From Eubacteriales bacterium (GTDB lineage Bacteria > Bacillota > Clostridia > Oscillospirales > CAG-272): DNA of 64,000 nucleotides. Position numbers and translations under genes: made by a program. The notes under the pieces are model-generated. The model ran no database searches and was not told the DNA's origin. It saw nothing but the letters and a program-made list of their open reading frames with translations. The stretch spans positions 31,403 through 95,402 of the forward strand of contig JAZNDW010000012.1 of assembly GCA_045588245.1 (NCBI GenBank), read 5' to 3'. Shown here piece after piece: positions 1 through 64,000 of this stretch. Numbering within the stretch: position 1 is the first letter of the stretch; every line of letters starts with the position of its first letter.

Positions 1-181
1 GTTCGATATAAAGCTTGCGATTTTTCATAAAATGCAAAAATGCAAGCGCACGCATCTCGGGAACGGATACGGAGCCTTCCCACTTTTTGTATGCTTCGGT
101 AAAATAATGTGCACGCTCCATCGAGATCGTGGGCGTTGCGCTCGTGCTGATTTCACGAAGTCGTCTGACTCTTTCTGTCAT
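1..181 (-). CDS. glycyl-radical enzyme (PFL2 / glycerol-dehydratase-like clade), N-terminal 60 codons only; continues past the left edge
   Basis: Open-ended, so absent from the ORF track. My translation of the minus strand from ATG 181..179 gives MTERVRRLREISTSATPTISMERAHYFTEAYKKWEGSVSVPEMRALAFLHFMKNRKLYIE, a typical N-terminus of PFL2-type GREs. SD GGAGA lies 8 nt upstream. It sits 38 nt downstream of the activase gene on the same strand. Confidence 0.6.
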   Translation of the reverse strand, partial: MTERVRRLREISTSATPTISMERAHYFTEAYKKWEGSVSVPEMRALAFLHFMKNRKLYIE

Positions 182-219
182 GCTGTTTATCTCCTTATCG
201 TAAAAAAATCGTTATTATG

Positions 220-1155
220 TCAGCCGCCGATGCTGACAGGACCGCATCCGCGGGCGATGAGTCGGTCGCGGATCTCGTTCATGCGTTCAGTTGTCGGTGT
301 GGAAAACTCACGGTCGGTTTGCCAACCGAGAGAGTTTCGCTTGTAAATACCCGTGTCGTGATAGGGAAGCAAACAAAGCTTACTGTATTTGACCGTGTTT
401 GCAACGTCTGCTAAACGGTCGATGTCGTCGTCGGTGTAGTTCGCGCCATCAAAGCCGTCGGCATCGGGACCGGGAGCGATAACGGGAACACGAAGATAAA
501 TCTTCGCGCCCGAATCGGAAAGACGGTAAAGATTGGATAGGATCAATTCATTCGGCACGGCTGTGCAGTATTGATGCTTTTGCGGATCGACGGACTTGAT
601 GTCATATAGGAACGTGTCAACGTATGGCAAAATACGCTTAAACTTGTCCCACGGGGCAAAGCCCGACGTGTCTATGTTGACGCTGATGCCCTCTCGGTCG
701 AGCGCTTTTAAGAGCGATAGGATAAACTCAATATCCTGAGCCATGACTTCGCCACCCGAAAGAGTGACGCCGCCGCCCGATTCCTCGTAAAACATACGGT
801 CGGCACGGCAGATCTTGATTAGCTCGGGAACGGTGTAAGAGTTGCCTGCGATGCTTCTTGCATCTGCAAGGCAAACGGGAACGCACTCGCCGCAAGCACC
901 ACAGAGCTCAAAATCCTGAACGGCTATGTGCTTATTTTCGTCAAAAGAGATCGCGCCGTTCGGACAGACGTGAACGCACGCACCGCAACCGACACATTTT
1001 TCGCTGTTATATAAAAGTGACGGCGAAAAGCTTTCGCCTTCGGGATTGTGACACCATCGGCACTCAAGCGGACAGCCCGTGAAGAAAACCGTCGTGCGAA
1101 TGCCGTCTCCGTCATGAACGGAAAAACGTTGTATATTAAAAACTGTTGCTTTCAT
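220..1155 (-). CDS. glycyl-radical enzyme activating protein (radical SAM, PFL-AE family with ferredoxin-like insert)
   Basis: FNIQRFSVHDGDGIRTTVFFTGCPLECRWCHNPE carries the CX3CX2C radical-SAM motif. Two extra Cys clusters are present (CVGCGACVHVCP, CGACGECVPVC). I chose the MKATVFNIQ start at 1155 because it matches family N-termini; the track ORF extends to a GTG at 1194. Neither start has a clear SD. Confidence 0.85.
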   Translation of the reverse strand: MKATVFNIQRFSVHDGDGIRTTVFFTGCPLECRWCHNPEGESFSPSLLYNSEKCVGCGACVHVCPNGAISFDENKHIAVQDFELCGACGECVPVCLADARSIAGNSYTVPELIKICRADRMFYEESGGGVTLSGGEVMAQDIEFILSLLKALDREGISVNIDTSGFAPWDKFKRILPYVDTFLYDIKSVDPQKHQYCTAVPNELILSNLYRLSDSGAKIYLRVPVIAPGPDADGFDGANYTDDDIDRLADVANTVKYSKLCLLPYHDTGIYKRNSLGWQTDREFSTPTTERMNEIRDRLIARGCGPVSIGG

Positions 1156-1347
1156 AATTAACCGTGAATTAGTATTTTCTGTTAGCTGTTTCACACATAT
1201 ACTAACCTAATATAATTATATAATCATAATCCCCGTTTGTCAATTGAGCAAAGAGCAGTATTGATAAATTGTTTTTGTATATACTTGCAAAAAAACGAAT
1301 AGTATGATATCCTAAAGTAAGCAAATATAACGAAACGGAGGAGCATT

Positions 1348-1713
1348 ATGCGTTTACAGGAATCCGGAGAAATGTATCTTGAAACGATATATGTTCTCTC
1401 AAAAGAAAAAAATCCCGTTCGCTCGATCGACGTGTGCGAATATATGGGATATTCAAAGCCAAGTGTCAGCCGCGCGGTAGGACTTCTGAAAAGGGGCGGT
1501 TTTCTTCTGATGAACGAGCACGGTCACCTTATTCTTACCGAAGAGGGGATACGCGTTGCGGAGAAAACTTACGAGCGCCACAGAATATTGACGAAATTTT
1601 TCGTCTCTCTCGGTGTTCCCGAGGATGTCGCCTCGGAAGATGCTTGCAAAATTGAGCATGTTATAAGCGATGAAACCTTAAAAGCCATCAAACAAAACGC
1701 AAAGATCGACTGA
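1348..1713 (+). CDS. DtxR/MntR-family metal-dependent transcriptional repressor
   Basis: SGEMYLETIYVL...VRSIDVCEYMGYSKPSVSRAVGLLKRGGFL is a winged HTH. HRILTKFF...ACKIEHVISDE is the DtxR metal-binding/dimerisation helix pattern. SD GGAGGAG lies upstream. Confidence 0.85.
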   Translation: MRLQESGEMYLETIYVLSKEKNPVRSIDVCEYMGYSKPSVSRAVGLLKRGGFLLMNEHGHLILTEEGIRVAEKTYERHRILTKFFVSLGVPEDVASEDACKIEHVISDETLKAIKQNAKID

Positions 1714-1730
1714 TATTAAGGTGTTTTGCC

Positions 1731-3734
1731 ATGAAAAATTATTTTAAGCTCATAGTTTTAGTATTTTTGACGGTCGTACTCGCGGCTGTCACCGTCGCCT
1801 GCGCAGAAATAGCAGAGATTATTGATTATCCTGTCAGAGTCATGCTTGCGGACAGCGAAAATCTCACTGTTACGGGCGACCGCGTTATAACGGTCAGCGC
1901 AGGACAGACAGCAGAGTTTGACGTTACCGTTCCAGAAGGAATGAAGGTGGCAGAGCTCAGCGGCGGCGCTTATTATGAAGACGGAAAGATCAAGATCGAT
2001 AACGTCTTTTTCCCTGTCACGATAAAAACGACCGTACGCGAATATTATGACTGCACGTATTCGACCGTTGCGACAAACGGTGGTAAAGTGTCAGAGGCGA
2101 AGAATGTTACCGTACGCGAGGATGACGAGGTAACTGTCACAGCGGAAGCTAAAACAAGATATAAATTTGTCGGATGGTCCGACGGACGCTCCATAGAAAA
2201 GGGCGGTGTCATCATCAGCACCGACAGCGTTTATACGTTTAATATCACGTCCGACATGACGCTTTATGCTAACTTTGCCGACGAGGATGCAAGGATCGTC
2301 ATTTATAATGCGAATGGCGGCATCGTTACGGAAACGGGCGGTGACGTCCGCGTTGATATTGCCGAGGACGATTATCATTTCTATGTAAATTCATTACCCG
2401 ATATAGGATATTTTGAGCGCGACGGTTACGTGCTTTACGGCTATAACACAGCTGCAGACGGAAGCGGAGAATACTTCGGTCTTGGCTGGAATATCGTTTC
2501 CGACGAAACCGTTATGGAGCTTTACTGCGTCTGGGCAAAGGAATCTGACCCTGCCGATTTTGAGTACCGCATTGACGGACGCGAGGTAACGATCATCGGA
2601 TATAACGGCAACGACGAGGTTATCGTCGTGCCGAAAGAGATCAAGAACCGCAGCGTTGTTTCCATTGAAAAGCGTGCATTCCGTGCGTCAACGGCACACA
2701 CGGTGATCCTGCCGTCCACGATAGAATATATCGCCGAGGAAGCATTTGCATCCTGTGAATTTTCGACGCTCTATCTACCTGATTCGGTTACGGGGATCAG
2801 CGACGCTTCTTTCCGCAAATGCGAGAATTTTAGTACGCTTTACGTCAACGCCGCATCAGTGCCCAAGTATCAGACCTACGACCACGGAACGTATTCTATC
2901 AAGTACGAGCGTATGATGTATGCAAGCCGCCACGGTCTGCCGAAGCTCGTCTTCACATCGGGCTCCAACGGAACGTACGGCGTATATTCCGAGCAGCTTG
3001 AAAAAGGGCTTAACGGCGAATATTACGTTATCGACTATTCGCTTCATTATCAGACGTGCGGTATGTTCTTTGTCGATCTTATTTCCACGTTCCTCACCGA
3101 AGACGATATTTTCCTGTTCTTGCCCGAACCGAACGAATTCCAGCTCGGAACGAACCGTTGGAACGCGATCATGTGGCAGTTCTTTGAAGCGGCATACGGC
3201 TGTATCACAAACGTTGATATAAGAGATTATGACGGCGTGTTCGATACTTTCTATGAATTTAACGCGTCAAGACAGTGGATGAACAATACGAAATACACCG
3301 ATTATTGGTCAGGCATCAATCGGTACGGTGACAACGACTGGTACCGCAACGGCGAATACGACGGATTTGTCGGAAGCCAAGGTACGTATCAGCTTGAGAC
3401 CGACCACGTCAACGTTGACAATATTAATATATCTCTTGATAAAGTGCTCGCGACGGGAGCGAAGTCGTATTTTTCTTTCCCGAGCCTGAATAAGCACGCG
3501 CTTGCAGGTGCAGCCAAGAAAGAAAATCGCAGAACCGCATACGAAAACTATATCAGAGATAACCTGCACATCACTGTGATCTCAACTATTGAAGACTATA
3601 TCTTCAACGGCAGATATATGTCGGGTACGAACTATCACCTCTCCTCCGAGGGAACAAAGATCCGTACCGACCGTCTGATAGACGATATCCGCGCACAGCT
3701 TGCAAAGGATGATCCCGGTAAATGGGGAAAATAA
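1731..3734 (+). CDS. secreted or membrane-anchored multidomain surface protein (InlB-type B-repeats + BspA-type leucine-rich repeats + uncharacterised C-terminal domain)
   Basis: N-terminal hydrophobic signal or anchor ending ...AAVTVAC. B-repeat signatures YKFVGWSDG and GYVLYGYNTAADGSGEYF. BspA-like LRR run SIEKRAFRASTAHTVILPSTIEYIAEEAFASCEFSTLYLPDSVTGISDASFRKCENFSTLYV. Confidence 0.6.
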   Translation: MKNYFKLIVLVFLTVVLAAVTVACAEIAEIIDYPVRVMLADSENLTVTGDRVITVSAGQTAEFDVTVPEGMKVAELSGGAYYEDGKIKIDNVFFPVTIKTTVREYYDCTYSTVATNGGKVSEAKNVTVREDDEVTVTAEAKTRYKFVGWSDGRSIEKGGVIISTDSVYTFNITSDMTLYANFADEDARIVIYNANGGIVTETGGDVRVDIAEDDYHFYVNSLPDIGYFERDGYVLYGYNTAADGSGEYFGLGWNIVSDETVMELYCVWAKESDPADFEYRIDGREVTIIGYNGNDEVIVVPKEIKNRSVVSIEKRAFRASTAHTVILPSTIEYIAEEAFASCEFSTLYLPDSVTGISDASFRKCENFSTLYVNAASVPKYQTYDHGTYSIKYERMMYASRHGLPKLVFTSGSNGTYGVYSEQLEKGLNGEYYVIDYSLHYQTCGMFFVDLISTFLTEDDIFLFLPEPNEFQLGTNRWNAIMWQFFEAAYGCITNVDIRDYDGVFDTFYEFNASRQWMNNTKYTDYWSGINRYGDNDWYRNGEYDGFVGSQGTYQLETDHVNVDNINISLDKVLATGAKSYFSFPSLNKHALAGAAKKENRRTAYENYIRDNLHITVISTIEDYIFNGRYMSGTNYHLSSEGTKIRTDRLIDDIRAQLAKDDPGKWGK

Positions 3735-3778
3735 TATTGCAAGCGAAGCCTACACTTCATAAAACATAATGAAAAGAG

Positions 3779-3815
3779 CCCACGACGGAAGAATTTTCCG
3801 TCGTGGGCTTTATTT
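3779..3815. terminator. bidirectional rho-independent terminator between the surface-protein gene and mgtE
   Basis: Perfect 13-bp stem GCCCACGACGGAA / TTCCGTCGTGGGC with a 5-nt loop and T-rich runs on both strands. Confidence 0.85.
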
Positions 3816-3824
3816 GTGAAGTAG

Positions 3825-5177
3825 TTATAAACCGAGAAGAGCAGATGCGAAAAGGAAGTAAAGTATAAGCGACAGCGCGTCTACGGCAGTTGTGATAAAC
3901 GGACTTGCCATAACGGCAGGATCAAATCCGCACAGCTTTGCCAGAAGCGGCATCATGGATCCGATGAGCTTAGCCGCAATAACGGTAAACACGAGCGTCA
4001 GGGAAACGACCGCGATGATAGGAATGGAGATGTCTCCGCCGAGCAGCATATTGTCTACGAGTAAAATCTTCAAAAATGAAGCAACGGCAAGCGTTACACC
4101 GCAGAGAACGGAAACGCGAAGTTCCTTCCACAGCACGCGGAGCGTATCGGAAAAAACTATCTCGTCAAGGGAAAGTCCGCGGATAACGGTCGTTGACGAC
4201 TGACTTCCCGAGTTACCGCCCGTACCCATCAGCATGGGAATGAAAGCCGTAAGTGCGACCTCGGCGGCAAGCGCCGATTCAAACGACGAAATGATCATCC
4301 CCGTGAATGTTGCCGAGATCATAAGCAGGATGAGCCACGGAATTCGGTGTAACCATATCTGCCACACGGATTCCTTCAAGTAAGGCTTGTCGGTCGGCGT
4401 GATAGCCGCCATGATGTCCATATCTTCGCTGTATTCTTCGGTAATGACGTCAACGGCGTCGTCGATCGTGACGATACCGATCATTCGTGATTCCGAATCG
4501 ACGACGGGAAGTGCAAGAAAGTCGTATTTGGAAAGCTGATTTGCAACAAATTCTTTATCGTCAAGAGTGTTGACGGAAATGACGTTATCTTCCATTATGT
4601 CCGCGATAAGCGCATCATTTTTGGAGATAAGAAGCGTGAGCACGGAAACAACGCCCACAAGGAAACGTTTTCTGTCTGTGACGTAGCAGGTATAAACGGT
4701 TTCTTTGTCAATACCCGTTTTTCTGATAACCGCAAACGCTTCCTCGACCGTCATGTCGGGGTAAAGGCGAACGTATTCTGTCGTAAGGATACTGCCGGCG
4801 GAATCGTGCGGATATTTAAGTAAAGCGTTTATGTCGCGGCGCATCGACGGAGGAACTCGCGTAAGGATGCGGTTGGCAACGTTTGCGGGCATCTCTTCGA
4901 TGACGTCAACGGCGTCATCGAGATACATATCTTCGATAATTGCGGTGAGCTCTCTGTCGGAAAACGCGTCTATAAGTGATTCCATGTCGTCCGAATCCAT
5001 TTCAACGAAGGTGTCTGCCGCCAATTCCTTCGGCAGCAAACGGAAGAGAATTAAGAGGTCCTCACCGTCTGCCTCTCCGAGAATCTCGGCTATGTCGGCA
5101 GGCAGCATTTCATGAAATATTGAATGAATTTCGCTGAATTTCTTTTCGGCTAAAAGCTCTTTGATTTTTTCGACCAT
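3825..5177 (-). CDS. mgtE: magnesium transporter MgtE
   Basis: Full MgtE architecture: N-domain (LPADIAEILGE), tandem CBS region, and a C-terminal 5-TM domain with GTGGNSGSQSST. Confidence 0.92.
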   Translation of the reverse strand: MVEKIKELLAEKKFSEIHSIFHEMLPADIAEILGEADGEDLLILFRLLPKELAADTFVEMDSDDMESLIDAFSDRELTAIIEDMYLDDAVDVIEEMPANVANRILTRVPPSMRRDINALLKYPHDSAGSILTTEYVRLYPDMTVEEAFAVIRKTGIDKETVYTCYVTDRKRFLVGVVSVLTLLISKNDALIADIMEDNVISVNTLDDKEFVANQLSKYDFLALPVVDSESRMIGIVTIDDAVDVITEEYSEDMDIMAAITPTDKPYLKESVWQIWLHRIPWLILLMISATFTGMIISSFESALAAEVALTAFIPMLMGTGGNSGSQSSTTVIRGLSLDEIVFSDTLRVLWKELRVSVLCGVTLAVASFLKILLVDNMLLGGDISIPIIAVVSLTLVFTVIAAKLIGSMMPLLAKLCGFDPAVMASPFITTAVDALSLILYFLFASALLGL

Positions 5178-5384
5178 TTTTTTTGCACAGAAAAACCGTG
5201 CGACCTCCTGTCATTTTTCGGTTAAGCGTACGAAAAAACAAGATCACACGGCAAAAAAACGAAAATGCGGGTAATTAAAAAAGCTTTACACCCTCGGACG
5301 CAAAACGTATGATCCTGTTATAAATACTTCGATAAGTACTACTATTGTCCGAATTCATACATCTTACCTCCAAAAATCAATATA

Positions 5385-5603
5385 TCAGATTCCGTCGCTG
5401 TCGTCGGCTGGGAAATAGAGCGTTGGCACGGGAGGAAGCGGCTTGACGTCACGCTTCAGCGGATCGAGCGTGAATTTCCGACAGCTTCCTGTGGGCTTGA
5501 CAAGACCTCGTTTTCGACAAAGCACAGCGTCGCCCGACAACAAAACGGTGCCGAGCTTACAGTTAACGCATATATTATCGCCTTCGTCTGTGACGTGTCG
5601 CAT
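5385..5603 (-). CDS. small Cys-rich protein (putative zinc ribbon), function unknown
   Basis: MRHVTDEGDNICVNCKLG...AVLCRKRGLVKPTGSCRKF has a CxxC...C...C pattern. SD GGGAG lies 5 nt before the ATG at 5603; the track ORF starts at an upstream TTG. It sits between ylbJ and mgtE on the same strand. Confidence 0.45.
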   Translation of the reverse strand: MRHVTDEGDNICVNCKLGTVLLSGDAVLCRKRGLVKPTGSCRKFTLDPLKRDVKPLPPVPTLYFPADDSDGI

Positions 5604-5637
5604 AGAATCTCCCAAATAAAACCTGAATGATATTTAA

Positions 5638-6750
5638 TTATATACCTTTTGATCGTTTTTTGCAAGTATTAATTTTTTGCGTTCTTGCAGAGAAGCTTGC
5701 GGCGATGACGAAAAACAAAAGCAACAGCAGTATAGAAAGAGGAGAAACAGGAGCTACGACAGCAGGCGTTGATGCACTGATGCTGTCGGGGAATAACGAA
5801 GAAAAACAGTACGATATGGCTGCCGTTACACAGCCGCAGACAAGCTTACATAAGACGTGCGGATACAGATCGATATCTTTACTGTTAATGACAGAGCCGT
5901 TTTGACACAAAACGGAGAGCCCCGAAAAGCCTATCGAAAATCCCGAAAGTCCGATCGCCGTCTGCCGACAAATCAGCTCCGCGGCAAACGCTTCAGCGGA
6001 CGCTGCGCATCCCGACGCAAACTCAAAAAATACCGACACAAATAGACCGAGAGTAACAATCCCCGTGATTCCGACCAAAATCTCGGATAAAACCGACGCG
6101 ATCAGCGAAAAAAACGTTACAGAGCCGCAAACGGAAAGCATTACGCGCGAAGCATCGCCGACCGATAAAGTCAAAAGCTCGGGAAACGAGCGGCTCGCCG
6201 CCGCCATTTCCGTCGGGATGCTGTCATTTTGCGGCTTAACGGGAGCAAAAATACGAAGCGTTACACCGATAAGGACCGCGGCGATGGCTTGTGCTCCCCA
6301 TAAAAGAAAGCCGACGCCGACACTGCCGAACATCCCTCTGCCGACCGAAAAGACGGGGAAAGACGGCGACGCACAAGAGGTAAAGCAAAGCAGTCTTTGA
6401 CATTCTTTTTTGCTTATGATGCCGTTTTTGTAAAGCGAACCTGCCGTCATCGCACCGAGGGGAAATCCGAATAACAGACCGCACAAAAATGCGGAAGCAC
6501 CGTGGTGCAGACCGAACAAAAATCGAAACGGACGGCGCAGAATGCGGTCAACGGTGCTGACACCTCCCAAATGAATAAAAAAAGAAGAGATAACCGAAAA
6601 CGGGAATACCGCTGGTATCACACGCACGGCACAAAGAGAGAGCGAACGGCTGACCGATTCGGTTACAAGCTCGGGAAAAGCAAGAAACAGCGCCGACACG
6701 AACAAAGCGGCGAATGAATAAACGGCTACGTCGAACCCTCTTTTACGCAT
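5638..6750 (-). CDS. ylbJ: sporulation integral membrane protein YlbJ (nucleoside-recognition/Gate-domain family)
   Basis: Polytopic membrane protein with a YlbJ-like N-terminus (...AVRVIPAVFPFSVISSFF...). It is divergent from yqfC-yqfD. Confidence 0.7.
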   Translation of the reverse strand: MRKRGFDVAVYSFAALFVSALFLAFPELVTESVSRSLSLCAVRVIPAVFPFSVISSFFIHLGGVSTVDRILRRPFRFLFGLHHGASAFLCGLLFGFPLGAMTAGSLYKNGIISKKECQRLLCFTSCASPSFPVFSVGRGMFGSVGVGFLLWGAQAIAAVLIGVTLRIFAPVKPQNDSIPTEMAAASRSFPELLTLSVGDASRVMLSVCGSVTFFSLIASVLSEILVGITGIVTLGLFVSVFFEFASGCAASAEAFAAELICRQTAIGLSGFSIGFSGLSVLCQNGSVINSKDIDLYPHVLCKLVCGCVTAAISYCFSSLFPDSISASTPAVVAPVSPLSILLLLLFFVIAASFSARTQKINTCKKRSKGI

Positions 6751-6815
6751 TACGTATCCTTTCGTTGCATATTATTTTGTAAGCAATTATATGTAACGTC
6801 GGGGGAGATAATGCC

Positions 6816-7115
6816 ATGAAACCGTATAGACGGATAGAACAAAAAATCAAGGAATATATCGGCACGGCGCTCGAAATGCCGAGCGCCTCCGTTATGGGAG
6901 GCTCATCGTTAACGCTGACGGACGGAAGAGAGGTATACGTTACGGGATGCAGGTCAATTCTGTCGTATAACGATCAATATATAGAGCTCATGACAGGACT
7001 CGGCAAGATAGGAATTTTCGGCGTAGAGCTTGATATTTCGGGGTATACGGACACGGATATAGCAGTGCGCGGAAGAATATCAAAGATCAGTATCGCGGAG
7101 GACGAACAATGCTGA
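6816..7115 (+). CDS. yqfC: YabP/YqfC-family sporulation protein
   Basis: 99 aa with the pattern ...LTLTDGREVYVTGCRSILSYNDQYIEL...IAVRGRI. It overlaps yqfD by 7 nt. Confidence 0.8.
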   Translation: MKPYRRIEQKIKEYIGTALEMPSASVMGGSSLTLTDGREVYVTGCRSILSYNDQYIELMTGLGKIGIFGVELDISGYTDTDIAVRGRISKISIAEDEQC

Positions 7116-8293
7116 CGAGGCTGTTCTTATTCATCATCGGATACGCAAAATTTTACGTTAATGAAGCTGACGCTATTATTCTGACGCAGCTTGCGTTTCG
7201 GTCGCATATACAGCTTTATATAAAGCGTCGAAATAAATACAGACGCATACTTTGCCGCGAATGCGACTATGCCGCGCTTTCTGAAATTGCGGCAGGCGCT
7301 AATCTTTCGTTTATCCGCGTACGTCACTCGGGGATACCGGTTTACTATAGACGCTATAAGAAACGGTACGGAATATACGTCGGTGCGGTGATACTCATTT
7401 TATTGCTTATCTTCTCGGATGATTTTGTCTGGAGGATCGATATCGTCGGGAACGAAAACGTCAGCGATGAAAAAATACTGTCTTCGCTCTCGGAGCTCGG
7501 ATTTTGCGAGGGCGTATATCATCGTGATATAGATTTTGACGTTTTGCATAACAGATTTCTGGCAAAGTCGGAGGATATAGCGTGGATAGCTGTCAATATG
7601 CACGGTAACGTGGCGACCGTTTTGATCAGGGAATATGCAAAGCCCGACAAAGAAGCGGAAAGGACTGTGGCAAACGTCGTTGCTGCCGAGGACGGTGTGA
7701 TAACGCAGGTATCAGTTTTTGACGGACGCGCCGCCGTAAAGATTGGAGATGCTGTTTCGGAAGGACAGCTTTTGATCTCAGGGGTGATGGAGTATGCGGG
7801 TGCAGAAACGAGGTATGTCTATGCCAAAGGCGAGGTATACGCAGAGGTGGAGCGACAGATATGCGTCAGCGTTCCGCTGACACAGCAAAAGAAAGTGATA
7901 ACGGGCGAGGTAAAACGCGAATACGGTATAAAAATCTTTTCCCGCGAGATATTTTTTGGCAGAAAGGGTAGAATTGAGAGCGATGTTTGTGATACAATAA
8001 CTATGTATAAAGATTTGACGCTTTTCGGTTCCGTTCCGTTGCCACTGAAACTTATTGTGACTGAGCAAACGTACTCGGAATACGTAACCGAAACCGTAAG
8101 CACCGACAGCGCGGCGGCGACGGCTTATGTTGAATACAAGCACGCTTTCATTGATGCGACAAGCGGCGTCACGCTTCTTTCGTATCAGACGAAAAGCGGA
8201 ATGAACGAAGACGGTGACGCATACGTCATTGAAGCGACGCTGCGCGTTATTGAAGATATTGCAAAAACAAAGGAATTTGACGTAGATCGGTAA
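7109..8293 (+). CDS. yqfD: sporulation protein YqfD
   Basis: Typical YqfD layout: N-terminal soluble part, a single TM (GIYVGAVILILLLIF), then WRIDIVGNENVSDEKI. It follows yqfC. Confidence 0.8.
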   Translation: MLTRLFLFIIGYAKFYVNEADAIILTQLAFRSHIQLYIKRRNKYRRILCRECDYAALSEIAAGANLSFIRVRHSGIPVYYRRYKKRYGIYVGAVILILLLIFSDDFVWRIDIVGNENVSDEKILSSLSELGFCEGVYHRDIDFDVLHNRFLAKSEDIAWIAVNMHGNVATVLIREYAKPDKEAERTVANVVAAEDGVITQVSVFDGRAAVKIGDAVSEGQLLISGVMEYAGAETRYVYAKGEVYAEVERQICVSVPLTQQKKVITGEVKREYGIKIFSREIFFGRKGRIESDVCDTITMYKDLTLFGSVPLPLKLIVTEQTYSEYVTETVSTDSAAATAYVEYKHAFIDATSGVTLLSYQTKSGMNEDGDAYVIEATLRVIEDIAKTKEFDVDR

Positions 8294-8300
8294 AATTAAT

Positions 8301-9320
8301 ATGTCAGAACGAATCATCACAACAAAATCAAGCGAAATAACGAGCCGCCTGTTTGGCAGCTTTGATATTAATTGCAGACGCATCGAGGAAGCGTTCGCCG
8401 TCAAGATACGCAACCGTCAGAATACTGACGGCGACGGTGACTGCATCGTGATCTCGGGCGAGGACGAAGCCGTAAAATTGGCGGCGGACGCGATACTTTA
8501 TCTTCGCGGTGCGGCGGAATATAATGAAACCCTTTCCGAGCAGACGGTCGATTATGTTATTGCCATGACGCAGGAGGGAAAGTCGGGAGAGCTTGAAGCT
8601 CTTGACGACTGCGTTTGCGTCACGACTCGCGGCAAACCCATCAAGGCGAAAACGGTCGGACAGAAGAAATACGTTGAAGCTATCAAAAAAAATACGGTCA
8701 TTCTCGGTGTCGGACCTGCGGGAACGGGTAAAACGTTTCTTGCCGTTGCGATGGCGTGCAAGGCTCTGCGCGAACGAGAGGTACAGCGCATCATTCTGAC
8801 GCGCCCCGCAGTTGAAGCGGGCGAAAAGCTCGGCTTTTTGCCGGGAGACTTACAAAATAAGATCGACCCGTACCTGCGTCCGCTTCACGACGCGCTTTAC
8901 GAAATGCTCGGTGCGGAGAATTATTCACGTCATATCGAGCGTCAGACGATAGAGATCGCGCCGCTCGCTTATATGAGAGGACGTACGCTTGACGATTCGT
9001 TTATCATTCTTGACGAAGCGCAGAACACGACACCCGAACAGATGAAGATGTTTTTAACGCGTCTAGGATTTAATTCAAAAGCCGTCGTTACGGGTGACCT
9101 GACGCAGACAGACTTGCCGTCAGGCAAGCGAAGCGGTCTTGCCGAAGCTGTAAAGATACTTGACGGAATTGACGATATTGCGATACACCGCTTCACGGAG
9201 CGCGACGTTGTCCGTCATAAGCTCGTGCAAAAGATCATCCTCGCATACGACCGTTTCGAGCGCGAAAAGCGCAACCGCGACGGCGACGGAAAAAATAAGT
9301 TTAAGGTTAAAAAGTTATGA
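8301..9320 (+). CDS. phoH: PhoH-family ATPase
   Basis: Walker A GPAGTGKT, LTRPAVEAGEKLGFLPGD and Walker B ILDEAQN. Conserved position before ybeY. Confidence 0.92.
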   Translation: MSERIITTKSSEITSRLFGSFDINCRRIEEAFAVKIRNRQNTDGDGDCIVISGEDEAVKLAADAILYLRGAAEYNETLSEQTVDYVIAMTQEGKSGELEALDDCVCVTTRGKPIKAKTVGQKKYVEAIKKNTVILGVGPAGTGKTFLAVAMACKALREREVQRIILTRPAVEAGEKLGFLPGDLQNKIDPYLRPLHDALYEMLGAENYSRHIERQTIEIAPLAYMRGRTLDDSFIILDEAQNTTPEQMKMFLTRLGFNSKAVVTGDLTQTDLPSGKRSGLAEAVKILDGIDDIAIHRFTERDVVRHKLVQKIILAYDRFEREKRNRDGDGKNKFKVKKL

Positions 9321-9814
9321 AAAAGCCAAAATTAAGAGCGCTCATCGAAAATGAGCAGGAGATAATAAACATACGCTGGCGGCACTTGCGTCTATTGCGC
9401 CGTGCCGTCATGGAAACGCTTCAATACGAAGGATTTACAAAAAACGCCGAGGTGTCGATCGTTTTGACGACGAACGAGGATATCCGAGAGATCAACAACG
9501 AATACCGCGGCATCGACTCGCCGACGGATGTGCTCTCATTTCCGCAGTTTGAGTCTGCGGACGAGTATCCCGACGTCGGTTACGTGCCGATAGGCGATAT
9601 TATAATTTCAGCCGAAAGAGCTGATTATCAGGCGCTCGTCTTCGGTCACAGCTTTGACCGCGAGCTTGCTTTTTTAGCCGTCCATTCAACGCTCCATTTG
9701 CTCGGCTATGACCACGTAAACAGTGAGGAAGAGGAAACCGTTATGCGCAATAAACAGCGCGACATTATGAAGCGACTCGGACTCACGGTAAACGAAAAAC
9801 GTAAAGATACGTAA
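9317..9814 (+). CDS. ybeY: rRNA maturation endoribonuclease YbeY
   Basis: HSTLHLLGYDH zinc motif. 4-nt overlap with phoH. Confidence 0.92.
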   Translation: MKKPKLRALIENEQEIINIRWRHLRLLRRAVMETLQYEGFTKNAEVSIVLTTNEDIREINNEYRGIDSPTDVLSFPQFESADEYPDVGYVPIGDIIISAERADYQALVFGHSFDRELAFLAVHSTLHLLGYDHVNSEEEETVMRNKQRDIMKRLGLTVNEKRKDT

Positions 9815-9861
9815 AACTCTATAAATTCGCCGCATACGGCGGTAAGAAAGGTAATAATGAT

Positions 9862-10755
9862 ATGAAAAAAACAGTATTTATCGCAATCGTAGGACGTCCC
9901 AACGTGGGCAAATCAACACTTCTCAACGCAATGCTCGGTGAGAAAGTGGCAATTGTTTCGAGTAAACCTCAGACAACGAGAAACAGGATCACGGGTATCC
10001 TGACAAGAGGAGAGGATCAGTTTGTGTTCCTTGACACTCCCGGCATTCACAATCCGAGAACGAAGCTTGGCGACTACATGGTGAAAAGCGCGGAAACTTC
10101 GATCGGCGACTGTGATGCCGCGATCCTTATTGCCGACGCGGACAAGCCCGCAGGCAACGTTGAGCTGACCGTTATCGAAAAGCTCAAAAAGGCAAAGCTC
10201 CCCGCAATATTGGTGCTCAACAAGATCGACCAGACAGACCCCGTGCGTCTTGCGGAAACGATCGCAAACTATGCGTCGCTTCATGAATTTCACGCCGTCG
10301 TTCCTACGTCGGCGCTCAAGGGGAAGAACGTCAGCGACGTTATTTCCGAAGCGGAGGCTTTCCTGCGCGAGGAGGATTGGTATTTCCCGGGTGATGAGCT
10401 TACCGACCAGACCGAGCGAAGCTACGCCGCCGAGGTTATACGCGAAAAGATGCTCCGTCTACTTTCAAAAGAGATACCTCACGGCACAGCCGTCGTGATC
10501 GAAGAATTTGTTGACGAGGAAACGCTCATCCGCATCCGTGCCGAGATCTACTGCGAAAAATCGACTCACAAAGGCATCATTGTCGGCAAAAACGGCGAGA
10601 TGCTGAAGCGTATCGGAACTTACGCACGCGAAGATCTTGAACGCTTCTTCGGCGTCAAGGTATTCTTAGATCTTTGGGTAAAGGTCAAGGACGGCTGGCG
10701 CGACAGAGGCGGATACCTGCGCGACTTCGGATACGATATTAAGAAACTGAAATAA
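9862..10755 (+). CDS. era: GTPase Era
   Basis: G1 GRPNVGKST, G3 DTPG, G4 NKID, and a C-terminal KH domain (KGIIVGKNGEMLKRIG). Confidence 0.95.
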   Translation: MKKTVFIAIVGRPNVGKSTLLNAMLGEKVAIVSSKPQTTRNRITGILTRGEDQFVFLDTPGIHNPRTKLGDYMVKSAETSIGDCDAAILIADADKPAGNVELTVIEKLKKAKLPAILVLNKIDQTDPVRLAETIANYASLHEFHAVVPTSALKGKNVSDVISEAEAFLREEDWYFPGDELTDQTERSYAAEVIREKMLRLLSKEIPHGTAVVIEEFVDEETLIRIRAEIYCEKSTHKGIIVGKNGEMLKRIGTYAREDLERFFGVKVFLDLWVKVKDGWRDRGGYLRDFGYDIKKLK

Positions 10756-11552
10756 TGGAAAAGCTGACCGCAAAAGGGCTTGTTATACGGGAACGTCAGT
10801 CGGGCGATAACGATAAGGTGATGACACTGCTCACCGCCGAGCACGGAAAGATGTTCGTCACGGGAAAGGGCGTTCGTTCGCTCAAGAATAAGAATATGAC
10901 GTCGTGTCAGCCGTTTGCGTATTCAACATTCGTGCTGACGAAGAACAAGAGCGGATTTTTTCACATCTCCGAATCCGACCTGCACGAAATGTTTTTCGGC
11001 ATCAGAACAGACCTTGACAGGATCGCGCTTGCCTCGTATATTTGTGAGCTTGCGGATCACTGTTCCGTTGAAGAAAACGATGAAACGGCACTGCTGCGCC
11101 TGACGCTCAATGCGCTGTATGCGCTTTCCGTCGGCAAAAAAACGCCGACGCAGATCAAAGCAGCGTATGAACTGCGCCTCGCGGCGATCCTCGGATTTGC
11201 TCCCGATCTTTCGGGCTGCGTGATGTGCTCCGCCGAAACTTCACCGATATATTATCTTGATATACTTGAAGGTGAGCTGTTATGCTCGGACTGCATTTCC
11301 CGACGCGGACACGAGGACAAATACGCTGACAGAGAAGGCGAGTGGACACGCCCGTTCATTACGGTCTCTCCGACGCTTCTCGGCGCGCTCGTTTATACGG
11401 TTACCGCAGACGTGGCAAAGCTGTTGTCATTCACGCTTCCCGAGCGCGAAATGGAGGAATATTCCGCGGCTTGCGAACGGTATTTGCTCCATCATCTCGG
11501 GCGCGGCTTTTCGACACTTGATTATTATAAACACTGTCAAACATTAAAATAA
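10755..11552 (+). CDS. recO: DNA repair protein RecO
   Basis: N-terminal OB-fold pattern (GLVIRERQSGDNDKVMTLLT), a C-terminal Cys4 cluster (CVMC...CSDC), and the conserved era-recO order. Confidence 0.85.
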   Translation: MEKLTAKGLVIRERQSGDNDKVMTLLTAEHGKMFVTGKGVRSLKNKNMTSCQPFAYSTFVLTKNKSGFFHISESDLHEMFFGIRTDLDRIALASYICELADHCSVEENDETALLRLTLNALYALSVGKKTPTQIKAAYELRLAAILGFAPDLSGCVMCSAETSPIYYLDILEGELLCSDCISRRGHEDKYADREGEWTRPFITVSPTLLGALVYTVTADVAKLLSFTLPEREMEEYSAACERYLLHHLGRGFSTLDYYKHCQTLK

Positions 11553-11553
11553 C

Positions 11554-13947
11554 ATGAGTTACACAGAAAAAACGATAAATACACTTGAATTTGATAAAAT
11601 ACTTGAGTTGCTTGCCGCTTGCGCGCCGACAGATGGCGCAAAGCAAAGAGCGCTCACCCTCATGCCGTCGGACGACGAGGTCGTCGTTCTGCGCCGTCAG
11701 CGCAGAACGGGCGATGCCAAGCGTCTTATGGGGTTGAAGGGAATGCCGTCATTCGGGCGCGTATCGGACATAAACGACACGGTAGAACGGGCAGAGAAGA
11801 GTGCGACGCTTTCGTGCCGTGAGCTTTTAGCCTGCGCCAACGTCATGCGTACGGCGCGTCACCTTTCCGATTATCTGCGCGGCGACAGAGTTTTTGAAAC
11901 GTCGCTTGACGAAATATTCGGTAGACTCTCGGGCAACCGACACCTTGAAACAAAGATCACACGCGCGATCATTTCCGAGGATATGATAGCCGACGAGGCA
12001 TCGTCGGAGCTTGCTGATATCCGTCGCAAGATGCGCGCCGCAAACTCAAAGATCCGCGACGTGCTTCAAAAGTACATCACAGGCGGCACATACGCAAAGT
12101 ATTTGCAGGAAAACATCGTGACGCAGCGCGGCGGTCGCTTCGTTATTCCCGTTAAGGCGGAGTATAAAAACGAAGTTTCGGGTCTCATTCACGATACGTC
12201 CGCTTCGGGCGCAACGGTTTTCATCGAACCGCTTGCCGTCGTTGATGCAAACAACGAGCTGCGCCTACTTGAGAGCAGAGAACAGCGCGAGATCGAACGC
12301 ATTTTAGCAGAGCTTTCGTCAGACGTTGCCGCCTCTGCACATACATTAAGACTCGATTACATGAATATCACGGAGCTTGCGTTTATTTTCGCATGCGCTG
12401 AGCTTTCGTACCGCATGGAAGCGATACAACCGAAGATAAACGGCGATGACCCCCGTGTCATCAGCCTGAAAAAAGCGCGTCATCCGCTCATCGACAAAAA
12501 GACGTGTGTTCCGATCACGGTCAGACTCGGCGAAGGCTTTGATACACTCGTTGTAACGGGACCGAACACGGGCGGTAAGACGGTCGCTCTGAAAACGCTT
12601 GGTCTGTTTGCGCTGATGGCGCAATCGGGACTTCACATACCCGCGTCCGACGACTCTGAGATCTGCATATTCGATGACATACTTGCCGACATCGGTGACG
12701 AGCAGAGCATTGAAATGTCCCTTTCAACGTTTTCCTCAAGTATGTCTAACATCATAAGCATCCTTGATAAAGTCAACGACCGATCCCTCGTCCTTTTTGA
12801 CGAGCTCGGAGCGGGTACTGACCCAGTTGAAGGAGCCGCGCTCGCCGTTGCTATAATCGAAGAGGTGCGTTCGCGCGGCGCACTCTGTGCGGCGACGACG
12901 CACTATGCCGAGCTGAAGGTGTACGCACTTAATACGGAAGGCGTTTCAAACGCCGCCTGCGAATTTGACGTAGAAACTCTGCGTCCGACGTACCGCCTCA
13001 TTATCGGTGCTCCCGGCAAGTCGAACGCTTTTGCAATTTCGACGCGGCTCGGACTATCACAGACGATAGTTGACCGCGCAGGCGAGCTTGTTAGCGGAGA
13101 GAACAAGAGCTTTGAGGACGTTATCGAAAAGCTCGAAGCCGAACGGCTCGCCATGGAGCGCGAGCGTGAAGAACAGCGCCGCTTGCGCGTTGAATACGAA
13201 CGCTTCAAAGCTAAAGCCGAAGCAAAGCTGAAAGAACAGCTTGACGGGGCAAAAGCTGAAGAAGAGCGCGCGGAAAAACGCGCACGCGATATCATCGCAA
13301 GCGCGAAAGCGTCAAGCGAATTTATCATGACGCAGATGGAAAAGGTCAAGCGCGAGCGCGAAAGCGAAAACCTCGGCAAATCAATGGCGGACGCAAAGCG
13401 CGCCATCAAGGCGCACCTGCGCGAAACGGAATCGATATACGAATCGCGTATGCCAGAGCCTGAGGAATATACGCCTCCGCGTGAATACAGACGCGGCGAC
13501 GACGTCCTGATTGCGGGCACGGGTGTCCGCGGCATTATCACGGACGGTCCAGACAAGTCGGGAAACGTCACGATCATGTCGAATAATATCACGACAAGGA
13601 CGAAGGTATCAAAGATCCGTTTTGCTCCCGAAAGCGATACCGTTACTTCGGCAGGCAAGACCGAAGCTGTGTCCACGTTCAAGGTACAGCGTGCGAGCCC
13701 GTCGTTCCGTCCCGAGCTTGACATTCGCGGCTACACGACAGACGACGGCTGGTTTGCCGTCGACAAATACCTTGACGAAGCGATGATGGCGGGGATTCAC
13801 ACAGTACGCATCATTCACGGCAAGGGAACGGGTGCGCTCCGACAGGCGCTGCACGGCTTTTTGCGGTCAGATCCGCGCGTATCATCTTACAGAATAGGCG
13901 CGTACGGTGAGGGAGATGCGGGCGTTACCGTAGTTGAGATTAAATAA
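11554..13947 (+). CDS. mutS2: endonuclease MutS2 (MutS domain + C-terminal Smr)
   Basis: Walker A GPNTGGKT, DELGAGTDP, a long coiled coil, and an Smr end (LDIRGYT...IIHGKGTGALR). Confidence 0.95.
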   Translation: MSYTEKTINTLEFDKILELLAACAPTDGAKQRALTLMPSDDEVVVLRRQRRTGDAKRLMGLKGMPSFGRVSDINDTVERAEKSATLSCRELLACANVMRTARHLSDYLRGDRVFETSLDEIFGRLSGNRHLETKITRAIISEDMIADEASSELADIRRKMRAANSKIRDVLQKYITGGTYAKYLQENIVTQRGGRFVIPVKAEYKNEVSGLIHDTSASGATVFIEPLAVVDANNELRLLESREQREIERILAELSSDVAASAHTLRLDYMNITELAFIFACAELSYRMEAIQPKINGDDPRVISLKKARHPLIDKKTCVPITVRLGEGFDTLVVTGPNTGGKTVALKTLGLFALMAQSGLHIPASDDSEICIFDDILADIGDEQSIEMSLSTFSSSMSNIISILDKVNDRSLVLFDELGAGTDPVEGAALAVAIIEEVRSRGALCAATTHYAELKVYALNTEGVSNAACEFDVETLRPTYRLIIGAPGKSNAFAISTRLGLSQTIVDRAGELVSGENKSFEDVIEKLEAERLAMEREREEQRRLRVEYERFKAKAEAKLKEQLDGAKAEEERAEKRARDIIASAKASSEFIMTQMEKVKRERESENLGKSMADAKRAIKAHLRETESIYESRMPEPEEYTPPREYRRGDDVLIAGTGVRGIITDGPDKSGNVTIMSNNITTRTKVSKIRFAPESDTVTSAGKTEAVSTFKVQRASPSFRPELDIRGYTTDDGWFAVDKYLDEAMMAGIHTVRIIHGKGTGALRQALHGFLRSDPRVSSYRIGAYGEGDAGVTVVEIK

Positions 13948-13988
13948 AATTATTATAAACTTCAAAGTAAAAAAGCGGAGGAATCATC

Positions 13989-14774
13989 ATGGCAGACAAG
14001 CTTTATCTCGGCGCACAGCTTTATACCGTGCGTGAAAAGACGAAAACGAGCACAGATTTTCTCAATACTGTCGAAAAGCTTTCCGAAATCGGATACCGTT
14101 ATATGCAGGTATCGGGTGTCGGCGCGGAGGTAACACCCGAGGTGATCGCAGAGGCGGTCAACACGTACGGTGTTAAATGTATACTTACTCATACGAATCT
14201 TCGCCGTATAATTGAGGATACGGACGCCGTCATCGCCGAGCACGACGTTTTCGGCTGCGACTGTATCGGAATCGGCGGTATTGCGAATATGTATCCGCAC
14301 ACGTCGGACGGATATGCCGCGTTTGCGCTCGATGTTGCCGAGGCTATCAATAAGATCAAAGCCGCAGGCAAAAAATTCCTTTATCATAACCACCGTTTTG
14401 AGTTTGAGCATTACGAAGATGGAAAGACGGGACTCGACATTCTCATGTCGATGACGGATCCCGAGGGCGTATATTTTACGTTTGATACGTACTGGTCGCA
14501 CGTTGCTGGCGTTGATCCGGCTGATTTCATCAGACGCCACGGTGAAAGGATCTATTGTCTGCACTTAAAGGATATGACGGTTAAAAACGATCAGCTCGTA
14601 ATGACGGAATGTCTGACGGGTAACCTCAATTTTGATTCGATCGTCGAAGCGTCGCTCCGAGCGGGCGTGCAGTATCACATGATCGAGCAGGATAACGTTT
14701 ATATTGATCTGTTTGACAGCATGAAGATCAGCCACGATAATCTGAAGGCGAAGTATCCCGTGTTCTGTGACTGA
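13989..14774 (+). CDS. sugar phosphate isomerase/epimerase (xylose-isomerase-like TIM barrel)
   Basis: 261 aa. Family-typical start (LGAQLYTVRE), YHNHxFEF and LHLKD metal-ligand strands. Confidence 0.7.
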   Translation: MADKLYLGAQLYTVREKTKTSTDFLNTVEKLSEIGYRYMQVSGVGAEVTPEVIAEAVNTYGVKCILTHTNLRRIIEDTDAVIAEHDVFGCDCIGIGGIANMYPHTSDGYAAFALDVAEAINKIKAAGKKFLYHNHRFEFEHYEDGKTGLDILMSMTDPEGVYFTFDTYWSHVAGVDPADFIRRHGERIYCLHLKDMTVKNDQLVMTECLTGNLNFDSIVEASLRAGVQYHMIEQDNVYIDLFDSMKISHDNLKAKYPVFCD

Positions 14775-14794
14775 AAGAATGGAGAAAAACTGAT

Positions 14795-15640
14795 ATGGCA
14801 AACTTTATTTTAAGCGCATTTGCAGATGAATATTCCCCTGAGTTTTGCGGTCAGATCGCAGGACTTACAAAGTTCGGGATCAATCATATCGAGCTTCGCG
14901 GACTTGACGGAAAAAACGTTTCCGTTATAACTCCCGAAGAAGCAAAAGAATATAAGCGTCAGCTTGACGCTGCGGGAATGAAGCTTTCCGCCGTCGGCTC
15001 ACCTCTCGGAAAGATATCGCTTGACGGCGATCTTGAAGCTCATTTTGAGCTGACTCGCCGCGTTTGCGAAACGGCAAACATAATGGAGTGCGGACGCATC
15101 CGTGCGTTCTCCTTCTATGACACCGCTGACCGACGCGGTGAGGTTATAGAAAACCTCGGCAAGATGATAGAGATATGTGAATCCGCAGGCGTGATTTTCT
15201 GCCACGAAAACGAAAAGGGCATCTACGGTGACACTCCTGAAAAATGCCTTGACATAAAAAAAGTGTTCGGCGACAGGATCGGTCTCGTTTTTGACCACGC
15301 GAACTTCATACAGTGTAAATGTGAGCCGTATCCGTCCGCATACGAGCTTTTGGGTGAGTACATAACGTATATGCACATAAAAGACGCAACCGAGGAGGGA
15401 ATGGTCGTTCCCGCCGGCGAGGGCATCGGACGCATCGCGGAAACGCTCCGCGAGATTGACCGCCGCGACGGCGATATGATCCTCACGCTTGAACCGCATC
15501 TGCGCGTTTTCTCCGGGCTTGATGCACTCGAGCATGGCGAAAAAACTAAAGTAAAAGGCTCTTACGCTACAGCAGAGGAGGCGTTCGCGGCAGCTGTTGA
15601 CGCTGCACGCGCCGCCGTTCTTTGGGCGAAGAATAACTGA
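14795..15640 (+). CDS. sugar phosphate isomerase/epimerase (xylose-isomerase-like TIM barrel), second paralog
   Basis: 281 aa. CHENEKG, FDHANF, MHIKD and LEPH strands typical of the fold. 20-nt gap to the previous gene. Confidence 0.7.
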   Translation: MANFILSAFADEYSPEFCGQIAGLTKFGINHIELRGLDGKNVSVITPEEAKEYKRQLDAAGMKLSAVGSPLGKISLDGDLEAHFELTRRVCETANIMECGRIRAFSFYDTADRRGEVIENLGKMIEICESAGVIFCHENEKGIYGDTPEKCLDIKKVFGDRIGLVFDHANFIQCKCEPYPSAYELLGEYITYMHIKDATEEGMVVPAGEGIGRIAETLREIDRRDGDMILTLEPHLRVFSGLDALEHGEKTKVKGSYATAEEAFAAAVDAARAAVLWAKNN

Positions 15641-15644
15641 GATT

Positions 15645-17135
15645 ATGAAAGATAACAAAGATTATAAAGTATTGGCAATGGATTTCGGCGCATCAAGCGG
15701 ACGCGGTATCGTTGGACACTATGATGGTGAGCACATTACGACGGAAGAGATCCACCGTTTTGAGAACAGACCCGTCACTCTTGCAGGCAGATTTAGCTGG
15801 GACCTGCCCGCACTTTATTCGGAAATACTCGCCGCACTCGGCAAGGCATGCCTTGGCGGCGGAGTATCTACAATAGGCATTGATACCTGGGGCGTCGATT
15901 ACGGTTACATAGATAAAAACGGGCATTTGCTTTCCAATCCGACACATTACCGTGACAGCAGAACGGAAAACATCCGCAAAGATTTCTTCAATATCGTTCC
16001 GTGGGAAGAGCTGTACGGTGTCACGGGCATTCAGGACATGCCTTTCAACACGATATATCAGCTCTACTGCGACCGTTTATTCGATACTCATTTAATAGAT
16101 GCGGCTGATAAGATGCTCTTCATGCCGAATCTTTTCGGTTATCTTTTGACGGGCATCAAAGCGACCGAATATACGATCGCTTCAACGGGCGCGATCCTTG
16201 ACGCGAAAAAACGCGCCATAACGTCGGAACTTCTTGAACGAATCGGCGTTCGGACGTCGCTTTTTGCTCCGCTTGTAAATCCGTCAACCGTGCTCGGCTC
16301 ACTCACAAAAGACATTCGTGAGTTAACGGGCGCGAGTGCGGACGTCAAGGTAGTCAACACCGCGTCGCACGATACGGCATCTGCCGTTATCGCCGTTCCC
16401 GCGGCGTCGGACGATTTCGTTTACATCAGCTCGGGCACGTGGAGCCTTTTCGGTACCGAAATGCGCGAGCCGATCATAAATGCGGATTCACTCAAGTATT
16501 CGTTCACGAACGAGGGCGGTGCCGACGGCACTATCCGCTTCCTCAAAAATATTGCGGGACTCTGGCTCTCACAGGAATCTCGCAGACAGTGGCGACGTGA
16601 GGGAACGACGTATTCATTTGACGAGCTTGCGGCGATGGCAAAAGCGGCAAAGCCGCTTGCATACATCATTGATCCCGATGACGCACGCTTCTCGCCTCCC
16701 GGCGATATGCCGCGACGCATCGCGGATTATTGCGAAGAAACGGGACAGGGCAGACCCGAAAATCCCGGACAGATCATTCGCTGTATCTTCGACTCACTCG
16801 CGCTTCGCTATCGCTTGAGCGTGGAACACATCAACGAGATAAGAGGTACGAAAGCTTCGTGCATTCATATCGTCGGCGGAGGAACGAAGGAAACCGATCT
16901 TTGTCAATTTGCGGCGGACGCTTGCGGTGTTCCCGTTTACGCAGGTCCTACTGAGGCGACAGCACTCGGAAATATTGCATCTCAGCTGATCGCTGCAGGC
17001 GAGATTGCGGATCTCAAAGAAGCACGTGCCGTCATTCGCGCGTCTACACCGATCAAAGAATATCAGCCCGATCTGCTCCAAAAGAGCGCGTGGGACGAAG
17101 CTTACGGACGCTTTTGTGAGCTTATATCAAAGTAA
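15645..17135 (+). CDS. rhaB: rhamnulokinase (FGGY family)
   Basis: LAMDFGASSGRGIVG...IHRFENRPV...GIDTWGVDYGYIDKNG...HYRDSRT is a RhaB-type pattern. Adjacent to rhaA. I chose the ATG at 15645 (MKDNKDYKVLAMDFG) over the track ORF start at 15597, which overlaps the previous gene. Confidence 0.8.
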   Translation: MKDNKDYKVLAMDFGASSGRGIVGHYDGEHITTEEIHRFENRPVTLAGRFSWDLPALYSEILAALGKACLGGGVSTIGIDTWGVDYGYIDKNGHLLSNPTHYRDSRTENIRKDFFNIVPWEELYGVTGIQDMPFNTIYQLYCDRLFDTHLIDAADKMLFMPNLFGYLLTGIKATEYTIASTGAILDAKKRAITSELLERIGVRTSLFAPLVNPSTVLGSLTKDIRELTGASADVKVVNTASHDTASAVIAVPAASDDFVYISSGTWSLFGTEMREPIINADSLKYSFTNEGGADGTIRFLKNIAGLWLSQESRRQWRREGTTYSFDELAAMAKAAKPLAYIIDPDDARFSPPGDMPRRIADYCEETGQGRPENPGQIIRCIFDSLALRYRLSVEHINEIRGTKASCIHIVGGGTKETDLCQFAADACGVPVYAGPTEATALGNIASQLIAAGEIADLKEARAVIRASTPIKEYQPDLLQKSAWDEAYGRFCELISK

Positions 17136-17158
17136 AATAAATCATAGGAGAAACTGTA

Positions 17159-18400
17159 ATGAGCATTGAAAACGCAAGAGAAGCTTATGCCAAATACGGT
17201 GTTGATATTAATGCCGCTATAAAACGGGTGAAGAAGATCCCCGTTTCGATGCACTGCTGGCAGGGCGACGACGTTCGCGGCTTTGAGAATCCGAACGGAG
17301 AGCTTACGGGCGGAATACAGACGACGGGCAACTATCCCGGACGTGCCGTTAACATCGATCAGCTCCGCGCCGATTTTGATATGGCATCGTCGCTCATTCC
17401 CGGCAAAAAACGCATTAATCTTCACGCTATTTATCTCGATAACAGAGGAGAGGACGTTGGCAGATGCGACATTGAGCCGAAGCATTTCGAATCCTGGATC
17501 ACCTGGGCGCGTGAGCGCGGACTTGGCGTGGATTTTAACCCCACGTGCTTTTCACATCCCATGAGCGATTCGGGCTTGACGCTCTCTTCTCCCGATAAAA
17601 CCGTCCGCGACTATTGGATCGAGCATTGTAAGCGTTCACGCGTGATCGCGGAACACATCGGCAAGTCGCTTGACGATACCGTTATCACGAACCATTGGGT
17701 GCCCGACGGATATAAAGATACACCCGCTGACCGATATGGTGCACGTGAGCGTTTGGCGCAGTCCCTGGACGAAATATTTGCTGTTGCTGTTGACGAAAAA
17801 TACAACAAGGACGCCGTTGAGGGCAAGGTATTCGGCATCGGAGCCGAAAGCTTTACGTCAGGATCAAACGATTTTTATCTTGGCTATGCCGTTTCGAGAA
17901 ATAAGCTTCTGACGCTTGACGCAGGTCACTTCCATCCGACCGAATTTATTTCCGATAAGATCAGCACGGCGCTGCTTTTCATGCCCGAGATTCTTTTGCA
18001 CGTCTCGCGTCCGGTCCGCTGGGACAGTGACCACGTCGTAACGTACGACGATGAGCTTCGCGCAATCGCCTGCGAGATCCTTCGCCGAGGTAACGAGAAC
18101 AGAGTACACATCGGACTTGACTTTTTCGACGCGTCCATCAACCGCATCGCGGCTTGGGTCATCGGCACGCGCAATATGCAGAAAGCGCTTCTTTATGCAG
18201 CGCTGGAGCCGTCAGAACTTTTGCGTAAATATGAAGTCGAGGGCGACTTCACATCCCGCCTTGTCGTTATGGAAGAGCTTAAAACGCTTCCTTTCCACGA
18301 CGTCTGGGCACGCTACTGTGAAGAAGAAAACGTTCCTGTCGGCGGTGAATGGCTCTCCGACGTCAAAGCATACGAACATAAGATTCTCACAGAGCGTTAA
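17159..18400 (+). CDS. rhaA: L-rhamnose isomerase
   Basis: The N-terminus AREAYAKYGVDINAAIKRVKKIPVSMHCWQGDDVRGFE and the overall 413-aa length match RhaA. Confidence 0.9.
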   Translation: MSIENAREAYAKYGVDINAAIKRVKKIPVSMHCWQGDDVRGFENPNGELTGGIQTTGNYPGRAVNIDQLRADFDMASSLIPGKKRINLHAIYLDNRGEDVGRCDIEPKHFESWITWARERGLGVDFNPTCFSHPMSDSGLTLSSPDKTVRDYWIEHCKRSRVIAEHIGKSLDDTVITNHWVPDGYKDTPADRYGARERLAQSLDEIFAVAVDEKYNKDAVEGKVFGIGAESFTSGSNDFYLGYAVSRNKLLTLDAGHFHPTEFISDKISTALLFMPEILLHVSRPVRWDSDHVVTYDDELRAIACEILRRGNENRVHIGLDFFDASINRIAAWVIGTRNMQKALLYAALEPSELLRKYEVEGDFTSRLVVMEELKTLPFHDVWARYCEEENVPVGGEWLSDVKAYEHKILTER

Positions 18401-18433
18401 ACCGTCCCATTATTTTTTCGAAGGAGGGCATAT

Positions 18434-19408
18434 ATGCTTGACAATTTAATATTCAGCGCAAACACGGTCCTCCCGTTGTGCTTTTTCGTTTTGATGGGAG
18501 CGCTTTTGCGTAAGAAAAAAGTATTTACGAGTGAGTTTTTCTCACAGGTGGACGCATTCGTGTTCAAGATCGCGTTGCCTTGTATGGTATTCATCGACGT
18601 TCTTGAATGTGACGTGTCACAGCTTACGGATTTCGGCTTGATCGGCTTCGCCGTCATCGGTGTAACGGCGACGGTGCTGATTTTATTCCTCACCGTGCCG
18701 CTTATAATCAAGGATAAGCGTCGGGCAGGCGCCGTGATCCAAGGCATCTACCGCTCAAATTTCGCCGTTCTCGGCGTGTCCCTTGCCGGAGGAATTGCAG
18801 GTGACGCAGGACTATCCGCCATGGCGGTTGTTATGCCGTTTGCGATCGTTTTGTTTAATGGATATGCCGTACTTACGCTTTCAGTTTTCGCTCCCGACGA
18901 AAAAAAGAAAACTCCCGCAGAGATTGCGAAAACGATTGCATTGAACGTTATCAAAAACCCCTTGATAATCGCAACGGTTTTTGCTTTGTTCTTTATTTTG
19001 CTGCGTGAAACGCTGTCGCTGCAGCTTCCGACGATCGTTACGGGAATAGCCGAAAGACTCTCCGACACGGTTTACGCCATGGCTCTCATCAGCCTCGGCG
19101 CGTCAATGACGCCCGAGAGCTTCAAAAACGGTAAACTGAAGATCGCAATTATCTCTTCGCTGATAAAGACCGTCGTTTTGCCGACAGTAGCCGTCACCGT
19201 CGCAGTGCTCCTCGGATTCACGGGTGCGCGTATTTGCGTTGTGTTCGTCCTTTTCGGTGCTCCCTCGGCAATATCGAGTTACATCATGGCGAAAAACATG
19301 AAGTCCGATGCGGAGCTTGCAGGTCAGATCCTGTTGATATCCACCGTAATGAGTCTTCTAACGATCTTCATCGGCGTGTTTATCATGAAAACACTAACAC
19401 TTATCTGA
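18434..19408 (+). CDS. AEC-family (auxin efflux carrier) permease
   Basis: About 10 TM segments. The N-terminus (NTVLPLCFFVLMGALLRKKKVF) and C-terminal half are typical of AEC transporters. Confidence 0.75.
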   Translation: MLDNLIFSANTVLPLCFFVLMGALLRKKKVFTSEFFSQVDAFVFKIALPCMVFIDVLECDVSQLTDFGLIGFAVIGVTATVLILFLTVPLIIKDKRRAGAVIQGIYRSNFAVLGVSLAGGIAGDAGLSAMAVVMPFAIVLFNGYAVLTLSVFAPDEKKKTPAEIAKTIALNVIKNPLIIATVFALFFILLRETLSLQLPTIVTGIAERLSDTVYAMALISLGASMTPESFKNGKLKIAIISSLIKTVVLPTVAVTVAVLLGFTGARICVVFVLFGAPSAISSYIMAKNMKSDAELAGQILLISTVMSLLTIFIGVFIMKTLTLI

Positions 19409-19413
19409 CAAAT

Positions 19414-19453
19414 AAAAAAAGCTTGCGGCTTTTATATGCCGCAAGCTTTTTTA
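19414..19453. terminator. bidirectional rho-independent terminator (end of the sugar operon and end of the GH43 gene)
   Basis: AGCTTGCGGC / GCCGCAAGCT stem flanked by an A-run and a T-run. Confidence 0.85.
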
Positions 19454-19461
19454 TTAAGTGA

Positions 19462-21126
19462 TCAATCTGTAGTAGTTTTGCTGCCCCAGATGGAACGGTT
19501 GTTTGTACCGATGAGGGAGAATGTCATGCGTTCAGTATGCGTCTTCGATTCGTCGTACTGCTTGAAGAAGATGCCCTTATATGTTGCACCCTTGATAACC
19601 ATCGTTGCGTAGTAGCCGTTGCCGTCCTCGCCGGTTTCCTGCTTCCACGTGCCCGAAACGTCGCCGCTGATAGTGCCGTCGGCATTAAGAGTTACCTTAA
19701 GAGTATTGAGCATAGGTGTAAACGTTGTGTCAGCAGCAAGACCGTGATCGATGAATTCGTATTCGCCGACGATATCGTCAACGGAATAACCGTCAGCGGA
19801 GATCACGCTGCCCTGATGCTCGTAAACTGCGGTTACGGGCCAGCCATCCTGATTGAGGAACTGCTGATGTACGCGGACAGCGTGCCATTCGTTTCCGAGG
19901 TTAAAGCGCGTGTGATAAATGAGGTAGCGCTGTCCGTCGGTGTCGATGAAAGCGGAGTTGTGACCGGGAGACATATAACCGTCGCGGCTGTTGTCGCCAT
20001 TACCCTTGAGACTGTCGAATCTGTAGTTACCGAAAAGCTTGATGCCCTTTACAACCTGATTATCGCCGGACTTTGTGCAGATGGCTGTATTGCCCTTGGC
20101 ATCAACGTAAGGTCCGTTAACGTTTTCGGAGCGGAACAGACGAATGTGATAGCCCGAGAAGTTATCGGTTGCGTTAAGACCGCAATAGGACATATAGAGG
20201 TAATAATAGCCTGCCTGTTCGTCCCATACGATGTAAGAGCCTTCACCGGTGCAGCCGTAACCGCCGGAGATTCTATAGCCGAAGTATTCGTCGGCAACGT
20301 CCTTTTGAGTTTTATATGTATAGCTGTAATCGCGTAAGCCGCTTTCGTTATCAAGCTTCAGCATGAAAATGCCGCCAAACCAGGAGCCGTAAGACATCCA
20401 GAGATCGCCGTTTTCATCATAGAATACGCAAGGGTCGATCGCGTTGGGACCGACGGAGGAGTTCCATCTGCCGCCGTTTACAAAACGGGAGATATTAGTG
20501 CCGCCCGTAACGTCAACGTAGTCGGTTTCTTTTGCCTGTTTTGCATTAACAAAACCTGAATAAACGATCGTGCCTGCAAGCTCGTATCTGCCGTTGATCT
20601 TGTCGGCTGTCAATAAAACGATGGAGGAGTAGTAGTTGTCACCGTTGACGGACATGTACATGCACCATTTGCCCATCGCTTCGTTGTAAATTACGTCGGG
20701 AGCCCACATGTTGCCGGAAACGTCGTAGTTTTTATTACCGTATGAAGACCATTCGGCGTTATCGGCAAGGATCTGCTTGTAGTTGGTGTCAAGCGGCAGA
20801 GAAATTGTGCTCCATCTTGCAAGATTTGACGATTTAGCCCAGCCTCTGTGTGAACCGAAAATATAGTAATTTCCTGTCGTATGATCGTATACGATGCTCG
20901 GATCGTGAACGGTAACGTGTCCGACGCCAAGCTTTTTGTCACCGTATTTCAAAGGTTCAAATCCATCAGGATTTTCTTCGGTATCGGTACTTGTTTCGGT
21001 TTCGGAGCCGGATGCTGCTTCCGTCCCCGTTCCTTCGATCGGTTCTTTGCCGCTGTCGCAGGCAACGAAAAGACATGAAAGGGAAAGAAGAACGATAAGA
21101 AGAGAAGCTAAAAGTCGCTTATTCAT
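19462..21126 (-). CDS. glycoside hydrolase family 43 lipoprotein (arabinanase/arabinofuranosidase-like) with a C-terminal beta-sandwich domain
   Basis: Lipobox LSCLFVAC. GH43 blocks HDPSIVYD and MWAPDVIY, and later E-containing blocks. Confidence 0.8.
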   Translation of the reverse strand: MNKRLLASLLIVLLSLSCLFVACDSGKEPIEGTGTEAASGSETETSTDTEENPDGFEPLKYGDKKLGVGHVTVHDPSIVYDHTTGNYYIFGSHRGWAKSSNLARWSTISLPLDTNYKQILADNAEWSSYGNKNYDVSGNMWAPDVIYNEAMGKWCMYMSVNGDNYYSSIVLLTADKINGRYELAGTIVYSGFVNAKQAKETDYVDVTGGTNISRFVNGGRWNSSVGPNAIDPCVFYDENGDLWMSYGSWFGGIFMLKLDNESGLRDYSYTYKTQKDVADEYFGYRISGGYGCTGEGSYIVWDEQAGYYYLYMSYCGLNATDNFSGYHIRLFRSENVNGPYVDAKGNTAICTKSGDNQVVKGIKLFGNYRFDSLKGNGDNSRDGYMSPGHNSAFIDTDGQRYLIYHTRFNLGNEWHAVRVHQQFLNQDGWPVTAVYEHQGSVISADGYSVDDIVGEYEFIDHGLAADTTFTPMLNTLKVTLNADGTISGDVSGTWKQETGEDGNGYYATMVIKGATYKGIFFKQYDESKTHTERMTFSLIGTNNRSIWGSKTTTD

Positions 21127-21235
21127 ATTTTGTCTCCTTAAAAATGAATATTATTAAATAAAGTATATCACAATGTGCTTTGTATGTCAATTTGATGTAA
21201 AAATATTACATAAAAAACATTTAATAATGCCAATA

Positions 21236-21270
21236 TAATAAAACTGCCGATGCGCTTTTGGCATCGGCAG
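21236..21270 (-). terminator. rho-independent terminator of the MATE gene
   Basis: Minus strand reads CTGCCGATGC-caaaagc-GCATCGGCAG followed by TTTTATTAT. Confidence 0.8.
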
Positions 21271-21278
21271 AATATATT

Positions 21279-22706
21279 TTATTGTTTACCAATAGCTGTC
21301 ATCGCGTCATCGTCAAAATCTTCTTTGAGCTTCGGCAGCTTTTTTCGCCAACCGCCGACGGCGAACATGACGACTGTAATTATCATACCGACAACCCACG
21401 AAATAAGCAGGGAGATCGGGAGTGCTCTGTAGTCACCTGTGGGTAAGTCGGGTGTTTTTGTGAAGTGCGCGATCAGGTATGCAACGGGCACACGAAGAAG
21501 TACCGTCGTGATAAGCGAGATCCACATGGGCGTCATCGTGTCGCCGGCGCCGCGCATAACGCCCGAAAGTGACTGTGTCACTCCCATGGCGAGGTAACCT
21601 GCGGCAAGGATAAATATCATTCCTTCACTGATCTTTATAAGCTCTTCCGTATCGGTGAACATACCCATAAGCTGATCGGCAAAGATGAAAATAAGAATGA
21701 GGAAAAATGCGGAAACACCGACAGCCATAAGAGTACCCTGAACGGCGCCTTTTTTGATTCTGTCGAATTTTCTCGCGCCGACGTTTTGTCCTGTGTACAT
21801 CGTCATCGCCTGACCGAACGTAAAGTTCGGCATCATTGCAAAGCCGTCAACTCGCATAACGATAACGTTTGCGGCGATGATCATTTCGGGGAAGCTGTTT
21901 GTAAGACGCTGGACGACGAGCATAGCCATAGAGAAGATGACCTGTGTTAAACCGGATGGGACACCGAGCTTGATAACGTTACCCGTGATCTGTCCGTTGA
22001 AGCGGAAACGCTTAGGTGAAAGATCAAAGGTTATCTTCATTCTTGTAAGCTTTATGTAGCAAAGGATTCCCGAGATAAGCTGGGAGATAACGGTTGCGAG
22101 CGCAACACCGCCAACCTCCATGCCGAAGCCTGCCACGAACCAGATGTCAAGCACAATGTTGAGTCCCGCGGCGATCAGAAGGAACATAAGAGCTGAAACG
22201 GAGTCGCCGAGTCCGCGAAGGACACCGGAAAGCGTGTTATAAAAGAAAGTTCCGGCGATACCGACAAAAGCGATGATGAGGTATTCTTCGCACCAGTCAA
22301 TAAGGAGCGGGGAAGTGTTAAGCAGCTCAAGCATCGGTCTTGTAATGATCGGGCCGATGACCATGATTATTACGGAAGCGACGGCGGAAAGGGTGATGCA
22401 GTTGCCAATCGTATCGGAAAGTCTTTCGCGATCACGAGCACCGAAAAACTGCGCAACAAGGATACCGACACCGGTAGAAACACCGATGAGAAGCGCCAGT
22501 AAAAGATTCAGAATGGGACCGGCGGCGCCGACGGCGGCAAGTGCGTTGTCACCGACGTATTTACCGACGATGATCGAGTCGGCTGTGTTGTAAAGTTGCT
22601 GAGCTATGTTACCGATAAGCATCGGTATGGAAAATTCCGCGATACGCAGCCAAGGCGATCCGACAGACATATCTTTAGGTGCAAAAAAGGCTTTCAGTGA
22701 TTGCAT
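21279..22706 (-). CDS. MATE-family efflux transporter
   Basis: 12-TM protein. The N-terminus MQSLKAFFAPKDMSVGSPWLRIAEFSIPMLIGNIAQQLYNTADSIIVGKYVG is classic MATE. I chose the ATG at 22706 because SD AGGAGA lies 8 nt upstream; the track ORF extends to 22799. Confidence 0.85.
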   Translation of the reverse strand: MQSLKAFFAPKDMSVGSPWLRIAEFSIPMLIGNIAQQLYNTADSIIVGKYVGDNALAAVGAAGPILNLLLALLIGVSTGVGILVAQFFGARDRERLSDTIGNCITLSAVASVIIMVIGPIITRPMLELLNTSPLLIDWCEEYLIIAFVGIAGTFFYNTLSGVLRGLGDSVSALMFLLIAAGLNIVLDIWFVAGFGMEVGGVALATVISQLISGILCYIKLTRMKITFDLSPKRFRFNGQITGNVIKLGVPSGLTQVIFSMAMLVVQRLTNSFPEMIIAANVIVMRVDGFAMMPNFTFGQAMTMYTGQNVGARKFDRIKKGAVQGTLMAVGVSAFFLILIFIFADQLMGMFTDTEELIKISEGMIFILAAGYLAMGVTQSLSGVMRGAGDTMTPMWISLITTVLLRVPVAYLIAHFTKTPDLPTGDYRALPISLLISWVVGMIITVVMFAVGGWRKKLPKLKEDFDDDAMTAIGKQ

Positions 22707-22813
22707 GAAACGTATTTCTCCTAAAAATTTGATTGCGATTATAAACGATTTTTGATAACATAATAATTGCGTTGACCGAAAACAACGTCGTTCGGACAAC
22801 GCACATTACATTT

Positions 22814-22842
22814 ATTTTATCACGGACACGGTTTTGTGTCAA
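22814..22842 (-). promoter_or_regulatory. sigma-A-type promoter for the MATE gene
   Basis: Minus strand reads TTGACA-17 nt-TAAAAT. Confidence 0.55.
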
Positions 22843-23097
22843 GATGCTCAGAATATATAATATTATAAATAAAAAATGACTACATATTAAATTATTAATA
22901 AAATATACATGAATTGATGCGATGTGTTGTGATAAAATATATAGGAATTTTCTCTTAACCGTGAAATGTAATAGCGTGAAAGTAAAGCCGCACTATTCCA
23001 AAGTGCGCCGTTTCACGCCAAAAATCCTCGCAAAAGCGCTGCTTTAAGGATTTCGATATTTATTTGTGCTGCCATTGGCGGCGGAATGGAGATTATT

Positions 23098-25137
23098 ATG
23101 AAAAAGCATAATACAGTCGGCAAGGAGACTAAACGTTATTTGATACGCTCTTTGCCGCTCTTGATCCCCGTTATCGTGCAAATGACGGCTATTATTATGT
23201 CAAATGAACCTGTAGATGCGACAGAGTACGATACGCTCTGGCGTGTGCTTTCTTTTGCGACATTGGCGGTATCAACCGCACTTATTTTTATAAAAACAGA
23301 CAGATTCAAAATCATTCCGTGGGTGATATTTGCGATAGCCCCCGCACTTTGCTGTATCTTGCTTGAAAGCCTGATCAGAAATCCTTTTTCCGAAATGAAA
23401 CCGAAGGTCATTTTATTGAATATCGCGTTTTTCTATCTTGTGTCGCTGTTTTTCCTGTTTGTGACGAGAAGAACGTGGCCCGGAGTTCTGTTTTCTTCCT
23501 TGTTTGGCTTTGTTTCGGGAATGACGGAGCATTACGTTCTTACATTCAGAAACGTACCGCTTTTCCCATGGGATCTTAAAAGCGTAGGCACAGCCGCAAC
23601 TATAGTTGATAACTATGATTTTTCGTTTACATACGCGATCGCTGCTTCAATTTGCGCGCTGATGTTGATTCTCATTCTCGGATTCAAATTCAAATCGAAG
23701 ATAAGCTTTGATTTTGACAGCATTAAAGAGAATTTCCGCAAGCAAACGGGTATTTTCGTTCGCGTTGTGGCTTGTCTGCTTGTTTTAGTTATACTCGGCG
23801 GATACGTTTATTATCTGAATCTTGACAGATCGTATACCGACTTCGGTATGTATCCGTATCTGTTCACGCCGAAGGTCGTTTATTCACGTAACGGATTCAC
23901 CGTGGCGTTCCTTTCAATGCTTCGTTATTTGAACGTGTCAAAACCCGACGGCTATTCCGACGAACAGCTTGAAGCCCTAAAAGCGATCAGTGATACATAC
24001 GCTAAAGAGCAAAACGAAGATATAAATTCCGACGCAGAAAAGCCGAATATCATCGTTATAATGAACGAAGCTTTTTCGGACCTGTCTGTACTTACGGGAA
24101 CAGAGCTTGAAACGAACGTTCCGTATATGCCGTTTCTTGATTCGCTCGAAGAAAACACCGTAAAAGGGAATCTACACGTTTCGGTTCTCGGCGGTAATAC
24201 GGCTAATACTGAGTTTGAGTTTTTAACCGGCTTAAGTATGGCGTATTTACCTACGGGTTCGATTCCGTATCAGCAGTACATCGATGGTGAGCTGCCGTCG
24301 CTCGCTTCGCAGCTCAAAGATCTCGGATACGACACCCTTGCACTTCACCCATATAATTCGACCGGTTGGGACAGAAACACCGTTTACCCGTGGATGGGAT
24401 TTGATAAGTCTATCTTCCGCACCGCGCTGAAAAACGCAACGATTCTGCGCCAGTACGTTACGGACATTTCCGTTTACAGATACATTATCAATGAATTCGG
24501 CAAAAAAGATGACGATCCCATGTTCGTTTTCAACGTCACGATGCAAAATCACGGCAGTTATACCAAAACGTACGAAAACTTCAATTATCAATCCGTCACC
24601 GTCAAGGGACTTGAAAATGACGTTAAGCTTTCAACGTATCTTTCATTGATAAGAGAATCCGACGATGCGATAAAATATCTTATCTCATATTTTGAACATT
24701 ACGACGAGCCGACGATCATCATGATGTTCGGAGATCATCAGCCGGCGGCGACCGTGTCAAGTAAACTGCTGAAAAAATACGGAGTCAAGCTTAACGAAGA
24801 AGATATAAACGACGTTGAAAAGCGTTATATCGTGCCGTTTTACATCTGGGCGAACTATGATATAGAAGAGGCGGAACACGACGCTGTCAGCGTGAACTAT
24901 CTTTCAACCTTGCTTGTTGACGTTGCGGGAATCGAAAAAACGGACGCGCAGGCGTATTTGTATGAGCTTATGCGTGAATATCCTGTAATCACGGCTAACG
25001 TCGTAATGGACAAGCAGGGAGAGCTTTATCCTGCCGACTCGCTTAAAACACTCGGTATGCTTAACGATTACGGAATACTTCAGTACAGCTATCTGTTTGA
25101 CGGAGATGAAGAAAATATTTTCTCATACGATGAATGA
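23098..25137 (+). CDS. LTA-synthase-family (sulfatase-fold phosphoglycerol/phosphoethanolamine transferase-like) membrane protein
   Basis: N-terminal multi-TM region, then an extracellular sulfatase domain (NIIVIMNEAFSD, GGNTANTEFEFLTG, FGDHQP). I chose the ATG at 23098, with SD GGAGA 5 nt upstream. Confidence 0.8.
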   Translation: MKKHNTVGKETKRYLIRSLPLLIPVIVQMTAIIMSNEPVDATEYDTLWRVLSFATLAVSTALIFIKTDRFKIIPWVIFAIAPALCCILLESLIRNPFSEMKPKVILLNIAFFYLVSLFFLFVTRRTWPGVLFSSLFGFVSGMTEHYVLTFRNVPLFPWDLKSVGTAATIVDNYDFSFTYAIAASICALMLILILGFKFKSKISFDFDSIKENFRKQTGIFVRVVACLLVLVILGGYVYYLNLDRSYTDFGMYPYLFTPKVVYSRNGFTVAFLSMLRYLNVSKPDGYSDEQLEALKAISDTYAKEQNEDINSDAEKPNIIVIMNEAFSDLSVLTGTELETNVPYMPFLDSLEENTVKGNLHVSVLGGNTANTEFEFLTGLSMAYLPTGSIPYQQYIDGELPSLASQLKDLGYDTLALHPYNSTGWDRNTVYPWMGFDKSIFRTALKNATILRQYVTDISVYRYIINEFGKKDDDPMFVFNVTMQNHGSYTKTYENFNYQSVTVKGLENDVKLSTYLSLIRESDDAIKYLISYFEHYDEPTIIMMFGDHQPAATVSSKLLKKYGVKLNEEDINDVEKRYIVPFYIWANYDIEEAEHDAVSVNYLSTLLVDVAGIEKTDAQAYLYELMREYPVITANVVMDKQGELYPADSLKTLGMLNDYGILQYSYLFDGDEENIFSYDE

Positions 25138-25171
25138 CAGAATAATATAATAACGACAGCGAGGTTATGTT

Positions 25172-26362
25172 ATGACAAAAAATAAAAAGAAGAAATCTAT
25201 AGTAAAGTGCAGACATCTTGTCATATTCGCACTTTTGAAGAAGCTCGCAGGTCTTTGGGTAAGAATAGTTTACAGATTCCGTGCACAAAAGTACGGACGT
25301 CTGCCGTCCCCTTGCTTTATTGTTGCAAACCACGTCACAGACTGCGATATGATAATGGTACCTCAGAGTTTCAGCGGTATATCGCATATGTTTTTCGTCA
25401 CGGGCGAGCACGCACTTCGTGCAGGCTTTGCTTCACGCTTGCTTGAATATTTTTTTCACCCGATAGCACGTTTCAAAGGAACGACGGCGACGTCGACCGT
25501 GCTTGAAATGATGCGTCGCGCCCGTGCGGGCGCATCCGTTGCGCTTTTTCCCGAAGGAGCACGCAGCTTTTCGGGCGAAACGGGCGTTATACTGCCCGCA
25601 ACGGGCGGACTTGCGCGCAAAATTGGTGTCCCTCTCGTTACATACCGCATCGAAGGCGGATATCTTACGGCACCGCGTTGGTCTGACGAGATCCGTAAAG
25701 GCAAAATGACAGGACGTGTCGTTGCCGTTTATCAACCCGAAGAGCTGAAGAAAATGACAGACGAGGAAGTGCAGGCGATAATCGAACGCGATCTTTATGA
25801 AAATGCATTTGAGCGTCAGCGCGGATACGAAAATATGATCCGATATAAGTCAAAGGCAACAGCCGTCGGCATCGAGCGTGCCGCAGTCGTTTGCCCAAAG
25901 TGTCACGGAATCGGTACAGTACACGGCGAAGGTAATTACGTCAAGTGTGCGTGCGGACTGTGCGCGGTGCTTGACGAATACGGATTTTTCCATGGGGACA
26001 TGCCGTTTGAAACGATGGCGGAATGGTTCAATTGGCAAAAGGGCATGATTGAAGCTTTGCCCGATTACGAAACGGAAACGGAGCTTTGCCGAAACCGTGA
26101 TCTATCCTTGAACACCATCGACCGCGATCACAACAAGTGTGTCGTTTCGACGGGTGACTTGATACTTACGACCGAAAAGCTTTCGGTCGGTGATAAGTCC
26201 GTGATGCTCACCGACATAATAACGATCGATATGTACCGCCACGGCTATCTGCTTTTCGTGACGAGGGACGGAGATTATTACGAGATCCGCGGCAACGGAA
26301 GCTATGAAGGATACAAATATTATTTGCTGATCGAAAGATACAGGAATCATAAATTGCAATAA
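25172..26362 (+). CDS. PlsC-like lysophospholipid acyltransferase fused to an uncharacterised Cys-rich C-terminal domain
   Basis: HX4D motif (NHVTDCD) and FPEGARS block in the first ~200 aa. The C-terminal ~190 aa carries CPKCHG...CACGLC. Confidence 0.7.
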   Translation: MTKNKKKKSIVKCRHLVIFALLKKLAGLWVRIVYRFRAQKYGRLPSPCFIVANHVTDCDMIMVPQSFSGISHMFFVTGEHALRAGFASRLLEYFFHPIARFKGTTATSTVLEMMRRARAGASVALFPEGARSFSGETGVILPATGGLARKIGVPLVTYRIEGGYLTAPRWSDEIRKGKMTGRVVAVYQPEELKKMTDEEVQAIIERDLYENAFERQRGYENMIRYKSKATAVGIERAAVVCPKCHGIGTVHGEGNYVKCACGLCAVLDEYGFFHGDMPFETMAEWFNWQKGMIEALPDYETETELCRNRDLSLNTIDRDHNKCVVSTGDLILTTEKLSVGDKSVMLTDIITIDMYRHGYLLFVTRDGDYYEIRGNGSYEGYKYYLLIERYRNHKLQ

Positions 26363-26424
26363 GTATTGTATTATTTATATAAATATGATATTATTTTGTT
26401 GTAAAACAAAAATGGAGTTTAATT

Positions 26425-28233
26425 ATGACACGCAAGTTCACAGCTCTGGCGGCAGTGATTTTCGTTTTAGCCGCCGTTATATCAATTATACCCTTAAGTG
26501 TAGCCGCCGACGCACCTACCGATTCGGATGTTAAGGAATATTTTAATGACGCAGGCGTTGCTACCGTTATAACGAATAAATACTTTAGCGCAGGAACGAC
26601 GCCTACCGAATCGTTTATTTACGAGTATCTTTTTGCTTGCGGTGCACTTGAACCGTACTATCACGAGGGAGAAAATTATTTGTCCGTTTATGATCTTTCG
26701 TATACGGAATATATGCAGCTTGTTGCCGACAATATTCAAAATTACGTCGAAATGAAGGATTACCTTGCGGGTAACGGTGAATATGACGAAGCAACTGACA
26801 GCGTACATATCGTGCGCGGCGGATTTGGTGACGCGTGGTGTTGGAAAGTCACAAACATCGTTAAAAACGGTGACACGTACATAGCAGAGGGCGTTTTCCT
26901 TTGCGGCACGCCCGATGAGATCACGACTGATATGCGTTACGGTTACGATTATTGGACTACTTCATACGGAAGCTTCAGCCCCATTGATTCCTGCATCAGA
27001 ATGACGCTCAAGTATACGGGCGGCAAAACGAAGATCGTTGGTTACGAAAAGATTGACTATTATTATAATACAGAAGATTATTGCATTTACTCCAAGGATG
27101 GCGGTGACAGTCTTACTAACAGATACAGAGCCGTTAACGTCCAAACTGACAGGAACTGCACGGTAACGCTGACGGACGGCACCGTAAGATTTGCCAACTC
27201 AGATTATGCGTGGCTTATAGCAGGAGACGCCTCTGTCACCTTTAAGGTTGACGTGAAGGATGGCTATGAACTGTTGCCGGACGGTATTACCGTAACCGAT
27301 GAAACGGGAGAGCTGAACGTGATTCCCGCAGGACCGGAATCGTACACTGTGACGTCAACGACGGGTGCCGTAGTGATCAAAGTCGAGGTCGGCGAGATCG
27401 AAACGGAAACAACGGAACCCGAGGAAACAACGGAACCTGAGGAATCAACGGAACCTGAGGAATCAACGACCCCCGAGGTAACGACTGAACCGGAGGAATC
27501 GACGACTCCCGAGGAGTCGACAACTCCCGAGGAATCGACGACTCCCGAGGAATCGACGACACCCGAGGAATCGACAACACCCGAGGAATCGACGGAACCG
27601 GAAGAATCGACGACCGTTGATTCCGAAACGGGAAACGAGAATACTCCCCCCGAGATCAATGATAATTACATACTGTTTGCCGAAACAACAAGCGGTATCG
27701 TTGTAAATCTTAACGCAAGTGATCCTTCGCAGTTTGAAGGTGCAGAGCTTACAGTTTCCGAGATCACAGGTGACGCCAAGAACGAGCTTATCGAAATGAT
27801 CGATGAAGCAATCGGCAAGACGGATGCCATTATCTACGATCTTTCTTTTGTCAAAGATAACGCAACCGTTATGGATGCAGACGGCATCATGCTCGTTACG
27901 GTGCCCGTGCCGAGCGGATGGTCTGCCGAAGAAGTTAAGATCTATTATTTGGACATTAACAGCGGAAGAATCGTTGATATGAACGGCACTGTCAGCGAAG
28001 ACGGAAGCAGTATAACGTTCGTAACGAATCACTTCAGCTATTATGCCGTCGCAAAGCCTGCCGATACGAGCGGCTTTGTAAAGATCGGCGTGATCCTTCT
28101 TTCCGTTGCAGGTGCGATCGTCGTTATCGCGGCGGGCATCGTTGTCGGATGGATCATTTATCAGAAAAAGTTCAAAAACCATAACACTGCTCCGAAAAAA
28201 GCGGTTCAAAACGAGAATAACATCAAGCACTGA
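26425..28233 (+). CDS. type-I membrane-anchored surface protein with a T(E/T)PEES repeat stalk
   Basis: Signal peptide (AAVIFVLAAVISIIPLSVAADA), an 11x6-aa acidic Thr/Pro repeat, and a C-terminal TM (IGVILLSVAGAIVVIAAGIVVGWII) with a basic tail. No LPXTG motif. Confidence 0.6.
   Translation: MTRKFTALAAVIFVLAAVISIIPLSVAADAPTDSDVKEYFNDAGVATVITNKYFSAGTTPTESFIYEYLFACGALEPYYHEGENYLSVYDLSYTEYMQLVADNIQNYVEMKDYLAGNGEYDEATDSVHIVRGGFGDAWCWKVTNIVKNGDTYIAEGVFLCGTPDEITTDMRYGYDYWTTSYGSFSPIDSCIRMTLKYTGGKTKIVGYEKIDYYYNTEDYCIYSKDGGDSLTNRYRAVNVQTDRNCTVTLTDGTVRFANSDYAWLIAGDASVTFKVDVKDGYELLPDGITVTDETGELNVIPAGPESYTVTSTTGAVVIKVEVGEIETETTEPEETTEPEESTEPEESTTPEVTTEPEESTTPEESTTPEESTTPEESTTPEESTTPEESTEPEESTTVDSETGNENTPPEINDNYILFAETTSGIVVNLNASDPSQFEGAELTVSEITGDAKNELIEMIDEAIGKTDAIIYDLSFVKDNATVMDADGIMLVTVPVPSGWSAEEVKIYYLDINSGRIVDMNGTVSEDGSSITFVTNHFSYYAVAKPADTSGFVKIGVILLSVAGAIVVIAAGIVVGWIIYQKKFKNHNTAPKKAVQNENNIKH
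27412..27609 (+). repeat. 11 tandem in-frame 18-bp units encoding T(E/T)PEE(S/T)
   Basis: Units read directly, e.g. ACGGAACCTGAGGAATCA and ACGACTCCCGAGGAATCG. The copies differ mostly at synonymous positions or by Glu/Thr exchange. Confidence 0.95.
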
Positions 28234-28245
28234 ATAAGTAAAAAA

Positions 28246-28273
28246 TGAAGCGTCTTACGGCGCTTCTTTTTTT
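28246..28273 (+). terminator. rho-independent terminator after the surface-protein gene
   Basis: GAAGCG-tcttacgg-CGCTTC followed by TTTTTTTT. Confidence 0.65.
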
Positions 28274-28346
28274 ATAAAATATATGTGACCATAAGGTGAA
28301 AAAATGGTACTATATAGGTGAAGACAAAATAAAAGGGAGGTACGAC

Positions 28347-28907
28347 ATGGAAGACGGTAAAATAATTTCGCTTTTTTGGGCGCGCGACGAGCGTGCCATA
28401 GACGAAACAAAGTCAAAATACGGCGCGTACTGCCGTGCTATAGCATATAATATTCTGTCTTCGACCGAGGATGCGGAGGAATGTGAAAACGATACGTACA
28501 TCGCCGCATGGGGAGCGATACCGCCCGAACGCCCGATGATGCTGCGTGCGTTTTTAGGCAAGATAACGCGCAACATCGCCTTAAAAAAGCATAGAGAAAA
28601 GCGCGCATCAAAGCGCGGCGGCGGAACCGTTACCGTATCTTTGGGTGAGCTTGAGGCGTGTCTGCCCGACTCGGGCGCTTTTTCTGATTCGCTGACGGAG
28701 TCGGAGCTTGGCGGGCTGATAGATTCTTTTTTACGGACACTGTCCGACGCGGAACGCCGCGTCTTCGTGTGCCGATATTGGTATTGCGACTCGATTGCCG
28801 AGATCGCCAAGCGCTTCGGTTACGGGCAGAGTAAAGTGAAGATGATGCTTTCCAGAACGAGAGGGAAGCTTAAAGAATATTTAGAGGAGGAAGGAGCTTT
28901 TATATGA
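28347..28907 (+). CDS. ECF-type sigma-70 family RNA polymerase sigma factor
   Basis: Region-2-like (YCRAIAYNILSSTEDAEECENDTYIAAW) and region-4 HTH (RRVFVCRYWYCDSIAEIAKRFGYGQSKVKMMLSRTRGKL). I chose the ATG at 28347, with SD AAGGGAGG upstream. Confidence 0.8.
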   Translation: MEDGKIISLFWARDERAIDETKSKYGAYCRAIAYNILSSTEDAEECENDTYIAAWGAIPPERPMMLRAFLGKITRNIALKKHREKRASKRGGGTVTVSLGELEACLPDSGAFSDSLTESELGGLIDSFLRTLSDAERRVFVCRYWYCDSIAEIAKRFGYGQSKVKMMLSRTRGKLKEYLEEEGAFI

Positions 28908-30112
28908 AACGGAACTATTTTCTTTTGGATGCAGTCGGTCTTATCGGGGACGACCTGATTATTGATGCGAAAAATAACGCTCTGCCGAAGACGGAACGCA
29001 AAAGCTTTCTTCACTCGTGGGGTGCTATAGCAGCGTGCCTGCTTATGATCGCGGCTATCAATATCTTCTTTATTATAAGATACAATATTGATCTGCAGAC
29101 GCCGTCGGACGACAACCCTGCCGCAGAGGATTTTACCGATGCTTCGACTGCAAAATATGAGATATATGTGTATAACGAAGAGATAGAAGCAGAAGCGATG
29201 AACAACGAACCGCAGTATAAATTGCTTAATGAATTCTATCCGGATGCTTTTTCGTACGGAAATTTTGGCAGTATTCCGATGTTAGGATATTTTGTCAATG
29301 AAAAGATGCATTATCACAGTAATGTTGAGAATCATATTTTTGATTACGAAAAGGACTGCGATATTCCGCATTCAAAGATAGTTAATACCTTGAAATTTGC
29401 GGGTGAAACCTACGACGTTGAGTATAGGTGCGGTAAAACTTCGGGTTATGTTGACGAAGCGGACGCTACCGTTTACGATACGTACGCCGTGTACGACTAC
29501 GACGGCGAGGAATATGACATCGAGTTTTACGTCCGCCTTGACGGGGAAGTGATAGGTGCTGCGGCGGACTGTGAACAGACAATGACTACTTTCAGCGTCG
29601 GAGAGGGCAAAGAGATGGCTCAAAAGTATCTCTGCGACATTCTCGGTGATGAGGCAGACGATTACGAGCTTTACCGTTATTATGAGAACGGACTTTATCA
29701 CGGGATCCATTTTTGCAACAAAATTGACGGTGTCCTGACAAACGATGTGATTTATATAGAGCTGACGGGCGACGGTATGCTAAATAAATATACGTCCGAA
29801 GGCAGAGGACGTTTTCTGCAGTATGAAGACGCTATAAGTGCGGAAGAGGTCAACACACACGTAGCTTATCTGAAAGAGAAGCTCGATCACCTCGGAATCC
29901 CCACCTTGGAATCGGGAACTATAACCGAGCCTGCAATACTTGAATATAGCGGCGAGTTGTATATTTATCTTCGCTTAATTCCGGTTAAGGTCGAACAAGA
30001 CGGGGAATGTATAGGATACCTGCGGCAAAGAACGTGGTTCTTTATAAAGATTGAAAACCAGAGCCAACAAAAAAATCGCGGGGGCTTAAGCCTCCGCGGT
30101 TTTTTTATTTGA
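28904..30112 (+). CDS. putative anti-sigma / sigma-associated single-pass membrane protein
   Basis: 4-nt overlap with the sigma gene. Cytoplasmic N-terminus (LLDAVGLIGDDLIIDA), one TM (WGAIAACLLMIAAINIFFII), and a ~330-aa extracytoplasmic domain with no recognisable motif. The last ~15 codons run through the terminator hairpin. Confidence 0.5.
   Translation: MKRNYFLLDAVGLIGDDLIIDAKNNALPKTERKSFLHSWGAIAACLLMIAAINIFFIIRYNIDLQTPSDDNPAAEDFTDASTAKYEIYVYNEEIEAEAMNNEPQYKLLNEFYPDAFSYGNFGSIPMLGYFVNEKMHYHSNVENHIFDYEKDCDIPHSKIVNTLKFAGETYDVEYRCGKTSGYVDEADATVYDTYAVYDYDGEEYDIEFYVRLDGEVIGAAADCEQTMTTFSVGEGKEMAQKYLCDILGDEADDYELYRYYENGLYHGIHFCNKIDGVLTNDVIYIELTGDGMLNKYTSEGRGRFLQYEDAISAEEVNTHVAYLKEKLDHLGIPTLESGTITEPAILEYSGELYIYLRLIPVKVEQDGECIGYLRQRTWFFIKIENQSQQKNRGGLSLRGFFI
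30069..30106. terminator. bidirectional rho-independent terminator
   Basis: CGCGGGGGC-TTAA-GCCTCCGCG (9 bp, one G-U) flanked by an A-run and a T-run. Confidence 0.85.
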
Positions 30113-30341
30113 TTTCGACATTGACCTTTTTGCCGGCGGTGTTTGCCGCAGCTTTCATAACGGAACGGATCGCTTTTGCGATTCTTCCGTGGCGTCCGAT
30201 CACCATACCCATATCGGACTCGGCTACCGTGAGTGTAAGATTAACGGTATTGTCGTTCTCGTGTTCCGTTACCGAAACTTCATCGGGGTGGTCGACTATA
30301 GCTTTTGCAATATCAGATAAAACCTTATTAAGTTCGATCAT
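30105..30341 (-). CDS. ylqC: KH-domain RNA-binding protein (YlqC/UPF0109)
   Basis: 78 aa with VIGRHGRIAKAIRSV (GxxG KH motif). Conserved position after rpsP. Confidence 0.88.
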   Translation of the reverse strand: MIELNKVLSDIAKAIVDHPDEVSVTEHENDNTVNLTLTVAESDMGMVIGRHGRIAKAIRSVMKAAANTAGKKVNVEIK

Positions 30342-30414
30342 TATATTTGCACCTCGATTCGTCCCGGCATCCCGAGAGAATCAGTCCTTTCTTTAGAATT
30401 TGTGAAGAAAAGCC

Positions 30415-30660
30415 TCACTCGATGATACCGCTCTTCTTGAGAAGCGCCTTAACAGTGTCTGTCGGCTGTGCGCCGTTCTTGATCCACTTCTGTGCCTTTT
30501 CAGCGTCTACCTTGATCGTGGAAGGTTCTGTTCTGGGATTGTAAAAACCGATTTCCTCGATGAATCTACCGTCGCGGGGGAAGCGAGAATCCGCTACTAC
30601 GATACGGTATGTGGGCTGCTTCTTCGCGCCTGTGCGCTTAAGTCTCATTTTAACTGCCAT
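30415..30660 (-). CDS. rpsP: 30S ribosomal protein S16
   Basis: [42 protein letters not shown]. The ATG at 30660 is preceded by GGAGGAA. Confidence 0.96.
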
Positions 30661-30714
30661 GATTTCCTCCAAAAAATGTAAATAAATATTTTTTAATTTA
30701 TATAAACCCCGGGC

Positions 30715-32067
30715 TTAGAAGCCGAAATGGAGTTTACCTTTTTTTCCTGCGCGGCGCATCATGCGCGACGCTTCTTTTCCTGTCATCTGCTTCATCATTT
30801 TCTTCATAGCTTCAAATTGCTTGAGCAGACGGTTGAGTTCTTCAACTTTGGTGCCGCTTCCGGCACAAATACGCTTTTTTCGGGAAGCGTTGATGATGTC
30901 GGGACGGCGGCGTTCGGCTTCCGTCATCGAAAGGATCATCGCCTCCGTGCGAGCCATCGCTTTTTCGTCGATCTTTGCATCCTTGAGCTGTGACGAACTG
31001 ACACCGGGGATCATACCGAGCAGCGAGTCAAGCGACCCCATGCCCTTGAGCTGATTGAGCTGTTCAAGATAATCCGAAAGGGTAAAGCTTGAATCGCGCA
31101 TCTTGCGCTCAAGCTCCGCCGCTTGCTTTTCATCAAACTGCTGCTGTGCTTTTTCGATCAGCGTTAGCATATCACCCATACCGAGGATACGCTGTGCCAT
31201 TCTGTCAGGATGGAAAGGCTCGATAAGATCGATCTTTTCGCCCGTACCGATGAATTTGATCGGCTTGCCCGTTATGTGGCGGACGGAGAGGGCGGCGCCA
31301 CCGCGCGTGTCACCGTCGAGCTTCGTTAAAATAACGCCCGTGATGTCAAGAAGGTCATTGAAGGATTTCGCAACATTGACGGCGTCCTGACCTGTCATTG
31401 AGTCAACAACGAGAAGTATTTCAGTCGGATTTGCGATCTCTTTGATCTGTCGGAGCTCTTCCATGAGCTCTTCGTCGATGTGAAGTCGACCGGCTGTGTC
31501 AAGGAAGACCATATCGTTTCCGTGACGCTGTGCCTCGGCAATAGCCTGTCTTGCGATCTCTACGGGAGATACATCGGAGCCGAGCGTGAAAACGGGAACG
31601 TCTATCTGCTCACCGAGCACCTGCAGTTGCTTGATAGCGGCAGGACGGTAAACGTCGCAGGCGGCAAGCAGAGGACGCTTGCTTTCGCGGTTCTTATACA
31701 TAGCCGCAAGCTTTGCGCAGTGCGTCGTTTTACCTGCGCCCTGTAAACCGCACACCATGATGACTGTCGGCGGCTTTGAGGCTATATTTAGCTTTGAAAC
31801 GGAGCCACCCATAATAGCGGTGAGTTCTTCGTTTACTATTTTTATGATCTGCTGAGCGGGGAGGAGCGATTCAAGCACCTCGGAGCCGACGGCACGTTCC
31901 GAAACAGACGCGATAAAATCCTTAACAACACGGTAGTTAACGTCAGCTTCGAGCAGAGCGAGCTTGACCTCGCGCATGCCGTCTTTTACGTCGGCAGCTG
32001 TGAGCTTGCCCTTATTTTTGAATTTGGAAAGGGCACGTGTAAGCTTATCGGAAAGGTTTGAAAACAT
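30715..32067 (-). CDS. ffh: signal recognition particle protein Ffh
   Basis: N-domain, G-domain (GLQGAGKTT, DTAGR, TKLDGD) and a Met-rich M-domain. Confidence 0.96.
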   Translation of the reverse strand: MFSNLSDKLTRALSKFKNKGKLTAADVKDGMREVKLALLEADVNYRVVKDFIASVSERAVGSEVLESLLPAQQIIKIVNEELTAIMGGSVSKLNIASKPPTVIMVCGLQGAGKTTHCAKLAAMYKNRESKRPLLAACDVYRPAAIKQLQVLGEQIDVPVFTLGSDVSPVEIARQAIAEAQRHGNDMVFLDTAGRLHIDEELMEELRQIKEIANPTEILLVVDSMTGQDAVNVAKSFNDLLDITGVILTKLDGDTRGGAALSVRHITGKPIKFIGTGEKIDLIEPFHPDRMAQRILGMGDMLTLIEKAQQQFDEKQAAELERKMRDSSFTLSDYLEQLNQLKGMGSLDSLLGMIPGVSSSQLKDAKIDEKAMARTEAMILSMTEAERRRPDIINASRKKRICAGSGTKVEELNRLLKQFEAMKKMMKQMTGKEASRMMRRAGKKGKLHFGF

Positions 32068-32095
32068 CTACTGTATCCTATCGTCGTCAAGCGGA

Positions 32096-32452
32096 TCAAC
32101 TGTCCGCTATCATTTTGATTTTCTCGATCTGAGAAATAAGCTTCGATTTGGCGTTATCGTCACATAACGTGTCACAAACGCTTGTGATCTCGGCAACTAT
32201 CGAATCAACGAGCTTTTTTGTTTCGCTGTGTGACTTAGCGACGCCGAGAACCGTTTCAAGTTCGGTAAGCTGCGCTTCGCCTCGCTTGATGGCGTCGCGG
32301 ACACCCTGACGGGAAATGCCCATTTCGTCGGCGATCTCCGATAAAGACAAGTCATCGTTATAATAATAGTTCATCGCTTCGCGCTGACGCGGCTGCAGAA
32401 TCGCGCCGTAATAATCGAGCAAATTGCCGTAATTGAGGTCTTTTTCGAACAT
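32096..32452 (-). CDS. ylxM: YlxM/p13-like putative DNA-binding protein (UPF0122)
   Basis: LLDYYGAILQPRQREAMNYYYNDDLSLSEIADEMGISRQGVRDAIKRG. Located upstream of ffh. Confidence 0.88.
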   Translation of the reverse strand: MFEKDLNYGNLLDYYGAILQPRQREAMNYYYNDDLSLSEIADEMGISRQGVRDAIKRGEAQLTELETVLGVAKSHSETKKLVDSIVAEITSVCDTLCDDNAKSKLISQIEKIKMIADS

Positions 32453-32567
32453 TTCGCACCTCATTTATAGGTGTAAAGTAAAACGCTTTACATAGTATAA
32501 CAGCACCGTATTCTTTTGTCAATAGAAATTTCAAAAAATCTTTTGGATTTTTATAGTTTACAATTTG

Positions 32568-32596
32568 TTGACAATTAATTGTATAACCATTATAAT
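32568..32596 (+). promoter_or_regulatory. consensus sigma-A promoter for the GltS-like symporter gene
   Basis: TTGACA-17 nt-TATAAT. A 12-bp perfect palindrome, ACAATTAATTGT, overlaps the -35 element. Confidence 0.7.
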
Positions 32597-32654
32597 AATT
32601 AGTATGTAAATTACGTAAAACCAAAGAAAAATCAAAAGTTAACGGAGAGTAATT

Positions 32655-34073
32655 ATGACAAGCGGAAGCAATTTCTGGGATTATGAAATATGGAGCTTAA
32701 TCGTTACGCTGACGGTTTTGCTCGGCGGTATGCTCGTTGCGAACATACTTCGCCGAAAGGTAAGCTTTATAAGAAAATCGCTCATTCCGAGCTCGGTACT
32801 CGGCGGATTTATCGTCCTGCTCGTAAGCTTTATTTACACACAGATTACAAGCAAACCCTTGATCGAAACGTCAATGCTTGAAGCACTTACATATCACGGT
32901 CTCGGTCTCGGATTCGTTGCTGTCACATTGGTTGAAACAGAAAAAGACCGCGACAACGGACGTCAGCGCGATGTCTTCAACACGGGACTGACAACGGTTG
33001 CTTCGTACCTCATTCAAGCTGTCAGCGGTTTATTTATCACGATAGTTCTTTTTTATTTGATCGGAAGCTTTTTTGCTTCGGGAATCATTTTGCCTCTCGG
33101 CTACGGTCAAGGACCCGGCCAGGCATTTAACTGGGGCAGTAACTACGAAAAGCTCTACGGATTTGAAAACGGAACGAGCTTCGGGCTCACCGTTGCCGCG
33201 ATGGGCTTCGTTTCCGCGTCGATCGGCGGAATCACATATCTTAATATTATGAGAAAAAAAGGCAAGATCAAAGTTGCGGCTGACTCGGAAACGGCTGATA
33301 CAAACGAAGAGATCAACGGAACGAATGAGATCCCGTCGAGCGAATCAATGGATAAGCTCACCGTTCAGATCGGTCTTGTTTTTGTTGCGTACGTACTTGC
33401 ATACGGTATAATGATGCTTTTTAACGTGATCATCGACACAGGTGTTCTCGGCAATTTCGGCGTAAATACGCTTCAGCCGCTTGTTTGGGGTTTCAACTTC
33501 CTCTTTGCCGTCGTTACGGCGATACTCGTCAAAACTGTTCTTAAAATGCTGAAAAAGACGGGCGTTATGAAGCGCGACTACACAAACAATTTCCTTCAGA
33601 CGCGCCTTTCGGGATTCTTCTTCGACATTATGGTCGTTGCCTCTATCGCGGCAATCGACCTGTCCGCGTTCACTCACACGGAATTTATCGTTCCACTTAT
33701 CGCTATTTGTATTGCCGGTGCTGTTTTTACATATCTGTTCGTCAATCGTGTGTCAAAAGATCTGTTCCCCTCATACCAAAACGAATTCTGGCTTTCAATG
33801 TACGGAATGGTCACGGGCACGGCGTCAACGGGTATTATTCTTCTTCGTGAGGTTGACAGCGAATTCAAAACGCCTGCAGCAACGAATCTCGTGTATCAGA
33901 ATCTTTATGCGATCATCTTCGGTTTCCCGATAATGCTCGTGCTTGCACTCGCTCCGCAGAGCATAGGCAAAGCTTGGCTTACATTGGCATTACTTGCGGT
34001 TTTCCTTGTTGTGATTCTCGTGATTCTTTACCGTTCACGCATTTTCAGAAAAAAGAAAGCAAAAAAAGAATAA
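32655..34073 (+). CDS. GltS-superfamily (sodium/glutamate symporter-like) transporter
   Basis: About 12 TM segments. Similar to GltS at the N-terminus (RKSLIPSSVLGGFIVLLVSF) and in the re-entrant-loop-like segments GYGQGPGQAFNWG and MVTGTASTGIILLREVD. Substrate is not inferable. Confidence 0.6.
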   Translation: MTSGSNFWDYEIWSLIVTLTVLLGGMLVANILRRKVSFIRKSLIPSSVLGGFIVLLVSFIYTQITSKPLIETSMLEALTYHGLGLGFVAVTLVETEKDRDNGRQRDVFNTGLTTVASYLIQAVSGLFITIVLFYLIGSFFASGIILPLGYGQGPGQAFNWGSNYEKLYGFENGTSFGLTVAAMGFVSASIGGITYLNIMRKKGKIKVAADSETADTNEEINGTNEIPSSESMDKLTVQIGLVFVAYVLAYGIMMLFNVIIDTGVLGNFGVNTLQPLVWGFNFLFAVVTAILVKTVLKMLKKTGVMKRDYTNNFLQTRLSGFFFDIMVVASIAAIDLSAFTHTEFIVPLIAICIAGAVFTYLFVNRVSKDLFPSYQNEFWLSMYGMVTGTASTGIILLREVDSEFKTPAATNLVYQNLYAIIFGFPIMLVLALAPQSIGKAWLTLALLAVFLVVILVILYRSRIFRKKKAKKE

Positions 34074-34076
34074 ACT

Positions 34077-34106
34077 CAAAAACGGACGCTCGTGCGTCCG
34101 TTTTTA
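34077..34106. terminator. bidirectional rho-independent terminator
   Basis: ACGGACGC-tcgt-GCGTCCGT flanked by an A-run and a T-run. Confidence 0.85.
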
Positions 34107-34107
34107 T

Positions 34108-34734
34108 TTACCGTTCGATAATGTTAAGATTTGTGGGAAGTATGCCTGCCTGCTCGTAAACGATCTCGGTTATCTGTGCTACCTCGCTCGGAAGCAAGCC
34201 GTCACTGCGAACGATGATGCTTGCAAGCTCGCCGTTGATAACGGCAACGCATTCCTCAATGCCTTTTGCCTTGATCAGCTCTTCAATATTTGATTCAATT
34301 TCGATTGCGACGGCGATGGCGGCGATGTCGGCTTCGGCTTTAACGCGAACCTCTTCAAGCGCAGTTTCGCTTGAGGCAACGGTGTTGAGCACTTCGATCG
34401 CTTCGTCGCGTGCGCGGTCACGGTTGAGGACCGCAGCGTCAAAGTAATCGTCTTTGCTTGCCGCATTGTCGGAATTCCCGTCGTTTTCGTTAGCGGGGGC
34501 GTCAGCTTCAACGTCTTCGTTTTCAAGCAGAGCAGAGTAGTACGAAGAATCGATCTTGTAGCCATCTTCGCCCGTTTTGCCGCCGCCTGCCACGATAAAG
34601 TTGAGTCCGATAGCTACGGCGCAAACGAATACGGCGCAAATAATGATCATGTTTTTGGCGCCTACACGTTTGCAAAATTCAATGGATTTTTCTTTTATAG
34701 CTGCGAATTTTTCCTTCAGCTGTTCTTTGTTCAT
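34108..34734 (-). CDS. spoIIIAH: stage III sporulation protein AH
   Basis: Last gene of the spoIIIA operon. N-terminal TM, acidic linker and a C-terminal YscJ/FliF-like domain. SD GGAGGT upstream. Confidence 0.8.
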   Translation of the reverse strand: MNKEQLKEKFAAIKEKSIEFCKRVGAKNMIIICAVFVCAVAIGLNFIVAGGGKTGEDGYKIDSSYYSALLENEDVEADAPANENDGNSDNAASKDDYFDAAVLNRDRARDEAIEVLNTVASSETALEEVRVKAEADIAAIAVAIEIESNIEELIKAKGIEECVAVINGELASIIVRSDGLLPSEVAQITEIVYEQAGILPTNLNIIER

Positions 34735-34792
34735 GGATATGTACCTCCGTATGGCTTTATGTTTTAATATATGATGCGTTCGACCGAACTAT

Positions 34793-35287
34793 TCATCTGC
34801 CCGTGCCGGCAACGGAAATTTTTGACGACGGAATATCAAACGCGCACGATAACAGCTCCGACACGGTCCGCTGTATGCCCGCGTCGTCACCGCCGCCGCA
34901 TACGACGGCAATTCCGCGAACGGCGGCGTATATCTCACGCACGAGTACGGGCTCCTCGCCGTCACCGTTATTGATGACAAGATAGTCAACGACGCTGCCC
35001 GACTTGTTTTCCGCGTATACGAACTCGCTCCCTCCGTCAAGCGTTAAGAGTACCGTTACGTCAGATACTCCGTCCACCTGCGAGATAATGTGTTTCACTC
35101 GGGCTTCAAGCTCCTCGGTGTAAGCCGCCATGTCGGCGGCTTCGTACATATCGTCCGTTTGGGCTTCGCTGTCGGGAGCGTCAACTCCGCTCCATATCAA
35201 TAAAACGATGCCGAATAAGCACAAAAGTACAGGCAGTGCGTTTTTCTTACAAAAAGCAAAGATTTTCGTTTTTGCATTTTCATTCAT
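34793..35287 (-). CDS. spoIIIAG: stage III sporulation protein AG
   Basis: N-terminal TM plus a conserved C-terminal domain (VTVLLTLDGGSEFVYAEN...IRGIAVVCGGGDD). I chose the ATG at 35287 (MNENAKTK), which overlaps the spoIIIAF stop by 8 nt. Confidence 0.8.
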   Translation of the reverse strand: MNENAKTKIFAFCKKNALPVLLCLFGIVLLIWSGVDAPDSEAQTDDMYEAADMAAYTEELEARVKHIISQVDGVSDVTVLLTLDGGSEFVYAENKSGSVVDYLVINNGDGEEPVLVREIYAAVRGIAVVCGGGDDAGIQRTVSELLSCAFDIPSSKISVAGTGR

Positions 35288-35759
35288 AGCATACCTCAAC
35301 ATAACATTTGTAAATATCGGAAAAGTAGTCGCAGATAGCTTCGCCGTCTGCCCAAGCGCCGTAGCTTTTCAAGGTGATCGTGATCGTGTCAACGGTGATG
35401 TCGGAATAGTCGATAGCATTCATGGCCACCGAAACGGAAATATCATCGGGGTGGATTTTGAAAATTTTGGCTGTATCCGTTTTGACGTTTTCGGCCATGA
35501 CCTCTGCCGTTTTTTCTATAACGGTGTCGCGGTAATCGTCACCCGTCACGTCGGTGATGTACGAATCGGGATCAAAGCTTTCCCAAAAGTCAGCGCCACC
35601 TTCAAAAGACGAGCCGAGCGGTGACACGATCACAAGAAGCATAACGAGCGACGCTATGTGCTGCACGTATTTTCCCGTTCTGTCATCACGAGTACAGAGA
35701 AGTGATACGAGTGACACGACGACAGCCGCCGTCATCACAGAGGCAAAATACGCATTCAT
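35280..35759 (-). CDS. spoIIIAF: stage III sporulation protein AF
   Basis: Two N-terminal TM segments, and operon position. The ATG at 35759 forms an ATGA overlap with the spoIIIAE stop; the track ORF extends further upstream. Confidence 0.75.
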   Translation of the reverse strand: MNAYFASVMTAAVVVSLVSLLCTRDDRTGKYVQHIASLVMLLVIVSPLGSSFEGGADFWESFDPDSYITDVTGDDYRDTVIEKTAEVMAENVKTDTAKIFKIHPDDISVSVAMNAIDYSDITVDTITITLKSYGAWADGEAICDYFSDIYKCYVEVCYE

Positions 35760-36865
35760 ACGAGCACGGCGGGCGCTGTTTTGATAAACAGAGCCGTTCC
35801 TATTATAAATACTACCGTAATAACGGAAACAACGGCGCAAAGCAGTCCCATACATTCGCGGAAAGAGGAAAGAAGTGAAGCTTCACGGTCACATCCGAGC
35901 AAGCTCGCCGCAAAAGCGGCAGCACCGTACAGAAAGCCCGAGAAAGACAGTTTTATTAACAGCGGCAGCGAAAGTGCGATCATAACGACGATACCGAGCG
36001 TTCCCGAACTGCTTTTGATTATTGTCAGACCCGAATAAACCGTCCTGACAGTGTCGCTTAAGATTCCTCCGACGACAGGCACTGAGCTTGAAACGGCGAA
36101 TTTTACACTTCTCGCCGCAACGGAATCGGCGGCGCTTGCAAGATACGTTTGGTATGAAAGCACGGTTACGTATATGATAGCCGCGGCTGTAAGCACGGTC
36201 GTAAACGTGCGGCGCAGAAAGCCTGCGATCTGCCTTGTTCCGCCGTCTGTCGGCAGGGAAACGGATATGACCGAAAAAGAAAGGGCGGCTTTATAGATCG
36301 GAATGCAGATATGCGTTGACAAAAATTCAACTGCGGACGAAAAAAGCAAAAATCCCGACGCTGTTACGCCCGCCGTGACAGTATTCGCCGTTGCCGTATG
36401 CATCGTGAAAAGAATCGGTGTCATCGCACCGACAAAGGCAGAGATTGCATAGGAGAATGCCACGATCTCTTCACAGCGCGCCAATTCACGCGCGAGGACA
36501 GCGCACGCGATAGTCAGCGTGCCGATCAGCGAAACGGCATCACGCGCTTTGCCGTCGAGGGTGTCCTTGAAATGAAGCGACGCGGCTGACGAGATCAGAA
36601 TAACACTCAAAATCATGCCGAATGAGCCTGCGGCGGATGATACGGCATCGTCAAACGTGTTTTTGACGAGCGACATCATATAGTCAAAGCCGAACGTATC
36701 CGTGTCGATCACGTCACTTGACGGATCGATTTGCAGAGCATCTTTTATTCCGTCGGGAACGATGTCGTAAATCGACTGCATTTCAAGATCTGTGGCATCG
36801 GCTTTTACCGAAGTGAAGAGCATTAATATAAGCGCGGATGTGCAAATAAACACGAGCTTTTTCAT
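35756..36865 (-). CDS. spoIIIAE: stage III sporulation protein AE
   Basis: Signal peptide plus a polytopic membrane protein of typical size (369 aa). Operon position. Confidence 0.85.
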   Translation of the reverse strand: MKKLVFICTSALILMLFTSVKADATDLEMQSIYDIVPDGIKDALQIDPSSDVIDTDTFGFDYMMSLVKNTFDDAVSSAAGSFGMILSVILISSAASLHFKDTLDGKARDAVSLIGTLTIACAVLARELARCEEIVAFSYAISAFVGAMTPILFTMHTATANTVTAGVTASGFLLFSSAVEFLSTHICIPIYKAALSFSVISVSLPTDGGTRQIAGFLRRTFTTVLTAAAIIYVTVLSYQTYLASAADSVAARSVKFAVSSSVPVVGGILSDTVRTVYSGLTIIKSSSGTLGIVVMIALSLPLLIKLSFSGFLYGAAAFAASLLGCDREASLLSSFRECMGLLCAVVSVITVVFIIGTALFIKTAPAVLV

Positions 36866-36878
36866 AAAACGTCACCAT

Positions 36879-37253
36879 TCAGAAAAGAGAAAGAGAAAGC
36901 GACAAAAGCTCAAACAAAAACGCCGCCGCAATAACGGTCAGCTCGGCTCGTCCCGCAACGGAAATGCCAACGGCGGCGTTGTCCGCACCGCAAGTGCGGC
37001 ATATATCCGAGGTAAGCTCTGTTATATAAGCTATGCCGAGGGCGCGCATGAGAGTTATTACGTATGGGGAAAGCTGCGAAGACGAAAACTTACCGTACAG
37101 CTCGTCGATAACGGGTGTGACGGATGATGCCGCATATATCAAAAGTATAACAGCGGCACCTGCAGAGATCAGCTTTGATATAGTAGAGTTAACACCGTGT
37201 AGTATAACTGTCGCCGCTGCCGCTAAAAGTGATAATCCGCAAAGCTTTATCAT
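36879..37253 (-). CDS. spoIIIAD: stage III sporulation protein AD
   Basis: 124-aa, 4-TM protein (ALGIAYITELTSDICRTCG). Confidence 0.85.
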   Translation of the reverse strand: MIKLCGLSLLAAAATVILHGVNSTISKLISAGAAVILLIYAASSVTPVIDELYGKFSSSQLSPYVITLMRALGIAYITELTSDICRTCGADNAAVGISVAGRAELTVIAAAFLFELLSLSLSLF

Positions 37254-37444
37254 AGCCCGAAGACCTTTTGTATCGACGAAAAAAGCTCGGAAAGCTTATC
37301 CGTCAGCATTAAAATCACGATGATAATTCCCGCGACGGAAACGAGCGTTGCCTGCTCGTCGCGTCCCGATTTTGTGAGTATCTGGCATACAACGGCAACG
37401 ATGAAGCCGATGCCCGCTATTTTTAACAATAATGACGTATCCAT
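37250..37444 (-). CDS. spoIIIAC: stage III sporulation protein AC
   Basis: 64 aa: LLKIAGIGFIVAVVCQILTKSGRDEQATLVSVAGIIIV. Confidence 0.88.
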   Translation of the reverse strand: MDTSLLLKIAGIGFIVAVVCQILTKSGRDEQATLVSVAGIIIVILMLTDKLSELFSSIQKVFGL

Positions 37445-37458
37445 TTTTATCTCTTTTT

Positions 37459-37947
37459 CTAAATAAGAATCAATATGATAGACGCAGCGACGAATGCCCC
37501 CGTCGCAAACGACGTTTTTGTCTTTGCTTTTAGTGAGCTTTGAAGATGCAAATAATGCTCACGCAGGCGTGACAGCGTCAGCTCGCATAGCTCAAGCTGA
37601 GAATCGGTATAACCGTGACCGAGTGCGGAAGCAAAATCAAGAAATATCTTGTGAGTTACTGAGTCAAACGGAGTCGAAAGACGCTGCAGCTCGTCTGCGA
37701 GTGAGGTCACAGCGGCTCGGCTGTAAAAATCGGACAGGAGAGGGACGTTTGTAACGTAAGCTGACACGATCTCGGATACGGGTGCTCTGCGGTATGAGAT
37801 CGAGTCGGACGCAAATTTAACGAATCGGATAGCATCTTCGCACGCTGTGAGCGTTGACATGCTTTCCGAGCGGCATCGTTCTCCGATCAATACGGACGAT
37901 AGAGCGACTAAAGCCGCACCGACGAGTTTTAACGCAAATGTGTTCAT
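37459..37947 (-). CDS. spoIIIAB: stage III sporulation protein AB
   Basis: 162 aa with N- and C-terminal TM segments. Operon position. Confidence 0.8.
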   Translation of the reverse strand: MNTFALKLVGAALVALSSVLIGERCRSESMSTLTACEDAIRFVKFASDSISYRRAPVSEIVSAYVTNVPLLSDFYSRAAVTSLADELQRLSTPFDSVTHKIFLDFASALGHGYTDSQLELCELTLSRLREHYLHLQSSLKAKTKTSFATGAFVAASIILILI

Positions 37948-38831
37948 AAAAGCTTTTCAATATTATAGGAAAAACCGTTGTCACCGTCACGGCGCGACAG
38001 TCCGACCGTATATCCGAATGCACCCGAGGTTAAAAGACGTTTCATCTCGGGACGCGCCGACAGCTCGTCTTTATTTCCTGCGTGGCACGTTGCTATCAGC
38101 GGCACACCGCACGAATATGCGTATAACGCCGCATTTGCATCAAGCTCACCCGACAGCTCGTCGCATATTATCAGCTCAGGTGAAAGTGAACGAACCGCCG
38201 TTTTTATGCCTTCGTATTTCGGATAATATAAAAGCGTGTCCGCCGTTGAGGAATTATCGTAAAATGAGAGCTCTCCCCGCGTATCAATAACCGAAAACTG
38301 CACAAAGATCGAAGAAAGCGAACGCATAAGGTCACGAAGAAGCGTAGTTTTGCCGACCGCAGGCGGCGAATAGATCAGTATACCGTGTCCCCGGTCGTGC
38401 TGATAAAGGTCAAAAATATCGGCGGCACAGCCGGGAACGTCGTGCGGAATGCGTATTGTGACGGACGAGTATTCGGTTACGGTTTCGGTCTTGCCGTTTT
38501 TTTGCACCGCACGTCCCGTAACGCCGCACCGTATACCGCCGACGCTTATGTAGCCTTCTCGGATCGTTTCGGCGTGAGCGTAAACGGATCCGTCCGTGAG
38601 GGCGAAAACGATACTGTCAAGCTGTCGAACCGACAGTATTGGTTCTATCGGATACGAGCGTCTTCCTACGGACAGAAACGAACGTGCACCGCGCCGCAAG
38701 CGTATGTCTGTGACCTTTTCGCTGTCGAGCCTATAGTCACGCACTGTTTTGTATATAGCCGAGCGGAGTGGCATAGGCAACAGCTCTGCCGCTCGGCGAA
38801 ATGTTGTGTTTTGCTGTTCTGTTTTTATCAT
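37944..38831 (-). CDS. spoIIIAA: stage III sporulation protein AA (secretion-type ATPase)
   Basis: Walker A SPPAVGKTTLLRDL and Walker B LIICDEL. First gene of the operon. The start is uncertain because no SD precedes 38831. Confidence 0.85.
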   Translation of the reverse strand: MIKTEQQNTTFRRAAELLPMPLRSAIYKTVRDYRLDSEKVTDIRLRRGARSFLSVGRRSYPIEPILSVRQLDSIVFALTDGSVYAHAETIREGYISVGGIRCGVTGRAVQKNGKTETVTEYSSVTIRIPHDVPGCAADIFDLYQHDRGHGILIYSPPAVGKTTLLRDLMRSLSSIFVQFSVIDTRGELSFYDNSSTADTLLYYPKYEGIKTAVRSLSPELIICDELSGELDANAALYAYSCGVPLIATCHAGNKDELSARPEMKRLLTSGAFGYTVGLSRRDGDNGFSYNIEKLL

Positions 38832-38996
38832 GGTACAAGTATATTGGCACGTCTTCGGATTTATGCATTATATCCCGGACGCGAAAAGAACGGTGTTCGA
38901 CGCAGTCGTACAAAAACAAAAGAATTGAGTTGAATCGTCGGGAATAATATGATATACTACATTATAATAAATCAATTATTATAACGGAGATATGAT

Positions 38997-39749
38997 ATGT
39001 TTGACAGAAAGAAAACGACATCGGAGCTTATCGGATGGGTGCGCGATTGGTTTGACCGCAACGGTCGCGGCTGTAACGCCGTTATCGGAATATCGGGCGG
39101 CAAGGACAGCTCCGTCGCCGCGGCTGTGTGCGTTGCGGCGCTTGGCGCTGACCGCGTAATCGGTGTTTTGATGCCGAACGGCGAACAGTCCGATATCGAT
39201 GCATCGTATAAACTCGTAAATTATCTCGGAATTAAGTATCACGTTGTCAACATCAAAGAATCTTATGACGGCATGATTGCCGCAATAAAGGACTGTATTC
39301 CCGAAATAAGCTCGCAGAGCACGGTGAATTTAGCTCCGCGTCTGCGTATGTCTGCGCTTTACTGCATCTCGCAGTCGAGTAACGGACGCGTTATTAACAC
39401 GTGTAATCTCTCCGAGGACTGGGTCGGCTACAGTACGCGCTACGGCGACGCCGCAGGCGACGTTTCGCCGCTTGCGATGCTGACAGTACAAGAGGTGATC
39501 GACATCGGACGTGAGCTCGGACTGCCGAGGGAGCTTACCGAGAAGGTGCCGTCCGACGGACTTTGCGGTAAAACCGACGAAGACAATCTCGGCTTTACGT
39601 ACGCATCACTCGACAGATATATCCGAGAGGGAAAATGTGAGGACGAAGCTCTGCGAGAAAAGATCGACCGCCGTCACTATGCCAACAAGTTCAAGCTTCA
39701 GTTGATGGAGCACTATGAGCCCGAGCTTCCCGTACTCGCAAACGATTAA
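38997..39749 (+). CDS. nadE: ammonia-dependent NAD+ synthetase
   Basis: PP-loop GISGGKDSS and the overall NadE pattern (SEDWVGYSTRYGD, DGLCGKTDEDNLGFTY). Confidence 0.9.
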   Translation: MFDRKKTTSELIGWVRDWFDRNGRGCNAVIGISGGKDSSVAAAVCVAALGADRVIGVLMPNGEQSDIDASYKLVNYLGIKYHVVNIKESYDGMIAAIKDCIPEISSQSTVNLAPRLRMSALYCISQSSNGRVINTCNLSEDWVGYSTRYGDAAGDVSPLAMLTVQEVIDIGRELGLPRELTEKVPSDGLCGKTDEDNLGFTYASLDRYIREGKCEDEALREKIDRRHYANKFKLQLMEHYEPELPVLAND

Positions 39750-39761
39750 AGGAGATAAAAC

Positions 39762-41264
39762 ATGGATATCAAAACAGCAACCGAAATATTCAAAAGAACA
39801 CAGAAGAAGCTTCACGCCTACGGTTTTGCAACGACGGCGGTATATTATGACGCCGTAACCGTTGCACCCGACGGAGGAGAGCGCGAGCGCAACGAAGCTA
39901 TGGAGATCCTTTCCAATATAACCTATGAGATCGAAACGGCTCCCGAAATGCTCGAAGCGGTAGCATATCTTTATGATCACCGCGACGAGCTTGATCCGAA
40001 GCTTCGCCGTGAGATCACCGTATACAGTAAGCAGAGCGAATACATCAAGAGTATTCCGCAGGAAGAATACGTCGCATACAGCGTGCTTCTGAACGAGGCT
40101 CATTCGATCTGGCGCCGCGCCAAGGAGAATAACGATTACGCTTCGTTTGCCCCGACCTTAAAGAAAATATTTGACACGAACAAAAAGTTCGCGCTTTACT
40201 ATAAACCCGACCGTGATCCGTACGACACGCTTCTTGACACTTACGAAGAGGGCTTGACAAAAGAAAAATGCGACGCATTTTTCGCAGAGCTGCGCGAAAC
40301 TATCGTGCCGCTCGTTAAAAAGATCGCAGAGGTAAAACAGATCGAAAACGGATTCATGTTCCGCACGTATCCGCTTCATTTGCAGCGCGAATTTTCCGAC
40401 TGCCTGATGGAGAAAATGGCGATCGACCGCAAGCACTGTAATATCGGAGAAACGGAGCATCCTTTCACGCTGAATTTCAATAAGCACGACGTCAGAATCA
40501 CGACGCATTATCACGAAAACGACCTTTCCAATTCAATGTATTCTGTCGTTCATGAGGGCGGACACGCGCTGTACGAGCTCGGCTCGGGCGATGAATACGA
40601 GGGCACGGGACTTTCGGGCGGTGCTTCCATGGCGATGCACGAAACGATCTCCCGCTTCTATGAAAACATTATCGGCAGAAGCCGCACGTTTATCTCGCTT
40701 ATTTTTCCGAAGCTGTGTGAGCTTTTCCCGAACGAATTGGCTGACGTGACCGAAGAACAGTTCTACCTCGCTGCAAATTACAGCGCACCGTCACTCATAA
40801 GAACGGAAGCTGACGAACTTTCGTATACGCTTCACGTTATGGTCCGCTACGAGATCGAGCGCGGAATGATGGACGGCAGCTACACCGTTGACGACCTACC
40901 GCGTGTTTGGAAAGAGAAGTATAAGCACTATTTAGGCGTTGACGTCCCCGACGATACGCGCGGAGTGCTTCAGGATTCGCATTGGTCGGGCGGCTCTGTC
41001 GGATATTTCCCGTCCTATGCGCTCGGCTCCGCATACGGCGCGCAGATTTATGAAACGATGAAAAATGAGTTTGACATAGACGCCGCTATCGCTGAAGCGG
41101 GAAGTACGGCTCCCGTCAATTCATGGCTTGAGGAGCACATCTTCCGCCACGGAGCTATGTATAATTCCGATGAGCTGTTGAAAATGTGCACGGGCGAAGA
41201 ATTTTCCGCTAAATACTATACCGATTATCTGACACGTAAATATACGGAGATATACGGTCTATAA
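39762..41264 (+). CDS. carboxypeptidase M32 (Taq-type metallocarboxypeptidase)
   Basis: HEGGHALYE (HExxH), HETISRFYEN, IRTEADELSY and DSHWSGGSVGYFPSY blocks. Confidence 0.9.
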   Translation: MDIKTATEIFKRTQKKLHAYGFATTAVYYDAVTVAPDGGERERNEAMEILSNITYEIETAPEMLEAVAYLYDHRDELDPKLRREITVYSKQSEYIKSIPQEEYVAYSVLLNEAHSIWRRAKENNDYASFAPTLKKIFDTNKKFALYYKPDRDPYDTLLDTYEEGLTKEKCDAFFAELRETIVPLVKKIAEVKQIENGFMFRTYPLHLQREFSDCLMEKMAIDRKHCNIGETEHPFTLNFNKHDVRITTHYHENDLSNSMYSVVHEGGHALYELGSGDEYEGTGLSGGASMAMHETISRFYENIIGRSRTFISLIFPKLCELFPNELADVTEEQFYLAANYSAPSLIRTEADELSYTLHVMVRYEIERGMMDGSYTVDDLPRVWKEKYKHYLGVDVPDDTRGVLQDSHWSGGSVGYFPSYALGSAYGAQIYETMKNEFDIDAAIAEAGSTAPVNSWLEEHIFRHGAMYNSDELLKMCTGEEFSAKYYTDYLTRKYTEIYGL

Positions 41265-41290
41265 TTAATACGTCAAAAAGGAGGAGTACC

Positions 41291-42061
41291 GTGAAAAAAC
41301 GCAAGCATTTGTTTGCCGCGTTCGTTACCGCGGCGCTCCTCCTTATACTATTTGTGATTCTTTTCGTATACATATCGTGGTTCACGCCGAAAGGATACAG
41401 AATAACCGTCGGAATACACGGCTACCGAGAGATACTTGACGGCGTGTGGCTTGATAATAATTACGAAGGCGACACATCCGAGCTGTGCGCTATCTATTTT
41501 GAGGCTCGCAACAGAGTAGAATCGTTTTTCGGCGATGTGCGCTCGGAGCCCGTATTGATAATAACCGAAGACGAAAGTAAACAGCAGCGCCTCGGCGGCG
41601 ACAGTGACATAATTTCGTTTGCGGCAGGGGACGTGTATTCGTATATTTCCGTCAGCATCGAAAAATACGACGTTGACACGCTCGCGCACGAGCTTGCCCA
41701 TGCCGAGATACACAAACGTATTTTTAACGGTAAGGTCTCTTCGGGGCGTATTGTGCCGCCGTGGTTTGACGAGGGAATCGCGCTGCAGCTTGATTACAGC
41801 ACGAAATACAGCTGGGAAACGCTCCTACGTTATACGGAAGACCTGACGGTTCTGCCCGATTTTGAGCTTTTGTCAGATGAAGATTATTTTTATAACGACG
41901 ATCCCGAAACGGAAATGTATAATTATCTTGCGGCAAAATATGAAGTCGGCAGATGGCTGCTCGAAAACGGCGGCGAAGACGAGCTTATGAAATTACTCGA
42001 TAAAATCAACGGCGGGGCAGAGTTTGCGTCCTTATATGACATACCAATGATCGATGATTAA
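41291..42061 (+). CDS. membrane-anchored putative zinc metallopeptidase (peptidase-MA-like HExxH...E)
   Basis: GTG start with SD AGGAGG upstream. N-terminal TM. HELAHAEIH followed by FDEGIA. Confidence 0.5.
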   Translation: MKKRKHLFAAFVTAALLLILFVILFVYISWFTPKGYRITVGIHGYREILDGVWLDNNYEGDTSELCAIYFEARNRVESFFGDVRSEPVLIITEDESKQQRLGGDSDIISFAAGDVYSYISVSIEKYDVDTLAHELAHAEIHKRIFNGKVSSGRIVPPWFDEGIALQLDYSTKYSWETLLRYTEDLTVLPDFELLSDEDYFYNDDPETEMYNYLAAKYEVGRWLLENGGEDELMKLLDKINGGAEFASLYDIPMIDD

Positions 42062-42066
42062 CAAAA

Positions 42067-42097
42067 AATCGCAACCGAAGTGGTTGCGATTTTTTTA
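42067..42097 (+). terminator. rho-independent terminator
   Basis: AATCGCAACC-gaagt-GGTTGCGATT followed by TTTTTT. Confidence 0.85.
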
Positions 42098-42312
42098 ATA
42101 TAGGTGTATAATGTGCATATGATGCGGAATAACGATATAAATCGTGGCAAATCGCAACCGTTAGGTTCGCTCAAATTACATACATAAATTGGTGGCAAAC
42201 GGCTTGCGTGTCGATTATAATACTATATCAGATGGATATGTTTTAACCGTTTACGCTTTTATATATGCTTGTTAGCCGATATAGGTCCGTATTCTGTAAA
42301 AGGAGATTAATT

Positions 42313-43950
42313 ATGAAGCTTTCTGATAAGATAACTTACTTGCGTACTAAACTCAATATGTCGCAGGAGGAGCTCGCAGACTATTTGAACGTCTCGCGGC
42401 AATCCGTTTCCAAGTGGGAGATAGGTCAGTCCGATCCGAGGATCGACAAGATCATTCAGCTTTGCGCTCTTTTCGGCGTAACGACGGATGAGCTGATCCG
42501 TGACGAGATCGACATTTCCGACGCTATTACTGAAACGGGAAGTGCCGGGCTGTCCTCAGGCAAATACTTCGGTACTGACGGTTTCCGCGGCGAGGCAAAC
42601 GTTGACCTCAACGCAGAGCAGGCGTTCAAGATCGGACGTTTTTTAGGCTGGTATTATTCAAGCTCGTTGTCAGGCTGCCGTGACCGCAACTACCGCCCGC
42701 GCATAGCCATTGGTAAGGATACGCGCCGTTCGAGCTATATGCTCGAATACGCGATTGCTGCAGGCGTGACCTCGTCGGGGGCTGACGCTTATATGCTTCA
42801 CGTAACGACGACTCCGAGCGTTTCATATGTAACGCGGCTTGACGATTTCGATTGCGGAATTATGATCTCTGCATCACATAACGTCTATTACGATAACGGT
42901 ATCAAGCTGATCAACCGCTACGGTGAAAAAATGGACGAACATACGCTGGCGCTCGTTGAAGCATATATAGACGGCAACCTTTCCGCTCTCGGTGTTGAAG
43001 GAAACGATCTTCCGCTCGCTCACAAGGAGCGCGTGGGCGCGATAATAGACTATGCCGCGGGCAGAAACCGCTACGTCGGGTACCTCATATCCGTCGTAAC
43101 ACATTCCTTCCGAAATATGAAGATAGCTCTTGACTGCGCCAACGGCGCATCGTGGATGATAGCGCCAGCCGTTTTTGAAGCGCTCGGCGCACAGATCTTC
43201 GTCATTAACGGTCAGCCCGACGGTCAGAATATCAACCGCAACGCAGGTTCGACGCACATCGAATACCTTGCCGCGTACGTTAAGGAAAACCACCTTGACG
43301 TCGGTTTCGCTTTCGACGGAGATGCGGACCGCTGCATCGCCGTTGACGAAAACGGCAACGTTATTGACGGCGATAAGATAATGTTCGTGCTTGCAAATAT
43401 GCTCAAGCGACGCGGCGCACTTGAGGATGATATGCTCGTAACGACAGTTATGTCAAACGCAGGTCTTTATAAATCATGCAAAGAAGCCGGTATTAACACG
43501 ATTCAAACAAACGTGGGCGATAAATACGTCTACGAAGCGATGCAAAAGCACGGCTACTCGCTCGGCGGCGAGCAGTCGGGACACATCATCATTCATAAGT
43601 ACGCAACGACGGGTGACGGTATACTGACGGCTCTGATGGTTATGGAGGAAATACTTGACCGTAAAACTACACTCGGTAAGCTCGCTTCCGCAGTTACGAT
43701 ATATCCGCAGGTGCTTCGCAACATCAGAGTTACCGATAAGACCGTCGTTATGAGAGATCCCGATATAAAAGTAAAGCTTGATAAGATAACGGAAAGCTTA
43801 GGTGACTCGGGAAGAATACTCGTCCGCAAGAGCGGAACAGAGCCTTTGATACGCGTTATGGCAGAGGGCGAGGATATCGATCTTTGCGAGCATTACGTTA
43901 ACTCCGTTATCGAGCTTATCAAAGCAAAAGGCTATGCCGCACGCAGCTGA
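42313..43950 (+). CDS. glmM: XRE-family HTH domain fused to a complete phosphoglucosamine mutase (GlmM-type phosphohexomutase)
   Basis: Residues 1-65: LRTKLNMSQEELADYLNVSRQSVSKWEIGQSDPRIDKIIQLCALFGVTTDELI (HTH_3). After an ~18-aa linker comes KYFGTDGFRGEAN (GlmM N-terminus). All four mutase motifs follow: ISASHN, FDGDADR, GGEQSGH, RKSGTEPLIRV. The ATG at 42313 has SD AAAGGAG upstream. Confidence 0.85.
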   Translation: MKLSDKITYLRTKLNMSQEELADYLNVSRQSVSKWEIGQSDPRIDKIIQLCALFGVTTDELIRDEIDISDAITETGSAGLSSGKYFGTDGFRGEANVDLNAEQAFKIGRFLGWYYSSSLSGCRDRNYRPRIAIGKDTRRSSYMLEYAIAAGVTSSGADAYMLHVTTTPSVSYVTRLDDFDCGIMISASHNVYYDNGIKLINRYGEKMDEHTLALVEAYIDGNLSALGVEGNDLPLAHKERVGAIIDYAAGRNRYVGYLISVVTHSFRNMKIALDCANGASWMIAPAVFEALGAQIFVINGQPDGQNINRNAGSTHIEYLAAYVKENHLDVGFAFDGDADRCIAVDENGNVIDGDKIMFVLANMLKRRGALEDDMLVTTVMSNAGLYKSCKEAGINTIQTNVGDKYVYEAMQKHGYSLGGEQSGHIIIHKYATTGDGILTALMVMEEILDRKTTLGKLASAVTIYPQVLRNIRVTDKTVVMRDPDIKVKLDKITESLGDSGRILVRKSGTEPLIRVMAEGEDIDLCEHYVNSVIELIKAKGYAARS

Positions 43951-43966
43951 TGCGGAGGTAACGACT

Positions 43967-44644
43967 GTGAAGTACGAATATTTATCACAGAATGCGCTCT
44001 TTGATATGGCGCATACCGAGTCTGCCGCAATATTTGACGGCTGTGAATATCCGTGGGAAGCACTTGCCAAGATCAGCGATTTTATCGTCGCACGCGGCGC
44101 GACGCTTCCGTCCCACGAATATGACAGTCCCGCGCCGAACGTTTGGATCGCAAAGGACGCGAAGGTTGCTCCTACCGCGTCGATCACAGGCCCGTGTATC
44201 ATTGAATCGGGCGCGGAAATACGCCACTGTGCGTTCATCCGCGGATCTGCAATCATTGGACGCGGTGCCGTCGTCGGCAACTCGACAGAGCTGAAAAACG
44301 TTATCCTTTTTGATAAGGTGCAGGTTCCGCATTACAATTACGTCGGCGACTCGATCCTCGGCTACGGCGCGCACATGGGCGCCGCCTCGATCACCTCAAA
44401 TGTAAAAGGCGATAAAAAGCTCGTTTCCGTCCACACGCCTGACGGCGATATCGAAACGGGACGCAAAAAATTCGGAGCCATGCTCGGAGATTTTGCAGAG
44501 ATAGGATGCGGCAGCATTCTTAATCCCGGTACCGTTATCGGCCGCGGTGCGAGGGTGTATCCGCTTTCAAGCGTCCGCGGATGCGTCCCCGAAAAGCATA
44601 TATACAAAAGTCAGGAGAAGATCGAACCGATCAGGGAAGATTAA
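43967..44644 (+). CDS. left-handed beta-helix (hexapeptide-repeat) acyltransferase, GlmU C-terminal-domain-like
   Basis: Hexapeptide runs IESGAEIRHCAFIRGSAIIGRGAVVGNSTELKNVILFDKVQVPHYNYVGDSILG...IGCGSILNPGTVIG. I chose the GTG at 43967, with SD GGAGG 8 nt upstream; the track ORF starts at 43934, inside glmM. Confidence 0.7.
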   Translation: MKYEYLSQNALFDMAHTESAAIFDGCEYPWEALAKISDFIVARGATLPSHEYDSPAPNVWIAKDAKVAPTASITGPCIIESGAEIRHCAFIRGSAIIGRGAVVGNSTELKNVILFDKVQVPHYNYVGDSILGYGAHMGAASITSNVKGDKKLVSVHTPDGDIETGRKKFGAMLGDFAEIGCGSILNPGTVIGRGARVYPLSSVRGCVPEKHIYKSQEKIEPIRED

Positions 44645-44648
44645 CGAT

Positions 44649-44685
44649 AAAAAATAAGGCGAGGTGTCCTCGCCTTATTTTTTGT
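44649..44685. terminator. bidirectional rho-independent terminator
   Basis: ATAAGGCGAGG-tgt-CCTCGCCTTAT flanked by an A-run and a T-run. Confidence 0.85.
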
Positions 44686-44692
44686 TTATATT

Positions 44693-46186
44693 TTACTTGT
44701 GATTTTTATATTCTTCGTTCAGCTCGGGATAAGCGGAGAGCATAGGCTCAACGTCCTCGCCATTTTTGCGTGCGTAGTAGTTTTTCGTGATCTTAACGAC
44801 CTGACCGGAAAGAAGAACTACTGCAATAAGGTTCGGCAGTGCCATAAGTCCGTTGCAAGTGTCGGAAATGCTCCATACAAGTTTACTTTCAATAACCGCA
44901 GACGCAACTATCATAACGATATAGATGAGCTTGAAAATAAACACGAACACTTTGCTGCATTTTTCACCAAAGCGCGAGAAAAGGAATTCGGTAGCCTTTT
45001 CGCCATAGTAAGACCAGGAAAGGATCGTTGTGAAAGCGAAAAGGGGAAGAATGATCGAAAAGGATACGATGCCGAATATGCCGAAATTCTCGGAGAATGC
45101 GAGCATGGATACGGCAGAGTCGGATGAGTTTGCCGTGAAGGATTCGATCGCACCGTTGCTGATAAAAGTTGTCAGAATCAACAGGGCAGTGAAAGTACAG
45201 ATTATAAATGTATCAAAGAATACTTCGAAAATTCCCCAGAGTCCCTGCTTAACGGGTTCACGTGTTTCGGAAGCGGAATGTGCGATAACGGAAGAACCGA
45301 GACCTGCTTCATTGGAGAAAACGCCGCGCGCCATACCTTTTTTGATAACGACGGAGAAAACGTAACCGCCGAAACCGCCTGCCATAGCCTTGAAACCGAA
45401 AATGTTGGAGAAAATCATGGAAAATGCTGCAGGTACGGCTTCAATGTTCATAATAACGGCGACGATACCGAGAATTATGAAGAGTAAAGACATAAACGGT
45501 ACGAGCGTGGAAGCAACTTTACCGATGCGCTTGATACCGCCGATAATGATCAGAGCAGAGAAGAGCGCAACGATAATACCGACTATAAGTTTGAAGTTCG
45601 TAGTGTCGCTGTTAAATGATGAAGCGAGCGCTCCCGAGATCTTGTTCGTCTGAACTCCGCTCATACCGAGCGCGGCGAGCATACAGAAGATGGCGGCAAG
45701 GTATCCGAGCCAACGCCAGCCAAGACCGTACGTTATGTAGTAGAAAGCACCGCCCGAGAAGTTTCCGTCCTTGTCTTTTTTACGGTAGAATAAACCGAGT
45801 ACGTTTTCTGCATAGTTTGTGATCATACCGAAAAATGCGGAGATCCACATCCAGAATACGGCGCCGGGACCGCCCGTAAGGATCGCAGAAACGACGCCGA
45901 CGATGTTACCCGTGCCGACTGTACCGGAAATAGCGGCGGAAAAGGCTTCAAACTGTGAGATAGATTTTGCGTCTGTGTCCTCTTTTTTCGGTCTGCCGAT
46001 CTCTTTGATAGTCGGAATGATGGTCGTGTTCATGGATTCGCCGAGTTTGCGTACCTGCATGACACGCGTACGGACTGTGAGCAAAATTCCCGTTCCGAGA
46101 ATCAGGATGATCATGGGCCATCCCCATACGACCCCGTTCATAAACGAGTCGATTTTTGTGATAAAGTCGATGATTTTTTCAAACAT
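44693..46186 (-). CDS. alanine/glycine:cation symporter (AGCS family)
   Basis: The N-terminus INGVVWGWPMIILILGTGILLTVRTRVMQVRKL and SQFEAFSAAISGTVGTGNIVGV are AGCS hallmarks. Confidence 0.9.
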   Translation of the reverse strand: MFEKIIDFITKIDSFMNGVVWGWPMIILILGTGILLTVRTRVMQVRKLGESMNTTIIPTIKEIGRPKKEDTDAKSISQFEAFSAAISGTVGTGNIVGVVSAILTGGPGAVFWMWISAFFGMITNYAENVLGLFYRKKDKDGNFSGGAFYYITYGLGWRWLGYLAAIFCMLAALGMSGVQTNKISGALASSFNSDTTNFKLIVGIIVALFSALIIIGGIKRIGKVASTLVPFMSLLFIILGIVAVIMNIEAVPAAFSMIFSNIFGFKAMAGGFGGYVFSVVIKKGMARGVFSNEAGLGSSVIAHSASETREPVKQGLWGIFEVFFDTFIICTFTALLILTTFISNGAIESFTANSSDSAVSMLAFSENFGIFGIVSFSIILPLFAFTTILSWSYYGEKATEFLFSRFGEKCSKVFVFIFKLIYIVMIVASAVIESKLVWSISDTCNGLMALPNLIAVVLLSGQVVKITKNYYARKNGEDVEPMLSAYPELNEEYKNHK

Positions 46187-46208
46187 TGTGCGTTACCTCG
46201 CAAAAAGA

Positions 46209-46240
46209 AAATAAAAAAGAGCTAAACCGTAGTTTAACTC
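46209..46240 (-). terminator. intrinsic terminator forming the expression platform of the glycine riboswitch
   Basis: Minus strand reads GAGTTAAAC-tacg-GTTTAGCTC (9 bp, one G-U) followed by TTTTTTATTTT. It lies 22 nt before the SD and ATG of the symporter gene. Confidence 0.8.
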
Positions 46241-46297
46241 CGAAAGTAAAACGCAAAAAGCATACCGCTGGCGTGATGCGATTGATAAAATACTTTT

Positions 46298-46465
46298 TTG
46301 CTCCGTCCTTTTGCCTGAGAGATTAGCACGAACCGTCAGGTTAGTACGTTGCACCTTCGGCATCCTTAATAGGACTTCTCCGGAGTGCTATCCGAATACA
46401 GTTCCTGTCCCGTGTTGGACACCTGAGAGTGTTACTCCTTCGGTCGCTGTGCGTCTCCTGTATTC
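46298..46465 (-). ncRNA. tandem glycine riboswitch (two aptamers)
   Basis: Aptamer 1 on the minus strand: GGAGA...ACCGAAGGAGTAA...CTCAGGTGTCCAACACGGGACAG. Aptamer 2: CTCCGGAGAAG...GCCGAAGGTGCAA...CTCTCAGGCAAAAGGACGGAG. Both match the conserved GGAGA / CCGAAGG.GCAA / CTCAGG..GGAC cores. The downstream gene class is the one typically controlled by this riboswitch. Confidence 0.9.
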
Positions 46466-46491
46466 TTCATATAGCTCTTACTTGATTCGGT

Positions 46492-46520
46492 ATTGTATCA
46501 CAAACGTATTTACGATGCAA
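46492..46520 (-). promoter_or_regulatory. sigma-A promoter driving the riboswitch and symporter transcript
   Basis: Minus strand reads TTGCAT-17 nt-TACAAT with a TG extended -10 element. Confidence 0.65.
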
Positions 46521-46717
46521 TAGTTTTTTGAAATAAATTGTGTTTTTGTGAAATATTGTTCTTCCGGTGATGCATAATGCGGGCGAAAATATTAATATAT
46601 CATAGAATATAATTCATGAAATGAAAAAACAGCACACGGAAAGTTGCAAAACTGCAAAAAATGGACATAATAATAAATAATAAGAAAAAGAAAATCGAGG
46701 AATTTTCAAAATAGGTA

Positions 46718-46746
46718 TTGACAGGCGCAACATATAGTGCTATAAT
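46718..46746 (+). promoter_or_regulatory. consensus sigma-A promoter of the tRNA operon
   Basis: TTGACA-17 nt-TATAAT with TGc just upstream of the -10. An AT-rich UP-like region lies upstream. The first tRNA starts 22 nt after the -10. Confidence 0.8.
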
Positions 46747-46768
46747 ACTAAAGCTGATAAAAAAGCTT

Positions 46769-46852
46769 GCCGCTGTGGCGTAATCGGCAGACGCAGCGGA
46801 CTTAAAATCCGCCGGAGTAAAATCCGTACCGGTTCAAGTCCGGTCAGCGGCA
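46769..46852 (+). tRNA. tRNA-Leu (anticodon UAA), class II with long variable arm; CCA not encoded
   Basis: Hand-folded cloverleaf. Acceptor GCCGCTG/CAGCGGC, D-stem GCGT/ACGC, anticodon stem GCGGA/TCCGC with loop CTTAAAA, variable arm CGGAGTAAAATCCGT, T-arm ACCGG-TTCAAGT-CCGGT. Confidence 0.92.
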
Positions 46853-46860
46853 CGATATAT

Positions 46861-46934
46861 CGCGGAGTGGAGCAGTCTGGTAGCTCGTTGGGCTCATAAC
46901 CCGAAGGTCGTTGGTTCAAATCCTTCCTCCGCAA
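46861..46934 (+). tRNA. initiator-type tRNA-Met (CAU) with a non-canonical T-stem; CCA not encoded
   Basis: C1xA72 mismatch (CGCGGAG...CTCCGCA-A) and three G-C pairs closing the anticodon loop (GGGCTCATAACCC) are initiator hallmarks. The T-stem GTTGG/CCTTC has two U-U mismatches (see findings). Confidence 0.75.
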
Positions 46935-46936
46935 TC

Positions 46937-47004
46937 ACGCAAAAGGACATCGAAAGATGTCCTTTTTTGCGTTATAGAGAAAATGAGCGGCAACGAGCTT
47001 CGGG
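46937..47004 (+). repeat. 68-bp direct repeat, left copy (contains the tRNA-operon terminator)
   Basis: Identical to 48484..48551 except for two C/T differences, aligned by eye base by base. Confidence 0.95.
46941..46968 (+). terminator. rho-independent terminator of the tRNA operon
   Basis: AAAAGGACATC-GAAA-GATGTCCTTTT with a T6 run. Confidence 0.85.
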
Positions 47005-47116
47005 TTCCCGAAGGACGAAGCGGTGAAGCGCCGCCGGTGGCGGAGAAAGCGAGCAAAAAGCGGGGGCAGCGGTCTATTTAGGGCATATTTGACGTTGTTT
47101 TTTGCGGAAGGTAAAC

Positions 47117-47145
47117 TTGACAAGTTGTATGCAATAATATATAAT
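47117..47145 (+). promoter_or_regulatory. consensus sigma-A promoter upstream of rtcB
   Basis: Perfect TTGACA-17 nt-TATAAT. Confidence 0.75.
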
Positions 47146-47240
47146 CGAGATAATTGGTAAAAAGGAGTTGATCGTTATGTCTGCAAAGGTATATACCGCA
47201 AACAAATTACAAACAAAACTTAATACTGATAGGAGATATA

Positions 47241-48413
47241 ATGATCAAAATACAAGGAAAAAGAAATTCGGCAATGGTTTTTGCCGACAAACTTGACAAG
47301 CCTACCAAAACACAGATAGCCTCGCTGTTGCGAGAAGAAGCTTATTCCGATAGCAAGATACGTATAATGCCCGATACTCATTCAGGAAAACACGTTGCTG
47401 TCGGAACAACGATGACCGTATCAAAGCGAATTGCACCTACTCTTGTGGGTGTTGATATCGGGTGCGGTATGGAGGTTGTGTTTTTAGCTGAGCGTGAGCT
47501 TGATTTGGAAAGACTTGATGCTATCATACATCATCAGGTTCCCGCCGGCGCAAAGGTACACAATGTCCCTCTTGCATCCTTTGACCTCAATCATCTGCTT
47601 TGCAAGGACAACGTGGATCAGGAAAGAGCGCTCCGCAGTCTTGGAACTCTTGGTGGCGGCAATCACTTTATCGAGGTGGACAGGACGGAAAACGGCAAAC
47701 TTGTGCTTGTTATCCATTCGGGCTCAAGACAGTTGGGGAGTGACGTTGCTTCCTACTATCAAGATCAAGCATACCGTTATCAATGCAAAAAGCAGCGCAA
47801 ACGAGCAAGGCAAAGCTATTACGATTCAAAGGATGCAGACACGTACTGCTTTTCTAAATCCGAAAAGGGCGCCCTTACGGTGAAACGGGAAGAAGCTATT
47901 CTTGAAGGTACCCTTTATGACGCTTACCTCCACGACTTGGCTGTTGTAACCGACTTTGCTGATTTGAACAGAAGAACTATCGCTGACCTAATATGTAAGA
48001 ATATGGGGCTTACCGTAACGGATAGGTTTTCGTGCGTTCACAATTACATTGATACAGAGTATATGATACTCCGCAAGGGTGCCATCTCTGCCCGTTTGGG
48101 TGAAAGAGTGATAATACCGCTTAATATGAGAGATGGGGCGGTGCTTGGTGTGGGGAAAGGAAATCCCGAGTGGAATTTTTCCGCTCCTCACGGCGCAGGA
48201 CGTGCATGCAGCAGAACAGAAGCGAAGTACGCTTTTACCGTCGAAGATTATCAACGCCAAATGGAGGGAATATTCACGACAACGGCAAACACGGGCTCTA
48301 TTGACGAGTGCCCGATGGCATACAAATCACCCCGACGGATACTTGATTTTATAGAAGAAACAGTCTCGGATATTGAGATTATAAGACCAATATACAATTT
48401 CAAATCTTGTTGA
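47241..48413 (+). CDS. rtcB: RtcB-family RNA 3'-phosphate/5'-OH ligase (short ~390-aa Firmicute type)
   Basis: IRIMPDTHSGK, VGVDIGCGM, GGGNHFIEV, IHSGSRQLG, VHNYID and SAPHGAGR are all present, so the metal ligands and the guanylyl-His motif are intact. SD AGGAGA lies 6 nt upstream. Confidence 0.9.
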   Translation: MIKIQGKRNSAMVFADKLDKPTKTQIASLLREEAYSDSKIRIMPDTHSGKHVAVGTTMTVSKRIAPTLVGVDIGCGMEVVFLAERELDLERLDAIIHHQVPAGAKVHNVPLASFDLNHLLCKDNVDQERALRSLGTLGGGNHFIEVDRTENGKLVLVIHSGSRQLGSDVASYYQDQAYRYQCKKQRKRARQSYYDSKDADTYCFSKSEKGALTVKREEAILEGTLYDAYLHDLAVVTDFADLNRRTIADLICKNMGLTVTDRFSCVHNYIDTEYMILRKGAISARLGERVIIPLNMRDGAVLGVGKGNPEWNFSAPHGAGRACSRTEAKYAFTVEDYQRQMEGIFTTTANTGSIDECPMAYKSPRRILDFIEETVSDIEIIRPIYNFKSC

Positions 48414-48415
48414 TT

Positions 48416-48457
48416 CTTTGCAAAAGGTCATCGGTTCTCCGATGACCTTTTGCAAAG
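48416..48457 (+). terminator. 19-bp perfect hairpin after rtcB (probable terminator or stabiliser; T-run only 7 nt further downstream)
   Basis: CTTTGCAAAAGGTCATCGG-ttct-CCGATGACCTTTTGCAAAG. Confidence 0.6.
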
Positions 48458-48483
48458 ATGCATCTTTTTTGGCACCTCTACTA

Positions 48484-48551
48484 ACGCAAAAGGACATCGA
48501 AAGATGTCTTTTTTTGCGTTATAGAGAAAATGAGCGGCAACGAGTTTCGGG
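48484..48551 (+). repeat. 68-bp direct repeat, right copy (second copy of the terminator hairpin at 48488..48515)
   Basis: See the left copy. The differences are CC->CT in the hairpin 3' arm and GCTT->GTTT near the end. Confidence 0.95.
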
Positions 48552-48569
48552 GGAGATCTTGTTAACCCA

Positions 48570-48598
48570 TTGATTTTAACTCTGAATGACGATATAAT
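48570..48598 (+). promoter_or_regulatory. sigma-A promoter of the D-lactate dehydrogenase gene
   Basis: TTGATT-17 nt-TATAAT. Confidence 0.65.
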
Positions 48599-48704
48599 AT
48601 AAATGGAAATGCAAAACTATACTCTAATCCTCAGTCTTGCATAAAAAACGTAATAATCACAAAGATTATAATAATACCAATGTAAAAAAGTATGAGGTAA
48701 TTAA

Positions 48705-49739
48705 ATGAAAATAGCATTTTTTGACACAAAAACCTATGATATTCCGTCTTTTGAAAAGTTCGCGAGTATGCATGGAGTCACGATCAAATATTATGAAACG
48801 AAGCTCAATGAGGATACAGCGAAGCTTGCAAACGGAGCTGATGCGGTTTGTGTTTTCGTGAACGATACCGTAAATGCGGCTGTGATCGACCGCTTATATG
48901 ATATGGGCGTCAAGGTGCTGGCGCTTCGCTGTGCGGGCTTCAATAACGTTGACATGAAGCATGCGTACGGCAAGCTTCATGTGCTGCGCGTACCTGCGTA
49001 CTCGCCCTATGCTGTCGCAGAACACGCGATTGCACTTTTGCTTACATCCATCCGCAGAATACACAAGGCTTACATCCGTTCAAGAGACTTTAATTTCAGT
49101 TTGTCGGGACTTGCGGGTTTTGACCTCTACGGAAAGACCGTGGGTGTCGTCGGCACGGGTAAGATTGGCAAAGTTTTCATAAATATCTGCCACGGATTTG
49201 GAATGAAAGTACTTGCGTACGATAAATTCCCCTCAAAAGAACTTGATAACGGCGATACTGTCAGATACGTTACGCTTGACGAACTGTTGAAAAACAGCGA
49301 CATTATATCGTTGCATTGTCCGCTGACGGAAGAAACGTATCATATGATAAATGAAGACGCCTTGGAGAAATGCAAAAAAGGTGTCGTTCTCATAAATACG
49401 TCAAGAGGCGCGCTCGTTGATGCGGAAGCACTGTTGGGGGCGATCAAATCAAGAAAAGTCGGTGCCGCCTGCCTTGACGTGTACGAGGAAGAATCGGAAC
49501 TGTTTTTTGAAGATAATTCGGGACATATCATGGAGGATGATACGCTTGCGCGCCTTATTTCCATGCCGAACGTTATCGTAACGTCGCATCAGGCGTTTTT
49601 GACGGATGACGCACTTCTGAATATCGCTGAAACGACAATAAACAATATCGTCGGTTTCTTCGCTACGAATCAGTGCCCGAACGAGCTTTGCTACAACGGC
49701 GGAGAAGCCGTTGACTGCAAGGACGGCAAATGTTTCTGA
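48705..49739 (+). CDS. ldhA: D-lactate dehydrogenase / D-isomer-specific 2-hydroxyacid dehydrogenase
   Basis: MKIAFFDTKTYD... start, NAD fold GVVGTGKIGKVF, and catalytic R/E/H blocks (NTSRGALVD, TSHQAFLT). Confidence 0.8.
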   Translation: MKIAFFDTKTYDIPSFEKFASMHGVTIKYYETKLNEDTAKLANGADAVCVFVNDTVNAAVIDRLYDMGVKVLALRCAGFNNVDMKHAYGKLHVLRVPAYSPYAVAEHAIALLLTSIRRIHKAYIRSRDFNFSLSGLAGFDLYGKTVGVVGTGKIGKVFINICHGFGMKVLAYDKFPSKELDNGDTVRYVTLDELLKNSDIISLHCPLTEETYHMINEDALEKCKKGVVLINTSRGALVDAEALLGAIKSRKVGAACLDVYEEESELFFEDNSGHIMEDDTLARLISMPNVIVTSHQAFLTDDALLNIAETTINNIVGFFATNQCPNELCYNGGEAVDCKDGKCF

Positions 49740-49824
49740 CGGCTGCAGATTGTTGTTGTAATATTCGGATTTGTATGATAAAATATCCGAGATAGAATCG
49801 ATTATAACATAGGAGAGAAAAATC

Positions 49825-50463
49825 ATGACAGCTGATAACGGAAAAATCATTGACGGTGCTATTGACGCGAAGGCTTTATTCAATATTGGATATGGGCTGT
49901 ATGTTGTAACATCGAATGACGGTCTGAAGGATAACGGATTCATCGTCAACACGGTCACACAAGTGACGAGCACGCCGAACAGAGTTGCCGTGACGATAAA
50001 CAAAGATAATTATTCTTTTGAGATCATCAAAAAAACGGGTATCATGAACGTAAACTGTCTTACGGTTGAAGCGCCGTTTTCGGTTTTTGAAGCGTTCGGC
50101 TTTGTCAGCGGCAGAAACGTTGATAAATTTGCGAACTGCAAGCCCGACCGTTCCGCAAACGGACTTGTCGTTTTACCGAAGTATATCAATTCGTTTATGT
50201 CGCTGTCAGTCGAAGGCTACGTTGATCTTGATACGCACGGTATGTTTATCTGCAGCGTAACGGAGGCGAAGGTAATCTCCGACAAGGAAACGATGACGTA
50301 TTCCTATTATCACAAAAATGTCAAACCGAAACCGCAACCCGAAAAAAAACAAGGATACGTTTGTAAGATCTGCGGATACGTTCACGAGGGAGAAGAGCTT
50401 CCCGCAGACTTTATATGCCCGATCTGTAAGCACGGTGCTGTTGATTTTGAACCGATAGAATAA
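49825..50463 (+). CDS. flavin-reductase-like domain fused to rubredoxin (high-molecular-weight rubredoxin type)
   Basis: N-terminal FMN-binding split-barrel pattern (LFNIGYGLYVVTS...NGFIVNTVTQVTSTP). C-terminal rubredoxin YVCKICGYVHEGEELPADFICPICKHG. Confidence 0.8.
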   Translation: MTADNGKIIDGAIDAKALFNIGYGLYVVTSNDGLKDNGFIVNTVTQVTSTPNRVAVTINKDNYSFEIIKKTGIMNVNCLTVEAPFSVFEAFGFVSGRNVDKFANCKPDRSANGLVVLPKYINSFMSLSVEGYVDLDTHGMFICSVTEAKVISDKETMTYSYYHKNVKPKPQPEKKQGYVCKICGYVHEGEELPADFICPICKHGAVDFEPIE

Positions 50464-50470
50464 TCTGTAA

Positions 50471-50507
50471 CAGCCCGAATACACACTGTGTATTCGGGCT
50501 GTTTTTG
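50471..50507 (+). terminator. rho-independent terminator
   Basis: 14-bp stem CAGCCCGAATACAC / GTGTATTCGGGCTG followed by TTTTT. Confidence 0.88.
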
Positions 50508-50538
50508 CGGTTGAGTATTTGCGGTGGGGCGGAAACTC

Positions 50539-50567
50539 TTGCAATCGGTGCGAAAATTTAGTATACT
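50539..50567 (+). promoter_or_regulatory. putative sigma-A promoter of the reductase/AcnX operon
   Basis: TTGCAA-17 nt-TATACT. Confidence 0.5.
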
Positions 50568-50629
50568 ATACGTTGGTGGATATCACGACATATATCAATA
50601 ATATTCTTATAAAAAGCGAGGAAACGGTC

Positions 50630-52687
50630 ATGAATTCAAAATATGATGCACTCTTTACGCCGTGGAAGATCGGTAACGTTGAGATCAAGAACCGCATCGT
50701 AATGTGCCCGATGGGCGGCACGTCGCTGTTCGGTTGGTTTGAGCTCGGAGGCTGCCATTTTGACAAAGAAGCGGCAAAGCTCTTTTTGGAAAGAGCGAAT
50801 AACAACGTCGGTCTCATCATTCCGGGAATCGCACCTCTGCGCGATACTTTCTGGGGTAAGTGGCTCTGGCAGAACCCGAAGATGTTTGAGGAGCTGAAGG
50901 TGTTTATGGATGAGATCCATAAAACGGGAGCGAAGCTGTTTGTTCAGCTGACAGCGGGTATGGGTCGTTCATGGGCGATCACCGAGCTTGTTGCACCCTT
51001 GCACAAGAATAAATTTACACGCGCTATCGTCAAACCCATCATTGATACGTCACACGAGCTTGCATCTCCGAGCCCGCAGCCGTCGCGTTGGGCTCACGAC
51101 ATCATTTGCCCCGAAATGACTGTAGAACAGATACACGAGATCATCGAAGCGTTTGCTAAAACAGCAAAGCTTTGCCGTGACGCAGGTGTTGACGGTGTTG
51201 AGGTCCATGCCGTACACGAGGGCTATCTGCTCGATCAGTTTGCAATTGAATTTTTCAATAAACGTACTGACGAATATGGCGGAAGCTTTGAAAACCGCTA
51301 TCGCTTTGCCGCAGAGGTCGTTAAAGCAATTAAGGAAGCTTGTGGCGAGGACTATCCTGTTTCGCTCCGTTACTCGGTAGAATCGAAAATGAAAGGCTTC
51401 TGCGAGGGAGCTATGCCGGGTGAAGAGTACGCGGAAGTCGGCAGAAGCATGAAAGAATCCGAAAAAGCGGCGAAGTATCTGCAGGATGCAGGCTACGATA
51501 TGCTCAACGCCGATAACGGAACTTACGATTCCTGGTATTGGGCGCATCCGCCTATGTATATGCCCGAAAACTGCAACCTTGATGACGTTGCACACATAAA
51601 GCAGTTCGTTGATATTCCCGTTGTTTGTGCGGGCAGAATGGATGCGGAAGTAGGTGCAAAAGCCGTAGAGGAGGGCAGAATAGACGCTGTCGGCGTTGCC
51701 CGTCAGTTCCTCGTTGACCCCGAATGGATCACGAAAATGATAGAGGACAGAATAGAGGATATCAAGCCTTGCATTTGCTGTCATTCTGGCTGCTTCAATT
51801 TCTCTTCGTCAAAGGGTCATGCAAATACGCAGGATCTGACCGATACGATGGGACTTGCGCGCTGCGCTCTCAATCCGCAAACGATGCAGTCGAAGAAATA
51901 CCGTATTGAGCCCGCGAAGAAAAAGAAAAAGATCGCCGTTATCGGCGGCGGTATCGGCGGCATGGAGGCAGCTATCATCTGTGCAAAACGCGGACACACC
52001 GTAACCCTTTACGAAAAGTCTGATAAGCTTGGCGGCGTATTTATCGCGGCGGCGGCTCCGTCCTTCAAGGAAAAGGACCGTGCACTTATCGCTTGGTACG
52101 AGCGCGAGATAAGACGCTATCCCGAGATCACCGTGAAGATGAATACTGCCGTTACCGACGTCAAAGCACTCGATGCCGACGAGGTTATTGTTGCTACGGG
52201 CGCCGTTGCAAAACAGCCCCCGATTCCCGGCGTGGAAAAAGCCGTTGAAGCGATCGATTATTTGCTCGGTAACAAGACAGTCGGCGATAACGTGGTCGTT
52301 ATCGGAGGCGGACTTACGGGTTGTGAGATCGCGTACGAGCTTTATCTGAAGGGCAAAAAGCCCACGATCGTTGAAATGCAGGACGACCTCATCACAACGA
52401 AGGGCGTATGCCTTGCAAACACGAGCTATCTGCGTGATTTCTTCAAGACGAATGAAGTTCCTGTCCATCTTCTGACGAGCGTATGCGAGATCAAGGACGA
52501 CGGCGTCGTCGTTAAACATAACGACGGCACGACAAAGACCGTTGCCGCAGATTCCGTAATCCTTTCCGTAGGATATAATCCCGCTCCGATAGCTGAGCGC
52601 GGCGTACATATAGTCGGAGATGCGTCGAAGGTCGGCAACCTCAGAACCGTTATCTGGGGCGTTTGGGACGTTTGTATGAAACTTTAA
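50630..52687 (+). CDS. 2-enoate reductase / 2,4-dienoyl-CoA-reductase-like flavoprotein (OYE TIM barrel + 4Fe-4S + FAD/NAD(P) domains)
   Basis: OYE N-terminus (LFTPWKIGNVEIKNRIVMCPMG, HAVHEGYLLDQF). Cys cluster CICCHSGC...C. Two Rossmann motifs, VIGGGIGGMEAA and VIGGGLTGCEIA. I chose the ATG at 50630, with SD GAGGAAA upstream; the track ORF starts at 50519. Confidence 0.85.
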   Translation: MNSKYDALFTPWKIGNVEIKNRIVMCPMGGTSLFGWFELGGCHFDKEAAKLFLERANNNVGLIIPGIAPLRDTFWGKWLWQNPKMFEELKVFMDEIHKTGAKLFVQLTAGMGRSWAITELVAPLHKNKFTRAIVKPIIDTSHELASPSPQPSRWAHDIICPEMTVEQIHEIIEAFAKTAKLCRDAGVDGVEVHAVHEGYLLDQFAIEFFNKRTDEYGGSFENRYRFAAEVVKAIKEACGEDYPVSLRYSVESKMKGFCEGAMPGEEYAEVGRSMKESEKAAKYLQDAGYDMLNADNGTYDSWYWAHPPMYMPENCNLDDVAHIKQFVDIPVVCAGRMDAEVGAKAVEEGRIDAVGVARQFLVDPEWITKMIEDRIEDIKPCICCHSGCFNFSSSKGHANTQDLTDTMGLARCALNPQTMQSKKYRIEPAKKKKKIAVIGGGIGGMEAAIICAKRGHTVTLYEKSDKLGGVFIAAAAPSFKEKDRALIAWYEREIRRYPEITVKMNTAVTDVKALDADEVIVATGAVAKQPPIPGVEKAVEAIDYLLGNKTVGDNVVVIGGGLTGCEIAYELYLKGKKPTIVEMQDDLITTKGVCLANTSYLRDFFKTNEVPVHLLTSVCEIKDDGVVVKHNDGTTKTVAADSVILSVGYNPAPIAERGVHIVGDASKVGNLRTVIWGVWDVCMKL

Positions 52688-52712
52688 TATTTCGAATAGG
52701 AGAGCACTGTAA

Positions 52713-53987
52713 ATGATACTGACAAAAGAGCAGCAGGCGATACTCAACGGAGAAAAGGGTGAAACGCTTGCGAAAGTTATGAAAACTCTCGTTATGTACG
52801 GTGATGCATTTGAAGCGGAAAAGCTTGTTCCGATCACGTCAAAATGTAATCACTTGGTAACGTCATTCGGACTTAAGGTAATGTCACCTGTTTACGATCT
52901 TATGCAGAAGATCCTTGATGCCGGTGTCGCGTCGGAGCAGAAGTTTTCCGTCGATCCTCGTCCGCTTGATAAAAATGTACCTGCCAACTTCCTGCAGAAT
53001 CTCGTATTCAATAAATTTATGTATACGAAGCAGGATTTTTACGAAAAGCAATTAAAAGAGCTCGGACTGTTGAACGATAATGCATTCAGCTGCACCTGCT
53101 ACATGGACGAAGTCGGAAATAAACCGAACCGCGGCGACGTGCTTTCATGGGCGGAATCGAGCGCTGTCGTTTATGCCAATTCCGTTCTCGGAGCGAGATG
53201 CAACCGCAACTCGGGTATTATCGACATTATGGGCTCAATAGTCGGCTATGTTCCGTATTTCGGACTTCTTACCGACGAGGGAAGACGCGCCACGTGGGTT
53301 GTGAAGGTTGAAACGACAAAAAAGCCCGAAGCACAGCTTCTCGGCTCTGCGATCGGTATGAAGGTCATGGAGGACGTGCCGTACGTCATCGGTCTTGATA
53401 AATGGATCGGTAACGAGCTTGACGATGCCGCTTGCGCTTATCTTAAGGATTTCGGTGCCGCAACTGCGTCAAACGGCGCTGTCGGACTTTATCATATCGC
53501 AGGACTTACTCCCGAAGCCGTTGATTTCGGCGAAGATATGATCGCCGAAGGCGCGAAGGAATACGTTATTGACGATGCGGAGCTTGAAAGAGTTAAGAAT
53601 AACTATCCCGTCATGTGGAAAAATCCCGAAGCAAAGCCGAAGCTTTGCTTTGTCGGCTGTCCGCATCTGTCGCTTCAGCAGCTCAAGGATTGGACTGTTA
53701 ATATCGAAGCTGAACTGAAGCAAAACGGAAACAAGAAGATAACCGTACCGACCGTATTCACAGCCGCACCGGCGGTCCTTGAAGCGTTTGGAAAGACCGA
53801 ATATGCCGAAAGACTGAAAGCAACGGGAGTTATTACGTCCTATATCTGTCCTTTGATGTATATGAACAATCCGCTTTGCAAAAAGATGCCCGTTATGACC
53901 TCGTCCAATAAACTTCGCACCTATACGAGCGCAAGATATTATTCCGACGATGAGATTCTTTCTATCATTACAGGAGGTAACAAATAA
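52713..53987 (+). CDS. aconitase X catalytic (large) subunit, DUF521 family
   Basis: MILTKEQQAILNGEKGETLAKVMKTLVMYGDAFEAEKLVPI is the typical DUF521/AcnX N-terminus. 424 aa. Confidence 0.75.
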   Translation: MILTKEQQAILNGEKGETLAKVMKTLVMYGDAFEAEKLVPITSKCNHLVTSFGLKVMSPVYDLMQKILDAGVASEQKFSVDPRPLDKNVPANFLQNLVFNKFMYTKQDFYEKQLKELGLLNDNAFSCTCYMDEVGNKPNRGDVLSWAESSAVVYANSVLGARCNRNSGIIDIMGSIVGYVPYFGLLTDEGRRATWVVKVETTKKPEAQLLGSAIGMKVMEDVPYVIGLDKWIGNELDDAACAYLKDFGAATASNGAVGLYHIAGLTPEAVDFGEDMIAEGAKEYVIDDAELERVKNNYPVMWKNPEAKPKLCFVGCPHLSLQQLKDWTVNIEAELKQNGNKKITVPTVFTAAPAVLEAFGKTEYAERLKATGVITSYICPLMYMNNPLCKKMPVMTSSNKLRTYTSARYYSDDEILSIITGGNK

Positions 53988-54430
53988 TGAAACAGTTCAA
54001 AGGTAGAGTTGTCACCCCCGGAAAAGTAACGGCTCCTGCCGTCGTTACAACAGAAGGCTTCAACACGTTGGCATCGCTTCAGATGGCGCTTCAGTTCGGT
54101 GATAAAGAAGTAAAATGCGGAGATCAGAATAACAAAGAGCTTCACGGAAAGCCTCTGTTAGGCAAGGCACTTTGCCTGCCGCAGACGATCGGCTCAACGA
54201 CGGGCGGACTCGTACTCTATTGCGCGTGCGCAATGGAAAAAAGCCCTGCATGCCTTCTTTTCGCAAATCACATCGACTCTCTTGCCGCTGCAGGAGCAGT
54301 TCTTGCGGACGTTTGGCTTGACGACAATAAAATGCCCGTTATCGACTGCCTTGGCGAAGAATTCCTCGCTTACGTAAAGGACGGAATGACAGTTACAGTA
54401 GACGAAGACGGAACTGTCACTGTTGAATGA
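53987..54430 (+). CDS. aconitase X swivel (small) subunit, DUF126 family
   Basis: GRVVTPGKVTAPAVV...LHGKPLLGKALCLPQTIGSTTGGLVL...PACLLF pattern. The start overlaps the large-subunit stop (TAATG). SD GGAGG upstream. Confidence 0.75.
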   Translation: MKQFKGRVVTPGKVTAPAVVTTEGFNTLASLQMALQFGDKEVKCGDQNNKELHGKPLLGKALCLPQTIGSTTGGLVLYCACAMEKSPACLLFANHIDSLAAAGAVLADVWLDDNKMPVIDCLGEEFLAYVKDGMTVTVDEDGTVTVE

Positions 54431-54470
54431 TTCGGTATTCAGCTTGAATAAACAATAACGAATATTTGTA

Positions 54471-54509
54471 ACGAAGGGCGTTTCCAAAGGAAACGCCCTT
54501 CGTTTTATA
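54471..54509 (+). terminator. rho-independent terminator
   Basis: 15-bp stem ACGAAGGGCGTTTCC-aaa-GGAAACGCCCTTCGT followed by TTTTAT. Confidence 0.88.
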
Positions 54510-54741
54510 ATCAGCTCTTATTTTGATATTAAAGACTTATTGTGCTAAAAATAGCGAAATATAATCTTAAAAGCAAAGCACTCGTGTAGTATAGTGCTAT
54601 TATAGTGCCGTATTTTTGTAGCATTCGGCAGTTTCTATATATTAAAATATAAATGTAAACAAGGATTCGAAGAAATTGCTTCTTCGGACCAAAATATCCG
54701 TGTAATCGGAAAAATTAATTCTATTAAGGAGAATTGGTACA

Positions 54742-55446
54742 ATGAAAAAACTGGTAACACTTATGCTTGTGTTCGTCATGATCCTTTCGATGATGATATC
54801 CTGCGGAGATACAAAGGATCCGAGCGAAACTGACGGTATCGGTACAGGAACGTCTGACGATTCTGCCGATAACACAACGGATGAAAAAGACGACGCGACC
54901 GAAACCGAAAAGGAAACAGAAGAAGAGACAGAAACAGAGCTTGTTCTTCCTGTTCAGACAGACGTTCCCTGCAACTTTGACGATGTGCTCGATCTTTCCG
55001 ATGATATTCTTGTAACAGAATATATGCTCGAGGATGGAAAGGGAGTATGGATCCTCGGAGACGATACCACCGCTATGTCCAACATTATCACAGAAGATCT
55101 TCTCAACGAATATGAATACTTCGCAATCAAGTATGAAACAGACTACTGCGACGAGTGTTCCACGATCGCTCTGATGTTCAAATTAACTCATGAAGACGGA
55201 ACAAAAACCGAATTCCTTTGCAACGAATGGTTTGCTTGGGGACCTGCAGGCATGACATATCAGGCATCGAGCTTTGCTGTGATGAACGTTTACGCTGACA
55301 GCGTATTCTATGTTCCGACAGAACAGTTCCTCACAAACGAGAATTTCTTGGCAGGTGACATTATCGACCAGATCGGTCTTTGCGCTGTTGAAGAGTCGGG
55401 AACTTACGTTTACCTCACCATTACGGGCGCATACCTCACAAAATAA
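54742..55446 (+). CDS. lipoprotein of unknown function with an acidic Thr/Glu/Asp linker
   Basis: Lipobox LSMMISCGD. Low-complexity TDEKDDATETEKETEEETETE. SD AAGGAGA upstream. Confidence 0.6.
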   Translation: MKKLVTLMLVFVMILSMMISCGDTKDPSETDGIGTGTSDDSADNTTDEKDDATETEKETEEETETELVLPVQTDVPCNFDDVLDLSDDILVTEYMLEDGKGVWILGDDTTAMSNIITEDLLNEYEYFAIKYETDYCDECSTIALMFKLTHEDGTKTEFLCNEWFAWGPAGMTYQASSFAVMNVYADSVFYVPTEQFLTNENFLAGDIIDQIGLCAVEESGTYVYLTITGAYLTK

Positions 55447-55456
55447 GTCTATCCTT

Positions 55457-55505
55457 AAAGAATCATTTTCGTATATTCAATTATTCGAAAATGATTCTTT
55501 GCTTT
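55457..55505 (+). terminator. rho-independent terminator
   Basis: 15-bp stem AAAGAATCATTTTCG / CGAAAATGATTCTTT with a 14-nt loop and a T-rich tail. Confidence 0.7.
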
Positions 55506-55647
55506 AATCTGTCGGTTGCCGTTAAAAATGCGTGATCGTCTTGAAAGCTTGCTGATTTGAGGTTATACTTATTTTATCAACTATCCGGCGGATCACGCCC
55601 TATGTTGCAACCAAAAACAGCGGCGACAGTACTGAGGAGATATATAC

Positions 55648-56529
55648 ATGAACAAAAGAGATGCAAGCTATGAAACGGAAGCTCGACGGGACAGCAACGA
55701 TTTTAAGTTTTTCCTCTACCGTATGCCCGACGATGCCGTTGATATTCAGCAGGTGGCGCCGCATTGGCACAGCGAATTTGAAATATTGTATTCCGAAGCT
55801 GAGGGCGAGCTCTGTGTAAATGATAAAGAATACGAAATCAAGCCGGGCAGTCTGTTTTTTGTAAACCCAAGAGCGGTTCACCGCACGTACAGAAAAACAC
55901 ACGGACTTATGGCGCATATCGTTTTCGATCTTAATTTACTGAAAACGGTTAAACTTGACAATCCTTGCAATAAACTGATTGATGATGTGATAGAACAAAA
56001 CCGAAAGTTCAAGGAAAAGGTAGATATTGATTCGCAACTTTATTGCGAGCTATTACCAATAATTAAAAAAATAAACGTATATATCGAGAAAACGGTATCG
56101 TACGGATATGAAAGCTGCGAGGTAACTTCGCTGTTGTTTGCTGTTTTGGCGGCAGCTATGAAAGCGCATCATTTTGAGATCCTGAACGAATATAACCTTT
56201 ACGGAATGCATTACGTTACCGATACGATGAGCTACATCGACGAACATTATCACGAAAATCTGACGGTATCGGAGCTTGCCAAAAACGTAAGCGTATCACC
56301 GACCTATCTATATCGCCTGTTCCACGATTACGTCGGGGCAACACCTATAAATTATATCAATTCAATCAGGCTGAGAGCGGCATACCGTCTGCTTGAGAGC
56401 GGACATAACGTTACTGAGACGGCAATGGCTGTAGGAATTCCGAACGTCAGCTATTTTATCAAGCTTTTTAAGATGGCAACCGGAGAAACTCCGTTAATGT
56501 GGCAGAAGAAAAAAGGGGTGAGCAAATGA
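55648..56529 (+). CDS. AraC-family transcriptional regulator (cupin sensor + tandem HTH)
   Basis: N-terminal cupin (HWHSEFEILY). C-terminal LTVSELAKNVSVSPTYLYRLFHDYVGATPINYINSIRLRAAYRLL. Confidence 0.85.
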   Translation: MNKRDASYETEARRDSNDFKFFLYRMPDDAVDIQQVAPHWHSEFEILYSEAEGELCVNDKEYEIKPGSLFFVNPRAVHRTYRKTHGLMAHIVFDLNLLKTVKLDNPCNKLIDDVIEQNRKFKEKVDIDSQLYCELLPIIKKINVYIEKTVSYGYESCEVTSLLFAVLAAAMKAHHFEILNEYNLYGMHYVTDTMSYIDEHYHENLTVSELAKNVSVSPTYLYRLFHDYVGATPINYINSIRLRAAYRLLESGHNVTETAMAVGIPNVSYFIKLFKMATGETPLMWQKKKGVSK

Positions 56530-58829
56530 AGTCTATATTTAAGTTTATCTGTAACGATCACTCGCTTAATATTCTTCTTTACGGGCCGGGAATTGCACGT
56601 TTAACGTATGGATGCTTATATAGACCGACCTTGCCGAGTATGATCGTGACGGCACCTATGCCGGAAGACTGCCCGGGATATGCCGAGAATCATGAAACCG
56701 ACACCGAATATATAATTTCGACCGAAAAAATACGTATATGCGTCAATAAATCAACACTCGAAGTCCGATTCTTAAAGGTCGACGGGGAACTGTTATCGCA
56801 TGAATACGAACGAACGGTCGAGCCGTATGAAGTTTACCGCAATATAGGCGGCGAAGTTGAATACAGACATACCGTTGACGGTGTCCGTGCGTCAAGACAC
56901 GGCGGGGAAAAGATATTTATGGGTATTGCAAACCACGCAAGACTGACGCTTGATTTCACGGAGGACGAAACGCTCTTCGGACTCGGAAGCCACGAGGAAG
57001 GATATTCGGACATTAAAGGGAATTTTATCCCGCTGTATCATGAAAATATGCGTATAGCCGTGCCGTATTTCGTATCAAGCAAGGGCTATGCATATCTGTT
57101 TGACTGTACCTCGATGATGACCTTTGACGCGACCGATGAAAAACACGGAAAAGTGTATTTCGACTCAGTGGATGCGATAGATTATTATTTCATCTACGGC
57201 GAAAGCTTTGACGGTGTCTGCCGCGAGTACAGATATCTGACAGGTTCAACACCGATGCTTCCTCGCTGGGCGTGCGGTTATATTCAATCTAAAGAAAAGT
57301 ATAATTCGCAAGACGAGATCGTATCGGTTGCGAAGAAATACCGTGAGCTTAAAATCCCGTTTGATGCTATTATTCAGGACTGGATGTATTGGCGCGGAGG
57401 TCTTTGGGGAAACAAACATTTTGATCCCGTTCGCTACCCTGATCCGAAAGCTATGGCTGATCACATACACGAGCTGAATGCACGGATAATGATCTCTATC
57501 TGGCCTAATATTAGCGGAGAAGAAGCGGAAGACAGGATCGAATTTGCCAATGCAGGAAAGCTTCTGCCTGACGGCTCGGTATACGATGCGTTTGACAGCG
57601 AAGCAAGAGAAATCTATTGGCGTCAGGCGTATGACGGGCTGTTTAAGTACGGCATCGACGGTTGGTGGTGCGATTCCTCCGAGCCGTATGATGCTGTGTG
57701 GCACGGCAAAGAGCGTCCGCCGCTCCCCGAGCGTATGAAACGCTCAGTCGGAGAGTTCAAAAAGTACATTGATGATAAAAAGATCAATGCATACTCACTG
57801 ATGCACTCGCTCGGAATGTATGAAAATCAGCGAAAATGCTCCGACAAACGAATGATAAATCTCACCCGTTCGGGATACTCAGGACAGCACAGATACGGAA
57901 CGGTCGTATGGTCGGGAGACATCAGTGCAACTTGGGAAGCACTTCGCCGTCAGATACATATCGCACAAAATTATATAAGCTGCGGAGAAGCATACTGGAA
58001 CACTGATATCGGTGGATTTTTCGTCAAAGACGGATACGAGTGGTTCAGAAAAGGTGACTATAACGGTGGATTCAACGATCTCGGTTACCGCGAACTTTAC
58101 ACGCGCTGGATGCAGTTTGCCTGCTTTTCGCCGATGTTCCGTTCTCACGGAACGGATACACCGCGTGAGGTGTGGCGTTTTGGTGAAAGAGGCGAAATGT
58201 TCCGCGACGCAATCGAGGAATCGATAAGATTAAGATACGAGCTTTTACCTTATTTTTATTCGATCAATGCCGCCGTTACGTTTGACGGAGTGATGCCGAT
58301 AACACCGCTTGCACTTATGTATCCTTCCGACAGAGAAGCACATCATGTGAAAAACGAGTATATGTACGGTCACGAGTTTCTCGTATGCCCGATCACAGAG
58401 CCGATGTATTATAACAGCGATTCTCTGCCGATCGAGTGCGAAGATAAAACGGTTTGTGTTTATCTGCCCGATGGCGGCTGGTATGACTATTATACCGAAG
58501 CTTATTATGAAGGCGGAAAATATTACCATATAGAATGTGACATCAACAGAATCCCGCTGTTTGTCCGCGCAGGTTCGATTATTCCTACCGTAGCTCGGAT
58601 AGAGCATACAGGAGAGCTTGACGGCATGCCGTTTGAAGTTCGTGTATACACGGGAAATGACGGCGAATTCTCGGTTTACGATGACCGAGGCGACGGTTAC
58701 GGATACGAAAACGGCGAATATACGTCGGTAAAGGTCATATATGACAGCAAAACCGACGATATCCGCGAAGAATGTCATACATCAGAACTGTACCGTCATG
58801 AAATGACGTACAGAAAAATAAAGCATTAA
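56526..58829 (+). CDS. glycoside hydrolase family 31 (alpha-glucosidase/alpha-xylosidase-like)
   Basis: GH31 blocks IQDWMYW, GIDGWWCDSSEP, SGDI, TDIGGF and FRSHG. I chose the ATG at 56526, which overlaps the araC-like stop. Confidence 0.85.
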   Translation: MKSIFKFICNDHSLNILLYGPGIARLTYGCLYRPTLPSMIVTAPMPEDCPGYAENHETDTEYIISTEKIRICVNKSTLEVRFLKVDGELLSHEYERTVEPYEVYRNIGGEVEYRHTVDGVRASRHGGEKIFMGIANHARLTLDFTEDETLFGLGSHEEGYSDIKGNFIPLYHENMRIAVPYFVSSKGYAYLFDCTSMMTFDATDEKHGKVYFDSVDAIDYYFIYGESFDGVCREYRYLTGSTPMLPRWACGYIQSKEKYNSQDEIVSVAKKYRELKIPFDAIIQDWMYWRGGLWGNKHFDPVRYPDPKAMADHIHELNARIMISIWPNISGEEAEDRIEFANAGKLLPDGSVYDAFDSEAREIYWRQAYDGLFKYGIDGWWCDSSEPYDAVWHGKERPPLPERMKRSVGEFKKYIDDKKINAYSLMHSLGMYENQRKCSDKRMINLTRSGYSGQHRYGTVVWSGDISATWEALRRQIHIAQNYISCGEAYWNTDIGGFFVKDGYEWFRKGDYNGGFNDLGYRELYTRWMQFACFSPMFRSHGTDTPREVWRFGERGEMFRDAIEESIRLRYELLPYFYSINAAVTFDGVMPITPLALMYPSDREAHHVKNEYMYGHEFLVCPITEPMYYNSDSLPIECEDKTVCVYLPDGGWYDYYTEAYYEGGKYYHIECDINRIPLFVRAGSIIPTVARIEHTGELDGMPFEVRVYTGNDGEFSVYDDRGDGYGYENGEYTSVKVIYDSKTDDIREECHTSELYRHEMTYRKIKH

Positions 58830-58874
58830 TCAAATAAATAATGCCGCTGTTGACGGCGGCGGAGAGGAAAACAA

Positions 58875-60332
58875 ATGAATAACAGAAATAGCTTGTCGCT
58901 TATTTCGCTTTTGCTTGCGATTCTGATGCTTATGTCGACGCTGTTGATTTCTTGTAACGACATCCCCGACACACCAAGCGACAACACGGGCAACGAAAGC
59001 GGCTCTGATACAGAAAACAATTTACAGGATAACGTTCCGGCTATGGATCTTGACGGGATGGAATTCAATCTGCTCACCTTTGAGCAGGGATTTGCCGACA
59101 TGGTTCATGTTTTTGATGAACCGTCAGACGATCCTGTCGACTATGCGAAATACAGAACCATAACAGAAATTGAAAGCCGCTTCGACGTTGACATCGTTGA
59201 ATACATTGAGTCTGATTCCTATGTAAATACGACCTACAGATCAATGATTCAAACGGGAGCGGATGATTACGATATCGTGTTTGCGTATGACCTTTACGCA
59301 CATTATTTCGCTGAAGAAAACGCTATATACGATTACGACAGCCTTGGATACGTTGATCTTGAGAAGGGCTATTGGGATCAGTGCCTGCTTGATTACACGA
59401 CAGTAGGCGGTAAAGTTTACTACGCATACGGAACATACGATTTTACATATTACGATCTGACGCATTGTCTTGTATTCAATAAGGATCTTATAGCAACTCT
59501 CGGCTGTGAAAATCCTTATGACCTTGTAAACAGCGGCGCTTGGACGATGGACAAGATGTACGAGCTGTGCCAGACCGCCACGATGGAGGTCAACGGCGAC
59601 GGTCAAATGACAGAAGCTGACCGATTCGGATTTTTGGCTTCGGGCAAGCAGATTCTTCCAAACTTCTGGATATCCGGCGGAACGACTTCCGTTAAGCTCG
59701 ACAAAGATAATCTTCCCAAAGTCAATATTTCCGGTAACGAGCAGCTTGCGAATATAATCGATAAATGCTTTGAAATGTTCTGGGATGGCGGCGTATGGTG
59801 TGAATATACGGGAGATGCCAATCAGCCGGATAATCAGGCAACGATGTTCAAAACAAATAAAGGTTTGTTTGCAGATTACACTTTCTATTTTTTAAGTCAG
59901 CTTCGTGACTGTGACGCAGAATTCGGAATCCTTCCTTTCCCGAAATATGACTCCGATCAGACGGAATATTATTCACGTGTTGAGGCAGGCTCGCTTGTTG
60001 CTGTCGTTCCGATAACAAACGATGATCCTTTGACGGTAGGTGCAATTCTTGAGGCAATGGCGTCCACGGGATATGATGAGATCTTACCCGCATATTACGA
60101 AAGCGTACTGAAACGTAAGATCTCGCGCGATGAAGAATCGCAGGGAATGCTTGATCTGATATTTGAAACCAGAGTATACGATCTTGGCGATACGTGGTAC
60201 TGTGATCAGATCCGCGACGGCTTGTTCAAGAAGATGTGGAATGACCGTCAGAACAGACTTAGTTCAATGTACGCAGCGTACAAGAAAATGATTGACAACA
60301 CGATTGAAGAAACGATCAAAGCATACAGCTAA
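58875..60332 (+). CDS. ABC-transporter extracellular solute-binding lipoprotein (large family-1 sugar-binding type)
   Basis: Lipobox LLISCND. A ~485-aa SBP-like sequence. SD GGAGAGGAAA upstream. Confidence 0.7.
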   Translation: MNNRNSLSLISLLLAILMLMSTLLISCNDIPDTPSDNTGNESGSDTENNLQDNVPAMDLDGMEFNLLTFEQGFADMVHVFDEPSDDPVDYAKYRTITEIESRFDVDIVEYIESDSYVNTTYRSMIQTGADDYDIVFAYDLYAHYFAEENAIYDYDSLGYVDLEKGYWDQCLLDYTTVGGKVYYAYGTYDFTYYDLTHCLVFNKDLIATLGCENPYDLVNSGAWTMDKMYELCQTATMEVNGDGQMTEADRFGFLASGKQILPNFWISGGTTSVKLDKDNLPKVNISGNEQLANIIDKCFEMFWDGGVWCEYTGDANQPDNQATMFKTNKGLFADYTFYFLSQLRDCDAEFGILPFPKYDSDQTEYYSRVEAGSLVAVVPITNDDPLTVGAILEAMASTGYDEILPAYYESVLKRKISRDEESQGMLDLIFETRVYDLGDTWYCDQIRDGLFKKMWNDRQNRLSSMYAAYKKMIDNTIEETIKAYS

Positions 60333-60343
60333 GCGATAAGATA

Positions 60344-60384
60344 ATAAAAAAATGAGGCTTTACAATAAGCCTCATTTTTTTTGT
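60344..60384. terminator. bidirectional rho-independent terminator
   Basis: AATGAGGCTT-tacaat-AAGCCTCATT flanked by an A-run and a T8 run. Confidence 0.88.
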
Positions 60385-60392
60385 TTTGCAAT

Positions 60393-62141
60393 TTATATTT
60401 TATATTTTTCGCTGTATTCACCGTAACTTTCGCTGAAGTGCTTGTTACCGTGTTTAACAGTGTTGAGGTATTGGTGCGTGTCAAACGAGCTGTGTGCGAT
60501 CTCAATAACCGAAACGGCGATATTCGAACAATGGTCGGAAACGCGCGCGTAGTTATTAAGCAGATCGGAAAGAATGAATCCGAGCTCAATTGAGCATTCC
60601 TTTGACTGCAGACGTTTTATATGACGGGATTTAACGGAAGTTACGAGGAAGTCAATAACCTGTTCAAGCGGTTCAACAGAAACTGCATGCTCAGGAGAAT
60701 TTTTAAGGTACGCTTCATTGGTAATATCAATAATTTCCTTCAGTGCCGCATTTAATACGTTGATCTCTTCGGTTGCCGCAGCAGAGAAGGTAAGCTTCTT
60801 TTCGTAAAGCTCTTTTGAAACGCGCATAATATTTACAGCGTGGTCACCGAGACGTTCAAAATCGCCGATGGTGTGAAGCATCTTTGATACACGAAGCGAG
60901 TCGGTGTCGGAAAGCTGTTCGGATGAAAGTCTGACAAGTGCCGTTCCAAGCTTGTCCTCGTAAATGTCGAGCGTATCTTCATTCTTGAGTATAGATTCTT
61001 CAAGGTCTTTGCTGTATGCGCCGATAGAAGAGATAGCATCGTGGAGGGTCTTCCAAACGATCTGTGCCATCTGCTGTGTGATGGAGTCACATTCATTGAT
61101 GGCGATAGAGGGAGTTGCAAGAATACGTTCGTCGATGAGCTCTGTTTTCTGGTCTTCGTCGTTTTTACTGTCGCGGAGAATGGCATTAGCTACTTTAACG
61201 AGAAGATTAGAGAAGGGAATCAAAAGAATAGTAGTTACAACGTTGAATATCGTATGGAACAGGGCAATTCCCGTTTCGCCAATTACCTTGCTGAGGAAGG
61301 GGATCTCGAAAAAGTGTATGCCTATAAGATAAACGGAAAGGAAAATTATCGTACCGATGGTGTTGAACAGAATGTGTATTACGGCAACTTTCTTTGCGTT
61401 TTTGTTAACGCCGATACTAGAAATAAGAGAAGTGATACACGTACCGATATTCTGACCCATGATGATTGGGAGTGCCATTGCGTATGTAATCTCACCTGTA
61501 GCGGCAAGCGCAAGCAAAATGCCGATTGAAGCGGAGGAAGCCTGAATGATCGCTGTGAAAATAGCACCCGTTGCAACGCCGAGAAGCGGATTTTTGAAAG
61601 CCAAAAGCAGATTGGTAAATGCAGGAGTTCCCGCAAGACCTGAAACGGAACCGCTCATAAGCTTCATGCCGTACATCAGAATTGCGAAGCCGACAAAAAC
61701 TGCACCGATGTCGCGTTTTTTAGTATTCTTTGATGCCATGATCATGAGAATACCGACAAGTGCAAAGATAAGCGAAAAGTTTTCGGGCTTCAGAAGCTTC
61801 AAAAAGACATTATCAGTTTCAAGTCCGACAAGAGTGAGAAGCCAAACGGTGAGTGTTGTACCGATGTTGGAGCCCATAATGACGCCGACTGTTTGTCCGA
61901 TGTGCATAATGCCGGAGTTTACGAGACCGACGAGCATAACGGTTACGGCAGATGAGGACTGAATTGCAATGGTAATACCTGCGCCGAGGAAGAGGCTCAA
62001 AATCCTGCTTGATGTTGCTCCCTTGAGCATTTGCTGAAGACGTCCGCCCGCCATTCTTTCAAGACCGCCTGACATAACGTTCATGCCGTAAAGGAAGAAT
62101 GCAAGACCGCCCGCAAGCTGAATAAAGCTGAATAAATCCAT
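60393..62141 (-). CDS. Na+/phosphate cotransporter family protein with C-terminal PhoU-like repeats
   Basis: N-terminal NptA-type membrane domain (LAGGLAFFLYGMNVMSGGLE..., GQNIGTCITS). C-terminal ~230 aa has PhoU-like helices (GDFERLGDHAVNI, RVSDHCSNIA). Confidence 0.85.
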   Translation of the reverse strand: MDLFSFIQLAGGLAFFLYGMNVMSGGLERMAGGRLQQMLKGATSSRILSLFLGAGITIAIQSSSAVTVMLVGLVNSGIMHIGQTVGVIMGSNIGTTLTVWLLTLVGLETDNVFLKLLKPENFSLIFALVGILMIMASKNTKKRDIGAVFVGFAILMYGMKLMSGSVSGLAGTPAFTNLLLAFKNPLLGVATGAIFTAIIQASSASIGILLALAATGEITYAMALPIIMGQNIGTCITSLISSIGVNKNAKKVAVIHILFNTIGTIIFLSVYLIGIHFFEIPFLSKVIGETGIALFHTIFNVVTTILLIPFSNLLVKVANAILRDSKNDEDQKTELIDERILATPSIAINECDSITQQMAQIVWKTLHDAISSIGAYSKDLEESILKNEDTLDIYEDKLGTALVRLSSEQLSDTDSLRVSKMLHTIGDFERLGDHAVNIMRVSKELYEKKLTFSAAATEEINVLNAALKEIIDITNEAYLKNSPEHAVSVEPLEQVIDFLVTSVKSRHIKRLQSKECSIELGFILSDLLNNYARVSDHCSNIAVSVIEIAHSSFDTHQYLNTVKHGNKHFSESYGEYSEKYKI

Positions 62142-62310
62142 AGGGTGATTGTCCTTTCTCGGATGTTAATGGATATAGTCAAAGTATATAGTATTTGTGT
62201 AAAGTAAACCCCTACCGTACAGTAAAATAAATGTAAAATAAACTATATATATGTAAAATTAATTTTACATAACAAAAGCAGACCGATAATAGAGCAAATA
62301 CAGATAACGC

Positions 62311-62340
62311 TTGAAATAAAAGCATACGGTGTGATATAAT
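62311..62340 (+). promoter_or_regulatory. putative sigma-A promoter of the two-component operon
   Basis: TTGAAA-18 nt-TATAAT with a TG extended -10. It sits only 4 nt before the first ATG (62345), which argues for the 62375 start. Confidence 0.55.
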
Positions 62341-62374
62341 AATTATGAATAATAATTTCAAAAAAGGATTAACT

Positions 62375-63055
62375 ATGATTTATATCGTTGAAGATGATAA
62401 AAGCATACGTGATATAGTAGTCTACGCGATTGAAAGCGTAGGATATACGGCGAAGGGCTTTGAGAAACCGTCTGATTTTTTTGCGGCTGTTGATACAGAG
62501 GTCCCCGAACTCGTACTGCTTGATATAATGCTTCCTGAAATGGACGGACTTGCTGTGCTGTCGCGTCTTCGTGAATCTACAGTAACGAAACTTTTGCCGA
62601 TCATTATCATGACGGCAAAAGGAACCGAATACGATAAGGTCGTCGGTCTTGACCTGGGCGCTGACGACTACATAACGAAGCCTTTTGGAATGATGGAGCT
62701 TATCTCTCGCATAAAGGCGCTTTTACGCCGAGTCGAAAGAGGTGCTAAGGGGGCTGAATACATTGTCGGATCACTCACTGTTTCAGAGATCGGTCATTCC
62801 GTTAAGGTCAACGGCGATACCGTTGTTCTCACGCTTAAAGAGTTTGAGCTACTTTGCCTGCTTTTGAAAAATCATAACAGAGTCCTCACCCGAGATATGA
62901 TCCACGATATGATCTGGGGATATTCGTTCGATGGCGAAAGCCGTACCGTCGACGTACATATCCGTACACTCCGTCAAAAGCTTGGGGAGGCAGGATCGCT
63001 GATTGAAACGATACGAGGCGTCGGATATAAGATCGGAGGCGATCTTCAAAAGTGA
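62375..63055 (+). CDS. OmpR/PhoB-family response regulator
   Basis: Receiver domain (IVEDD...LVLLDIMLPEMDG...TAKG) plus a winged-helix output (TVDVHIRTLRQKL...IETIRGVGYKIG). Confidence 0.9.
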   Translation: MIYIVEDDKSIRDIVVYAIESVGYTAKGFEKPSDFFAAVDTEVPELVLLDIMLPEMDGLAVLSRLRESTVTKLLPIIIMTAKGTEYDKVVGLDLGADDYITKPFGMMELISRIKALLRRVERGAKGAEYIVGSLTVSEIGHSVKVNGDTVVLTLKEFELLCLLLKNHNRVLTRDMIHDMIWGYSFDGESRTVDVHIRTLRQKLGEAGSLIETIRGVGYKIGGDLQK

Positions 63056-64000
63056 AAAGCAAGATATTTTTAAGTATCTTTGCCGTGTCGATGGTCGTAT
63101 TCATCATGACTCTCGTTGTCGTGCTCAGCGTTTTGTACGATTATTATTCCGATAAATACACAGCGGAGCTTCGGGACGAAGCTATGTATCTTTCCACCGC
63201 AATTGAGATCGGTGGAACCGAAATATTCGATACGCTGCCGTATAAACTGTCGGGATACGTAACTCTGATCTCATCCGATGGTGACGTTATCTACAATACG
63301 GATGAAAACGGTGACGGCACCGATATTGATTATCTTTCGCTTGAAGAATTTGCACTTGCAAAAGAGAACGGTATCGGCGAGAGTTCGCGTTATTCTATCG
63401 AACACGGTCAGGAGCAGGCACACTGCGCTGTTCGTCTGTCAAACGGCAATATTGTGCGAGTGTCGAGCTCTCAATATACGCTTATCACGTTGGTAATAGA
63501 CCTTATAACACCCGTTGTGATGATATTCACCGTTGCTATCGTCCTGTCGCTTATACTCGCGTTTCGTATTTCGTCAAGTATCATCGACCCGATCAATAAG
63601 ATCGACCTTGATGCGCCAGACGGAAGAGACGTTTATGACGAGCTGCGTCCGCTGCTCGATAAGATAAACGAGCAGAACCGTGAGATCGACAAGCAGATCG
63701 AAGAGCTTCAAACAGAGCATAATAAGCAGAATGCACTGCGCCGTGAGTTCACGGCGAACGTTTCGCATGAACTGAAAACTCCGCTTACAACGATCTCAGC
63801 TGCTGCTGAGCTGATGTCGGCGGGGCTGGTCAAAGAGGTTGATATACCGCGATTCGCTGACACCATTTATACAGAAGCACAGCATTTGATAGTACTCGTT
63901 AATGATATTATGGAGCTTTCGCGTCTTGATGAAAACGCTATCCCCGAAAAGACGGCAGTTGATCTATACAGCGTTGCCGATACGACCGTTAGTCGCTTAG
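63052..64000 (+). CDS. sensor histidine kinase (PhoR-like architecture), truncated at the right edge
   Basis: Open-ended, so absent from the ORF track. My translation from GTG 63052 (GTGA overlap with the regulator stop) shows two TM segments flanking a ~150-aa periplasmic loop, a coiled coil, and the H-box FTANVSHELKTPL. Confidence 0.85.
   Translation, partial: MKSKIFLSIFAVSMVVFIMTLVVVLSVLYDYYSDKYTAELRDEAMYLSTAIEIGGTEIFDTLPYKLSGYVTLISSDGDVIYNTDENGDGTDIDYLSLEEFALAKENGIGESSRYSIEHGQEQAHCAVRLSNGNIVRVSSSQYTLITLVIDLITPVVMIFTVAIVLSLILAFRISSSIIDPINKIDLDAPDGRDVYDELRPLLDKINEQNREIDKQIEELQTEHNKQNALRREFTANVSHELKTPLTTISAAAELMSAGLVKEVDIPRFADTIYTEAQHLIVLVNDIMELSRLDENAIPEKTAVDLYSVADTTVSRL

Follow-up and report, generated by a model that had tools for sequence, protein, structure and literature searches.

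RNA ligases of the RtcB family seal RNA breaks that carry 2',3'-cyclic-phosphate and 5'-OH ends. Mobile insertion cassettes (MICs) hold passenger genes between IS-type terminal inverted repeats, with the transposase acting in trans. Several kinds of genomic island occupy tRNA or tmRNA genes: Islander-type elements rely on a tyrosine integrase (PMC4383910), and tandem islands associated with tRNAs are exemplified by the tycheposon islands (10.1101/2020.12.28.424599) and the ssrA islands of Dehalococcoides (PMC3146451). CIMEs are integrative elements that have decayed, losing integrase and transfer genes but retaining attL and attR (PMC5704250), and complete integrons were absent from Firmicutes in a 2016 survey (PMC4889954). 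Described rtcB systems include the rtcBA-rtcR operon, which serves RNA repair in Proteobacteria, and the ribosome-repairing RtcB2-PrfH pair (PMC7790460; PMC9304027; PMC5175333), and leader-peptide attenuators are known from erm and cat genes (PMC8274638; PMC5499644).

Here, we analyze an rtcB locus within a 64-kb stretch of DNA (the window, to which all coordinates refer) and find that positions 47005-48483 (~1.48 kb) probably constitute a horizontally acquired single-gene cassette that lacks a recombinase of its own and was inserted just after tRNA-fMet.

A repeat-flanked rtcB gene behind two tRNA genes

The locus contains the following features.

46718..46746, + strand: promoter of the tRNA operon, TTGACA-17-TATAAT with a TG extension (12/12 positions match)
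46769..46853, + strand: tRNA-Leu(UAA), from a tRNA search
46861..46934 (Rfam) or 46860-46936 (ARAGORN), + strand: initiator tRNA-fMet (CAU)
46937..47004, + strand: left 68-nt direct repeat, attL-like, from repeat comparison
46986..47027, + strand: imperfect hairpin with core CTTCGGG-TT-CCCGAAG (46998-47013), from sequence inspection
47005..47099, + strand: GC-rich element, 58% GC, from composition and alignment
47117..47145, + strand: rtcB promoter, perfect TTGACA-17-TATAAT (12/12)
47161-47167, + strand: strong Shine-Dalgarno of the upstream ORF, AAAGGAG
47168..47248, + strand: leader helix, from predicted folding
47177..47296, + strand: upstream ORF of 39 codons (MSAKVYTANKLQTKLNTDRRYND...), overlapping the rtcB start out of frame
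47241..48413, + strand: rtcB, 390-aa RtcB-family RNA ligase, from Pfam and motif alignment
48415..48458, + strand: rtcB terminator, a perfect 20-bp hairpin with a 4-nt loop
48459..48483, + strand: right-end motif GCATCTTTTTTGGCACCTCTACTA
48484..48551, + strand: right 68-nt direct repeat, attR-like, in which the tRNA terminator and trailer appear for a second time, from repeat comparison
48570..48598, + strand: promoter-like site upstream of the D-2-hydroxyacid dehydrogenase gene
48705-49739: ldhA, D-2-hydroxyacid (D-lactate-type) dehydrogenase gene, context to the right of the cassette

The original observation of near-identical 68-nt direct repeats proved correct: the two copies are 97% identical and differ by two C/T changes (46962/48509 and 46998/48545). 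Both contain, as had been described, the hairpin GGACATC-GAAA-GATGTCC, a T-run and 36 further nucleotides, and positions 46937-46972 of the left copy form the A-tract/hairpin/T-tract terminator of the tRNA operon. The left repeat ends exactly in the loop of the 46986-47027 hairpin, of which the right repeat retains the 5' arm only, in agreement with the earlier observation that a 7-bp hairpin is cut by the repeat boundary and complete only on the left. The left repeat does adjoin tRNA-fMet, although the offset, given before as 3 nt, is 1-3 nt depending on whether the tRNA finder places the end at 46934 or 46936. By inspection, this tRNA has initiator features (a C1xA72 mismatch and three G-C pairs, GGG/CCC, in the anticodon stem), and it is followed by TCA in place of an encoded CCA.

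Between the repeats, the GC-rich 112-nt stretch (47005-47116) and the consensus rtcB promoter are likewise as first described; the former has 55.4% GC, compared with 47.5% for the window and 27-37% for neighboring intergenic regions. The perfect hairpin after rtcB is also present, at 20 bp rather than the 19 bp first reported. An Rfam search of the GC-rich stretch and the leader returned no known RNA family, and an alignment of four GC-rich elements gave a consensus hairpin of just 6 bp, without covariation.

The RtcB protein matches Pfam PF01139 with 191 bits (cutoff 27, E = 5.5e-56). Its catalytic motifs are intact, as claimed earlier: GVDIGCG (D72, C75), GGGNHF (H142), IHSGSR (H159) and SAPHGAGR (H317) align with P. 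horikoshii RtcB, and the metal-binding residues and His nucleophile motif are invariant across 15 homologues. By family analogy, the enzyme is expected to seal 2',3'-cyclic-phosphate/5'-OH RNA breaks, and a general role in RNA repair is plausible from what the family is known to do. The window protein shares the enzyme fold and catalytic motifs of the rtcBA-rtcR and RtcB2-PrfH systems and presumably also responds to damage to the translation machinery. In contrast to those systems, however, the window rtcB stands alone, without RtcA, RtcR, a sigma-54 promoter or PrfH; a domain search of the window ORFs detected no rtcA, rtcR or prfH near it. Its scores also fall below the NCBIfam equivalog cutoffs, both for the E. 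coli-type PRK09588 (126.8, cutoff 407) and for the PrfH-coupled TIGR03073 (98, cutoff 271.8). Exact look-up of the window RtcB and LdhA found no identical record for either.

The rtcB module recurs in several genomic contexts

We compared the window with related loci, labeled as below. The promoter-leader-rtcB-hairpin module (about 47077-48482) was found again in at least five further genomic contexts, where nucleotide identity is 86-88%, giving at least six flanking contexts with the window included.

L001-L004: tRNA-fMet; dockerin gene and SpoU downstream
L104: beta-lactamase-like gene, then tRNA-fMet; an additional 137-aa cassette
L105, L106: protein-coding gene upstream, SpoU downstream, no tRNA
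L094-L103: tRNA-Cys or pseudo-tRNA-Cys arrays
L005: array without a tRNA

In unrelated contexts, homology begins at 47077, 47100 or 47112 and ends at 48481-48482, always 2-3 nt short of the right repeat (48484). Homology to other species stops at the right-end motif (48459-48483); in related arrays, the homologous sequence is GGCATCTTTTTTGTCAACACG, the right terminal inverted repeat of the cassettes. In the window cassette this motif is degenerate and the left inverted repeat is missing. The rtcB promoter is kept in 8/9 related cassettes.

More distant copies (78-80% amino acid identity) are members of arrays whose single-gene cassettes each have a promoter of their own and 20-31-nt inverted repeats at their ends, with an adjoining tRNA-Cys and displaced tRNA 3' ends. 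The L094 cassette, with 31-nt terminal inverted repeats, begins at the first nucleotide past tRNA-Cys, and downstream of it lie a displaced tRNA-Cys 3' end and the native terminator. This terminator directly follows an intact tRNA-Cys in L095, an unoccupied tRNA-Cys/terminator junction relative to L094. Regenerated tRNAs with a displaced 3' fragment are present in L094 and L095 (tRNA-Cys) and in L001, where the 3' end of tRNA-fMet is partly duplicated, and absent at the window locus. A candidate degenerate tRNA-fMet 3' end just left of the right repeat was rejected, with 2/6 bases matching. In L005, near-identical repeats of ~105 nt surround rtcB, and each contains a lox-like 48-nt palindrome (21-nt arms, 6-nt spacer).

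These arrangements resemble several described systems in part. Definitions of tRNA-targeted islands and CIMEs fit the anatomy of the cassette (PMC4383910; PMC5704250). As in tRNA islands, foreign DNA sits directly at a tRNA 3' end between direct repeats, and the relatives L094, L095, L098 and L001 show a regenerated tRNA with a displaced 3' fragment and tandem accretion. Unlike such islands, the window unit spans ~1.5 kb with one cargo gene, has no integrase in or near it, and is flanked by a repeat that lies just past the tRNA rather than overlapping it. Like CIMEs, the window cassette lacks an integrase and has att-like direct repeats (putative att sites), and its relatives form accreted tandems; it is however far smaller, and neither a parent ICE/IME nor a cognate integrase was found.

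The L094 cassette also resembles a MIC in consisting of one passenger gene and 31-nt terminal inverted repeats without a transposase. The window copy differs from MICs in its single degenerate end and in a 68-nt duplication far exceeding IS target duplications, and we know of no IS that matches the cassette ends. Integron cassettes and CALIN arrays (PMC4889954) likewise consist of single-gene units split by similar imperfect palindromic sites with no integrase in the array, the closest parallel being rtcB between the two palindrome-bearing sites of L005. By contrast, every cassette here is self-promoted, no IntI is present, and the arrays are associated with tRNA 3' ends. By inspection, neither the 68-mer nor the related palindromes agree with the attC consensus R''(RYYYAAC)...R'(GTTRRRY).

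Two ideas about the source and cargo of the cassettes found no support. BLAST of the whole cassette against plasmids and phages returned distant rtcB cores only, leaving a phage moron or plasmid origin unsupported, and neither the inverted-repeat motif nor the leader was found in scans of viral contigs. Similarly, PADLOC and Pfam searches of ten neighboring cassette proteins from L094 and L098 gave zero defense-system matches and essentially no annotation, leaving an array of immunity genes unsupported.

Codon usage and divergence indicate horizontal transfer

The earlier, by-eye impression that rtcB differs from its neighbors in codon usage was largely confirmed by computation. Among 49 ORFs, rtcB has the lowest GC3 (0.441; mean 0.544, sd 0.043) and the most extreme synonymous-usage z-score (-5.97; mean -0.23, sd 2.1). 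GCT, CAA, TTG, AGA and AGG are enriched in rtcB, and the GCG, CCG, CGC and ACG codons preferred by its neighbors are depleted; the proposed excess of GGT was not found.

Synonymous divergence (dS) of rtcB from L001, L002, L104 and L105 is 0.41-0.55. For ldhA, third-position identity to the best homologues in a search of 5.8 billion proteins is 41-44%, indicating that dS is saturated. Homologues of Ffh are mostly 70-73% identical, with a sister-clade cluster of 22 members at 89%, and more than 100 clusters of RtcB fall at 78-89%. Where two loci share 87% identity over the rtcB module, their tRNA-Leu genes are 79% and their tRNA-fMet genes 85.5% identical; because both tRNAs are more divergent than the module, we rejected the idea that the pair belongs to the mobile unit.

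We weighed these data against ancestral linkage, in which tRNA-fMet, the GC-rich element and rtcB would be an old arrangement inherited vertically in the clade. Gene conversion, or template switching at the loop of the hairpin, would later have copied the tRNA trailer locally to give the right 68-mer, with no cassette insertion involved. In its favor, the window, L001-L004 and L104 all have tRNA-Leu, tRNA-fMet, the GC-rich core and rtcB in this order, and the core itself (47025-47053, GAAGCGCCGCCGGTGGCGGAGAAAGCGAG) is kept between tRNA-fMet and rtcB in L001, L002 and L104. Between L001 and L002, moreover, rtcB diverges at the rate of its neighbors, showing that it can be stably inherited over long periods, and the left repeat runs on into the hairpin and GC-rich element where the right copy stops at the hairpin loop. 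However, the dS of rtcB is far below the divergence of the host from any known relative, the adjacent tRNAs have diverged more than the module, which also occurs without any tRNA, no other ORF analyzed in the window has codon usage as atypical as that of rtcB, and cross-species homology stops exactly where the right repeat starts. We therefore regard ancestral linkage as rather unlikely. The module is discrete, found in multiple contexts, foreign in composition and low in dS, and its relatives bear signatures of insertion at tRNA ends.

The flanking repeats and a proposed route of insertion

The 68-mer occurs twice in the window (0.00 expected), with no third copy in the other 62 kb or in the 106 related loci scanned, and no match among plasmids, phages and JGI metagenome contigs, the metagenome scan having used its 29-nt core. 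A dispersed REP-like or terminator repeat that flanks rtcB by chance would account for the bidirectional terminator-type hairpin in the 68-mer; with just two copies in 64 kb and none in those collections, this explanation is extremely unlikely.

An artefact of short-read or metagenome assembly, in which the assembler either joined the cassette in by way of a shared repeat or duplicated the repeat, deserves attention given that the host genome is one record and that many homologous rtcB cassettes sit on contigs of 1.2-2.6 kb, where assemblers evidently break at cassette edges. Yet the two repeat copies differ at two positions, both junctions are unbroken inside a 171.7-kb contig, and other, independently assembled loci (L001, L005, L094) have similar structures between repeats, making an artefact very improbable.

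In the favored reading, the cassette would comprise the GC-rich element, promoter, upstream-ORF leader, rtcB, terminator and a degenerate right-end site, would belong to a family of small Oscillospiraceae cassettes that insert at tRNA 3' ends, and would behave as a cis-mobilizable (CIME-like) remnant. It may have entered by recombination inside the first 68 nt past tRNA-fMet, either site-specifically with a recombinase encoded elsewhere or by a Campbell-type single crossover of a circular copy, and the tRNA terminator and trailer would thereby have been doubled into attL-like and attR-like repeats. The window repeats begin past the tRNA and exclude its 3' end, which is atypical for tRNA-targeting integrases. 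In the left repeat, the last ~15 nt may be homologous to the stretch where the GC-rich element of L001 and L002 begins; if so, a site-specific or Campbell-type event fits better than a simple target-site duplication, and the right repeat could copy element sequence rather than the naive target.

As first described, the window shows no mobility gene: Pfam detected no integrase or transposase domain in any of its 49 ORFs of 120 aa or more. None was detected in the called genes of the related loci either, and our searches found no cognate recombinase for the cassette. An empty site (tRNA-fMet, one 68-mer, ldhA) was not found among relatives or ldhA homologues. The host species is a database singleton whose nearest relatives are too distant and non-syntenic for such a comparison, and the closest ldhA homologues (83-84%) lie downstream of a Crp-family regulator, without a tRNA. 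The original proposal of an inserted cassette is largely supported as regards a discrete mobile module, on the strength of its contexts, boundary, codons and dS; that the insertion produced the 68-nt duplication, and which recombinase acted, are matters of inference.

The neighboring initiator tRNA had suggested that rtcB is tied to tRNA-fMet damage, being kept in place to repair initiator tRNA cleaved, for example, by a VapC-type toxin. RtcB family enzymes can re-ligate cleaved tRNAs (PMC7790460; PMC10630183), and rtcB follows tRNA-Leu/tRNA-fMet in three distinct left-flank contexts. Nevertheless, RtcB proteins of 78-80% identity with the same leader lie beside tRNA-Cys, pseudo-tRNA fragments or no tRNA, a terminator separates the tRNAs from rtcB and its own promoter, the partial tRNA 3' duplicates suggest use as attachment sites, and a domain search of the window ORFs revealed no toxin gene nearby. 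Such functional co-location is improbable. Because close homologues adjoin tRNA-Cys, pseudo-tRNA-Cys fragments or no tRNA, the position next to tRNA-fMet is best explained as an insertion preference of the cassette, and not by what RtcB acts on.

A conserved leader predicted to gate rtcB translation

Transcription of rtcB would be autonomous, from its consensus promoter. The upstream ORF (36-39 codons) is retained in 11/11 homologous cassettes, with an ATG-to-ATG distance constantly of 64 nt. Predicted pairing joins 47168-47184, at the start region of the upstream ORF, with 47232-47248, which contains the rtcB Shine-Dalgarno and AUG, around a 47-nt A/C-rich, unstructured loop (dG -20.7 kcal/mol, MFE z -3.3). 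All 176 of 176 cells of the 16-bp helix are paired over the 11 cassettes and 14 of the 16 pairs are invariant; support comes from conservation and thermodynamics, not covariation, and the paired bases are doubly constrained, as they also form Shine-Dalgarno sequences and start codons. RtcB homologues of ~45% identity occur without the leader, and a metagenome scan with the conserved leader matched two short contigs only.

Together, the upstream ORF and modeled helix look like a translational attenuator of rtcB. Pairing of the upstream-ORF start region with the rtcB Shine-Dalgarno and AUG would gate rtcB translation: we predict that rtcB is translated only upon ribosome initiation at the upstream ORF, and more upon stalling there. 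Such gating would make ligase production respond to the condition of the translation machinery. The design resembles erm and cat attenuators in its short upstream ORF, strong Shine-Dalgarno and helix sequestering the downstream Shine-Dalgarno and AUG. It differs in having a single predicted helix directly between two start regions, and in an upstream ORF that overlaps the rtcB start and carries no known stalling signal. Regulation would also differ from rtcBA-rtcR, apparently relying on the upstream ORF and leader helix and not on a CARF-domain activator.

Implications for RNA repair in gut and rumen Clostridia

A gene that adjoins a tRNA often reflects attachment-site preference rather than function, and this caution applies here. 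More tentatively, gut and rumen Oscillospiraceae may possess an undescribed integron-like system of self-promoted single-gene cassettes with ~20-31-nt inverted repeats (such as GGCATCTTTTTTGTCAACACG) and lox-like palindromes at adjacent ends, arrayed at tRNA 3' ends (tRNA-Cys, tRNA-fMet) and moved by a recombinase encoded elsewhere. RtcB, gated by a stalling-sensing leader ORF, would be a recurrent cargo, and the 68-nt repeats a recent footprint. If this possibility is correct, the RtcB cargo would be a portable, damage-inducible RNA-repair module.

The cassette reading, if true, points to a family of tiny integrase-less cargo cassettes whose ends are defined inverted repeats and whose junctions are palindromic, within a phylum essentially devoid of classical integrons, and makes the recombination site concrete. 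The conserved upstream ORF and helix suggest an RtcR-independent control of RtcB that could couple ligase synthesis to ribosome stalling. If the cassette reading is right, RNA-repair capacity in these abundant gut and rumen Clostridia would be a small inter-species plug-in that lands at tRNA genes, rather than a fixed housekeeping function.

A repeat-flanked rtcB gene beside tRNA-fMet

Among core genes (the spoIIIA operon, ffh, nadE, recO, era, ybeY and mutS2), the window holds two tRNA genes and an rtcB gene lying between 68-nt direct repeats:

46769–46853, tRNA-Leu(UAA) (ARAGORN and Rfam)
46861–46934/46936, tRNA-Met(CAU) (ARAGORN and Rfam)
46937–47004 and 48484–48551, 68-nt direct repeats with two C/T differences
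47117–47145, rtcB promoter TTGACA-17-TATAAT (12/12 consensus positions)
47168–47184 pairing with 47232–47248, 16-bp leader helix joining the start region of an upstream ORF to the rtcB Shine-Dalgarno and AUG (11/11 cassettes)
47177–47296, upstream ORF
47241–48413, rtcB ORF, 390 aa (Pfam, 191 bits; catalytic motifs align with P. horikoshii RtcB)
48415–48458, perfect 20-bp hairpin

These features confirm the observation behind the original prediction, including the near-identical repeats, the perfect promoter and the intact catalytic motifs; only the terminal hairpin, perfect as described, had been measured as 19 bp. On inspection, tRNA-Met has a C1xA72 mismatch and a GGG/CCC anticodon stem of the bacterial initiator type. 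Each repeat comprises an A-tract, hairpin and T-tract terminator followed by 36 more nucleotides, and its boundary cuts a second hairpin, CTTCGGG-TT-CCCGAAG, which spans the left-repeat end and is complete only at that copy. The stretch called GC-rich, one of the segments between the repeats, has 55% GC, and the reported lack of an integrase or transposase domain held for every one of the window's 49 ORFs of 120 aa or longer. The only matches to the 68-mer in 64 kb are the two copies themselves (0.00 expected), and related loci and a metagenome scan yielded none; within the scope of this check, the idea that it is a dispersed repeat carries little weight.

Its sequence places the protein as a bona fide RtcB-family ligase. 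It does not reach the NCBIfam cutoff for the E. coli-type enzyme or that for the PrfH-coupled one, and no rtcA, rtcR or prfH partner gene lies beside it. Compositionally rtcB is an outlier, though not an extreme one: it has the lowest GC3 among the 49 window ORFs (0.441; mean 0.544, sd 0.043) and the synonymous usage that departs furthest from the norm (z = −5.97; mean −0.23, sd 2.1), with two other ORFs at z = −4.3 to −4.7. The codon bias first noted by eye held on computation for the enriched GCT, CAA, TTG, AGA and AGG and the depleted GCG, CCG, CGC and ACG, but GGT showed no enrichment.

Elsewhere in the window, at 46293–46470 on the minus strand, two glycine riboswitch aptamers, one scoring 56 bits against a gathering score of 32 and the other, weaker, 22 bits, lie upstream of a Na:alanine/glycine symporter gene (44693–46186). 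An ORF at 42265–43950 (plus strand) joins an XRE-type helix-turn-helix (aa 25–77) to a four-domain phosphogluco/phosphoglucosamine mutase, and is either an unusual fusion or has its start codon placed too far upstream.

Related cassettes in other genomic contexts

RtcB proteins 78–89% identical to this one are common in Oscillospiraceae/Ruminococcaceae metagenomes (>100 clusters). Many sit on contigs of only 1.2–2.6 kb, roughly one cassette long, and assemblers appear to break at cassette edges.

The window shares a block of 86–88% nucleotide identity with five related database loci, L001, L002, L104 and L105/L106, containing the promoter, leader, rtcB, hairpin and a short motif at 48459–48483. 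It starts at 47077, 47100 or 47112 and ends at 48454 for L104 and at 48481–48482, 2–3 bases before the right repeat, for L001 (over its summed alignments), L002, L105 and L106. Its surroundings vary. L001–L004 have a 201-aa gene, tRNA-Leu and tRNA-fMet upstream, and a dockerin gene then a SpoU methylase downstream; L104 has a beta-lactamase-like gene, tRNA-Leu, tRNA-fMet and an extra 137-aa cassette upstream, with different sequence downstream; L105 and L106 have a protein-coding gene and no tRNA upstream, and the SpoU methylase downstream. Of the GC-rich stretch, the window and the tRNA-fMet-linked loci have just a 29-nt core (47025–47053) in common. The 137-aa cassette of L104 (2040–2680) encodes a membrane protein and carries a promoter of its own as well as the end motif GCATCTTTTTGG; its insertion separates the GC-rich element from the rtcB promoter.

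The informative group for cassette movement is the loci with 78–80% identical RtcB. The rtcB cassette of L094 begins at the nucleotide after the last base (7685) of an intact tRNA-Cys and is bounded by 31-nt terminal inverted repeats (7686–7716 and 9184–9214); about 130 nt past the cassette lies a displaced 20-nt tRNA-Cys 3' end, with the terminator that in L095 stands immediately 3' of the intact tRNA-Cys. In L005 a protein-coding gene precedes this 1.54-kb unit, which is 82% identical to the L094 copy over its full length and lies between ~105-nt repeats, each with a palindrome whose 21-nt arms flank a 6-nt spacer. One such lox-like junction lies at L005 302–349; a second (1817–1870) has 19-nt arms 16 nt apart. 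L095 and L098 carry arrays in which small genes, most of them without annotation and every one with a promoter of its own, are set apart by the cassette end motif, terminators and pseudo-tRNA-Cys 3' ends. The arrays span 6380–17173 in L098, 9400–16500 in L094 and 5800–11000 in L095; between their genes, hairpins, pseudo-tRNA-Cys ends and promoter modules form a highly repetitive mosaic.

The end motif GGCATCTTTTTTGTCAAC recurs in L094/L005/L095/L098-type loci and is essentially absent among 80 loci with ~45% identical rtcB; window positions 48459–48483 align with the right-end motif of related cassettes. In L001, part of the tRNA-fMet 3' end is present a second time, terminator included. No recombinase was seen at any related locus or near the L005 and L094 junctions. 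Runs of GTGATGTT / ACATCAC 7–8-mers around small hairpins, directly 3' of tRNA terminators in L095 (5830–6010) and L001 (7612–7650), might be arm-type recombinase binding sites. In the ~45% identical set (L006–L084), a tRNA gene lies within 500 nt of rtcB in 7 of the first 60 loci, where we roughly estimate ~2% by chance; at L042, an 18-tRNA array begins 339 nt downstream of rtcB.

The relatives' anatomy reads as that of units integrated site-specifically at tRNA genes and accreted there in tandem, in which they match tRNA-gene islands (PMC4383910; 10.1101/2020.12.28.424599). This anatomy is also consistent with CIMEs, which have lost their integrase and kept their att sites (PMC5704250). The unit in the window would then be a miniature cargo cassette, lacking an integrase of its own, at a tRNA gene.

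Origin of the direct repeats

Of the predicted inserted cassette, its mobile nature is well supported, while the mechanism of duplication is one that we infer. Database searches turned up no empty tRNA-fMet/68-mer/ldhA site. The best fit is recombination of an incoming copy with a resident site: a circular or otherwise recombining copy carrying the 68-mer, GC-rich element, module and end motif would meet a tRNA-fMet/68-mer/ldhA site, duplicating 68 nt. The right boundary agrees exactly with this model. On the left, the final ~15 nt of the repeat may, judging from an alignment, already be conserved GC-rich element; because of this, and because the boundary hairpin is whole at that end alone, the incoming DNA probably carried its own attP-like trailer copy, which argues against simple staggered-cut target duplication. 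Overall, we lean towards the repeats having been generated by insertion, regard a later local duplication within an old tRNA-rtcB arrangement as unlikely, and give misassembly little weight.

Age of the module

When the window is compared with L001/L002, identity is 79% for tRNA-Leu and 85.5% for tRNA-fMet, against 87% for the adjoining protein-coding module. For rtcB, dS versus L001, L002, L104 and L105 is 0.41–0.55 and third-position identity 73–78%, whereas the ldhA-like neighbour, compared with its best homologues in a 5.8-billion-protein collection (83–84% aa identity), has saturated dS and third-position identity of 41–44%. For Ffh, a slowly evolving core protein, a single sister clade matches at 89%, a few homologues at 78–81% and the bulk at 70–73%, in contrast to the abundance of RtcB clusters at 78–89%. 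These tRNA, dS and Ffh-versus-RtcB comparisons speak for horizontal transfer: the module has been in the host genome for less time than has passed since the host diverged from any relative with sequence data. Between L001 and L002, rtcB dS (0.32) sits beside 0.2–0.5 for its neighbours, suggesting that rtcB, once acquired, can pass on stably by inheritance.

A conserved upstream ORF and leader helix

All 11 cassettes compared keep an upstream ORF of 36–39 codons with a strong Shine-Dalgarno, lying exactly 64 nt from the rtcB ATG. The leader helix (in the window, dG −20.7 kcal/mol, z = −3.3) is paired in 176/176 cells across these cassettes; 14 pairs are invariant, two show wobble-compatible single changes and none covaries. 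Both ORF and helix are absent from ~45% identical rtcB genes. We propose translational coupling or attenuation of rtcB, control of the erm/cat leader kind, in which initiation at the upstream ORF, and above all a ribosome lingering there, would permit rtcB translation. The literature searched yielded no description of a leader-peptide-controlled RtcB.

Relationship to tRNA-fMet

The idea of a countermeasure to tRNA-fMet damage was not supported: close cassette homologues adjoin tRNA-Cys, tRNA fragments or no tRNA, and rtcB is transcriptionally insulated from the tRNA operon. For these reasons, its position beside tRNA-fMet is best explained as where the cassette integrates. Repair of tRNA or rRNA breaks by this RtcB, plausible from the literature (PMC7790460; PMC9304027; PMC5175333), is a reasonable supposition without specific support from the locus. 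Two leads are of interest: the junctions of the related arrays, with their inverted repeats and palindromes, and the leader with its upstream ORF.
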